Assembly: GCA_002633005.1 (NCBI GenBank)
Contig: NMRA01000160.1
Location: 331,640 to 395,639 of the forward strand
DNA: 64,000 bases
Source of the DNA: Phoronis australis
Taxonomy: Eukaryota > Animalia > Phoronida
Direction: 5' to 3'
Below the pieces are notes generated by a model, which worked only from the letters and a program-made list of their open reading frames with translations, did no database searches and was not told where the DNA came from. Below, piece after piece: positions 1 through 64,000 of the stretch; within the stretch, counting starts at the first letter, position 1, and every line of letters starts with the position of its first letter. Both the position numbers and the translations under genes were made by a program.

Positions 1-165
1 GAAACTGTACGACAGATCACATGACAAGTCACGTGACAACTCAGTGGCCTGATGAAGTCCTCGAGAGGAGGACGCAACGTAGCCATCTCCACGTACCGTA
101 AGTCCAGTAATAGATTTATTGATTCTTATACTATGACCCAACTGGATGACTAAAAACATTCATCC
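1..165 (+). mobile_element. 3' end (pLTR tail) of a Penelope-like element
   Basis: A minimal hammerhead motif at 45-85 is followed by a tail 'tatactatgacccaactggatgactaaaaacattcatc' that resembles PLE 3' ends. Truncated by the window start. Confidence 0.6.
45..85 (+). ncRNA. Minimal type I hammerhead ribozyme (degenerate core)
   Basis: Stem I tggc/gcca; CTGATGA at 49-55; stem II gtcctc/gaggac; GCAA in place of GAAA; palindromic ACGT mini stem III; UA cleavage site. Confidence 0.7.
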
Positions 166-270
166 TAGTTTCGAGTAGTTTTTAGCGTACAATATTATTA
201 AAGACGACTCCGTTGTTCGTGCAAGGATATTAACTTGGGATACTTAAGATAAAAAGGGATCAGCACCTAC

Positions 271-956
271 TTGTACGTTTATGGCGTGGACGCCTTTTCT
301 GCAGACAAATGTTTGCTCATGCTGTTGTGGTGCCCGAATCGCTATCATTATTATTAACGACCCATCTACGCATCCCCCACCCGGGGAAAACCATTGACTT
401 GATGGAATTGCAATTGGTAAAGATCGATGTTGTCGGCCGAATTTGGAAGCGACAAGTCGGGTGAATTGTTGATTCCATTAGTTACTTTCGTGATCATTCA
501 CGGTAGACTTAGCCACCCCTTAGCTATTGCCTACGGCTACGACAGTTTCAGGGGCGGATCCAGGATTTGAGTTTGGGGGGGTAGGGCAGAGTATTATCCA
601 GGATTTTCCCCGTAAGACATTCGTACCCTCGAAGTGCCAAATGGAATATGGGAGAATTTGGGAGGGGTCATGTCCCCCTTGCCCCCACCTTAAATCCGCC
701 AATGCGTTTGAAAACTGCCAATGTCGCAGAACCGCAGCGCAACTGATGCTCGTTGCACTATTGTGAGTGGATATACTCTGCGTGTTTCTCGTTCAAGATC
801 GTCTGCTAAAAAGCAGTATAAAGTGTCGACTGCATCCTGCATCCTTATCCATTCGGTAGCGCTCAACATACGAGTCGTAAATCGTAATGAAGTCGCTTTC
901 GATAAACTCTGCTTTGGTTTTTTATTTATTCGCTGAGGAATGTGGAAGACGGCCAT
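271..956 (-). pseudogene. Harbinger/HARBI1-like transposase 5' exon, frameshifted and interrupted by a MITE
   Basis: Translated pieces LADDLERETRRVYPLT..VALRFCDIGSFQ, VAVGNS*GVAKSTV and CVDGSLIMIAIRAPQQHEQTFVCRKGVHAINVQ, followed by a GTAGGT donor. Confidence 0.75.
549..704. mobile_element. Small MITE (CAGGGGCGGAT...ATCCGCCAATG)
   Basis: Imperfect TIRs; flanks agttt/cgttt; inverted relative at 23968-24122. Confidence 0.75.
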
Positions 957-959
957 TTT

Positions 960-1150
960 GACAAACTTGAGATCGAATTAAGACAAGGTGAGAGTTGACT
1001 TAAAGTTAAGCCAAAAACTTAAGTCAATCTTAGCTAAGATTGTTTCTTGGAACGCAAAATAATCTTAAGATTTGTCTTAAGTCAAAAATTTAAGACAAAT
1101 CTTAAACTTAAGTAAAAAATGAACTTAGGTCAGTTTTTGGAACGGGTTCC
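960..1150. mobile_element. Harbinger-type terminus with repeated CTTAAG subterminal motifs
   Basis: Many cttaag/ttaag repeats end in 'ttggaacgggttcc', immediately upstream of the transposase fragment. The partner end is not in the window. Confidence 0.5.
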
Positions 1151-2810
1151 TGCCCTTCATATTCGCTCAGAAAATGAGCTTTTGTTCCCAAAGCTTGTTG
1201 TGCGGTCTGCGGACACTGCGAAAACTTTGTCCTCTACATTTCACCTGACCACACACCAGCCGACGTACTTGCCGGAAATAAACCGTGCTATATCTACCAG
1301 GTGTCGCTAGTGGATAATGACGCTATGGCTTCTGCGTAAGATCACAAATTTCGTCCATTGAAAATATACTAAGTTGGCGGTCCATGGACTATAGTCTTTG
1401 CTCCTACCAAATGCCATTTTTACGCAAAGATTCATTTTTTGGGAAATCTACCATTAGAAACATGAGTAAAATATTAGAAATACCACAATTCAATAGTTCA
1501 TTTTTAAATAAAACGACTAACTGCTACAACAAAAATGTAGTAGAAGAATGAACCAGTCGAGATTATTTAACAGTAGCTGAGAAATGACGTTTTATTTAGT
1601 TATTCCCAAAGGTGTCTAATAAACTGTGACAGTGTCACAAACTCTCAAACACTAGAAACTGTGACCAGCATATCTCTCGGTGCAAGCAATGAAAAAATGG
1701 TTAGTCGCGGATTTGGACAAATGAAGGAAGGACTGCTCAAAATATGTTTAACCACAGGAGTATTTCTTCTTGTTGGAAGGAATGAAAAAGATAGACAGCA
1801 TCCTAATGCGCCCCTCTATGCCTAAAAGGTACTTATAGTAACGTGACCTCGATGGTTTAATCAGTCTGAGACTTAACTCGCTGAAAAGCTTCTAGCATGT
1901 GAAAGCCCTATGGGAGTGCCACCGTCTCTACTGCTAAGTACAAGCGGTGGTACTGTCTAAACTACAAAGGAGGAAGTTGTATGTGGAAGGTACCATGGGA
2001 TTGCTTCACTTCAACTATGTATGGTATGTGCTAGGGGTGGAGGGATCCGGAACACTGACCATGACATGAACATAAACAGGGACACGCTGACCTGTGAAAT
2101 GTGAATTAAATTCAAAGGACAGCTGGGAGCTAAAAGTTTACCACTAGACGAGTTGAACTGCATTACACAGCCTCACACTGCACAACCAGAGTGAACCAGA
2201 CACTGCACAATTCGGGATCATCTTTCATATAAGTAATCAATTTTATTAATATCCAATCACAGTGACACACATCAAACACCAACAATGAAAAACTCCGTGC
2301 TTCCGTTACCTCTAAAACGTGGTGTTTTGTCACTTTGGTTCTTTCGTCCAACTCTTTGCAGTTCAATACTACACAGTACACAGACAGCTCGTTTCACTTG
2401 CTTCATCACCAAGATAGCGGACCACTCGGCCCATCGTAAACCACGTGAGTTCAACTCTCCCTTATTTATCTCATAGGTCTATACATATGTGATCACTTGA
2501 CCAGTTATCTCACGTAAGGCCCTTAGGCGGCGCTTCCGCTGGTCGCCCGATATTACGGTGAGGGCGTAATCCATCATTCTTTTCTTGAGGCCCTCAGCAG
2601 TGGTAAAACTGTTTATTTCGCTCTGTATATGTTCACTCCACTTATTGCGTGATGATGAGACATGAAGTCACGAAATATAGCTACTGTTTGTGTTTGTTTG
2701 TTATATCTCTCGGTTTGTTACTTCATACCTGCACACCAAAGGAACGGAGACTGTTCCGAAATTAAGAACGTACCAGTATCAACCTTGCTAACATAAAGTC
2801 TAGTCGTGTC

Positions 2811-3390
2811 TTTAAAGTTCCAAGAAGCACACGTTTTTAACCCTTATTAACTGGTTAGAAGACATTATAAGGAACCTCGCAGTACTTATCCTATAACCAA
2901 TACACAATCCGAAGTCGAAGAAAGTTTAAATAAACGCGTCACTCACGATTCCGATCCGAAGATCACACCGCCATTTTGAACTAACCGCGAACCCGGAAGT
3001 ACAATTCATTCAGCAATCCAGCCTCCCGTTCAGTAACTCTAGGACCTCGCTAAAAAGCAAGACTTCGCGAGATTACGTGAGATATTACTTTGCATTTTAA
3101 ATGAGAACACGTGACTTTGACTAGGTTTCAGCTAGATCCTAGCGTAGGTCCTAGCGTCTACTGAACGCACGCACAGGCTTAGTATACACCGGCTGTGCGA
3201 CTGGAGCAGTGTCTGTTACCAGCCTGCAAACGGGGATAAAATAATCGACAACTTTAATAAAACCAAACTAGGGACAATTTGTACTGAAAATGTTGACAAA
3301 ATGTGGCAAAAATAAATTTTGACAGAAATCATTTTGCCAGGCTCGGACCTGCAGCCGATGACCCGATGCAGACCGATCGAGACCACTCGC
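2811..3390. repeat. Left arm of a diverged long inverted repeat (partner about 7942-8378)
   Basis: Reverse-complement similarity, e.g. ccgcgaacccggaagta vs tacttccgggttcgcgg and tttgacagaaat vs atttctgtcaaa. Boundaries approximate. Confidence 0.75.
3022..3173. mobile_element. Harbinger-type MITE
   Basis: TIR cgttcagta..ctaggacct / aggtcctag..tactgaacg, with CAG on both flanks. The other arm of the inverted repeat shows the empty site (about 8168-8180). Confidence 0.7.
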
Positions 3391-6300
3391 ACTCAAAGAC
3401 GAAGGCATGTCGTCCCCGGTTGTTTTATCAGAATAAATGGTTCAAATCATGAATGCCGTATACACACAAAGATAGTTTCCGACACTTGTATAAAATTACG
3501 GACTAGTAACTGTCCTGCGTCAACGTTGAATGACAACCGGGGCCGACTATGGCGGGATAGGCTAACCGTGCTTTACTGGGTTTAATTAACTCTGATAAAC
3601 AAACAGTATGAACAGAACAACAAACATGCAATATCACTGAAATCATTGAACAAAACTGCTATACAGTTAGAATATTCTGGCAGTTAAACTTGTGAAAATA
3701 AGGAAAATAAATTTAGACGCGACTTCGCTACGGTCGGGCGGCTGACTGCCGAGAGAATGGGCTACCATTTGGTGGCGAAATAACTTCAGCTAAAAATGGT
3801 TTAATATACATGTAGGTATTAATGAGTTTAAAGTAAAAGGAATAACTCCCACTTTGCCCGAAACATTCGTATACGCTGCTGGCCGGTGGAGCCGAACCGC
3901 CTGGCCTGCCGCGCGCGCGCGGACATGTGCTCCGCGGGGCAAGATGAAAACATTAATTAGCTACCCGGCCCTGAATGAGTGAAATTCCTGTGACAAAGAG
4001 ATTAAAGAATAGTACTGTGTCATGTCCCTAATACTGCAATTTATTCCCATTGCCGACATTCAGCTCATTCACTACATTTTCGCACCCAGCCACGGTTTGG
4101 GGGCGGAATTTTTATATTTAGACAACAGAGGTAAGTATATATTGTAAGTTTGTTTTTGTGAGGTTTGAAAATATATTGTCCCTAATAGTTGAAAATCAAA
4201 GCCTCTTTAGCAAGTGAATTTTCCCGACGAAGAGTCACGGCGACTGCTGGTAGGAGAATTACCGGTACTTAATTCAATCGCCGGTTACTGTGTCCTGGCA
4301 GCAAAATCAAGTACAGATGTGGAGCTCACTGTTTTGAGATATTACTTGTTCTTGTTTGTCAAAACATTTCCGTATGCGTATGCTTTTTTTCTATTGTACA
4401 TTTTTAACGACGAGTACAGTCAGGTGACGATTTTCTGCCAATTACGCACTGCGCTCACACGTCCGGGTAGTCACCGTGACACACTACACTTGCCCACTTC
4501 AGGCTGGTACTGTGCATCAATTTCATGATGTGGAGATGAAGATAAGGCATTTCTTGATCAAGAAACTTTTTTCCTCTAATTTATTACCTAAACGGATACT
4601 GTTGCTGAAATTTGACGAACGCTCACGATGAGTCAGGGCTGACCTCAGTAGCAGCCCAGCGTTGGCTACGGGACTGCGGCGACGGTACTTCAAACTTATG
4701 AGTATGCATTAAATACCATTCGTCATATGCAAAGAACAGGTAATATTAAGACAATAAATAATGAAATTTGTATAAAAAGAACCAAAATGCGAATCGAAAA
4801 CAACCAAACAAATTAAGTAACAACGCATTTACGCTCACGGTGATGTCAATACGTTTTCAAGGACAACATGGCTGACATTCATGAATCGTTGCTGAACTGA
4901 CACACAAGAACTCAGGTCACAGAAATAGACGGGAATAGTCGATGATATTCCGATCTCGGCCGAGGGACAAAATTGTGCGAAAAAAGGCTTTTAGTTTGAT
5001 AACACAAAGGAGGTGAACATTATGCCATGTTATATTTTACTTAATTTGGTGCATTTTTTGAACTGGAATGCCCTTTGAGGTAAGGACTTTTAACGAAGTT
5101 TGTGTAAACGAAGGTCTACTACCGAACTATACTGATTTGTGGGTATAACGAAACAACAGGTTTGGTTTTTTCAATGCTTCAGGTTTTTAACTCCTACAAC
5201 TTGCGCTTTATTCGTCATCTCAATCCTATTGCATGTGCAGTGGTGACTTACAAGAACAAAAAGGTCTTGTTCTTTAATATTTTTATTACTGTGAAACGTG
5301 CAAATGTAAAATACTTACAAAAATGATAAGTTATCTACACTAAAACTAAGCAACTAATTATTTTTACAAAACTGTCTCGGGCTCGTTAGTGGACTGGGTG
5401 CCAACTCTGTCAGCTTCACACAGTCTTCGTCCTCCCTCCCTATCGGCAGCGTTTCGGAACCTGGTGCCTGTCTCTCTTACTATGAAGCTTGCATTAGCAT
5501 TACTGTGCTCCTTGATCACAATCCGTGAAATAAAACAACTCCTGCTTAGTATCTTGGAGTACAAACTAACAGACTCCACTATTCGTTTTCCAGTTAAGTA
5601 ACGTATAATAAGAATTACCTTAAAAAACTCTATATCATTCCAACACGAAAATTATTTGAAATGCATAATCTGCAAGATACATATTTCATCGTTCGTCAAC
5701 ATAAGTATTACAGCCGGCTGTAGGACTTCATTTTCTTGTAATAAATATTTTCAGAAGCGACTTTTTTCATTCCATTTCTTCCCAAAATGTCTATTTCGTT
5801 ACCATTTTAAGATTCCTTAAAGTCCACCTCTCAAACTGCCCATGTGGTTCCAGTATCCGAAAATACTTACTACATAAAATCTTATTTTCGACACCCTTTC
5901 TTTATATTCTTTTCGCCTTTCTTGCCAAAAGCGATTTTTTAACAGTATTTGACCCTTCTCTGTGAGCGTATAATTACCGGCTGTCATCGGTTATTTCCGT
6001 ACCCACATTTCCGGCTCATCAGTTCAGGAACTTGTCCTGAACGCCGCCATTTTTTCCTTGTAACTGAATGTGCTATGGCGTGCTCCAAAAGTCTTCATTA
6101 TTTTGTTTTATTAGTAATATCTCGTGATTCGTTTGCACATGTAGTGTATTTATAGTTTGTAGTTAGTGGTCGTTGAATTTTTTTGGAAGGTTACGCGTAC
6201 TTAGTATGTTAAAATAGCATTGATGTTTAGTTCCATACGTAGGCCGGTCGAACCTAGGAACCAATATGGGTCGAACCAATTTTTTCGGTTTTATTTTTTT

Positions 6301-7941
6301 TCTCGTTTTGAAAAAGTACTTTGCTATCATCGGTGCATTCTACTCAGTAAAAATCGAAAAAGTATCAAAATCGGGGCAAGCAGTGTAAAGTTATTACAAG
6401 TTTTGTGGCGAAATTTGGATCGCTTCGGCCATATTGGAGGACAGCGGAATAAGTTACGAGATTAAAACTTGGTGTAAATTGTTTTCGCCAACAAATTACG
6501 GTGAAATTTAGTTAGAAATATCTTTACTTACCATTCTGCACGATTTAACAGTGTTCACCAAATTTCAGCCTCGCAGTTGTTACTCATTAAGTGATAAATG
6601 TGCTCACAATTCTCGTTGGACTTCGTCTCATTTCTGGCGGCACCGACAACATGGCGACTTTTGCTGAACTGAAAGGCTACTTTGTAATTTGTGAAGATTT
6701 AACGTTGATACATTTTGACAAACGTTGCTACAAAAAAGAAACTTTGTTCAATTTTCGTGTTTTTTGTGCAAAAATATAAGATATATTCGAATTATTTTAC
6801 TGTAAATTTCCCATTCAGGTGATCTTACACTAAGCTAAAAAAATAGTTGAAATAATTTTGAAATGTTTTTTGTTTGACTGTCAACTGCTGTTCAAGACTT
6901 GATTCGGTGTCACAAAATGATTCATACTTTTCTAAATTTTAAGTCTCAATTGCTTTCAAGTCATATTTTGTAACTTATTGCTTCTTAATTCAGGTTATCA
7001 AGTCAACAATATGAATAATCTTAATTTGAGAAATAAGCTATGTTGGATTGTGAAGCTTCAAGCCTCCAATTCGTGTTCCTTGCAGCTTCCTATTTTTTAA
7101 ATGATGCTTGTCAAATTCTGGTGTAACGAAACACTATTCCGTCACGATGGTAATAGTTACATGTATGTCCACTTTCATATCATGGAAAATGTTGCTGTTG
7201 AATAGTGTTTGTAATGCTAAATATTGTAAAGTATTGTGCATTTTTTAAAATGCACAATACTTAAAAGTTACTTATTATGTTAAAAGTTTGAATCATTTTG
7301 GGTTAATGAATAAAAAATGATAACATGTTGTATTGGACTTGTCATACTTACATGTATGTGCTCAAACGAGCCCCCTTTTTGGAGAACTGGAAAAAGGTCT
7401 GCCTCAGTCACAGAAGCACGAATTCCGAAAAAGTAGAAAATGAGACAATATTCCACTAGAAGACAGGAAGTACCAAAATTTAGCGTCTGGAATTCATAGC
7501 TGTGAACATACCCACTGAATCTTATAATAAAAGATAGACATTCCTAAAAATTCCAGCCCCCCATTCTTTTAGGCTTGGTGCGCTCATACAAAGTCTGGGA
7601 AAATCTCTATTGAAAGCCAACAACTTTGCACAGTTCGCCAGAAGTACCCAAGTTCTAAATAAACCTCGTTTGAGCGAGGGCTGTGGCCAGCGACCAGTTA
7701 GGCCTAAGGGTAGCCTTGGCGCAAAGCTGTATAGGCCTATTAACAAGCTGTATTTTGACGATAGTCTTCACTGGTAGCTGGTGACTCAGGCTAACTAAGG
7801 CCTGCCGCGGCAGTGTGACACAGGACTAACCAGCCCGTAATTTCATGCAAGTAGCTGAAACTACCCTTGAATATATGCAGCATTTATGATTTGACCATTT
7901 TACTTCGACAAAACAGCTTGCAACCGCATGCACTTACCGTT

Positions 7942-8378
7942 CGCCAGTGTCTGGTCTCGATCCGCACCGGATCTGATAGGCTGCGGTCCCGAGTCAGGCA
8001 AAATAATTTCTGTCAAAATTTATTCGCCACATTTCTTCAGCAAATTCGATAAAATTGTCCGTAGTTTGATTTTATTAAAATTAAGGCGCGCTGTCGATTA
8101 TTTTATCCCCGTTTGCTGACTGGAAACAGTACAGGCACTGCTCCAGTCGCACTGACGGCGTTTTCTAGGCCTGGGTTCCTGAATGAATTATACTTCCGGG
8201 TTCGCGGCAAGTTTAAAATGGCGGTGGTTCTTCGGGTGCGAATCGTGAGTGGCGCGTTCATTTAAACTTTTTTCGAGTACGGATCGTATATTAGTTATGG
8301 GGTAAGTACTTCTTGAATCCTTATAACATCCTCTAACCATGTAATAAGGGTTAACAACGCGTGAGAGAAGGACTTTAA
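7942..8378. repeat. Right arm of the long inverted repeat
   Basis: Reverse complement of about 2811-3390 without the MITE. Confidence 0.75.
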
Positions 8379-8512
8379 ATTACTTCACAATCTGTTTCAA
8401 AAAAGTCTGATGAGCATCGATTGACGGTTTTGCTGTGTGTTCACACACAATTGATCTATCGCAAGCTCCACCCCCTTGCGAAAAGTCGCGTGACACCCGG
8501 CAAACAAACAAG

Positions 8513-8793
8513 ATGTCAGAGACAAATACATTGTCGCTAAACGACGTTCATGGTGGAATCGATGAGTACTTTTTGCACTATCCGATAACGCTTCGACAAA
8601 GACAACAGGCGATGCTTTTCAGGAAAGACTCCTACGTTTATGATGTGGGAATTTGCAAAGGTGACGATGAAAAAAATAAGCGTTAAAGGAAAAGTATTTC
8701 GGATCCAGCGACAATCCGAAGAACCCCACACGGGGTTGACCTTTACCTTACAAATGACAAGGCCACTGATGCAATATGTTCATGTAAAGCTGG
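8513..8793 (+). pseudogene. Frameshifted first exon of a SWIM zinc-finger protein of the kind carried by DNA transposons (e.g. ISL2EU accessory SWIM/YqaJ ORF)
   Basis: Pieces DSYVYDV, VKGKVFRIQRQSEEPH and DAICSCKAG lie in different frames and end at a GTATGT donor. Confidence 0.45.
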
Positions 8794-11700
8794 GTATGTA
8801 CCTTAAAATCGAATTATCTGTACGATGCCATAGATTTTAGGATCTTTCGAATAAACTCAGTGAAGATTCACCGATATTTTTATTCTGTCGTCTGCTAAAA
8901 TCCGCCAAATGAAAAGTAGGTCACAACTACCCGTGGGACTCCTCGAGTAAAGTAGGTCGAGTCGACAGCGCTGTTTACGCTCTTCTAATCTTCGAACGAA
9001 ATATTTCGATTAAAAAAACCCCAGTTTTATAGTTCAAATGCTCACTCATCTTGTCCAAGGCAAGCAGTTAGCTCCGGTAGGTCTAGGGCTGTGTCCAAGT
9101 CAAATTAGTGCAAGTAACTGCACCACTGACACATTTACCTTCCGACGAACTTCGCATTTTTGTAGTTTCACTGCATAAAGGTAGCTTGCAGTTATTTTTA
9201 ACCGTAGCATGATCTTTAAACTGTGGTACGGTTATAAAAAATGACAAGTCTGGTGTAGTGGCATAATGGCTATTTACAAAAATAACTCGAAATTCCTTTT
9301 TTAAAGCTTCGTGAATCTAAATGTCACATTTTAACAACTTTAAAATGAGCCCTCTGTAACTCTACAGGCGTAGTGTATACTAGAGGTTCTCATCAAAAAG
9401 TAATTGAACTGTTTATTTTTTCGTGATAACAGCTCGAACAAGGCTTTGAGTTCAGTAATCCAGTGCCCCTCCCTGTGCCGATCGAATATCTCAGTTTTGA
9501 CAAAAAATTCAGTTGAACGCCTGCTTACGGGTATATTAATGACAAAAAATGTACCTCTGCTACGAAACAAAACGATATCTATAGGTCGAAATAACTGAAA
9601 AATATTAAAAATATATTACAGTTTCCAGGGACTATCGCCAGACTATAGCGCTGAGAACCAGCAGGTGCCGAGACAAAGGCGGCAAGGCAAGTGAAACTCC
9701 AGAGTCAAAACCAGATAAGCCTACACTATAGCCACTAAACTGAAAAGTGTGTATCTTGGAACAAATGTATTTGTTTTTAACCTTCGAGTAATCAAGCAAC
9801 ATTGCCAAGTTCAGTTGCTCGTGTACGTGGCCGTTCGCACAGTTTGAAACCTAGTTTAAACCTTTCGACATCACTTTTCGGCTTAGGAGATACCCAAAAA
9901 TGACAGGATATTCTTCTCGAGCTGCATAACGGCTGTGAGAATTACACACGCCATATCAACACCGCATCACCATAGTTATCACGCATTCCTTGAGCTATAG
10001 ACTAAAATAAGCTTTACACGACAACGTATTGTTTGTCGGGTAAAATGGCGGCTTGGAAACGCAGACAAAGGTGTGTCAAGAATGCTGCGTTCTGATTGGC
10101 CAGTTAAGCCGTCAGTCGTAATCCTGAAGATAGGTCAATTGACGCTGATGTGACCTTTTCAGCTTTGTCCCCAAGCCTCAAGATGACGCTGATCGGTTTA
10201 GCCATTTGACGCTTGGTTATGGGAATTATATATACCTTCTTCGCAATGATTGACCGATGCCTTGACATCGTTAAAACAAAGGCAGATTGTAATAATTTTC
10301 ACATTGCAGCCATTCATGCGACAGAAGGCATTGTTATAGTTATTGTCTGAAATAAAGGAGAAACAGGTTATAGAAGCAAATTTTCAACTCCACTTGATCC
10401 CTAGAACAGCTATGTCAACTCGGTGTACTTAACTTGTTTTATAGAGAAAGTCTTAAAAAGAAAGTTACGCAAATAATAAAAAAATCAATCAAAGAGAACC
10501 CCCCCAGCCACACACTCTAGAACCGGTAGGTAGTACCTTTAGAACCGTTAGGGTCAGTGTCTCAGCCTCGTAATATTCTCAACTTTTCTATACTAGCAGG
10601 TGTTTCATGAAAATTGATGCTCAGGAGCTATTTTCAATTGCTTAGCGAGAAATATTCTTTCGTTATCACACTTTAGCGAAACCGGCAAATATATACCAGA
10701 CACTTGAGTTTACCTTTTCCTCGATCCCCACTGACGTCACGCACTAAGCGACATAATAAGATATAAAGGTTGGACTATAAACATGGGTTTGCTCAGAATT
10801 TTCTACTCAAATGTGCACGGAACGTAACGAAATCAGCGCCAAACAAACTTTTGAATACCTTCTTCCACTTCATCATATTGAACTGCCTTCGAGTGGCGAT
10901 TTGCAAACAAAAATGTTGAAACCCATCAAGGTTATTTTTTGACATTCATGGCAGACAACCTTCATACACATCCGGATTGTTCATAGACAGTACCGAAGCA
11001 ATTCCGAAGCTCTGTTTTTGAAAGTTAGTTGAGTGTCTTTTACATAATTTAATTTCGGTATGAATGTATTTTTAGTTTAAAAACTCTGGGTTTATAAAAC
11101 GCCCTTGTTTAAAACCGAAGAATCACTAACTTGGGATTACTGCGAGAACCGGCAGTTGCCGATAGCTAATTTTCTGCAACTAAACGTATGGTCTGACGTC
11201 AGAAATCTCCACCAAAGCCAAGTGTTCGTTGCGCTTCAAACAAAAGTATTCCATAATGCCAAGATCAAACACAAGATAGGTTCTTGCATTTAAATTCTAG
11301 GTTACTAGTAAGTGATAAAATGAGCAATAAGTTGAAGCAAATTACACGTAAATGGAAGTCTAAATTGCAGACAAAGTTCTTGATTTTGACACAAGGGTTG
11401 CCTGCACAAACTCAATATTTTATCTTCGTGAAAATTAAAGCACTAGTGAAATCCGCCATGTTAACTACATTTAGTCTCCTTAAATTCAGAGTTTTGTGTT
11501 TGTTTTTGGAAATTCCGTAACCAATTCACCATTCACAACTTGGACAATTCAGTGGAATCAAGGAAAGAAGGCTTCTGATGTTTATGCTGGGACATTCCTG
11601 GATGCGCATTTGTGCTATTAGTGCATACAAAAGAGCACAAGTACATTGTAGTAGTGCCAACCCCAGGCTCATATTTAAAAACGAACTCTTCCAAAAATGC

Positions 11701-12304
11701 AAGATTGTATAAGTCAACTTATAGCCGTACAACTTACGGGTAATGTATACATGTAGGTTGCAGATTTCATTGAAATGAATGAACAGGCCGTTAACGTTTT
11801 CCAATATTTGGTCGTAAATTACCATTCCTGTTTACAACTTTTACATGAGCATGACTGTGTTCTAAGTTTCAATGCCTTTGAGGTTTCTGTTTCATATGTT
11901 ACCACTTAATCACACCAAGTCCGCCGGACACAACTTTTTGAAGACATACTTTTATCATCTGGGGCACCCGAAGGGCACAGGGTCAAATGTGGCCAGGAAT
12001 ATCCCTGTTTATGTAATACCAGTCTGAAGAAGGTGCACACAGATTTTACTTGGATTTAGAACAGTTGAAGCTGGGAGCCTTGGCTTGGCAAAGTTTAAGT
12101 GTCTAATCTTTATGTTTCTAATATGGTTAACTTATGGGTCATCGGGAAATTCGTAGGCCTGTGTTGTAAATAACAGGCATCCTCAACTTTTGATCATCCT
12201 CAATACAAGATAATACCACAAGGTATGACGCTCGGAACTAGGAATTCCATGAGTGCTTCACTTCAAACAAAAATCTTCCCAAAAGCGAGTGTCAGACCTT
12301 CTAG

Positions 12305-12405
12305 TATTATAGTGTATTTGCCACGATCACACTTAGAGGCTGAGGACGCATGGGGTATAACTCACAGACGTCCTCAGCTTCTGATCGTACTCAATACACT
12401 ATAAA
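12305..12405. repeat. Roughly 100-bp hairpin MITE
   Basis: Arms ttatagtgtatt..acgatc..agaggctgaggacg / cgtcctcagcttctgatcgt..aatacactataa. A partial relative lies at about 13795-13848. Confidence 0.6.
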
Positions 12406-12706
12406 TATATACAAGGTATGACACTCAGGACAAAAAAAATCATGAGGGCTTTACTAGTTCAATACAGATGTCCATATCAAGCACGAAACTCAATAAATTT
12501 GCACAAAACAGGGGTTCAGCAAACCATGAGTAATTGTTCTTTCTTCTGATACCATTTACAGTGTCCTGCTGTAGAGCGGTCAAAGCACAAAATTCTGTCC
12601 AAAAATCAGATGCGTACTGTCAATGTGACCCACGCGAGTCGGTACGGCACTATCCGAAGACTTACGGAAGGACGGCAATTGCCGATTTATCGCTGAAGGT
12701 TTCGTA

Positions 12707-13519
12707 CAATCAAGTGATCTAATTATCGGACGTTTTGGTACATTTTGCATTATATATAATTGAAAATACTACGGTTTATTGTAAATTCTTAATAAAGGCT
12801 TACCTTTATAGAATTGTTTTGTTACTATATCTTGTCACCGAAAGCCACATTTATGTTCTGACTGATCTTAAAAAAACACAACTAGCAAACCTTCGGAGAA
12901 GCTAAATATCGGACACCATATTTCCCCATACGCCACACCGCGGAAAACTGACTAACCACGTAATGGCCGCGGGCGCCTTATAGCCAAATTTCAGCTCGAG
13001 TGTTTTGACATATATGCTGCTAGAACACAGGTCTATTCGCAACAAAATTATCCATAAAATGAAATCTGATGACGGCGCCAAGTCGTTTCGATGAATCAGT
13101 GCAGACGACTAAAGCACGTGCAAACTCACTGCAGTTTTTAGTGTCACTTTGGCTTCTTGATATGACACCCGCACGTGCGTGGTCGGGGTTTGACTGAGTT
13201 GAAAAACAGAAGAAAAAATGGAACAGTGACATATTGTCAGTTCAATAAGATGGCTTCATTGTGGAAAAAGATTTTGTTTTCAACTTTTATAACCGATTTA
13301 TGCAATCGTCCATTTTAGGCCGACTTGGGGGTCTAAATTGCACCCTCTCTCGGTGAAATCAAAACGAGGCAACGCTGTAAAAAAACGAGACGGTGCCGGA
13401 CATTGAATGTATTACAGCGGAACAAAAATTGATGTCATTTAATTCACAGCTTATGCTTCAAGTAAGATTTTATGAAATGTCCGACATCTAGAGTCCGTCC
13501 TATAATTATGTACACTATG
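12707..13519. mobile_element. Non-autonomous Tc1/mariner(pogo)-like element, copy 1
   Basis: Ends share ctaattatcggacg-type TIRs; TA at the left flank; full-length inverted relative at 19794-20634. Confidence 0.7.
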
Positions 13520-14833
13520 TGCAATGGTCTGGATATGTATGGAGTTATTAACGTCGTAACCTGCCGCGACGAATCTGCAATTTCCATGCGGCACATTGAC
13601 AGTACGCATCGACTTTTAGGAAGATTTTTGTGCTTTTATCGCAAATTTGTTGCAAACACGCTGGAGCAGGGCGCCGTAAATGCTATCATAAGAAATAGCA
13701 ATTACTCGTGGTTTGTTGGGAGTTTTGTGTTTGATATGGGCAGCTGAAGTGAAGCACCCGTGGAATTCCTAATCCCGAGTGTCATATCTTGTAGTATATT
13801 GTAATTTGTATTGGAGGCGATCAGAAGCTGAGAACGTCTGTGGTATAAATAAGGTTTTGCATACTTTTACAGACACTGGCACGGCATTCAAGGTAAACAA
13901 ATATGAAACTTATCAGAAATCTGAATTTCACTGTCAAAATTCTTCACTATTCTGTCGCACACGCTGGTTTCAAACTGTAGAAAATCTCTAAACAACTCAA
14001 GTGTTCTTCAGCGGAATTTTCAAAATGGCAGTTTTTAATGAGAGTCATCTGGTGGAAAGTTTTCTTTAAAAAAGTAAAATAACACCGTAATACATCTGGT
14101 GGCAGTAAAGTTTTCTTTTATGAAAACTGAATATTTTTACTGTCACAAATCTGATGGAAATTTTGTAAAGAAAACTTAAAAGATAAATTAGTAAGTGCTC
14201 TCCTGGGGGCAAGCCTGTAACTGTCCTCATGTGTTCAACTGAAGTCTGTGTGTACCGCTCAAGCATTACAATGCCAGTTTCGGGTGTTTACTGGCGGGGT
14301 GATACGGAAGGGTTCACTCAGGTAGTGTCGTTGGAAGTAAAGCGGTAAGCGGTACACGCGGTAAGAAGCAACAAATAACCAGTACTAGGCCAATACTGTC
14401 ATGTTTACTGGGCAGTTGCCAGTCGAGTACAGCGACGTCTTTCGTGAAAATGGATAGGGAGTGATTCCTATCCTTCCTTGAGCCGGATTATCTGCTCAAC
14501 TGTTTGTGTCGACGTGAGACGAATTGTGTAAGAATAGTCAGATGGCCCATGGTTAGCACCCTTGGTCATTGATACGAGGAGGAAAATGAAATTGGTTTCT
14601 CATCGATAAAAGAGAAACGTGACTTTCGTGCCTTGAAAGTTTTGAGCTGTATTAATTATTAACCGCGACTCCTGCTACAAAAGCCAACCAAATCGCTGTA
14701 TTTCACACAAGTTCGTGTTCTGCCAATCAGTGAATGTTACGTACAATGTGCGAACACCAGTGCACGCTGGTGGATTTTCGTTACATTCGTAATTTAGTGT
14801 TTTGAGGATCAGCAAGGAATTCAGCAACCAACT

Positions 14834-15886
14834 ATGGATTATTCGTCCTTAAGCCAAGTCAATGAATTTACAGCTGAAAATCATTCCAAATACTGGTACG
14901 TTGACAACGATATGCCTTTCGCAATAATGTATGTACACATGATCACTGGTTTTATCATTTCCGTTGTAACGTGCGTTGGAAATGCACTGGTGTGCCTGCT
15001 TTCGTTGAAATACGACTGTATCCGGAAGGAAGATCTCAGTATTGTCGTTCTGGGATTGTCTATAACAGACTTAATGACGGGGATAACCATACCGATAAAT
15101 TCTGTAAGAAAGTATGTGATTCCTTTATTTTGGGAACATTTGCACATGGACCTGTTGAACACCAAAGCTGCATGCTGGACCGCAATGTACGTGGCTGCAT
15201 TTCCGTTAGCCGTGTCTAACTTGATTGTCTGTATACTGTCGGTGGACCGGTTTATCCCCATTCGCTATTCTTTTCAACACCCCGTGTGGATGACTCGCAA
15301 AGTATACAAGACGTTGATCATCGGAACGTATTTCGTATACGTGCCCGTTGCAGGGGCTCTTCTGTGGATAGCCGCAGATGACGATTATGATCCTTCCTTC
15401 ACCGTTTGTGTATTCGAGACTGCATTTAAACCTCACGTTGCTCGCCAAGTTTACGCCTCGCTTACAGTTTACTTACCAAGTTCTGTAACCCTGTCTTCTC
15501 ACGTCTACATAGGCCTAAAAGCGTTCCAGCAACGCAAAAAGATTCACAGCGTTTCCTCTGATCCAATCGATGTGAGAAAAGCATCTCAGTGGAAGATAAC
15601 GAAAAGTATGTTGAAATTTGTGGTGTTGTACGCCATATGCTACCTGCCCATCGTAGTAATGAAGAACGCGATTTCCGAGGGCAGAGACCTACCATGGGAA
15701 ATTCAATCCCTTAAGTTGGTATCGGAACAGTTAATTCTCGTAAATTCGATGATAAACCCTTTCTTTTACGCCTTTTCCCTACAGCAATACAATAAAGGTT
15801 TCCGCAAGTTCTTTCAACAGTGCCGCGAGGAGATACAGGATGACTTTTGTAGCAGAATGCTTACATTAAGAAACCGCGAAAAATAA
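14834..15886 (+). CDS. Intronless class A (rhodopsin-like) 7TM GPCR, orphan
   Basis: 350-aa ORF with 7 hydrophobic segments: TM1 GN, TM2 LSITDL, TM3 Cys and DRF, ECL2 Cys, TM6 CYLP, TM7 NSMINPFFY. N-terminal glycosylation sequon NHS. Confidence 0.93.
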   Translation: MDYSSLSQVNEFTAENHSKYWYVDNDMPFAIMYVHMITGFIISVVTCVGNALVCLLSLKYDCIRKEDLSIVVLGLSITDLMTGITIPINSVRKYVIPLFWEHLHMDLLNTKAACWTAMYVAAFPLAVSNLIVCILSVDRFIPIRYSFQHPVWMTRKVYKTLIIGTYFVYVPVAGALLWIAADDDYDPSFTVCVFETAFKPHVARQVYASLTVYLPSSVTLSSHVYIGLKAFQQRKKIHSVSSDPIDVRKASQWKITKSMLKFVVLYAICYLPIVVMKNAISEGRDLPWEIQSLKLVSEQLILVNSMINPFFYAFSLQQYNKGFRKFFQQCREEIQDDFCSRMLTLRNREK

Positions 15887-17119
15887 ACTTAGTTCGTCTG
15901 TGAATTTTCTTTCTCAAATTTGCCGCGAAGTGAAGATCGTAACTTGAGCATTACATGTAACTTTATATAGTTCAATTAGGAAATGTGTTGCACTTATGGA
16001 GACGAAGGCGCAAAGTAATTGTCAAACTTCATGGAGTTTTCTTAAAAATACAATGCCCACATATTACAGAAAATTTATAGAAGTTTTTATTGTTACACAT
16101 AGCCTTTCTTTAAGCTCGTTATTTATGCCCCAAATGCAAATTGTTTGGAATGGTTTCAGACGATTTCTGTTATGCATTGTGGGAAATATTTGTCGGCCAT
16201 TTTTAGCCTTTCGCATGAAATTTTTTATAATCATTTCATAGTGTATGACTAAGTTAAATTTGTTTTCATTCTAATAACGAAGGCGTTGTTTGTCAAAACG
16301 GAAAACTTGCAACGCTGGGTGAGCCTGATAGCTGTGCTGAACAAAAATCTGTTCCCAGTTTAGTGACTGTAAGAATATATACTTCAAAGACAAATGCGCT
16401 CGCATTTTAGTTATGTATTTAGAAGTTCATGTTTCATGAATTGGTTGTAAATAAATAGTTTGCTTTGCACCTTGCGGTATTGGTTTCACTATGGTCACGA
16501 GGGGGCACTTGTTTCAGTGTTGTTGCCAGGTGGCACAGTGCATAGTTGGGCTTGTAACAAAGAGTAGTGTTATTCAACGAGTTCTGCCAACTGCCACCTT
16601 AGCAATATTGCATAGGGTCTGGGCCTAGCAGAGCACTGGGACCCCTACCAACGCATCTGATTATGGCAATGTAATGTAAATTGTGCCTTATTATTGAACT
16701 CGCGTGAACCCTATACATGCATCTATCGGTAGGCCTACTATCAAATTTAACTAAAAAAATTGCTTGAACGCCATGATAATGCGAGCCTTTCAATACACAA
16801 GTTCACCAAAGAAATGACACTTGGTTGCCTTGCCTACGCATGCAGAAATGGGGTCCCGAGTAGGTTTAACATGAGTGCGTCCCGTAGACGCAATACATCT
16901 GCGAAGCACTTGCGTGAGAAAACTTCGATTAAAGAACGGGGGTGACGTCATCGAAATCGAATCAGGTGTCTTAGACGATTGACCCGGCGGAACCGGCGAT
17001 GTCAATCAAAGGTAGCTACATTACACACTATACAAATTACTGAGATTTGAAGTTGTTTTACACTGGTCTCAGTGGTTTATGAAGTTAAAATAGTTAATAA
17101 CTTATAATCCACAAAAATT

Positions 17120-17144
17120 TGTGTGTGTACGCGTGCGCGCGCGC

Positions 17145-17191
<47 letters not shown>
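17120..17191. repeat. (GT)n/(GC)n microsatellite
   Basis: Directly visible tract. Confidence 0.95.
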
Positions 17192-17193
<2 letters not shown>

Positions 17194-17344
17194 TGTGCTA
17201 ATCATAAGATTCATATCCTGCATTTGATTATGAGGTATCGATTTTAGTAAAATTGTTAACTGTAGTTACTGTAGACAATTATGCCAGAGGATATGTTTCC
17301 ATTCAACAGATAATTCCGAATTTGTTAAATTGGTTAAACATATG

Positions 17345-17860
17345 CGAAGCGGTAAAAACCCAGGTGTAGACTGATTCCCAATAGAATTCTATAAATTTTA
17401 GATGGTCTACAAACTTTTAATGGCAAATTTTCAAAAAGTACTTTAGTAGAAAAATGTTCAACTGGTATTGTATTACCTTTATTTAAAACTGGTGATGCAT
17501 CAGTGCTTGAGAACTACACCGCTCAGTGTTATAATCAGAATTTGTGCTTCAGTCATAAAACCAAAGATTAACATCCTGGGAAATACGAAAAGAAATTAGT
17601 TAGACGAACAAGCTGGTTTCAGAGAAAAGTGTTCAACTATTGATTACATTTGAATTCACTTAGTATAAACAAAACAAAAATCGAAACCATTTAATCGTTA
17701 TATCGCATTCAGCAAGGCTCTTGGTTCGATACAAAGAGATAAATTGTTCTATATTCTAATATCGATAGGTGTAGTTCAACCACTGTTGAGAATTCTGCAG
17801 AGTATGTATTCAAATTTAAATGTTAAAATAAAGATTGAATTAGGAATAACATACAGTATC
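17345..17860 (+). mobile_element. Degenerate LINE reverse transcriptase fragment
   Basis: Pieces SGKNPGVD*FPIEFYK, DEQAGFREKCSTIDYI and IAFSKALGSIQRDKLFYILISIGV..LLRILQSMY, with stops and frameshifts. Confidence 0.7.
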
Positions 17861-19793
17861 AACCTTTTGAGTGAAAGACTAGATTCAGAAAAAGTTGTAT
17901 GGTAACCCCTTTCTTGTCAACTTTGTAGGTAAATGTACTATCGAATTGAAAAATGGCACGGGAGTCATATTCAAGTTGACTCCGCCATTGAACATTTGTT
18001 TTTATTTACTATATGCCTACGATGGTACTCATGGGATTGTTCTAAATATCCCTCGACCCCCACACGCCTCGACCCACAAGCCCCTGAACCCACGACCCAC
18101 GATCCCCTCCACCTACGACTTGTGGTAATAGAGGTATTTTTCCACTTTTTGAAGATTTCATAATCTTTTTACGTCGCTGGGTGACTTTCCTTTGAGTCAT
18201 AACTGCCGTCACGTGGTTCAACAGAGTGTTTGACGATCATTGGCCTCGGAGATTTTTGCGAAATCAAAAGCAAAAGAAAAACCCATTCACATAAGAAAAT
18301 GAAAGATTTTTATGAAAAATCTCCGAACAACTGTTGGAATGTTGTCTGAGATGAAATCTATGTAATTCTCATTTGAACATTTGACATGTAATCATGATTC
18401 ATGCTTTATTGTCGCCGATACCTGCAATAGGGGATCTTTCAACAATGTTCGATACGCGGATGTTTATGTTTGGGGGTGATCTGAGTAGCGCTCGGCAAGG
18501 GAAATTTACGTGCCTTGCTTTTTCGGAATATGCCGCATACTTGGCAGAGAAAGTACCGAACTGCGTGCAGGCTAGGAATATGATGTGTGTGAACTGAGCT
18601 GGTCTGCTCACGAGTAATGAATATTATGTCCATGACTGAGAAGCGAAAACAATAACTTTTTGAACAGTCCTTCGTTCAGTTGCCCAAACTGCTTGTGCCA
18701 GAATATAATATCTGACTAGCTGCATGAAGACTAATCCCAAGATACTAATTGCCAAATGTTAAGAGTCTTCCGATCGCAGCCACGTTTTCTTACTATCAGT
18801 GTCAAATTTGAATCTGTGAGAGGGTTAAGCTTACGTGAGAGAAGAACTGTAAATTTCTCGCCTAAGAGACGCGTAGTACGTACTTTATATCGGACTAAGG
18901 CCAGGGAGGGAAAGAAACGGCTCGAAATAATACACGGGAAGAAGACTCATCCCTCTGTCTCTTTTCGACCAAATACACGGTGTGGATATACTTCAGCACG
19001 CCGAAAAGTGCCAGGTGTTTGATCGCGGAGACTGTCTTCAGATCCGTGAGAGAGGAATAGAGAGCGTGAGAGAAGATTATTTGTACGCTTGAAATCCCAA
19101 GTAATGAACAGGAAAGGAAGTCTGTGTTCTTTGCTTTTTAACATTAATAACCTGTCATTTATTTATATGATCCCTATGGGTGCATTTTTCACAGCAGTTC
19201 TCATTAAATTAAGATTCCATTAAAAAGCGACTCGGATTACATTTTAATATTGAAAAGTTACTCTGGGTCATTTTTTCACAATTGTGAAAAAATGACCCAT
19301 GGGTGACACTTTCAAGTGGTGATAATTTAATGCAATATAGGCGTATACCTGAGGAGAAAGTGCGTACCACCCGAGTGAGCAACACTTCCCCGTATACTCT
19401 TGTATATACTATTTTTGCTCCAAAGGACACGAATTAAATGATAAGTTTGCGCCATCTTACTGGTTTCACTTGAAAAAAAATAAATCGGTCGCTGCGGATT
19501 GACAAGCGTGCAGCCGCCATCTGCCACTAGACCGATAGTCCAGGGACCGGTCTCCAATCTCCGTACTGAGACTCATACTCATACTCGAGATTTCATACTC
19601 AAAATCGTGCTCACTGGAGTCGTACTCATAAAGCGTATATAATCTCGCATTTCGAGTAGACTCCAAACTTACTCAAATCTGAGAATCGTACTGGAGTTGC
19701 TATAGAACTCTTTATGATGTGAAATGCAAAACCACACTCACATTGGCGGTGATTCAGCGCTTCCTATTGGCATAAGCTACTTTGTCATCTACT

Positions 19794-20634
19794 CATAGTG
19801 TACCTAATTATCGGACGGACCCTAAATATCGGACATTACATAAAATATTACTTGAAGCATAACCTGAGAAATATATGACACAAATTTTTGTTCCGCTGTA
19901 ATGCATTCAATGTCAGGCACTGTCTCCTTTTTTCTAGCGTTGCCTCGTTTTGATTTTACCAAGAGAGGGTGCAATTTAGACTCCCAAATCAGCCTAAATG
20001 GACGATCGCATAAATCGGTTATAAAAGTTGAAAACAAAATCTTTTTCCACAATGAAATCATCTAATTGAGCTAACAATATGTCACTGTTTCATTTTTCAT
20101 TTGTTTTTAAACTCAAGTCAAACCCCGCCCGCGCACGTGCGTGTGTCATATCAAGAAGGCAAAGAGATACTAAAAACTTCAATGAGTTTGCACGCGCTTT
20201 AGTCGTCTGCACCTCAGACAGATATCAGAATCTGCACTGATTCATCGAAACGACTTGGTGCTGTCATCAGACTTCATGATGTGGATAAATTTTGTTGCGA
20301 ATGGAGCTGTGTTTTAGCAGCATATGTCAAAGCACTCGAGCTGAAATTTGGCTACAAGGTGCCTGCGGCCATAACTTGCTTAGTCAGTTTTCCGCTGTGT
20401 GGCGTATGGGGAAACATGGTGTCCGATATTCAGGTTCTCCGAAGGTTTGCTAGTTGTGTTTTTTAAAGATCAGTCGGAACATAAATGTGGCTTTCGATGA
20501 CAAAATATAGTAACACAACAATTCTATAAAGGCAAGCCTTTATTTCAGCAAAGAATTTACAACAATCCGTAGTATTTTCAATTAAATTTAACGCAACATG
20601 TGCCAAAACGTCCGATAATTAGGTCACTTGACTG
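19794..20634. mobile_element. Non-autonomous Tc1/mariner-like element, copy 2 (inverted relative to 12707-13519)
   Basis: Reverse-complement similarity over about 810 bp; right end ...cacttgactg|ta. Confidence 0.7.
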
Positions 20635-20671
20635 TACATTGTCGTCTGCTATTGCTACAAGAGTGTATAAC

Positions 20672-23600
20672 ATGGAAAGGTGAGTGATCTGTGTTATTTA
20701 CAATACAAAATTCTTATATAAAAATAGAGACTTCCTGATACATTTGCCAATTAAGCTACTTCTTGTGTTCCTTACCTTCCGAAAATGTCTTAATAAATGT
20801 GAAAAAGCTCATCACATCAAACTCACGACTGGATGAGGAACAGCTACAATCTCGCTCTCAGTTTCTGATTTACTAGTAGTGGTTAGAAGGGGGGCATGTT
20901 CTCCTAAACTTGACACATTTACTCGTAAAATTGGCAAGGTCACACAAAGTATTGCCATGATGGTCCCATAAAATGTCACGGGCCTAACGAAAATATCTCA
21001 AAACCGGTAGTACCCACGGCAAAAATAATTAAAAACGTACCGGGTACGTACGAAATCAAACAAAAAACATTTCATCACCATACTTGGATAAGAATTTCAC
21101 AAAAAATAGGAAATGAACACATGCCAAATTGGGCTATTCGGAAAATTTACATTAACTAGAGAGCGCACGTGTACTAGTGGTGATAGATTAACAGCCTCGA
21201 TTTGGCGAGCCCTTTAAATACATGGTGAAATGGCTTGTAGGCGTGCCAACTGAATCTGAGATTACGTAAAAAGGGTGCTTCTATGAGAGAAAGTAAGCGC
21301 GACCTTATACAAAGGTAAGGCTTGTCATTATTTTAACGATTATTCCATGTTTATTCTACTGATGCCTGTTAACTGAGATACTCGACGATGTCGACTTCGC
21401 GGCAGTCGCCAGTCGGGTTAATCTTTATTTGTTGTGATGCTTGTTACGATACTTGATGTAGCACTCGGGATGTTTTTGTACATCAAAGCAGTATTATTGT
21501 TTGGAATGATTTCTAACAGGCTTATCAGTGACAGTTACATCAATGAATGCTGAATGTTTAACTCGATATTGGTTAGTGAGATTACAATCCAAGCCCAATG
21601 CCATGGCAAAGGGTACGTAAATATCCATTAGACTATTTGTTTACTCCCTATCCTATGTCTTCCGGAAATTTATTACACGTTAAAATGAAAATCTATCATG
21701 TCTGTTTTCACGTGACCTTTGTTTTTTAGGTTTGAGGGCTTGTACCGTGCAGAGGAGATATGCATCGCTTCTGCATCGACCCTGAATGGACAAACATTTG
21801 TTTTAAGCAGTTGAATGCAGCTAACCAGCAAGATCTTCCCATCCAGTGTATGTATGTATTTATCCTTCAAGGATCTAATTGAGGCTGAATGAGGTTACCT
21901 GGAGGAAAGCCACATGCCGAAACTGAACTTTTTTACAAGCGCTTCTATAGGCTATTGAAACTAGATGTCTGTGAAATGAAAACCAAAAGCATTTGGTACA
22001 AACACCTGTCCTTTCTCACTGAGTGATATTAACTTCTCCTTTCAGAAGAAAGGCTTTATACTTATGGTAAAAACTTTTCAATTTGGAGCACATGGGGAAA
22101 TGACATTCAGCGACTGCATCGATTGTCTTATTGTCAGTAGAAAGCCCGTTAATGTTACACTTTGATGTTCGAATAAATTTTTCATCAACAGGCAAGTTTG
22201 TCACTAATTATTAAAACCACATTTCCTCAGTTTTAAAGCCCCATAAATTGCAGTTGTGCTTATTCTTCATAAAGCTGAAATGACTAGCGATTACGCTTGC
22301 TATTTGTCGTTTTCCTATTGACCTCTAGAAATGTGCAGCGATCAAAATGAAGTATTCCCTTTGTTTGCATTTGATTTGTTTGTGTGTGTAATTATTTTTA
22401 GAGCTTTCTTAAGAAGGCCTTTGAACGATTTTAAGTTTTGTGTTAACTTGTCCTCAACAAAAGTTCCACATGCAAGAAAAGCGTGTAAAGAAACAACATT
22501 GTTTAAAACAATTGTAATTTTCCCACGCAATGGAGTCCATAATCAGGCATATCAAGGGCTAAATTTCTGAATTATGTGCAATTCTCTCAGGTTAATGCTG
22601 AAGGATTGCTTTTCACTTTGTCCAAAGGTAAAATCGACGGTCAGGCGGCTGGTTTCAGTCGTTTTCTCTCACCTGTAACAGAATAGTCAGAGAAATATTA
22701 ACAAATTATAGAGAAAACACAAGACAAAACTACTTTAGTAAAGCAGAACATACTTGACGTTTCATCTTCACGTTTATATGTAGAAAATAATAATCTTTGT
22801 ACACAAGTCTTATTTAAGATCTGAATTAAACTATGTGAAACAGGCTAAAAGTAATTTAATAATGTGTATTTTTCACGACACCTAAAATGTGCATCTGACC
22901 TCAACAAGTAAAATTCATTCTAGGTGTCAATTCCAATGCCGTTTACTGAATAGCTTATTCATGTTAATTCAGTAACTAATCTGGTAGTCCTGGGGGTGCA
23001 GGCCGCCATAAAATAAGCAAACTCACTCGTCTAGAGAATTTTATTGGACATAGCATAGCTTTTGAAGAGAAACTGCTGTGAAAAAGTCACCCTTGACTTC
23101 TGAGCGTCACGCACCATACACGTCTTATATTGGGCGCTTTCCCACCCCTGGAGGACAATACGTGAATATGTGCTGCTAGCCTACCCGGCATCCGCGTCCT
23201 GGGTGAGTTTCCGAAAAGAAACACTTAGTTCCATTCAATAAACCCGTTATTCAGTGGGGTAACTGGTGGGGATAACATCACCGAACGATGTCGATAGAAA
23301 CTTGATTGCTAAAAACTTACCAAGTTACGGTATGTAGTCTCCCAAAGGGGCTTCGGCATCCACACACTTTTTGTCAGTTGGTTGACCCTTTTGACCGCAA
23401 TGCTCCACGAATGTAGTAACCTTAGGTTTTTTTGGTAATTTGTGACCACCTGTCGAAGACTTGCACCAAGGAAAATAGCAATAATAAGGCTTTGCGCGAC
23501 GCCGTATTTTGATAACAATCTGTGTTTTTACCAGCTGTTTACATGCAGACAGCGACGCATGCGCACTTCAATCACCACTAGTACAGCAGCGACACCGCGA

Positions 23601-26600
23601 GGAGAATTCTCCGAATAGCCCCATTTCAAGTTTGTACCCCAGCGCGTGCCCGAGACACACAAAAGTGGGTGTCATGATAGATTATAGACAACGTACTATA
23701 GTTTATGGTGTAATGCCCATTTTTGTCCGCGCGAGTGTCATCCAAAAACGTTTGATAGATTGAGGTATTTTTGTTACCTGCATGTGATTGTATTTTTGCT
23801 ACCTGCATGCACAACTCATTGCAACAGGAGAAAACTCTCATTGATTGTTTACTAAGGAGTTGAATAAAGGTTGCCGAGCTTTGTTAGATTAAACTGACTT
23901 TGAAATTTTGCCTAAATATATGTATATGCACATCTTTAAAAATAGTTATAATTTCTGTTTTCGAATGCAGTGGCGGATTTAGAGGTGAACCAAGTGGGCT
24001 ATGACCCCTTTTAAAATTCTCCCAGTTTCCATTTGGAAGTTGGGGGCTCGAACGTTTGACGGGAAAATCCTGGCTAATACTCTGGCCTGACCCCCCAACT
24101 CAAAATCCCGGATGCACCCCTGGAATGTGCGTTTTAAATACCATCTATACTAAATACTGCAAAGTGAGCTAAATATACAATCAGTTACATGTATGTATAA
24201 TTGAATCACATTACAGTAATCGTCAATCCACCAGCGAAGTGATGAAAAAAAGAAAATTATGGAATGGCGAAGAAGAACTTTTGCTTCTAGAAAAAGTGCT
24301 TTCCCACGAAGATTCGTTATTTGGAGATCACAAAGATTGTGGTGCGAAGTCGTCTACTTATAAGAAGCAAAAATCGTGGGAAGAAATCGCAGTGTATATG
24401 AGTAGGTGGGTATTTGTAGAAGGCTGCAAATTTATTCAACAGCTTATGGTATTCTTGTTGCTTTCGTTGTTTAATTCATTGCGCTTTCCAGGAGCGGATC
24501 CAGCATTTTGATTTAGAGTGTACCTGTGTAGGATTTAGCCAGGACTGTGTAGATCTAAGTTTTTATGGCCGCCATTAGTCAGTACACCCCAAAATGCAAG
24601 ATCGTGACCCTTGGTGAAATACATGTAATACTAAAGCGAGAGAAATTTCACGGTTAAAACGATTCATATGAACTTACACACTAATTATATTTTGTGCGAA
24701 AGAAGTTGAACTTACTTTAAACACTTGATGGAACTGTGCTCAACCGTCTTCTTCAGTTGGTCTCCCACTGTCCTTAAGGGTTTCGTCCCTAAACCAAGAC
24801 CATCTCTAGTAGGCGGGACAACAGAGTTGATCAGGCTCTGCCTGGCGGTTGTTGATGGTATTGCTGTTGGTGCTTCATCCATATCCAACAAGATGCCTGT
24901 TCAGCTTCGGTGGCCACATCGCGGAGAAGAACTTTCTTTCCTGTCGCAAAGACGCCCAGAGACCTTGCCATAGCAGTAACCGAGCTGGCCGGAAAACCAC
25001 GGCAACCAACCTCCACGGAAAAACTCCAACACCTCCAACCGTTAACGTGGCAGTCACTCCTCAGATCAGTATATTTCAAGTTCTTCCGCTCGTGTGCCTC
25101 TTCTACCCTACTCTCCCACGGAATGGTGAGCTCGATCAGGATGATCTGGTGGGAACTATCCGAATAAAGAATCAAGTCAGGGCGCTGGGTAGTCTGGACA
25201 ATGTGCTGTGGGAAGGATGACTGGTGACCGGCAAGATCAACCCACAATTTCCAGTCGTTGGCTGTGTGAAGGATGCCTTTCTGCGCTGGTGACTTCTTCT
25301 TACTTGCCTCATCGCCACTTCTTCTGAAACTGATAAATTCGATCCGGTGGCTTCTTGACTTTGGTTTACTCTTGACTTCGTCAACCAACACCCTTGCGAA
25401 AACTTTCAGTACCTGGTTGTGCCGGTAGGTGTACTTTCCTGATGCCNNNNNNNNNNNNNNNNNNNNNNNNNNNNNNNNNNNNNNNNNNNNNNNNNNNNNN
25501 NNNNNNNNNNNNNNNNNNNNNNNNNNNNNNNNNNNNNNNNNNNNNNNNNNNNNNNNNNNNNNNNNNNNNNNNNNNNNNNNNNNNNNNNNNNNNNNNNNNN
25601 NNNNNNNNNNNNNNNNNNNNNNNNNNNNNNNNNNNNNNNNNNNNNNNNNNNNNNNNNNNNNNNNNNNNNNNNNNNNNNNNNNNNNNNNNNNNNNNNNNNN
25701 NNNNNNNNNNNNNNNNNNNNNNNNNNNNNNNNNNNNNNNNNNNNNNNNNNNNNNNNNNNNNNNNNNNNNNNNNNNNNNNNNNNNNNNNNNNNNNNNNNNN
25801 NNNNNNNNNNNNNNNNNNNNNNNNNNNNNNNNNNNNNNNNNNNNNNNNNNNNNNNNNNNNNNNNNNNNNNNNNNNNNNNNNNNNNNNNNNNNNNNNNNNN
25901 NNNNNNNNNNNNNNNNNNNNNNNNNNNNNNNNNNNNNNNNNNNNNNNNNNNNNNNNNNNNNNNNNNNNNNNNNNNNNNNNNNNNNNNNNNNNNNNNNNNN
26001 NNNNNNNNNNNNNNNNNNNNNNNNNNNNNNNNNNNNNNNNNNNNNNNNNNNNNNNNNNNNNNNNNNNNNNNNNNNNNNNNNNNNNNNNNNNNNNNNNNNN
26101 NNNNNNNNNNNNNNNNNNNNNNNNNNNNNNNNNNNNNNNNNNNNNNNNNNNNNNNNNNNNNNNNNNNNNNNNNNNNNNNNNNNNNNNTCTGTTTGGTCCT
26201 CGTGGGTTTGATGTTTCCTTTCTTTTCTCTACTGTTCCAAAGCGGTCCACACTGACTTGGTAAACAATCCTAGTCATAGCCTCAATCTTTGTCTCTGCTG
26301 GACCTCGAAGAGTGACACGTAAGATGCTATCCAGATCATCGTCTAAGGCTGACCACGCCTTCTTATCAGCTGCTGATAGCCACTTGATTCGATCCTTCTT
26401 TGCAGTATCTGGTGGACCTGCTGAACTGGCTGGAACTGGATTCTGAAATACTTCAGCTTCTACTACTAATGCTTTCATCTGTTGCGTAGCTGGGAGGTCT
26501 TCTGCACTGTGGTTTGAGACCTGGCTCAATCCCTCCCCCGTCTCACTGGACGTGGCGCCCAAGCGTTGCCTTGCGACCTGACGTAAGCACTTCATCTTTC

Positions 26601-29600
26601 CTTGCTGGATCTTCAACCCTCTTAAATTCTTCAGAATCTTTCCACACACACAGGTTCTTGATGCTAAATCGGTGTTCGTAATCGTAGTCCTATTCAGTCC
26701 GGTCGTTGCCGTTTGAGGTCTGTCGTTGGACTCTTCTTGCATCCTCCCTCTCGGAGAGTCATGAGGTTGTCTTTCTGGTAATTTGGACGTAGCAATATGA
26801 ATGGGTGTGTCCTCGCGAACACTTCAGACGGACAGCTAATCCGAGCTGAACCCGATGCTGTCTTTCCACGCTGTCATCAGTCTCTCCTGATGTCCCTTGT
26901 CTTTTCAAGTGTCATCCATCCTATTCATGGAAGTCACGGCTTTGCCGATAACAAGAACTTACTTGAAACACTTGATGGAACTGTGCTCAACCGTCATCTT
27001 CAGCGCAGACGACCTCCCACAGTCCTTAATAGTTTCGTCCCTAAACCAAGACCATCTCTAGTAGGCGGGACAACAGAGTTGATCAGGCTCTGCCTGACTT
27101 TTGTTGATGGTATTGCTGTTGGTGCTTCATCCATATCCAACAAGATGCCTGTTCAGCTTCGGTGGCCACATCGCGGAGAAGAACTTTCTTTCCTGTCGCA
27201 GAGACGCCCAGAGACCTTGCCATAGCAGTAACCGAGCTGGCCGGAAAACCACAGCAACCAACCTCCACGGAAAAACTCCAACACCTCCAGCCGTTAACGT
27301 GGCAGTAATTACTATTTAATAAAAAATACTTCCATCAGCTCCAAATTCGAATGCTGTACTTTTGAGTAACCGGACCAATCACTTGAATGAGGTTTCCGTT
27401 TTCCCGTTTGAACTAGAGCCATGTACAGAAAATAGGCCATGATGAGTATAATCAACGTACATGTAAAACCAGGGAAGGTACACATGTGAAGATTCCTTTT
27501 GAAATATTTATAATGTTACGTAGCATAAGTGAAATACCCGTGATCCATAAGTTATCTTCCGACTCATCTCGAAAGTCGCACGATCGGCTGTCACTCAGGA
27601 GCCTGTGAACGTCTGAGTCGAAATAAAAGGGTAACTAGAACTCGAAAAATTGAAGTTCGCAAGGATTTATTCAGTTCTCAAACTCAAATTTCCTCTGGGG
27701 CCCGTCACTTCACAATTTACCACCAATTGCCCTTCAGTTTGGCGAGCACTCCGTGGGGCTGACTTACACGGCCACGATGCAAGTTATTAGAAGCGACAGC
27801 AGGAGTGAATCTGGCCTAATATAAGCTTCCGGCCCCCAAATGGGAAGTAAATGTGCTTGCCAGCGTTTTTTATCTCTGATGTCAGTGTTTTGGAAAAATT
27901 TGTATAGCCGGGCCACACCGTTTTTTTGGGGACTCGTATGCCAGCTGTATCTGTAGCCATGCCAATTTTAGTAACAGCTCTGTCAATTGTGTGAGCACTA
28001 TGACGTTTGCCCTCCTTCCCCTTAAACCCACCTCTGCTTTTCATTTATGAAAGGTTTGATTACTTTTTCAACCAGGGTAGCATGAAGCGAAGTGCAGAGG
28101 AATGCAGAAAGAAATATTTCAATGTTAAGCAAAGATGTATGTAGCTGTGAAACTTTACTCACAAATACCATATTTTGATTTTGTATTTTGTTGCTTTGTG
28201 TTGCGTATTCCACTGTTCGATCGAATAAAAATGCCAAAAAATATTTCTCACCATTGGGTATTGTTTCATTAAAAATCAAAAAACTAACTGAACATAAAGA
28301 AAAATCCTGTCATTTATTGAATATAATGACCCATGGAAAGGATGAATTGTTTGCCAACAACTACCGACAATTTATATATAATGAAAGCTTAACTCTGTAT
28401 AACTAATAATAATTGCAACCTTCTTTGAATAATGTCCCCTCTCTCTATAAAAATCATCTCTTAGCACGTTTTTTGCTTCCCTTGAATAGCCAAGGAAAAG
28501 TTAGATGCTGCACGAAAAAGTGCCAAAAAAATGGAGGACCACCAGTGCAAGACCTCAATAACAGAGACCAGACCATTCTTACTCACCTGGAAACTAGGCC
28601 GGAGGTCTCTGGCATTTCTGGCGGGCTGGAGACCGATAGTAGGTTGCATTGAATACTTCGACTATTTGCCGCGACATATACCGTGTCGGCTCGATTAAGC
28701 GCCCAGATGCTGGAGAGGTAATGGAACACTTAACTATGGGGAAACGGCACACGTGGAAAGCTTTATAGCTATTTTTGTTATAGACCTACGTTAGCTTCCC
28801 CGGCGCTTGTGGTAATTAAAACCCCAGTGGTTATTCAAGACCCGGCGCAAATTTTACAATGAACTTTTATCACGCGGCGTTAAATCGAGACTGGCGCTTA
28901 TTCAGCTCCCGGCCCTTAATGAAGCCGATACCTTATACGAAATATGGAGAACACAAAAACATGAAATGTTACGCTTTTATCCCACAATTTCATGCCAGTT
29001 AGTTGCTGACATCAATCTATGGAACTTAAAGAAGACGGAAAATTCCAGTAGTACACTTCAACATAATTTTGTCTCAGTTCAGAATATTTATCAAAGCTTA
29101 GAAGGAAATGATACTCGTCTTCTACAACACTGGGGTAGAAGAGACACACCCTGTTTGCCCTATCCAAATTCAAGTGCCTGCCTACTCCAATCATGAGACT
29201 GAGAAGTTTGAATCAATACCAGATCAGGGCAACATAGTACTTAGTAAATAAAGGCAACCGCCCACATTCGCTAAGGACAGCTGAGCATGACAAAACCCAC
29301 GCTTACAAAATTGATGCACTTGTTCTAACCAGTTGCATACTTGAAAGCCCCATATTTTGGCTCCATAGCACAAGGTACATGTAGGGTAAATCATTTCACA
29401 GTAATTCGTTAGCACGGAAATGGTGCAAGTAGCAAAATTCCATTAAAATACGGTTTTAAAAAACGGCCACTGTGGTGTTTACTAAGCCTTTACTTGTCAT
29501 TAAATGTCTTTTAAAATTTCAACTTTGTAATAAAAAACGAAAGTGTTAAAAATGAGACATATAATTTATTTTTCTTAGCTCCATAGAATTTCAATTACGA

Positions 29601-31071
29601 AAGAAAAATCAATATTAGAGAACGTGTACTTCACAACCTGCGTGCGCGGAACTGTCACCCAAACAGCACACTTCAGTGTTTGAGAACTTTCAGTTGATGT
29701 GAAAGTTTTAATGACTTTATTTCATATCTTAATTCTGTTACACTATATTTCAGAACATCCTGAATGCAGCAGTGGTATGACCCCAGTTTCCGGAAGTCAT
29801 GAATCTGAGAGTTAGTATACATTTGATGCCGTTTGTCTCTCTTCGACTCTGTGCATATGAACAGATACTTTTAAGGCTCCATCGACGTTCAAGCATCATA
29901 AATTATTAATGTTACACATTTACGTGGGTTACTCTACAACTGTCACAGGAACAACACTATTGTAAAATTTTGAACCAGAAGTTGCGTTGTTGCAATCTTT
30001 GAATGGAAATATGCCAGTTTTAGCAGTCTCTGTTGGTTACAATTTGATGAAAATTTTGTGTTGATATAGTTATTTCCCAAAATACAAAAAATCGAATTTA
30101 TCTGTTTTGCAGACATCAGCCGGAGTCCCCAAGACTCGGGAGTGTTGCAACTGGAGACATCAAGAAGTATGTCTTAATATTTTCTGTAATGTTTCTACTT
30201 AGCCTTTACACTCACTGTTGATTAATTCAGTTCCTTTTCAATAAGCCAGGTGTTCATCGCAATTGCATCTTACGATGGTACGCGTTAGCTTTCTGAATAA
30301 AAACTATATATACATGTAATCACATGAAATTCTTGCTTATAACGCTACTCCAAATTAAGGGTATTGTCAACTTTCGTGGGCGCCACCGACTTTAAATCAA
30401 ATAAATTAACAATTCAATATTAACCCAAAGAAGTGTTTTCTGATTACTCAATGGCAGATGAACTTGAATCTATGCACTAACATTTCAAGCCTTTGTTCTG
30501 AGTCACGTGAGCTTTTTTGTGGAATTTTTTGACTCTATTACCTCGACTATAGGGCATATAACAAATGTACAATTTTTCATACGAATCCATGCACGTGTTG
30601 AAAAAACTCATGTTCAAATTTGTCACAAAAAAAAACTCTCAGAATACTTCTCTGATGTTTCTAACTACAGTTTCTGGTTCGTTTTTCATGGAGGATTAAA
30701 AATGTATATACCCTGTACTTTCATGGATTGACATTGAACAGACGTGATGAAACGTGACTGACACTCGTGAAGCAATACCCTCAGGATGAACATGTCTTCT
30801 AACGGAAATTTTACTGTATAACCTGTTGTGCTCTGAGCCTGTATTTGTTCTTATAGTTTTCACTACTTCTTTTACAGTGACACAGAAATCAAGAAAACAC
30901 CTTATAGATTTAGCCGTATTGGAAAACACGAGATTGGACAATGAACGGTTGAAGTTACATTTAGAATTGCTGAAGCAAGAAAAAGAAGTATTATTGCTGC
31001 AAAAAATTCAGAGATCCAATGCAATTCTCAGAGACTTCCCCAACATTATGACTGGGCCTGATCAAGAGTGA
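20672..31071 (+). CDS. Spliced Harbinger Myb/SANT-like DNA-binding protein (NAIF1/MSANTD type) with one frameshift
   Basis: Phase-compatible GT-AG exons at 20672-20679, 24217-24405, 28054-28136, 28490-28638, 29754-29810, 30113-30166 and 30878-31071. They give MESNRQ..KKRKLWNGEEELLLLEKV..SWEEIA..KRSAEECRKKYFNVKQRSKEK..GGPP..GISGGLETD and a C-terminal coiled coil. One base is missing at the A-run near 28531. Confidence 0.75.
23968..24122. mobile_element. Small MITE (CAGTGGCGGAT...CCCCTG)
   Basis: Inverted relative of 549-704; exact 5-bp flanking duplication GAATG. Confidence 0.75.
24831..25446 (-). pseudogene. PD-(D/E)xK restriction-like endonuclease domain of the retrotransposon ORF
   Basis: ORF 24831-25391 has the RPD, ELTIPWE and KY motifs. 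The RHNQVL motif lies just upstream in the same frame. Confidence 0.85.
25447..26187. other. Assembly gap
   Basis: N run. Confidence 1.
26188..26742 (-). pseudogene. N-terminal part of the RLE retrotransposon ORF
   Basis: Open frame with a Cys motif and RIKW..W..LDDDL, running into the gap. Confidence 0.75.
28990..29410 (-). mobile_element. Degenerate LINE ORF2 3' fragment
   Basis: Pieces CYGAKIWG..LEQVHQFCK and GRHLNLDRANRVCLF..VEDEYHFLL..KYSELR. Confidence 0.65.
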
Positions 31072-33191
31072 AACTCAAAAGGGGTTTGTTTTTTTCAAAA
31101 AAAATAGAACGTTTTGTATTTCGGCAAAAAGAAGAGTGAGGTCATGGCTTGAGTGCGGGTGAGAATTATATTAGGGTATTACCAATACTAATTATCAACT
31201 TAAAAATGTTTTAATTTATATTTAACTACTGTTTGTTAGTCTTTGTATGAGTTAGGGTTACAAATTATAAATGTTTTAATTTATTGTTATCTAAGTTAAG
31301 TACTCTAATTATAATTTCATCGCTTTATTCTCGTTAGCTGTTTCATAATTCATGATGTGTTTGTGAATTATTTAAAGTCGTTTGACATTGTTTTTGAAGA
31401 ACTTTTGACTAGTTTAATTGATAGATAGTTCAAATTTTGACACTTGTTCAGTATTGAAATTTTTAGCTATCCAGAATAAAAAGAATGTTAGAAAGACCCT
31501 TCGTGCATGTGTTTTACTTAACTCCATTTTAAAGAATGCCGATCGGTCAACAATTCACAATATTTAAGTACAATTCCCCACAGCTACGATGTTTTCACAA
31601 ATCGCCTATTTCAAAATTTAATAAAACAAATGTGGGGAACTGATAGCAGGAAGAGTGGATAGCGCAACAACATTGAAGGAACTTTTAACAATCGGTTTTG
31701 GCCATAGCATAAACAAAAAAGATCGAGCGACTTTCAAGCAATTTATTTATTATTGACAATATTTTGAGAGACAAAACAGAGCGAGTGATCTTACTGTATA
31801 CAAGTAAATATCAAATCGAAGAAAAAAACGCCTCTTGATATATGTTTTTGCTATCACGAGAGAATTAACTAAACTGATTTCGTACGACTTGCTACCGAAC
31901 TTGCCGACCGTCCTCCAGCTCTGAGGGACCCTCACGTCCTCTTCTCCCTCTTCATCAGTGCCTTTCGCCCACGACTCACATAATTATGTCCCCCTCTCGA
32001 TTCCTACATGTACGTTATGAAGTATGGCACACGCAACTACAGCTTGACATGCCTTGTGAGGGCTCACTCGTAAAAAACTATGTAAGCAAGCAAACCGCCT
32101 TTTCAAAATTCCAAACGTTTGCTCTATGCAAACTCTTGCTCTGCACAGCGCTGTGTTGAACGCTTTTTCGGCATTGTCAGCAGTGTTGAGAAAGGGTGTC
32201 ATCAGGAATGGCCGACACAGGTATCCTGAATCCCCTACCAAATAACCTCTATGCTCCCCTGCATTAAACAGAAAACGAAAGAGTCTGTGAATGGAATGTC
32301 AAGAAGCACGAACGAAATGGTCACTAAGTCATGCTTGTAGCAGGGGGCCACGGTTCTGGACGTACTACTCGTCCAGTACTTAAGGGTCCGTCTTGGCAAG
32401 AATTTGGCGACCGCCTGCAAGCGGGACTCACACCCATGAAATGTGCTGTAACCTGTTCAACAAATACACTTTTTCCATTATGACAAACGAGCCCCCTCCC
32501 TCCCCTGAGGACCAAAATGGGATCTTAGAACCAAAATGGGAAGGGAACTTTTCGTCCCTAGCAGATGAAAATGTTGGGTTCACTTCGATCAGATTGAACA
32601 ATTGAGGACTAAAAACAGCGTTTGGCAGACGGAGCAGTTTGGAAACTGGAAAAGGCAGGCTATAGGCTTGGATCACTGCGACTGAGCCATGCAAAGGTCC
32701 ACATTTCCACACTTCGCGCCCCCATTTCAATCGCTGTCTGCTGGCTTGAACATTTTACGTTCTGCAATAGTCTTAATGCATGTTTCAGTAAGAACATTGC
32801 CTTAATTTCAACGCGTTTAAATTTTCATTTGATAGTCCACGTAATAGTAAAACACGTAACACCATATTAATTTATTATACCTTGTTCAAAGTGATTACAT
32901 AAAGTAGACGTCCGAAAGATGCGACTGTCATGGACACTACCCGGCAACTTTGCCACACAACTTGTTTTACGGAAAGTGGAATCACAGCACAACTGCAATG
33001 GGATTAAATTACTAGGTTTTAAATCTATCATATTTATCGAATACATATTTTCACTTCGCCTCATGAAGGCGGAACTTTTGAAATACCCAAGGTTGCTGGC
33101 ATGCCCAGTGTTTTCTTTTTTTTGAACTTATATGTGCAGAACCTCTCGCTGTTACAATATGTTGTTCATTCCCTGAGCAACATTTTTCTAC

Positions 33192-34698
33192 AGACCCAAT
33201 TCACGCCGAAACGAGGCGCGTTCCAAAACGAGGCTCGCTTCGATAGCTCTGTTGGCTTAGTCGGCATATTCAGGGTTGTATTCCGCGTTGGTCCGGCGGA
33301 CGGGCTTGAAAAATACGGACACTCAACTGTCTGTTTACAATCCCTATGGACGTTGAGATTTGAAAGCGTTGAGTCGTTGCCATACACCGCGACGAAGGAA
33401 AACATGTCCGTGTAAAATTTAAAAGTTTTCGAAAAGTTAGATCGTATTTTGTCGCATCTCGGTTGCCGAGCATCATAGCAAAGACCGGAGAATCTTCGGC
33501 CAGCCAGGCTGTGTTTTCATGACTACGGGTTGAAAGATGATGCATTTTTCTTTCCAAAAAGGACAGGGCCCTCAATCCCTCGATTTTGGGGCCGAATATT
33601 AGCCTTATTCCCCTTTCAAAAATATTGAAAAATTCCCCGAAATGCCCCGGCCCCACGAGGCCTAAAAATCCCATAGGGTTAGAAAAGCTCTCTCCGACTC
33701 AAGTTCAAATCACCTCTAACCACACAAGTGACAATTTGAAAGAGCACAAAATGCTACTTGAGAGAGAGCCTATGAGAGCTTGCAACAGGGCGCCGAGCGG
33801 GGGGGAGGGTGCTATTGATGATGATCGGAAGGTAGAATTTCCCTCTCTCAGAAGGCATAGGCACCTTTTCCCTTGGATGAACGAAGCCCCTGAAGAAACA
33901 TGATAACTATGCTTGCTCTGTCCAGTTAACTAAAATTGAGCTCTAAAACGAGGTTATGCTTTGGACGAACGAATCAGGTGTTATAATTTTAAAATTCAAC
34001 TTGGTCCAGATTGATATTTGAAACCTATTACATGAAATAGACGTAAGAATTATTAAAACCAAGAAAGCAGAATTGATGGTCAAATAATTACTTGTGAATG
34101 TGTGCAAGGGAGTGAATGAGAACCTGGATATAATGCCAAAGCGGGGCTGATCAGTGAAAAATCAACTGTTAATCCCGGTAGACCCTACCTCACCAGGACC
34201 TAGGCTATGCTTGTTGTTAATATTCTTGATCAACAAATTAAACCAGATGTGACTAATTGCACATGGCAGCAAAATGCGATGAGTCACCACTATCAAATAT
34301 ATCTTCAACTCGTCAACAATACAAGCAGATAACCTGGTTCGTGTAGAAAGCATTTTTATCAACAATTTGCAAGAAGAAAAGTTACCCTACATTCAGCCTA
34401 ATACCTAATCCGTAACAATACGATCGCCGCTGTTTGGTCATATTTACTTTTCATGTTTCGAACCTAGTTTTCCGAAAAAAACTTATACCCTTTCGTCAGA
34501 TAACTCTTTGGTGCATTGACTTGCTCTCTAATGTATTTTTCTACGTCTCTGTGGTTAATTATCGACACATTTTTAAAATTCAATATCCAGGTTGGACTCG
34601 ATAGACCGGCCATTTAACTCACGCAATGTCAACTTCGGCTTTGTTTATCGCAGTGAGCCTCGCTTTGGATTTTAATGTCCGCCGCGTGAATTGGGTCT
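33192..34698. mobile_element. Non-autonomous DNA transposon with AG..CT ends and a 2-bp TSD (ISL2EU-like)
   Basis: TIR AGACCCAATTCACG extends imperfectly to about 55 bp; AC on both flanks; lies in transposase intron 2. Confidence 0.65.
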
Positions 34699-36058
34699 AC
34701 AGACATATTAACTGAACGTTGATGGAATGATACATCTTCCTGTTGACAAAGACATAACTATTTACGACTGACGGTCTCGCAACTCTTACGTGTGTACAAT
34801 CAATTGCTGATAGAACATTCGGAAAACCTGCAACGAATGAAAAACGAAAATTACAAACACTTGTATTGAGCTAATAAATGTTACAAATGTAAATCAGACA
34901 ATTTTGCTCTTTGTAGCGCTACATCAGCCCAGCGCTCAAACTAATCACCCCTCCCTAGACACTATTTTTCCTTCAAAATTTGACCCCGAAACATTGGATT
35001 GTGAATCGTTCCACTGCCGCAGGCATGAACAACAAAAATAGGGATAGACCATAAGGGAAAGAAATGATAACAAAAAAATAATAAAAAGACAAAAAAGAAG
35101 GAATCCGTCGACTGCTAGCCTGACTACAAGCATTCACGGCTACTGTTCTATTTTCCTGAAGGCAATGATCTAAAGACGCCCCTTTGAAAAGTGTCCGTTT
35201 TCAATGGTGATTTGCTCGCCAACGAATTTAGCCCTCCCCCCAATCCATTTTGCCTTAAGTCAGGCCTGTGTATGAGAAACTTATCAAATGTGGCACATCG
35301 GTAGTGTGCAATTTCAATCAGCATTAACAATGAAAAGCGTCGTTTTTTTTACTGACAGTGCAGGTACTGCGTGGAGTCAAAAATTGTCCCAGATAACACC
35401 CAAGAACCATCCAAACTCGTGTGACAAACATATTGGACATTTGTTCCAGAAATTGAATTTGAATTATTCTATAAAAGATTTGCTTTTCGCTTTCTTTTTA
35501 CCATTGTTAGGAATCACTTAACGATACTCTCGCTTTAATGAGTGATGATTTGCAAATACAACAGCATTAGGTCAAAGAAAGCAAATCTTTAAAGACTATA
35601 AAAAATTGGTTTTCATAATTTTGACAACTCAATACCCCTGAAATAACTCTGGCTTCCCCGCGAAAACGAAATAGCATTGTACCGATCGAGATGCAATCTT
35701 TTGCTCTACTACTGTTTAGGCATAAATTTAGTAATGTCTCTCCAAACTGTAAATGTGGTGACCATCAATCTCATCCTCATGTTTTCTTCAAATATGTCCT
35801 CATCAAATACCCGAGAAAATCAAATCACACTTTCGTGCACTCAATGAAAACAAACTAATAATTGTAAGTGCTTTCAATTCCTGTAACAGCATCTCTACTA
35901 AAGTTACATTATTATTAAATGGTAGTTCAAACTTCGACCTTTTCCTCAATGAATTCCTCTTATAAGCAGTGTTAGTAATTTTTTATGCTCGCTTATTAAT
36001 CTTGTTACTTCTGATTTCTATATCTGTGCATGTTTTTGTTTTCAATATGTTCGTAATA

Positions 36059-36786
36059 CAGTGGCGGATCTAGGATATCACAAGGGGGGGCAACATTTTG
36101 TCCGGCTGTAAGCATTTTCGCAAACCACGATTGTAGATGCGCATAGCACCGAATGGGGGGAGGTCGGGAGGGTTTTTTTCTGTTTTTTCCTCTAAAAATC
36201 AAGCATTTTCCTTGAATTCTGATGTATTATCCAAGAAAAAAAGACAAAAAATTTAAAAAAAAAAAAAACACGGAGAACATGTCACACAAGAAAAACTGCG
36301 ACTTCCACAGACTCGAACTCTCGATTTGGCTCTTAGGACGCGCGTGCTTTACCACTACACCACCACGATTTCAATAAAAAACTCGAACTAAGAGACCTAC
36401 TTGTTTATGGTCCACAGCGTTTGCCCGCGAAACCTTCTACTTTTTGTAATGCTTATTACACGTTTTATATTTTGTGCAATCGGTTCTTAACAAATTTGTT
36501 GTATTTAAAATAGTCTTCAAATGCCCAAAAGACCAAATCCGTTTTTCGTGTTGGCAATAATGACGGGATTGCTTTGGAAATCGTCTTAAGTTAAAGTTTG
36601 ACAAAGAGAGAATTAGTGAGTTTCTGAGTGATTCACTAAGGATTCGATTAAAATTCACATCTTACCAGCAGCTTCTGTTTTTTCATCGTCACTCAGGTTC
36701 CATTTTCTTTAAAAAATGAAGTAAATTTTCTTCATTCCACAGTGGAGCAGACGACGGAAACGGAGTGGTAGTGCGCAGCGCCACTG
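36059..36786. mobile_element. hAT-like non-autonomous fragment (CAGTGGCG...CGCCACTG)
   Basis: 8-bp inverted ends; no TSD seen; adjacent to a gap. Confidence 0.4.
36295..36369 (-). pseudogene. tRNA-derived sequence (pseudo-tRNA or SINE head)
   Basis: A box TGGTGTAGTGG and B box GAGTTCGAGTC are followed by TTTTT. The acceptor stem does not pair. Confidence 0.55.
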
Positions 36787-36798
36787 CCGGTCGCCTGG

Positions 36799-36816
36799 NN
36801 NNNNNNNNNNNNNNNN
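36799..36816. other. Assembly gap
   Basis: N run. Confidence 1.
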
Positions 36817-36961
36817 CCCCCAAACACTAAAACTGCACACATTTAAATCTTTTTTCATCCGCATAATTTTAATTACCGGGGCAAATTAATAAACTCAACA
36901 TTTCCCTACGCTCTTGCTAGCTGTTTTAGTTTTTTTTTTGCGGCAGCCAAGGGGGGGGCCC

Positions 36962-37055
36962 ATATTTAGATAAGCTATTACATAGGCGGATTTAGGGGGG
37001 GGCAGGGGGCCCGCCCCCCCTAAATCTGCCTTGGTGTAATAGCTTATCTAAATAT
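36962..37055. repeat. Near-perfect 94-bp palindrome
   Basis: Outer arms atatttagataagctattaca / tgtaatagcttatctaaatat enclose aggcggatttaggggggg / ccccccctaaatctgcct. Confidence 0.9.
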
Positions 37056-40000
37056 TTCAATGCTTGTATTAGATACTACTTACATGTGTTGTATGTTTAC
37101 TACTTTCATCTATGTCTACAACCCACATATAATGCTTCGCGATTCCTGGGTATGCCATTGTTTTCCTTGTATGTTCTGTGTAATCCTTCAAACAATATAT
37201 ATCAGTATATCACCTTTGAGTAAGTGATGGGAATTTCTGTAAGTTCCTCGCACAGTAGACGGCGTACTGAAATTTTCTTTCTCAGTGATGCAGTGGTGTG
37301 TCAGGCAACATATCGCAGGCCCACAACCAACATTTTAAGGTACAGTTCGAATTGCACATTTTCTTTGAGGGGACATCGAATTTCAGTTTCGGACCTTAAT
37401 TGCCAGAGGAGGCGTTCTTCCCTAGTTAAGCAGTCGCCCACGTCAGCCAGTCGTCGCCAGTCAACATTTTTGAGCTTCACTTGTTTGCTAACAAGTTCAC
37501 ATTGAGTTCACTGCTGTGTAGGCCTACGCTGATGTCAAACTATGATATTGGATGTATCAAGTTGGGTGACATTTGGCACGTAAGTTCAAAAACACTACAA
37601 GCATTCAGAGTGCATCAGTGAACGGGTCGAGACGTCTACTGAGAAATAGGAAAACAGTAATGGAATACGAATCGCCGATTGACTAGGATAACATGGATAA
37701 CTAAAACTACGATGGGAAGTGAAGGTTTACCTGACATGGAAGCAAACTGTTGCTTAACTTTCCTCGCCTCCTCGTCTTTCGGAAACCATACAAATCGTTG
37801 AGCACCTGCTGCAATCAGGGCAGCGCAAACTTCCCACACGGCTTTCCCCATAGCTGCATTGGACACTCGCAACGACTCGCCGACTAGGGAGTAGAATGTG
37901 CCAGTTGCCAGAAATCGTAGAGTAAGAAGTTTATAAAGTGGAGGCAATGAAGTGCGGTGATATGGCGGGTTAAGATGAAGAAGGTTCAAAATGAAAACTG
38001 TTGTCTCTGGACTGAAACGGAAACGCTGAAATAGGATACGTCGACTTAAATTTCCAAGGGATTTGACGCGTCTTTCAATCGTCTTTCGATAATGTCTTCT
38101 CTTGCTCGTTGAATAATCTGTCTATGTCTCACATCCGCCATATTTATTTTCGAGTACGATTTCAAGCACACTGCCGAACCAAACTTGAAATTTGGAGCAT
38201 ATACTCGGAATTTTTACTCAAAATCGTACTCGAAATATAGATGAAATACACTTGATTTCGAGTATACTCGAAAATTGAGTACCTGCTCGAAATTTCGAGA
38301 ACAGGTGTTTCGAGTATGACATTGAATACACCAAAGCTGAGTCTGGACTCGAGTTGAGTATGAAGTTTGAGTTTGACCATGATTCGAGTACGGAGATTGG
38401 AGACCGGGCCCAGAGCTCTAAGTATACGGTGTAGATGAACGAGGTACCAATATCTGACCACAGGAGCACTTCTATTTCACCTCAAAGGACAACTGCCATT
38501 GTCTGCACTCTGGGTGGGACTCCTGGGGACCTTACAAGGGGACCAAAATGAGCTAGATTAGATTTATGTTTGAACAACGGAGTCGGTGATGAATGGTATC
38601 TTAGTCAGAATAAAACACCTTGTCTCTTTCATAATTTTTGTGCAGTCAATTCTTAACATAACCCACTTACACAATTTTCTGTCAGCCTGTGGCTGTCAGT
38701 TTGATTAAAAGACTCTAGGTGGCGCTAATCGCCTGTGCAGTTATCTATCGAGCAAGATACCAAACAATTAAATATCATTCGTATTGCTGTATCAGTGACG
38801 AAGGAGACCACAGGAAGCCTTTTTTCACGGACTTTCAGTTCTACTGGTGCAACAATAAAAATCTATTACAGGATAACAAAGCTCAAAAAAGTCAGTTGTA
38901 ATGTACTGATGAGTTAATAATACAACCCCTGTCACTATCTCACACTCCAGAAAAGCAGGTTTTGTTCTAAAGGGGGTCCGAAACCCAGTGCTTTGTCAGT
39001 TTTCGAACACTTTAGTGGACTAAGAATCTCACGCACTGCCAACAGTGCCGGTCCGTTTTCAGACGCCTTGGTTCAAATACTGTATCTGCGCTTGAAAATG
39101 ACCGCTCCCATTATTAAAAAAGATCATACTAAAACTAATCAAGATCTCCGAGATCGCAAGTCAAAATAGAACGGTGGATAAGAGTGAAGGAGTAGTGTTA
39201 TTGGACACACAGAGGGGTCGCGCAATGCTTCTTCTACTACATGCATACAAAAGCGACTGAGTACGATTGTACCTTCTCAACTGTACTTTGTGTTTTCGGA
39301 AATGTCAGATACGGGTATTTACGCAAATTAGGGGTGCCCACGAGGAGAGATTTATGGTCAACAAAGACATCAAAATCTTTTGGCACTATTGTCTAGAATT
39401 TTTATCTTATGTTTGATTTGAGTTTTTCTGTGGAACGTAACAAATACCGAAACTCTGCAGGCCAGAGCCAATTACTAGGCTTTGTCTTCTAAAAATAGTT
39501 CGGCAAAGGTACAATTCACGAGAACCGGAAATAGAAAAAATATCAAAGCTTGTCATTGGATATGAAACCGGTATTAGAGATAATGTCGTGTTTTCTCGTG
39601 TCAACTATAGCAATGGTTACATATTTAGACAGTATGACCGGATCACGCTAGTGTCGGGAAGCTGTCGCAGTTTGCATGTCGATATGAACACCTACCAAGC
39701 TGTATAGCGATCGGATAGGCATTGCAAACCACGAACTTGTTCCTCTTTAGGTGACGGAAACGAATTAAAATACTTTAATAAACTGAACATTTTTCTGTCT
39801 GCATTTATTGACATCAAAAACATGGATGTGAATCAGAATTACACGTTGGCTTATGATTTCTATTAACCACCACCAAGTTAAATTTAGCAACAACAACATT
39901 CAATAATCACTACACCATGCATACATTTACATACATAGCTAAAATCAGCGTCAATTTTAAGAACCAGATGGGATCCAAATGTCCCGTTCCCAGCGACACC

Positions 40001-40348
40001 TGTAGAGTCGCAAGTGATTCTGGTCTCTGCTTCTTTGGGTAAGTTACGTAGCGAAAGGCATTAAAACATTTGGAGGCACAAATCTTGGCACATGGAACGG
40101 AAAAGTGAAATTATTATGGCAATTCAACATCCAATCTTCGGTGATCAAAAACTTCAGTGGCGGCCAGTTTGCTAGTCTGTGCCAGTGAGGTCTTGACGCG
40201 TGGTATTTAATAGCTCTTTGGTAATAGCCTCTGGAGTGATTTCTCCTAGCTTCTCAATTCATCTCTCTTGTCTTGCGTAGAGTGCTTCCACCATGGCTTA
40301 TCTATGCAGGAAAATGACACACTACGCAAACTACTTTAATGCACGTTG

Positions 40349-40489
40349 CATGGGCGGCGCAGCATTAAACAAAGTCGGGGGCTAAAGCCCCCAGCACCCC
40401 TGTGGTGCACCGCCCATAGACCATGGGCGCCGGAACACTGAAAAAAATGGTCTATAGTTCCCCAGCACCCCCATGGTGCGCCGCCCATG
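40349..40489. mobile_element. Small MITE (CATGGGCGGCGCA TIR)
   Basis: 13-bp perfect TIR; flanks cgttg/cgttt; absent from the paralogous site near 47690. Confidence 0.8.
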
Positions 40490-41726
40490 CGTTTTGCATG
40501 CAAAACTATTTTTATTTCCTGCCTTTTTACGATTAGGTTTAAGATAGGCAATTTCAGTAATTTGGGCTAAATCGGTTTTTTTAAGAATACCAAACCGGGT
40601 TTTAGCCTGTTAAAGGATATCAAAAATGAATTTTCCATCCAATTCTCCTCTGAAAAAATGCCCTGTAATCCCCGAAAACCCTCAAAAGCTTGGAGGAATA
40701 TTTGAAAGAAATTCCTTCAAAGTCTGCTTTTAGCGAATTTCACGGCAATTGTGGAAAAAGACGGCGGACCCACTGAACACCAGAAAACCCAATCTATGAC
40801 ATAGATGTAGGGAGTATGCATTTTTTAGTTAATGCCTGTTTTATTGATCAAGATTGACACCATTGATTCATTAGCAAGTGTCAGAACAATAATTGGTAGA
40901 AATCATTAAAAACAGGGTATTGTGTAATTTTAACGGTACCTTTTGTCGCGGTAGATGTATGATCTACGCACATTGCAAGTGCCAGATATGTTTTTCTCAG
41001 TTTGTCATTGGCTAGTATTATTGTTTACTCAACTGCTTAACGTATAGGGAAGTTTATTCCATATCAAATTATTCTTATCCAGAAATGTGCAACTTAAAAT
41101 GGGATTTTTTAACACTGAATTAGAAATACCTATCGAGAAAATAATGAATTGTAAGGTAAGACTACTCGCAAAATGTACTTTTAGAACTCAGAGCCCGCTA
41201 ACATTTTTCTAGTAGGTGGTCTCGTCCTTTTGACCTCAGAAAAATGAGTAATAATTGTTTTTTCATTAAATTTTAATTAATAACAAAACAACTGGTCATT
41301 TCAGCATCTAAGGTACCGTTTTTGTAAGCAATGAGCATTCTGTTTGTTGGCCTTGTTACGCGCATTCTCGTACGAACAGTTACGACTGAAGGACATGAAA
41401 TAAAATAGACAGCGAAACCTCGTGAAGAAAACCGTGTGTTTTGGGTCCCAATTAATGTCTAGTTTAGCACATAATTAGTTGCTGGAAGAGTTCAGGGAAT
41501 ACGACATTCAGAACGTTTTATGCTCAAGTTCACGACGTTAAGACAACAATTTTGGATGGGCTACGCATACTTGCGTTTTCTGAGCGCAGCGCTTATGTGT
41601 TATCAGTTTCATTTCTGATGAACTCTGTCAGCCTGTCTTTGAATTGACTGACCCGTGGCACGTTAATCCAGAAACAATTTTAAGCCTATTGTATCAAATA
41701 CGTCCTTATCACCATGTAGAACTCTT

Positions 41727-44501
41727 TTATACCTCACGCCTCAGTATCAACCGCTTAATAAAACCAATAGCAAGAATGAGCCCAACGGATGAAACCACAA
41801 AACCAGTTGCGCAGACGATAAGGGAAATTTTGACTCTTTCGGTAAAGCTTTCTACCATTTTATTAACCGACGTAGGACATTTTTCTAATTTGAAAGCGAC
41901 ACGACCCACCATATTCTTTGCCGCACAGGAATACTCATTAACGCAACCTAGTTGCATGTCACGTGCTCTGACTTTGACTTTTCTCGAGCTATATGGGTAG
42001 AAATAGTGACTGGAAACATTTAGAAGTGTTCTGGGTAAGTTTCGAATCTGAATTTTGGGTGCAGGGTCCCCGGAAAACACACATTCGACGGTAGCAACCT
42101 TAGAGTCTGTCATTATTCCAAATCTCTTTAAAACTGGTTTCTGACATGTCAGGTTGAAAGAAATGAAATCACGCATTGTTACAGTGACGGGCGTGGAACA
42201 AATTTGACGGTTGCTTGGTGAAAATTTCAGCGACCCGTTCAATAGAAGTTTCTGAAGAGGACGCAGTAGACAGTTACAGTGGAGAGGGTTTCCCGCAAAC
42301 AAAAGTTGAGGATTCATTGACTTCGTATCGGTCGCTTTCCGCAAACTGGTTATCGAGAAAGATCGCAGTTTGTTGTGTGATATATCTATATGTCTCGCGT
42401 GTGGTAAAGCATTTTCTTCTATGTATTCAATTCGATTATGGCCAAGTTGAATTAATTTCATGTGCTTGAAGTTGCCAAGAAGGTTGGACTGGAGGGTTAT
42501 TAAGCGGTTGTTTTTCAGCAACAATTGATCGAGATTCGATAGATGGTTGAACGCGCCGGGTTCTATTTGTTGAATCACATTGTTTGCCAGATTGAGATAG
42601 TGAAGTGAACGTGACGCATTCTTCAACATTGCCACGGAAACGTGGTGCAATCGGTTGCCATACAAATGTAACTTTTTCAAGCTAGGTAACTTTTGAAAGC
42701 CAGCATCCCCTACATGATCGATCAAGTTCGACACAAAGTAGATTATTCTAAGAGACTTAGATGTTAATATAGATTGTTCAAGACATTTCAGCTTATTATT
42801 ATTTAAAACCAACTTTGTAAGATTAGGAAGAGCATCCAGCGTACCAGGCTCGATCAGGTGTATGTTGTTGTGGGAGAGGTCGATTCTGTCGAGGTAGGTA
42901 AGTCCAAAGAACATCGGTGCAGATACAACAGTTAGTTTGTTTGAATTTAGATCGAGAGACGACATCCTGGTTTGGTAAGAAAACGCGTGACTTTCTATCC
43001 ATCTAAGGTTCATCTTTAATATTATGTCCGGACTTTGAATATTTTGCAGAAATCCACAACCAATAGTTGTGTCTTTCATTCCATCGTGGTTGATTCGAAT
43101 ACTCGGTCCTGAAAGTGGCCTTAGAAATGTGCTGTTTTCATTCACTGTGCGAAGAAAGATGTCAAGGGACCTGCTAACGTTTATGGAGGGGAGATCCTCT
43201 GGCCTCCTCACCTCGATGCTTAGAGTTTTCAAAAGTCGACTTGAAAATACACCGTGTGGCACTATAGCCAAGGGATTGCCATGAACAAACAATGATTTTA
43301 AGCTTCTTGGAAAGTAGAACATCGTTCTAATATTGTTATTATCAATCCGTAGAATCTGGAGGTTCTTGGTCTCTTGAAAAGTATTTGGTTCCACGTATGA
43401 TATGTCATTATAGCCGACATCTAACTCGGCTAAGTTCGACAGTCCTTTTAACATGCTTCCATTAAAAGCCGTCAAGTTATTACTCGCAAGATTAAGACTG
43501 TTCAGAGATGTAAGGTATTGAAAAACCCTTTCTGGTAATTCAGAAATGCCGCTTGAGAACAAGGAGAATTCTTTAAGGTGACGGACATCAGCGAACGTTA
43601 AATTTGACAGCGAGTATAAAAAATTATTTTTTGCAAGGCGTAAATCGGTCAACGTCGGTGTAGATTTCAAGGCAGACACATGTATTTTCGTCATCCTATT
43701 TCCTTCGAGACTGAGTAGTTTTAAAACACCAAGACCCACCAGACCGCTTTCTTCTAATTCCTCTATTTGATTCCGATCCAGGTGAAGAATATCTAAAGAG
43801 AGGCACCTAAGGAATGGTGACCCTTGCAGTGATCGTATCTTGTTTTCAGTCAGATCTAATCTACGGAGATTCGGTAAATTACGACAGAAGTCAGGCATAA
43901 TTAAAACTAAATCATTGTAGGACAGATCCAGCACAGAAAGAGTCTCCAAATTTTCAAAAGCGCCCTGTTCAATGTAAGATACGTCATTATTAGCTAGGAA
44001 CAAGCTATGCAGATCCCTCAATCCTTCAAACTGTGCACGGCGTAGAGTTTTTAACTTGTTTTGCTCAAAATGAAGGGATTTTAGAGATGACATTGGAAAA
44101 AACACACGATCTGGAAGAAAGCTTACTTTGTTGTTGCTGAGATCCAGACTGAGTAGAGAAACAAGTCCTTCGAACGATCTTTCCGAGATATGGGTGATGG
44201 CGTTTGCGGCCAATCGGAAAAATATCAGGTTGGTTAACTGCTCAAAAGATTCATCGACAAGAGATGTCAAGTTGTTCATTGAAATAGTTAGGCTTGTCAC
44301 ATAGTCTCGTACAGGTGAAAACGCATTTCCTTCAATTTCCTGAATTCGACAGTCTTCTAAAGCGATGAAACGAGCACCCCAATACTGTTCCATAAACGTT
44401 TTGGTCAATACCGGAACAGGTTCCTCGCATCCTGATGAAGAGACGACGATCACTAGCACGTTCGTACAGCTCAAAAAGAGAAGCAAACCAATTAACTGCA
44501 T
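41727..44501 (-). CDS. Intronless LRR + LRRCT + Ig + TM receptor, paralog A
   Basis: 924 aa from the first in-frame ATG: signal peptide, more than 20 LxxLxLxxN repeats, NPLHCNC..C cap, Ig-like C(VFSGDPAP)..YSCAAKN, TM helix, short tail KRLILRREV, no TIR domain. Confidence 0.92.
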   Translation of the reverse strand: MQLIGLLLFLSCTNVLVIVVSSSGCEEPVPVLTKTFMEQYWGARFIALEDCRIQEIEGNAFSPVRDYVTSLTISMNNLTSLVDESFEQLTNLIFFRLAANAITHISERSFEGLVSLLSLDLSNNKVSFLPDRVFFPMSSLKSLHFEQNKLKTLRRAQFEGLRDLHSLFLANNDVSYIEQGAFENLETLSVLDLSYNDLVLIMPDFCRNLPNLRRLDLTENKIRSLQGSPFLRCLSLDILHLDRNQIEELEESGLVGLGVLKLLSLEGNRMTKIHVSALKSTPTLTDLRLAKNNFLYSLSNLTFADVRHLKEFSLFSSGISELPERVFQYLTSLNSLNLASNNLTAFNGSMLKGLSNLAELDVGYNDISYVEPNTFQETKNLQILRIDNNNIRTMFYFPRSLKSLFVHGNPLAIVPHGVFSSRLLKTLSIEVRRPEDLPSINVSRSLDIFLRTVNENSTFLRPLSGPSIRINHDGMKDTTIGCGFLQNIQSPDIILKMNLRWIESHAFSYQTRMSSLDLNSNKLTVVSAPMFFGLTYLDRIDLSHNNIHLIEPGTLDALPNLTKLVLNNNKLKCLEQSILTSKSLRIIYFVSNLIDHVGDAGFQKLPSLKKLHLYGNRLHHVSVAMLKNASRSLHYLNLANNVIQQIEPGAFNHLSNLDQLLLKNNRLITLQSNLLGNFKHMKLIQLGHNRIEYIEENALPHARHIDISHNKLRSFSITSLRKATDTKSMNPQLLFAGNPLHCNCLLRPLQKLLLNGSLKFSPSNRQICSTPVTVTMRDFISFNLTCQKPVLKRFGIMTDSKVATVECVFSGDPAPKIQIRNLPRTLLNVSSHYFYPYSSRKVKVRARDMQLGCVNEYSCAAKNMVGRVAFKLEKCPTSVNKMVESFTERVKISLIVCATGFVVSSVGLILAIGFIKRLILRREV

Positions 44502-47500
44502 TATCACAGGTCGACATGTGCATGCATTCCATGCGATGCTATCGTATGAGAGAATCAGTGCTCTTGAAGGCTGTTTTATACTTTTGCCTACTCAGTTCAC
44601 GAAACGATACGATGATTGAACTCGCACTTACTATGATGAGATAGCGACATCTGGTGACAGCATCCAAACATGAATCTAATGGATGAACCCTTCAACACAG
44701 CGGGGTCATACACTTTAATCTCATATTAACTAATCAAACGTGTGAGATTAACATAGGCCGATTTATGATATATTTGACCTAAAAGAAACTATTTGGTAAA
44801 AATTATGATTAAGAGAAACTCAAATAAATTAAACGATAACCATGACACCGAGAATTTCATTTTTAAGGAAATGCACTGGTGCAAATACGGAGATAACAAA
44901 TGTAAAGTAAATAGCAATACCTGCATTGTAACAACAATAGTGCCATTATCCACACTGACAATTTCTTTTATATCATTTTCCAACACGATATTTGCATAAA
45001 AAAGAGTTTCCACTCATCTGAGCAACAAGAATTATACTGGCAGTAGCCATAATTTTGGTTTCCGTTAATGGAGCTTTGTCCGCCAGCCTGAGGTGTAGAT
45101 GGGCAACCCCAGGTGCCAGTGGATTAGGAGACCTTGATATAATTTTCAAGGTGACAGCTAGAAAATGAAGTTTTGACGTTGTTCGCATTCTCTAGTTGCC
45201 AATATTGTGTTTATCTTTTTCCGAAACATATGGCCACATCTTTCGCAATTTTCATATCCTTTGGAAAAGTAGCTGTGCCTTAACATCGATTGATGATACT
45301 AACAAGTTCTTTTATAATCACTGGTTTAATCAATTTCATGAGTTTGGTGATAATGTTGTCAAAACGTCGATTTGTATTTATTTTCAATAACTGCATGAAA
45401 TTTAAATTTTGTTTCCGCAGTGTCCAATGACACTACTCCTCTGCTTTCATACACCGTTTTGTATTTTCACATGCGCTGTTGAAGATCTTGATTAATTTCG
45501 GCATGACGTTTGTTAATAGTGGGAGTGGACCTTTTCAAGCGCAGATCCAGGATTTTGTCCAGGGCGTCTGAAAATGGACCGGCGTAGACTGCTGGCCGTG
45601 CGTCGGATTCTTATTCCATTACGGTGTTCGAAAACTGACCAAGCAGAGGGGGGGGGGTTGGGCTCCCCTTTAGAACAAAAGCTGCTTCTCTGAAGTATGA
45701 GATGGTGATGGGGGTTGTATTATTAACTCATCAGTTCATTGCATATAATCCTAGATTTTCATAGATCTTCATTGTTTCATCCATAGAACTGAAAGTCCGT
45801 GAAGAAAAAAATCATGGTCTCCTTCGTCGCTGATGTGGTATTTGATTGTTCGGCATCTTGCTCGATAGATAGTTTCACAGCCTAGTGACGTCATCTAGAG
45901 TCTTTTCATCAAATTGACAGTGACTGATTGACAGAAAATTGTGTAAGTGGGTTATGTAAAAAACTGACTACACAACAACTGTGAAAGAGACAAGATTTTT
46001 TCATTCTTGCGTTGGGCTCAATAAAAATGGCAGTAAAAATGAAGGTTAGCTCATGATCCAAAAATTTGCGATACAGATCGGGAGAGCGATGAAAGTGAAT
46101 ACAAATGGCCTGAAAATGACCAGTGAAAATGATATTTTGTATTCTAAAATGGGATAACATTAACAAATCAATTACTCTATTCAAACTAGTTTTTTGTATT
46201 TTATTTTTTCTATTTCTTGCCACTTCGTTATTTCTGTTTTAGTATGAAGCCATGAGGAGTAGATGCTGACGAAAGTCACCCACTTCCCAGTACTTTTATT
46301 TTGCGATTTTTAAGAAAATTACAAACTGGTTGTAGATATAGTTAAAAAACTTATATAATGTCAGGCTCAGGTTTCTTTTATCAAGGCCAGCTGATATGCT
46401 AAGTTTCAAAAGGATCGGTGATTTTGCATATATAGCCCACTATCTGGTTTTTATGTAGAATCGGTCTTAAATTTTGAGATTATCATTTTTGCATTCAAAT
46501 CCGTTTTTGAGCATTTTAAATAAGGACAAAAATCACAGAGTTGTCTTACGTTTGATCGCTCCGACTTGGTACGAAATCTACGCCTCACTATTAAAGAAAT
46601 GACGTCCACCCGCATCCTTCTTTGGCAAGCCCTCCAGCTTTTTTAAAAGCCCCCACCTGCATCAATGAAACTGGTTTGTGATGAAAAAGAAAACCTAGAA
46701 CTTTTGCTGATATCTAGAGTTTTTCTGTGGAACGTAACAAATACCCCAACTCTGGTGGCCATAGGCAATTACTAGACTTAGTCTGTTCAAAAATAGTTCG
46801 ACAAACGTACAATTCATGAGAACTGGAAATAGCAAAAACATCAAAAGCAGAAATGGACGCTTGCCAATGGATTTGAGGACAGTATTAGAGATAATGTCAT
46901 GTTTTTTCGTGTCAGCTACAATAATGGTTACATGTTGAGCCAATATGACCGGATCAAAGATTAGATAATACACGCTAGTGTCAGGAAGCTGTCGCAGTTT
47001 GCATTTCGATGTGAACACCTGCCAACCTGTATAGTGATCGGATGGATATTGCAAACCACGAAGTTGTTCCGCATTAGGTGATGTAACACTAAAGAATCAC
47101 ACGGAAACTCTGTGCATTTTGCGTGACATGTAGACACAAATTAAAGTACTTCCATAAACACTGAGTAATTGATAAAACGTTTTCTGCCTGCATTTATTGA
47201 CATCAAAAACATGTTTGTGAATCAGAATTACACTTAGGATTTCTAAATTTAGCAACAACAACATACAACAATCATGCATACATTTACATACATAATTAAA
47301 ATCAGCCCCAGTTTCAAGAACCAGATGGGATGCAAATGTCCCCTCTTAGCGCCACCTGTAGAGTCACATATGATTCCGGTCGTTGCTTGTATTGGTTGAG
47401 TTACGTAGCGCAAGACACTCTTAAAACATTTGGAGTCACAAATCTTCGCTCATGGAACGGAAAAGTGAAATTATTGTGACAATTCAATATCCAAGCTTCG

Positions 47501-48345
47501 GTGATCAAACACGTCAGTGGCGGCCATTTTGCTAGTCTGCACCAGTAAGGTCTTGACCATCTACACATGGTAATTAACAGGTCCTTGGCAATAACCCCTG
47601 GAGTGATTTCTCCTAGCTTCTCTAGTCTGGAGTAATGTGCTCCCACCAAGGCGAGAAATGACACACTGCGAATACTGTTTGATATACGCTGTGCATGCAA
47701 GCACATTTTTTGCCTTTTTATGATCAGGTTTAAGATTGGCAATTTTAGTAATTTGGGCTAATTCGTTTTAATGGTACTTTTGTCGCGGTAGTTGTACAAT
47801 CTGCATCTATTGCGAATACCAGAAACGTGTTTTTCTGTTTGTTGTTTACAGCGACCTGATCTACTCACCATCTTTAACAGTTTCTTCCATATCAACCCCC
47901 TTTTCTCCAGAAATGTGCAACTTAGAAGGGGAGAACTTTTGAAATGTTGTATTAGAAATACTTTATTTAGTAGTACGCGAAAATAGTGAACTGTATATTA
48001 AAAGTATTCACAAAATGTACTTTTACAGCGCAGAACCCGCTGACTTTTTTCTAGTAGGTAGTCTCATACAAGTTTATGCATTTGCGCCGAGCACAATGTG
48101 CAATGATTGTGTTTACCTAAATTTCAATTAATAACCTAATCAAGTGGTCATTTCCTCGTGTAAAGTTGTTGTGAGCAATGAGCATTCTGTATGTTGGCTT
48201 TACGCGTATTACGCACAATTTCTTCTGAACAGTTACGACTGAAGGGCGTGAAATAAAATGGACGCGACACCTGGGAGGAAAATCGTTTGTTTTTGCAGGT
48301 TCCGATTGATGTCTAGCATAGTTGTTAGAAGAAATCATGGAATAC

Positions 48346-49240
48346 TGTCAGAATAATTATTGATTAAGTAATTAGTAAGAATATCCATTTTAAGTTGTCT
48401 AAAATTTGTGCATATGTACTTTTAAATCATGGGATCAGACTTGTTGACATGTACTTTAACGTCAAAATCTATTCTTAGATGGTGTTTACAACTTTGGGTT
48501 CTGGGTTCAAAGTACTGTAGAGATTCTAGAAAATTCTGAGAAAAAATTGTAACAGCCAATAATGTGAGTGGATATGATCATGTGGTTTTTATTAGCCAAT
48601 CACTAAATAAGTAAAATATTATATTATGGGCTGAAATCAACAAGATATTCAGATGCGCTATAGTAGTTGAAGCATAAAGACTTGCTACAGTGTACAGAGG
48701 CAATTGTACAACAGAGCCATCTCGTGGAAGATTCTAGAAAGGATCTTAGCAAGGGCAAGGGTTAACGAACAGGAAGTTAACTAAGACCTTGCCACTTGCA
48801 TTGTGGGTAGTAAGGTACTACCTGAAGTGTTGCGTCATCAGCCAGAGACTGTGACCAGCAAGAAGAATCGCGGGTAGAAGAAATTGCCTGCAAGTGTTTG
48901 CATCACCAGAGACGGTGACCAACAAGTACACTGTCGTTATACAGTGTGTGTAGTTCGAAGATTCACCAACAGGAGAGACATCCAACAAGTGGAGAGTCCT
49001 AGCTTGGATAGCAGATAAGACATTTGATTGTTTTGGTTGTTTGATTAAAGTAATCTTTAAAGAGGGCGCTAGCGTAGTTACTCTTTGTAGTCGATAACTT
49101 AATTAACAATAGGTTTCATTTGTCTAATTAGGGGTTATCATATAATAAATTAATTACTGAATTTGGTTATTCATTCTCCATCTACACACAATCTCAAAGC
49201 ATAGCTAACTTTTAAACAAACCCACAGTCAATCTCTGACA
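48346..49240. mobile_element. Solo LTR, 895 bp
   Basis: TGTCAGA...TCTGACA ends; exact 5-bp TSD AATAC; a single AATAC at the paralogous empty site (about 41498). Confidence 0.88.
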
Positions 49241-49360
49241 AATACACCAACGTTTTGTGCATTTTATGAACACAGGACTCCTGTGTTATCAGTTTCATTT
49301 CGAGTGAACTCTGTCAGTCGGTCTTTGAATTGACTGATCCGTGAAACGTCAATCCAAATA

Positions 49361-49429
49361 CACTGGCGGCGCACCGTTGGAGGGAGGGGGGCTATAGCCT
49401 CCAACTTATATCTGTGCTGCGCCGCCAAG
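49361..49429. mobile_element. Mini-MITE (CACTGGCGGCGCA...TGCGCCGCCAAG)
   Basis: Inverted ends; absent from paralog A (about 41670). Confidence 0.65.
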
Positions 49430-49485
49430 AAAGTAGTTGTAAGCCTACTGTATCTAGTTCGTCCGTATCATCATGTAGAACTCTT

Positions 49486-52293
49486 TTATACCTCACGCCT
49501 CATTATAAACCGCTTAATATGATAACCAACAGCCAGAATGAGCCCAACGGAGGAAACTACAAAACCAGTTGCGCAGACGATTAGTGCAATTTCAACTCCT
49601 TTGGCAAAGCTTTCTGCCTTTTTATTAACCGATTGAGGACATTTTCCAAAATTGAAAACGACATGGCCCACCATATTCTTTGCCGCACACGAATACTCGT
49701 TAACGCAACGTAGTTGCATATCACGTGCTCTGACTTTGACTTTTCTCGAGCTATTTGTGTAGAAATATTGACTGGACTCATTTAGGATCAATGTTCTGGG
49801 CAAGTTTTGTATCTGAATTTTGGGTGCAGGGTCCCCTGAAAACACACACTCGACAGTAGCAACCTTGGAATCCGTTATTATTTCAAATCTGATCAAAACT
49901 GGTTTCTTACATGTCAGGTTGAAAGAAAAGAAATCACGCATTGTTACAGTGACGGGCGTGGAACAAATTGGACGGCTGCTTGGTGAAAACTTCAGCGAGC
50001 CGTTCAATAGAAGTTGCTGAAGAGGACGCAGTAGACAATTACAGTGGAGAGGGTTTCCTTCAAACAAAAACTGGGTATTCATTGATTTCGTGCCGGCCAC
50101 TTTCCGGAAACTGGCTATCGAGAAAGATCGCAGTTTGTTGTGTGATATATCTATTAGGCTCGCGTGCGGTAAAACGTTTTCTTCTATATGTTCAATTCTA
50201 TTATGGGCAAGTAGAATTGAATGAATGTGCTTAAAGTTGCCAAGCAGGTTGGACTGGAGAGTTACTAATCGGTTGTTTGTAAGCGACAAATGCCAGAGAT
50301 TCGCGAGATTATTGAACGCACCGGGTTCTATTTGTGTAATCCCATTGTTTTCCAGATTGAGGTAGCGAAGTGAACGTGGTGCTTTTTTAAACATTGTTAC
50401 GGAAACGTTTTGTAGTCGATTGCCATACAAGTCTAAATTCTCCAAGCTAAGTAACCTTTGAAAACCATCATCACCAACATGTTCGATCAAGTTTGACGAA
50501 AACTTGGCTATTCTAATAGACCTAGAGGCCAGTATAGTTTGGTCTAGAATTCTTAGATTATTATGACTTAAAATCAGTGTTGTAAGGTTAGGAAGAGCAT
50601 CCAGTGTACCAGGCTCGATCAGATGTATGTTGTTGTAGGAAAGGTCGATTCTGTCTAGGTTTTTAAGTCCAAACAACATCGTTGCAGAAACGATAGTTAG
50701 TTTGTTTGAATTTAGATTGAGAGATGACGTTCTAGTTTGGTAAGAAAACGCGTAACTTTCTATCCACCGAAGCTTCATCTTTAAGCTAATGTCCAGACTT
50801 TGAATATTTTGAAGAAATGCGTGACCAATAGTTACGTCTTTTTTTCCATCGTGGTTGATTCGAATAATCGGTCCTAAAATTGGCCTAATAAATGTGCTGT
50901 TTTCATTCACTGTTCGAAGAAAGATATTCAGGGACATGCGCACATTTATGGAGGGGAGATCCTCAGACCTTGTCACCTCTATACTTAAAGTATTCAAATG
51001 TTGACTTGAAAATACATCGTGAGGGAATATAGTCAAGGGATTGCCATGAACAAACAATGATTTTAAGCTTCTTGGAAAGTAGAACATTGTTCTAATGTTG
51101 TTATTATCAATCCGTAGAACCTGGAGGTTTTTGGTTTCTTGAAAAGTGTTTGGTTCCACGTATGATATGTCATTATAGCTGACATCTAACTCGATTAAAG
51201 TCAATAGTCCTCTTAATATGCCTCCATTCAAGGACGTCAAGTTATTGTCCACAAGAAAAAGACCTTTTAGAGATCCAAGATTTTCAAACACCCCTTCTGG
51301 TAATTCGGAAATGCTGCTTGAGTACAAGAACAATTCTTCAATTTGACGGACATCAGCGAATGTTGATTTTGACAACGAGTATAAAAAATTATTTTCGACG
51401 CGTAAAATGATCAACATAGGTGCAGATTTTAAGGCAGAATCATGTATTTTCGTCATGCTATTTCCTTCAAGACTGAGTAGTTTTAAAACACCAAGACCCA
51501 CCAAACTGTCTTCTTCTAATTCATCTAGCTGATTCCGATTCAGAAGAAGAATATCTAGTGAAAAGCAGCTCAGGAATGGTGACCCTTGGAGAGACAGTAT
51601 CTTGTTTGCAGTCAGATCTAGTCCACGGAGATTTGGTAAATCGCGACAGACGTCAGGCAGAATTGAATTTAAAACATTGTGAGATAGATCCAGCTCAGCA
51701 AGATTCTCCAAATTCTCGAAAGCACCATGTTCGATGTAAGACACGTTATTATGAGCTAGCGTTAAGCTACCGAGCTCCCTTAACCCTTTAAATTGTCCAG
51801 TACGTAGTCTTTTTAACTTGTTTTTCCCTAAATTAAGGTAATTTAGAGACGGCATTGGAGAAAACACACGATCAGGAATGAAGCTTACTTTGTTGTAGCT
51901 GAGATCCAGACTGAGTAGAGAAACAAGTCCTTCGAACGATCTTTCTGAGATGTGGGAGATGTTGTTTGTGTCCAGTCGGAGAAAAATCAGGTTGATTAAC
52001 TGGTCGAAAGATTCATCGGCAAGGGATGATAAGTTGTTTTTTGAAATAGTTAGGCTTGTCACGTAGTCTCGAACAGGTGAGAACGCATTTGCCTCAATTT
52101 CTTGAATTCCACAGTCGTTTAAAACGATGAAACGTGCACCCCAATACTGTTCCATAAACGTTTTGGTCAATACGGAAATAGGTTCCTCACATTCTGAAGA
52201 AGAAATGCTCCTCACTCGCCCTCCCATCCAGCTCAAAATCAGAAGCAAAGTAATTAATTGCATTATTAGAGGCCGACAATACATGCAATCCAT
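49486..52293 (-). CDS. Intronless LRR + LRRCT + Ig + TM receptor, paralog B
   Basis: 935-aa ORF colinear with paralog A, same architecture. The true start may be the downstream MQLIT ATG (52263). Confidence 0.92.
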   Translation of the reverse strand: MDCMYCRPLIMQLITLLLILSWMGGRVRSISSSECEEPISVLTKTFMEQYWGARFIVLNDCGIQEIEANAFSPVRDYVTSLTISKNNLSSLADESFDQLINLIFLRLDTNNISHISERSFEGLVSLLSLDLSYNKVSFIPDRVFSPMPSLNYLNLGKNKLKRLRTGQFKGLRELGSLTLAHNNVSYIEHGAFENLENLAELDLSHNVLNSILPDVCRDLPNLRGLDLTANKILSLQGSPFLSCFSLDILLLNRNQLDELEEDSLVGLGVLKLLSLEGNSMTKIHDSALKSAPMLIILRVENNFLYSLSKSTFADVRQIEELFLYSSSISELPEGVFENLGSLKGLFLVDNNLTSLNGGILRGLLTLIELDVSYNDISYVEPNTFQETKNLQVLRIDNNNIRTMFYFPRSLKSLFVHGNPLTIFPHDVFSSQHLNTLSIEVTRSEDLPSINVRMSLNIFLRTVNENSTFIRPILGPIIRINHDGKKDVTIGHAFLQNIQSLDISLKMKLRWIESYAFSYQTRTSSLNLNSNKLTIVSATMLFGLKNLDRIDLSYNNIHLIEPGTLDALPNLTTLILSHNNLRILDQTILASRSIRIAKFSSNLIEHVGDDGFQRLLSLENLDLYGNRLQNVSVTMFKKAPRSLRYLNLENNGITQIEPGAFNNLANLWHLSLTNNRLVTLQSNLLGNFKHIHSILLAHNRIEHIEENVLPHASLIDISHNKLRSFSIASFRKVAGTKSMNTQFLFEGNPLHCNCLLRPLQQLLLNGSLKFSPSSRPICSTPVTVTMRDFFSFNLTCKKPVLIRFEIITDSKVATVECVFSGDPAPKIQIQNLPRTLILNESSQYFYTNSSRKVKVRARDMQLRCVNEYSCAAKNMVGHVVFNFGKCPQSVNKKAESFAKGVEIALIVCATGFVVSSVGLILAVGYHIKRFIMRREV

Positions 52294-52623
52294 GCAATGC
52301 TACCGTGTGACAGAATCAAAGTTATTGATTGCCGTTATATAGCTTTGCCGACTCAGTGCAACAAATAATATGGACTCGTATATGCTACGATTACACCACG
52401 ATGTCTGGTGACATCATCTAAACCTGAAGCTATTGGATAGCGTTATGTGCACGAGACAGTCCTAGCTGCCTGACATACCGGTAATCTTTTCTGTAAATTA
52501 ACCAAAAGTCATATAGTGGCATGCGTCGATTTCCACTATATTTGACCTACAAGAAAGTACTTGATGAGAAGTATAATTTAGAGAAACCCGAATGAAACCG
52601 TGAAACCGAATATTTCATTTTAA

Positions 52624-55600
52624 GTACTAGTCCACGGGAGCACCAGCCATCCAGCGGCAAGGTGGGGGTCAGCCGATTTTCACCAAATTTGGCACATAAG
52701 TAGTCCTATGGTATCTATAAACATCGGTAAAATATTTCCTCAAAATATTGCGTTTTTCTAAAGTTATAGTCTCAAACACATTTTACGGCTTCGCAGCCAT
52801 GTTTTCACGGTATAAAAACTGTCCAGTTTTAACTGTTTATATTTTTCCTTGAATGAATGCTATTGATTTATTATTGACTTGGCATTGTTTAGTGGTGCCT
52901 ATAGATTGTTACACAGATGCCTTGAAACAAGATTCCGATTTACCACCCTCATTTAGTAGTTTTACTAAAATCAGCCCCCCGTCATGCCATTTTGAGGTTG
53001 TGCTCAGTACACTGCTGTACCAAATCTGCCCCCACTGCTATGAGAATGAAACTTAGCCAAAATGTTGAAAAAACGTGTTACTTTCATTGCATAAAATAAA
53101 AACTTTGTCAGCCAGTTTATTAGTTATACATTTTGGCACCTCAAATGTACTAAAATGAGAAATTTTCATATATCTGAGATCGATGCGTGAGCACCGTAAA
53201 ATCCGATTGTCCTTCATGTTTTTCGATATTTTGCAACAAGTTAGTTCCTCCTGAATGTTTTGAACGTTTTACTACTTACCACTTAGGGCTATAGTACCCC
53301 TAAATACCATACATAGCTCCATTTTGTAAAAAGCCGATTATGTCCTCCACAGTGAACAGGGTTAGACATGAACTCGACAAATGTAGGTTATTTTGATTTA
53401 CAGTTGTTATACCTTGCAATTTCTTCATGGGTATTTCTTCACACGTATTCAAGTCAGATTTTCTGTTGATCAAGTGTTCATGCAATGCATTTTAATATCA
53501 AATGAATGATAAGTTTGGTGGCATGACCGCAATTTTTCCCACGACTTAAAACAAAAGACCGCAGAAATTTTCCTGACGAAATACCGGGTTTGCAAGTCTC
53601 TAAAAACATTCGAATGACAAGACAAACTCCGCCACTGTCTGTGGCAACTCGTCGCATGTTTTTCGCCCATCGGTCCTATCATGGTTTTCCTTTGTTGTGT
53701 CATTGTTGGATATAACAACACAGGTCGCATGGATTTAGAACCTTGCGTACATCAGACCGTTGCCGATAAGTGCTCGTCATTATATCTTTATTATAACAAC
53801 GGGAACATTGAAGATGCTAACCTATTGTTTTCTATGCGACCAGATTTGAAGTGGATGACCACAGAAGAGGAATCCCAAAGTATCCATAAACAATGACCAC
53901 GCACGTTAGTAACTATTACCGCGCACACGAATCCTTTCCGTGGAACCTAAACCAAATTTTTATATCCGTGTATTGTGTTGTATTGCTCATGGTACGGGTT
54001 CAGACTCCGTTGTATTAAGATTCCACTCCCAAACCCTGTAATATGTAGTTTGAATAAAATTTGTAGACAATGCAGGTTTATGGATTTATTTTCCTTTAAA
54101 TGAAGAGTAAAAATCAAATTTTGCACAGGTTTTTTAAAAGTAATCACTTATTGGAAGATCACACATCTAAAAAATAAAACAATGTTTGACAATTTTATTC
54201 ATTACCTTATTTGAAAATTGCCTGCCTCACAGACAACTCATCTAAGTTGAAAATATTCCTTGTGAAAAAAAAAAATAAAATACCAACCACAGACTTGTGT
54301 ACTACAAAATATGTTTTCGTAATACAATGCAAAGATAACTGTGCAGTCAAAAGTGCAACTGTTATGACTCTAATAAAAAATTGCCTTCTAGATCTTTTCA
54401 ACACTCCAATTGCTACAGGACAAAGTCAACCACACAAAGCTCATTAAGTCAGGGAATTACATTTAAGGTGATGTAGTCTCACTGCGAAAAAGTGATTTCG
54501 CAATGTCGCTGACAACACTGGAAATCTCTTCTTCACAAAATTGAGGTAGCTGTATTTACCACATCAATGTTCTTATCAAAACTAACCACCACAAAATGAA
54601 AAATTGGCTTGTCGGTTCCAATTAGGCAGCATTTTACGATAAAATGGTCATGAAAAAAAACTTTTGCAACATGGTTTGCATTACAATAGCCCTACGATTA
54701 CAGTTGTACATACATACTAGACCAGTAACAAAATTACCCATGGGAACCATAAAATGGTCAATTCGCCAAAAAAACAAGAGCCACCAGAGCTAATGTGCCA
54801 ATACTTTTCACGTACTGCAACAGAAAATCATTTGAAGTGGACATAAACTCGCCTAAAATCAACTAAAACAACTTTTGATTTAGACATTTTACCATCATGA
54901 AATAGGTATTACTTCCAGGTCACTTTTGAGCAATTTCAGAGCTTTGAAAGATCTGGCAATATGCAATTGCTAAAGACCAGCCTAATAGTGTGTGATTTTA
55001 TACACACAGCATGGTCTCAAGGAATAGCAAACTGTCAATTCGCTACAATTCCAGAAATCACTTCACATATGGATAAGGAACAAACTGAGCAAAGTTTATA
55101 GAGGTAAATGGTCTAAATCAAAACTTATTACCTCATGGACAGAAGGTTTACAACCCAGGCAGAAAGATAACTAAAAAAAAACAGCCTAACTGCAACAGGG
55201 GCTCAAATTTCAGCAATATACATTTACAAACAAAAATCTATAATGGTAAATAAAATGCGGAAACATAAATTCATATCAATTACGCATCTTCAAGGAAAAG
55301 TACAGTGGTCAGAAATCATATAAATATGATGGCCACACTGAGAAATCCTGTCAGACCAAAAAATCCAGTGGCTAAACAAAATGAACAATGTACCATTACC
55401 ATGTGGCCAAGGATCATGATCAGTGCCTGGACAAAAATTCAGTCTAGGTAAATTTTAGATTTGTGCTGTTCACACAAGCAGTTCTGGTGCAAACAAAGCT
55501 TGCGACAACACACAAGCCTACTTTTCTACACAGCTGTGCTGACACAATAATGCCCCCAATGGATTTAGCAGATCAGCCAGAGTATTTACAGGTCCAGCCA

Positions 55601-57615
55601 CTGTACTGTTTCCTCCCTTTGAATTTTTACAATGCTACATCCTTGACAATCGCAGATTGCCTATTTCAATGCATACTCCACTTCCTCTGTCCCAGTTTCC
55701 CCACATTTGCTGAGAGTGGCCTATCTCAACAAATTACTTTGGACCTGTTGTGGTATAAGCCAGTTAATCTTTGGCAAATACTTTTTCCCCGACTCGTTCC
55801 TCAACCTACAAATTATCTTTGAAATATCTTCTGGGAGTAGACTTTTCGGCCTCTCTCTAGCCCCCTCACCTTAGTTGTCCAGAAAGGTACCTTGTTGCTG
55901 GTTGTGAACTTTTCCATACCCAACCTTTACCAATAATCGGCAGGTCTCCAACTTCAGCAGAAGCCACTTCTTCAACATAAGCCTTTCCTGGTTCCTAAAA
56001 TTGTATTAATGAAAAAATTAAACATATTAAATTCAATGTGGCCATTTCGGTTCAGAAAATATGAATGCCAAGCTAAAGTGAAGAGGCACCAATATTTTTG
56101 ACGGCTTTAGCATGTTTAATTAACTTCATAATCGCAGAATTTCATTGGCAGACATAACATACTCCCTACTCTCTACAAGTAGTTCATGGGCAGAAGTCAT
56201 GTTCCACATTTGGTGGTTGTTATGAAAAGTTATGATGACTACCTAGTTTCTGTGCCAATGTACAGTAGTTGCATAAACATCAACACATTTGAATAAGATA
56301 TGATTAAGCAATAAGGCCCAAGTTATAAGCAATCAGGGTGTGTCAATAAAAGTATTTTTGCGTGAATGACGTGCTTCTAAATATTCCTCGGAGTCAGACC
56401 CTGGAGTTTAGTGATTCCTACCTGAGCTCACATGAAGCAGAACGTTGAACCTTGACTTAACGTCTTTGGTCATTTTTCAGACCTCTTATCAGATTTCTCC
56501 TCTAGTGTGCAGTGGATGTACTCAGTGTCTTTGGCGACGCCAATATATCTCGAGTGTTGTAACGATGTTTAGGGCAAGTGAATCTAATACGGTATCCTGC
56601 TGCACAGCTGCCTCCGAGGCAGACACTGAGACAGACTACTTCTCAGGAGGACACGTTCCACCTCCACATTAGCTCCACTTACACTTATAAGGTGCTCAAA
56701 TGTCTCGCTCTTTTCCTTATGCATTTCCCAAGAGTTTCCAAAGTTGTTTCTCTCCGCAATTTGTAGAAATACCACATTCGATGCGACTGGCAGTGCCAGA
56801 TAAATAGATAAATTCGCAAACCCGCATTTTAGGTCAGCCATCATTCAACTAACGCATTGTAAGCTTTAGTTTGGTATTCAGACGAGTTGGATGAACAAAT
56901 TTAGTATAATTTCATATTTTAGTGGGAAATGCTTGTGTGCTTAAAATTAATTAAAAACATTAAAGCAAACCATTTTTTTTAATTCTTGTATTACACCACG
57001 GCATATTGATGCGTAGAAACGGCGCACAACTAGTGACTGGTTTAACATGACAAATACATATACGCGGTCTGAAATTAGTGAAATTCAGACACCTATTACC
57101 AAGCCTGCCTGAAGGGCTGACAAAGTTTTTATTGTATTAATTTCAAGGGCACGGAGTCTTCTACATGTCCATGTTATTATTTTTAGTTTTCTCGCGGGGG
57201 CAGCTTCGCTATAAGGGTACAACTTACTGCTGGTTTTTCACAAGAAGGAAATGTACCTCCACGGAAACAGTTCCAGTGTTACCATGGTAACCGATATTTC
57301 AGTGTCGGTGCCGTTTTTACTGACATTGGTCATGAACCTATCATGTGATATCAAAATTGTTCAGAAACAATTCTGTTTGAAGTAGAAACTGGAGTAGAAA
57401 ATTTGACTCATTCCACATCAAGAAATTGCCTCATTTTGCCCCCCCAGAACACTTCCCTTGTATCTCCTAAACCACCAAACTTTGAGGTGTCATACTTCAC
57501 CCAATTTCTCTCATCCGTAATGTGATTTATCAGACTAAACATGGATCTGAATGGCTGACCCCCCACCTTGCCGCTTGTTGGCTGTACAGTGGTCGGTGGA
57601 TTCGTGGACTGATAC
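52624..57615 (-). mobile_element. TTAA-flanked DNA transposon, internally deleted, Sola3-like, copy 1
   Basis: TTAA on both sides; imperfect TIR GTA(CT/TC)AGTCCACG..GCGGCAAGGTGGGGG; empty TTAA site in paralog A (about 44863). Minus-strand remnants CGFANL..TCPKHRY..IYWRR..HPLH (about 56840-56420) and GWVWK..ERGRK..RNESG..WLIPQQVQS (about 55930-55730) resemble Sola3 transposase N and C termini as recalled. Confidence 0.7.
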
Positions 57616-58020
57616 TTAAGTAAACACGCTTTTGCAAATTCAAAGACACCAAATGCAAAGTAAAAAGAAAATACCTCTGTTTTAATAACAATTGTGTAAT
57701 TATCCATATTCATATTTTTTTTTCATTGAGCACAATCTCATTTGTATGAAAGAGGTCCGCCACTCATCTGAGCCACGAGAATTCTACAGGCAGTAGCCAT
57801 AACTGTGGTTTGCATTAACGGACCGTTCTCCACCAACGAGAGAGGTAGTTGTGTCAACCCCAGGTGCCAGTGGTTTTGGTGACCTTGACGTCATTTTCAA
57901 GATCACATCTAGAAAATGAAGTTTTGTCGTTGTTCACATTATGTAGTTTTTGTCAATATTGTGTTTAACACTGCCCGGTGTATATAGCTACAATTATTTC
58001 AATTTCAAATAGAAATTTTT

Positions 58021-58314
58021 GAGAGCGCCTACCAGTGGTTCTACATCTACCGTAACAGATTTTCCTGAAACTTAGGTACGCACTAAGTCACCTTTTATTT
58101 TTCTGAAACGAGTCTCATTTTTGTCTCATGCTGATCTTGCAAAATGGATTTTTGGACACTTATTTCAATAAAAAGCTGCCAACTTTTCACCTCTATTAAG
58201 ACTTCTTAAAAGTTAGGAATAACTATGTTTTTTCTGCGAATGTATCTGAGCTTAGGATCGCGTTTCATATTTAAAATATAGACATTTTAGTATTAAAGTA
58301 CTGGTAGGACACTG
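58021..58314. mobile_element. Degenerate MITE
   Basis: Inverted ends cctaccagt / actggtagg; no clear TSD. Confidence 0.35.
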
Positions 58315-58779
58315 TTGGCATCTTCAGAATCAGTTATTCTGTTCTTAAGAATCCTCGTTGTCATACCAGAGACAGCAGAAAGGGAAACAAATCTCTTAGC
58401 GAAATCCCATTGGACGGCCACTGGCGGACATTGTTGTTTCATGGACCGCACGGACGTTTAGCGGGCGCGGGTGCAATAAACAAATATAACAACATATGAC
58501 GGCTCCGATCGGTAAAAAATCAACGGTGTTTTTTGCACTGCCTACAGCTTCAGCAACAGTTAATCGAAAATTACATAATTTTTTCGTCATAATAGGTTTA
58601 AAAACGGACAATCGCCGCACAAATAAAAAAGTTCATCTTGATTCGACGTTTCGTCTATTCATTAGACATCAACAGCTTATAAAGATCAAAACAACAAGTG
58701 TCGACCTACCAGTCAGGTTACATCCATGTGGTGATATGAGTGTAGCAAGAAATACAGGGAATAGTAGATAGGTCATTAC

Positions 58780-59302
58780 TGTAGAAAATTAATTTCAGTC
58801 TCTCGGGTTGGACCTGAACCCCAGTAGCACGAGCGACAGTCTAGCGTCTAAACCATTCGGCCAAGAGGCAATTGCCACTTGGCAAGCGGCTTAGAGAGGG
58901 TTTATCTGACTACATGTCGTCACAACCGCAAGTCACGCTTCACAACACTACTCCCCCTTCAGCCGAACAGGCGCGCTCCCTGGCTTTTAGATCTCAGCAA
59001 TACCCTAGCGTCGTGGAATTTGACCTCAGCAATGCTCTCTTTGTGTTCTGAATCCACCAGTACCAGGTCGCCCACTCTCCATCCGCGGCCTTACATCTTA
59101 GGGTTAATCGTGGATTTTCCCTTAGTTGGGCGCCAATGTAGAAAATTTCAGTATTTCCGGTGAGACTTGAACCGCGGTAGCACGAGCGACGGTCAAGCGT
59201 CTAAGCCATTCTGTCAAGAGGCAATGGCCACTTGGCAAGCGGCTTAGAGAGGCTTTATCTGACTGTACGTGTCGTCACAACCGGAAGTCACGCTTCACAA
59301 CA
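58780..59302 (-). mobile_element. TRIM (mini LTR retrotransposon) with tRNA-derived LTRs
   Basis: Two TG..CA LTRs (58780-58947 and 59137-59302); PBS TGGCGCCCAAC (59135-59125); PPT GAAGGGGGAGTAG (58960-58948); 189-bp noncoding interior; A and B boxes within the LTRs; flanks ttac/tcac. Confidence 0.85.
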
Positions 59303-59388
59303 TCACCAAAGCTGTAGGGTCACTGAGCTCTGCATGTTATTCAGAGAACCAGCAGCATACTGGTCCTGAATGGCCAATGATTATTTAA

Positions 59389-61628
59389 GTATCAGTCCAC
59401 GGATCCACCGACCACTGTACAGCCAACAGGCGGCAAGGTGGGGGGTCAGCCATTCAGATCCATGTTTAGTCTGATGAATCACATTAGGGATGAGAGAAAT
59501 TGGGTGAAGTATGACACCACAAAGTTTGGTGGTTTAGGAGATACAAGGGAAGTGTTCTTGGGGGCCAAAATGAGGCAATTTCTTGGTGTGGAATGAGTCA
59601 TTTTTGACCAAATTTTCTATTCCAGTTTCTACTTCAAACAGAATCGTTTCTGAACAATTTTGATATCACATGATAGGTTCATGACCAATGTCAGTAAAAA
59701 CGGCACCGACACTGCAATATCGGTTACCATGGTAACACTGGAACTGTTTCCGTGGAGGTACATTTCCTTCTTGTGAAAAACCAGCAGTAAGTTGTACCCT
59801 TATAGCGAAGCTGCCCCCGCGAGAAAACTAAAAATAATAACATGGACATGTAGAAGACTCCATGCCCTTGAAATTAATACAATAAAAACTTTGTCAGCCC
59901 TTCAGGCAGGCTTGGTAATAGGTGTCTGAATTTCACTATTTTCAGACCGCGTATGTGTATTTGTCATGTTAAACCAGTCACTAGTTGTGCGCCGTTTCTA
60001 CGCATTAATATGCCGTGGTATAATACAACAATTAAAAGAATTGGTTTGCTTAAATGTTTTTAATTAATTNNNNNNNNNNNNNNNNNNNNNNNNNNNNNNN
60101 NNNNNNNNNNNNNNNNNNNNNNNNNNNNNNNNNNNNNNNNNNNNNNNNNNNNNNNNNNNNNNNNNNNNNNNNNNNNNNNNNNNNNNNNNNNNNNNNNNNN
60201 NNNNNNNNNNNNNNNNNNNNNNNNNNNNNNNNNNNNNNNNNNNNNNNNNNNNNNNNNNNNNNNNNNNNNNNNNNNNNNNNNNNNNNNNNNNNNNNNNNNN
60301 NNNNNNNNNNNNNNNNNNNNNNNNNNNNNNNNNNNNNNNNNNNNNNNNNNNNNNNNNNNNNNNNNNNNNNNNNNNNNNNNNNNNNNNNNNNNNNNNNNNN
60401 NNNNNNNNNNNNNNNNNNNNNNNNNNNNNNNNNNNNNNNNNNNNNNNNNNNNNNNNNNNNNNNNNNNNNNNNNNNNNNNNNNNNNNNNNNNNNNNNNNNN
60501 NNNNNNNNNNNNNNNNNNNNNNNNNNNNNNNNNNNNNNNNNNNNNNNNNNNNNNNNNNNNNNNNNNNNNNNNNNNNNNNNNNNNNNNNNNNNNNNNNNNN
60601 NNNNNNNNNNNNNNNNNNNNNNNNNNNNNNNNNNNNNNNNNNNNNNNNNNNNNNNNNNNNNNNNNNNNNNNNNNNNNNNNNNNNNNNNNNNNNNNNNNNN
60701 NNNNNNNNNNNNNNNNNNNNNNNNNNNNNNNNNNNNNNNNNNNNNNNNNNNNNNNNNNNNNNNNNNNNNNNNNNNNNNNNNNNNNNNNNNNNNNNNNNNN
60801 NNNNNNNNNNNNNNNNNNNNNNNNNNNNNNNNNNNNNNNNNNNNNNNNNNNNNNNNNNNNNNNNNNNNNNNNNNNNNNNNNNNNNNNNNNNNNNNNNNNN
60901 NNNNNNNNNNNNNNNNNNNNNNNNNNNNNNNNNNNNNNNNNNTGTATGGTATTTAGGGGTACTATAGCCCAAAGTGATAAGTAGTAAAACGTTCAAAACA
61001 TTCAGGAGGAACTAACTTGTTGCAAAATATCGAAAAATATGAAGGACAATCGGATTTTACGGTGCTCACGCATCGATCTCAGATATATGACAATTTCTCA
61101 TTTTAGTACATTTGAGGTGCCAAAATGTATAACTAATAAACTGGCTGACAAAGTTTTTATTTTATGCAATGAAAGTAACATGTTTTGTCAACATTTTGGC
61201 TAAGTTTCATTCTCATAACAGTGGGGGCAGATTTGGTACAGCAGTGTACTGAACACAACCTCAAAATGGCATAACGGGGGGCAGTGTAGTAAAACTACTA
61301 AATGAGGGTGATAAATCGGAATCTTGTTTCAAGACATCTGTGTAACAATCTATAGGCACCACTAAACAATGCCAAGTGAATAATAAATCAATAGCTTTCA
61401 TTCAAGGAAAAATATGAACAGTTAAAACTGGACAGTTTTTATACCGTGAAAACATGGCTGCGAAACCGTAAAATGTGTTTGACCTATAACTTTAGAAAAA
61501 CAAAATATTTTGAGGAAATATTTTACCGCTGTTTATAGATCCCATAGGACTACATATGTGCCAAATTTGGTGAAAATCGGCTGACCCCCACCTTGCCGCT
61601 CATGGTTGGTGCTCTCGTGGACTAGTAC
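59389..61628 (+). mobile_element. Second, inverted copy of the TTAA/Sola3-like element, with a gap inside
   Basis: TTAA on both sides. 59389-60069 is the reverse complement of about 56945-57615, and 60943-61628 of 52624-53313, with few differences. Confidence 0.85.
60070..60942. other. Assembly gap
   Basis: N run. Confidence 1.
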
Positions 61629-61659
61629 TTAATGTACAGTAATTCTTTTATACGTCCTT

Positions 61660-61985
61660 TACATACTGATAAAACTTACTGAATTGGCTTGGAGATTGTT
61701 GCTAACTCAATGCCTATAGACGTTGCTTTTGTCTGAGGTGTGATATTCTCTCCTTCTGTCACAGACGCGTCTGTGTGTGAGTCCTATGTAGAATTCTTTA
61801 CAGTTATCACATTCAACTTTATAAACAACATTGCTTTTATTTAATAAAGGAATAGGTGACTTCAGTTTACACAGCACATTGTTAAGTGTACGACGAGGTT
61901 TGAAAACAACTATCATCTTAACGGCTGGGTCAATGCAATGTAAAAGACGAGATAACTGGCGTTTCAGCTTCAGACTACTAGGCCC
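61660..61985 (-). mobile_element. Penelope-like element GIY-YIG endonuclease fragment
   Basis: KSPIPLLNKSNVVYKVECDNCKEFYIGLTHRRVCDRRREY..SNVYRH. Confidence 0.8.
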
Positions 61986-61989
61986 AAGA

Positions 61990-64000
61990 CTCACTCTCAA
62001 CCGATTCTCGAACCAACACCCCACTCTGCGACCTGTAAAATGCTAAATCCTTCAAGAGCTTCCGCAATTGTCCTACCGATAACCTCCTTATCAACACGTC
62101 CACCCCTTTCCAAGACAGCAAAACCACCTGACACTCCCTCAAACACCTACCCCTAGGTGCCGCCTGTCCTAACTCCCTACATACCCTCACCACCTCCCCC
62201 AACTCCCCAAAAATTTCCCCCACTTTCCAACAACCACGCTATAATCACTGCTAAATCCCCACTCCCCACTGAAACTTCACCTACAAAACAACATCCCGCC
62301 CAATTACATTGCTCCGTCCACACTAACCTCTTCCCCGTAAACCACTCATCGTCCATGAGCAACCCCGCCAACCCCTCTGCCTTAACCTCCCGCTCATTAC
62401 TCCCCATTCTCCAAGCTAACTTCCTGAACCTCAACACAAGACTCTTCGCCATCTCCCTTCCTGGGTCCGCTTCTACCAGACTCGAAATAACCTTGAAAGG
62501 CTCCATCAGCTCTTCCCCTCTCAAAGCTGCCACCAATTCTTCGAAAACCCGTTGAGCCATCCTACAAACAATCTTAACAATTAATAAGGCATATAGGACA
62601 AATATACTCTTCCATATCACTGAACTTCTGCTCATTAGCTCCCACACACAGCACAAGAAACCACTCTAAACACCCATCACACTGAACCATTAAAGTCCCA
62701 TCGTTGGGTTCTCTACAAATGCAATGACATTTACTTTTAACACTTCCCACCTCGCCATAACCTCTGAATCATCCCTTACCTTTTTCACCCACCAAGGCAA
62801 CTTATATTCTGCTCATTTACATCTTTTCATTCTATCATAATTTACCACTGTCAGCCGATCTCTTGTCTTAACCTGAAACACATAATCCGACAATTTAGCA
62901 ACAATAATTGCCGGCTCCTCCCAACATGGCATCAACTTTTTATATAACATCGGATCTTTACAAACCCGTTCCTCCACCAACATCACCACTTCCCTTACCT
63001 GATAACCCAGCCGGTCAACACTAAGGCCATAGTATCCCTTCACAATCCTCTGAATATGTTTGGGGGGCATTCCTACCAATCTGATGTATATCACAAAGAA
63101 CAGTCTCCAACTTTTTATCATAATCCTCCTCAATCGTGCATTCCTCCTCTTCTAACAAGGACAATTCCGGGGACACCAGATCAGCTGGGGAACTTACCTC
63201 ACGTCCCAATATAAAAAATTCGGAATAAACCCTGTGCTCCGATTAACAGACGCTCTCATCGCACCAGCCAACTGAGATAAAAATAAATCCCAAACCTGTT
63301 GATGTTATCAACATAACATCAAAGTACATCCATTAATGTTCTGTTAAACCGCTCCACTTGACCATTGCAAGACAACCCATTGGCGGTCGTCCGACTCTTA
63401 TGACTATGTAACAATTTGCATATCAACTTGAACAATTTACTCTCAAAATCAGCTCCCAGGTTACTAATAATGTTCAAAGGAAATCCAGTACGAATAAAGA
63501 ACTCGTTAACTGCTGCCCTAGCTGTCACCTCAGCGGACTGAAATGGCAACGGCTCACATTCAACCCATTTCGTAATCCGATCAACCAACATTAGCACATA
63601 CTCAATTCCTCTCTCAGTCCAACTCAAAGGCCCTAAAAATCGACATGAACCCTCTCCATAGGAACTCCGGAATAAAACTGAGTCATAGGAGCCCTAGCCT
63701 TTCTGCTCGCCTTCTTCCCCATTCTACACTGAACACCTGACTCAACATGCCTCCGAACATCATTACTCATACCATTCCACGTACACTCCCTCAACCTTGG
63801 CCAACGTCCTCACAACGTACCATTGATGACCTGCTAATGCAACATCATAATATATATCAACACCTGATCCTTGAACGACTCAGGAACTAAAATCACCATT
63901 TCACCCCCTTTACTCCGCTTCATTAACAAGCCTCGTATTATCTGATATATTTCCTTATCGACAAAAAACTTCTTTTCGCCCCTAATCAGCAGAAACATAT
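61990..64000 (-). mobile_element. Degenerate Gypsy-type LTR retrotransposon: integrase region and downstream sequence
   Basis: YVLMLVDRITKWVECEPLP..FGFP-like..SRTTA..NGQVERFNRTL integrase core and KKLMPCWEEP..VVNYDRMK C-terminal module, with many frameshifts. Confidence 0.82.

Follow-up and report, generated by a model that had tools for sequence, protein, structure and literature searches.

A non-coding LTR element (TRIM) on the minus strand of a 64,000-bp stretch of Phoronis australis DNA, the whole of which is called the window below, raises two questions: what kind of element it is, and how an element with tRNA-type promoter boxes in its LTRs would be transcribed and mobilised. The answer to the first is that the element is an animal Helenus-type TRIM, another example of a kind already described in 2024, Helenus (TRIMp3) being the name for TRIMs with a tRNA-derived block in their LTRs (Kojima 2024, PMC10886601). 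The first-pass annotation had used the name Ajax for tRNA-bearing animal TRIMs and had considered them rare. However, the names were swapped, as Ajax is the 5S-bearing TRIM group, and Helenus is not rare, its listed hosts comprising six animal phyla, fungi and a lycophyte (PMC10886601). The accompanying suggestion of a new family survives in part: the kind is not new, whereas the family itself may be an unlisted one. As to the second question, we regard it as likely that the locus is an aged, gene-less copy that was transcribed by Pol III from the boxes of its 5' LTR and mobilised by the proteins of an autonomous Gypsy element.

Structure, insertion and dispersed copies

Read on the minus strand from 59302 to 58780, the element consists of an LTR, a 189-bp interior and a second LTR (Table 1). 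Alignment of the LTRs with one another (147 matches, 17 substitutions comprising 8 transitions and 9 transversions, and 6 gap columns; K2P 0.11) bears out the length, orientation and LTR termini that the first-pass annotation had given, and its description of the element as non-coding is matched by the lack of a Pfam match for the sole frame of at least 85 aa inside it (58852-59160, plus strand). The tRNA-Lys primer-binding site and the purine tract that it had proposed were likewise found, as was the TTTT run at the LTR end, which is present in both LTRs; sense-strand T4 runs occur within the element only at these two LTR ends. Because the LTRs are 11% apart and box A of the 5' LTR has decayed, this 523-bp copy is probably inactive.

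Table 1. Features of the element and of its insertion site, in window positions
Feature	Positions	Strand	Basis or remark
Whole non-coding LTR element (TRIM), 523 bp	58780-59302	-	LTR alignment and empty site
5' LTR, 166 bp, TG..CA	59137-59302	-	
3' LTR, 168 bp, TG..CA	58780-58947	-	
Primer-binding site, start 59135	59125-59135	-	11-nt match to tRNA-Lys-CTT as drawn in PMC10886601 Fig. S2, compared by eye
Polypurine tract adjoining 3' LTR	58948-58960	-	final 10 letters found 4 times in the supplement of PMC10886601 (Helenus)
Target-site duplication copy	59303-59306	unassigned	identical to empty site
Target-site duplication copy	58776-58779	unassigned	one changed letter
T4 run, 5' LTR end	59142-59145	-	upstream of primer site
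T4 run, 3' LTR end	58785-58788	-	predicted RNA end
Box A, 3' LTR	58853-58863	-	0 mismatches
Box B, 3' LTR	58810-58820	-	1 mismatch
Box A, 5' LTR	59206-59216	-	2 mismatches; 3'-LTR form in most related copies
Box B, 5' LTR	59163-59173	-	1 mismatch (last letter); most related copies fit the pattern there
Palindrome, 22 bp, 3' LTR	58861-58882	-	10 of 11 pairs; right arm extends into box A
Palindrome, 5' LTR	59214-59235	-	8 of 11 pairs; paired letters at 59226 and 59214 in most related copies

There is no second copy of the element within the 64,000-bp window, and the evidence on its mobility comes from public sequencing runs. Four of these (X1-X4) are DNA runs from one sample, possibly the window's own source, and their contigs give no copy number; the RNA reads carry the same species label, come from other individuals, are mostly less than 95% alike and are of unspecified strandedness. 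The sequence surrounding the element is another high-copy repeat, of which copies without the element exist. Such empty sites are paralogous copies of the surrounding repeat at 80% likeness, not an empty allele. At the empty site, 58773 is joined to 59302 through a single intervening letter, so that 528 letters are skipped and the net difference is 527, or 523 + 4; this joint was seen in one contig each of X1 and X2 and in two RNA reads of X5, and in a second X2 joint at the empty site, the 4-mer is present once. Thus, the target-site duplication is 4 bp in length, with one flank changed since, as read at this copy only, where the flanks differ by one mismatch.

In the focused analysis, 577, 490 and 411 contigs of X2, X3 and X4 were aligned, and 25, 18 and 19 of them, respectively, depart exactly at 59302, with continuations that are unlike (agreement 0.40-0.44). 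A further boundary is marked by contigs departing at 59137 (8 in X2 and 9 in X3), and several contigs, 0.9-1.8 kb in length, have in their middle a match that covers precisely one LTR, representing apparent solo LTRs. The element belongs to a mobile multi-copy family and is not a local duplication. The first-pass annotation had itself pointed to a local tandem duplication of a SINE fragment as the reading to adopt if other copies with shared termini and target-site duplications were missing. Such a duplication, mimicking LTRs by chance, would be in line with LTRs that are 11% different, with flanking 4-mers that carry one mismatch and with the single copy in the window, but it is very improbable, given an empty site of net 527 bp, sharp ends shared by many contigs, apparent solo LTRs, and a primer site and purine tract that are correctly placed; barring misjoined contigs, the empty site and the shared ends rule it out. 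The annotation's reading of a TRIM with tRNA-type A and B boxes and Gypsy-type insertion marks therefore stands, the element being multi-copy in the contigs and flanked by a 4-bp duplication.

Not all parts of the LTR are equally represented in the contigs. Summed contig depth rises to about ten times the level of the remaining LTR at 58838-58894 and 59237-59293, and 32, 28 and 22 contigs (X2-X4) depart at 58843, where they pass into a different tRNA-like half that has a box B of its own. This arrangement suggests a more abundant sibling family with the same LTR start, palindrome and box A, but with a different middle.

The neighbourhood of the element has features of its own. The flanking high-copy repeat (about 58600-58779 and 59303-59380) includes, on the minus strand at 58675-58649, a hammerhead-like core that deviates from the expected pattern by one letter and is unreported by Rfam. 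Penelope-type repeats carry hammerhead-like cores. Around the element and a gap at 60070-60942 lie two inverted pairs, one nested within the other, with arms of about 690 bp that are 95-96% alike (56945-57626/59378-60069 and 52620-53313/60943-61632); they may be DNA-transposon ends or assembly artefacts. Farther away are two tandem intronless LRR genes on the minus strand (41727-44591 and 49486-52299), with predicted membrane-anchor-like ends and 83% likeness over 3.2 kb, whose best database matches are at most 35% among the top ten; an LRR search gave 97 matches at 21-37% identity. For an intronless rhodopsin-family GPCR (14798-15886, plus strand), none of the 150 listed relatives exceeds 32% identity. 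A GPCR search yielded no match, and a profile search gave best matches of at most 29%, four of the ten top clusters being named (ribbon worm, Hydra, sea stars and annelid). The genes mark the host as an animal, with no phylum singled out by these searches. Broken DDE_Tnp_4 (Harbinger-type) transposase pieces lie at 31987-33127 on the minus strand.

Promoter boxes and the proposed Pol III transcript

The boxes were scored with two 11-nt patterns, taken in part from PMC10886601, against dinucleotide shuffles of the 3' LTR. In the 3' LTR, the two boxes together have a single mismatch, a score reached by none of 20,000 shuffles (two mismatches were reached by 7, and three by 86), and this pair is the best of the six with at most three mismatches on both strands of the whole window. 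In the 5' LTR, the presumed driver of transcription, there are three mismatches, and 93 of 20,000 shuffles of the 3' LTR have three or fewer. The spacing between box A and box B is 43 nt in both LTRs. Thus, the claim of the first-pass annotation that each LTR contains both boxes holds, but the pair that it quoted is a composite, its box A being that of the 3' LTR and its box B that of the 5' LTR. At the three off-pattern positions of the 5' LTR (59212, 59214 and 59163), approximately 60-85% of the X2-X4 depth has the fitting letter, as judged from 40 of 59 rows. Among the DNA contigs, other copies have retained the letters of boxes A and B better than this 5' LTR has, and the conservation across the family on which the earlier reading had been made to depend is indeed found.

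A tRNA search of the block, also proposed at that stage, recognised no tRNA with either ARAGORN or Rfam. ARAGORN reported no tRNA genes over the whole window, and none of the seven Rfam matches in 58300-59800 (E up to 10) is a tRNA or a 5S RNA. Predicted folds of the tRNA-like block include no cloverleaf (z -1.79, with 11 of 200 shuffles equally good).

The absence of a recognisable tRNA is compatible with a different history, in which an ordinary Pol II-transcribed TRIM once took up a tRNA-type SINE piece in its LTR, and the boxes are now passengers. The T4 run ahead of the primer site and the RNA reads, which mostly continue into unlike sequence, would also suit passenger boxes. We consider this history rather unlikely, as the tRNA spacing has been kept and the boxes are better preserved across copies than in this one. 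In addition, the abundant sibling seems to retain the palindrome and box A while having a different middle and a box B of its own, which points to selection on the boxes.

If the boxes are functional, as we think likely, TFIIIC would bind boxes A and B, and Pol III would start near 59224, at the centre of the palindrome and a short distance of a few bases ahead of box A. Because the first T4 run precedes the primer site, a usable template requires read-through at this position: some polymerases would pass the T4 run at 59145-59142, continue through the primer site and the interior, and terminate at the T4 run of the 3' LTR. The resulting RNA would be approximately 440 nt, with the tRNA-like block of about 80 nt repeated at both ends. 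Host tRNA-Lys would prime reverse transcription within a borrowed Gypsy particle, the purine tract would prime the second strand, and integrase would leave the 4-bp duplication. Human Pol III does read through canonical terminators to some extent, but T4 was an efficient terminator in vitro (PMC3141230), and read-through is therefore the weak link of the proposed mechanism. PMC10886601 itself states that no Helenus element has had its use of Pol III validated.

The efficiency of T4 would equally suit a scheme in which Pol III makes only an RNA of about 80-85 nt that ends at the first T4 run, with the template supplied by Pol II read-through and the boxes serving to keep the LTR open or insulated. 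The position of T4 directly behind box B in both LTRs is consistent with such a short RNA. On the other hand, a Pol III start combined with a stop at the second T4 run would yield exactly the terminal repeat that reverse transcription needs, and Cassandra transcripts reportedly begin in the 5S block of one LTR and end in the 5S block of the second (stated in PMC10886601), making the short RNA, in our estimation, unlikely as the sole Pol III product. The absence of T4 from the interior was dropped as evidence for the longer transcript, as 2684 of 5000 shuffles also lacked T4.

The RNA reads, from standard RNA-seq, show no pile-up of starts or ends on the element. None of 72 X7 reads is at 99% likeness, and 85% continue into unlike sequence. 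These reads support neither side on Pol III transcription, and no conclusion on expression is drawn from them.

In the case of the protein source, a Gypsy helper would fit the comparisons drawn in PMC10886601. The sole integrase-like sequence of the window belongs to a decayed retroelement at its end (62000-64000, minus strand), with a weak match at 63322-63693. This piece was rejected as a Gypsy partner, being below the Pfam cut-off and having no LTR at 61600-62200.

A palindrome at the predicted start site

The centre of the 3' LTR palindrome (Table 1) falls between 58872 and 58871, one base ahead of the tRNA +1 position. An equally good palindrome anywhere in the LTR was found in 21 of 20,000 shuffles, and only 4 of 62,284 centres in the window have palindromes of at least 10 pairs. 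The weaker pairing in the 5' LTR is not typical of related copies; for instance, at 59226 the paired letter accounts for 2060.8 of 2362.5 depth in X2. The palindrome segment is also part of what is shared with the more abundant sibling.

Similar stretches can be identified in published families. A tally was made by eye, with G-T pairs allowed and without a null model, over 76 non-insect animal Helenus LTRs in the supplement of PMC10886601, leaving out wasp and fungal families and counting close relatives separately. In 54 of the 76, a self-complementary stretch of 8-12 bp ends approximately 2 nt ahead of box A. By group, the palindrome was read in both coelacanth LTRs (2/2), in sturgeon and paddlefish (2/2), in carp-like fishes and their kin (14/14), in bivalves (33/51) and in ribbon worms (3/3), and in neither the ctenophore (0/1) nor Lingula (0/3).

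As read by eye, the letters of the palindrome vary widely among Helenus LTRs and the symmetry is kept. Almost every imperfect pair is a G-T on the sense strand, an indication of pairing at the RNA level, bearing in mind that G-T was allowed when reading. About 45 of the 54 palindromes, again by eye, are self-complementary through the centre. Such a centre is unpairable in a local hairpin and favours pairing between two separate copies, either of the first bases of the RNA with the 3' LTR arm or of two RNAs with each other. An RNA started at the predicted site would begin with the right arm only, and this arm could pair with its left counterpart in the 3' LTR, whether on the same RNA or on a second one. 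Pairing of this type would place the ends next to each other for strand transfer or dimer formation; for Ty1, end pairing and palindrome-linked dimers have been described or proposed (PMC4974528). Alternatively, the palindrome may be a fold-back by-product of reverse transcription at the start of the RNA.

In the LTRs of Ajax-1_NGe and Ajax-1_LiLo, the same palindrome can be read by eye, and a tRNA-type box A comes 3 nt behind it, the distance seen in the present element; both lie upstream of the 5S boxes (sequences in the supplement of PMC10886601). Section 3.7 of that paper does not mention a tRNA box in Ajax, and 'hairpin' and 'palindrom' have no uses in its main text. Nor was the palindrome described in the accessible parts of the literature searched (including PMC6934838, PMC13570524, PMC12859917 and PMC7215508), figures and subscription journals aside.

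It is possible, and we propose it tentatively, that the start-site palindrome acts as a pairing signal in the RNA, has been conserved, and identifies a single old lineage of animal Pol III TRIMs, represented in coelacanth, sturgeons, carp-like fishes, bivalves, ribbon worms and the present host, with Ajax derived by exchange of the box-B half for a 5S promoter. PMC10886601 argues for multiple origins. If the proposal is true, a single lineage would take the place of the numerous independent SINE captures envisaged in print, and animal Pol III TRIMs would gain a defined signal for end pairing or dimer formation. The palindrome offers a sequence-independent marker for judging whether animal Helenus and Ajax share one origin, and it makes the Helenus mechanism testable by predicting both the Pol III start and the paired bases of the RNA.

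Comparison with Cassandra, Ajax and Helenus

Cassandra, a plant group, is likewise composed of non-coding LTR elements with a Pol III promoter within the LTRs, but its promoter is 5S-derived, its primer site is different and it is restricted to plants (PMC7215508). It is the only group of Pol III-promoter LTR elements for which Pol III transcripts have been demonstrated (PMC10886601). The nemertean Ajax is also a TRIM with a Pol III-type promoter, and differs from the present element in three respects: 5S box A/IE/box C takes the place of a tRNA box B, the primer site is for tRNA-Leu, and the duplications are 5 bp long (PMC10886601). The 5S-derived box A/IE/box C shared by Ajax and Cassandra is absent here, and box B is of the tRNA type.

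The agreement with Helenus is more extensive. In animals, Helenus elements show 4-bp duplications together with primer sites of a Gypsy-like type; the present element, at 523 bp, falls within their reported range of 311-1263 bp, with TG..CA LTRs and boxes A (TRGCY..YGG) and B (GGTTC) (PMC10886601). Like them, it is below 1000 bp, has no coding capacity and a 4-bp duplication, has apparent solo LTRs and has a similar purine tract. The primer motif occurs 61 times in the supplement of PMC10886601 by motif search. A point on which the element may differ from the listed families is the block between its boxes, in which neither ARAGORN nor Rfam recognises a tRNA; the programs used in the paper were Censor and tRNAscan-SE. 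In the supplement, the first 12 letters of the LTR do not occur by motif search, and the LTR and interior match none of the listed animal Helenus families when compared by eye. The family may therefore be unlisted among published animal Helenus, a distinction drawn by eye and apart from later Repbase entries.

The nearest layout is found in the tRNA-Lys-primed bivalve families Helenus-3_ArIr, Helenus-3_MyGa and Helenus-1_PiIm, together with the nemertean Helenus-1_LiLo (PMC10886601). As in these nearest families, a palindrome lies ahead of box A, with an outer stem that is one pair longer here than in most listed Helenus families, and the first 15 letters of the interior are those of several bivalve Helenus families (PMC10886601).
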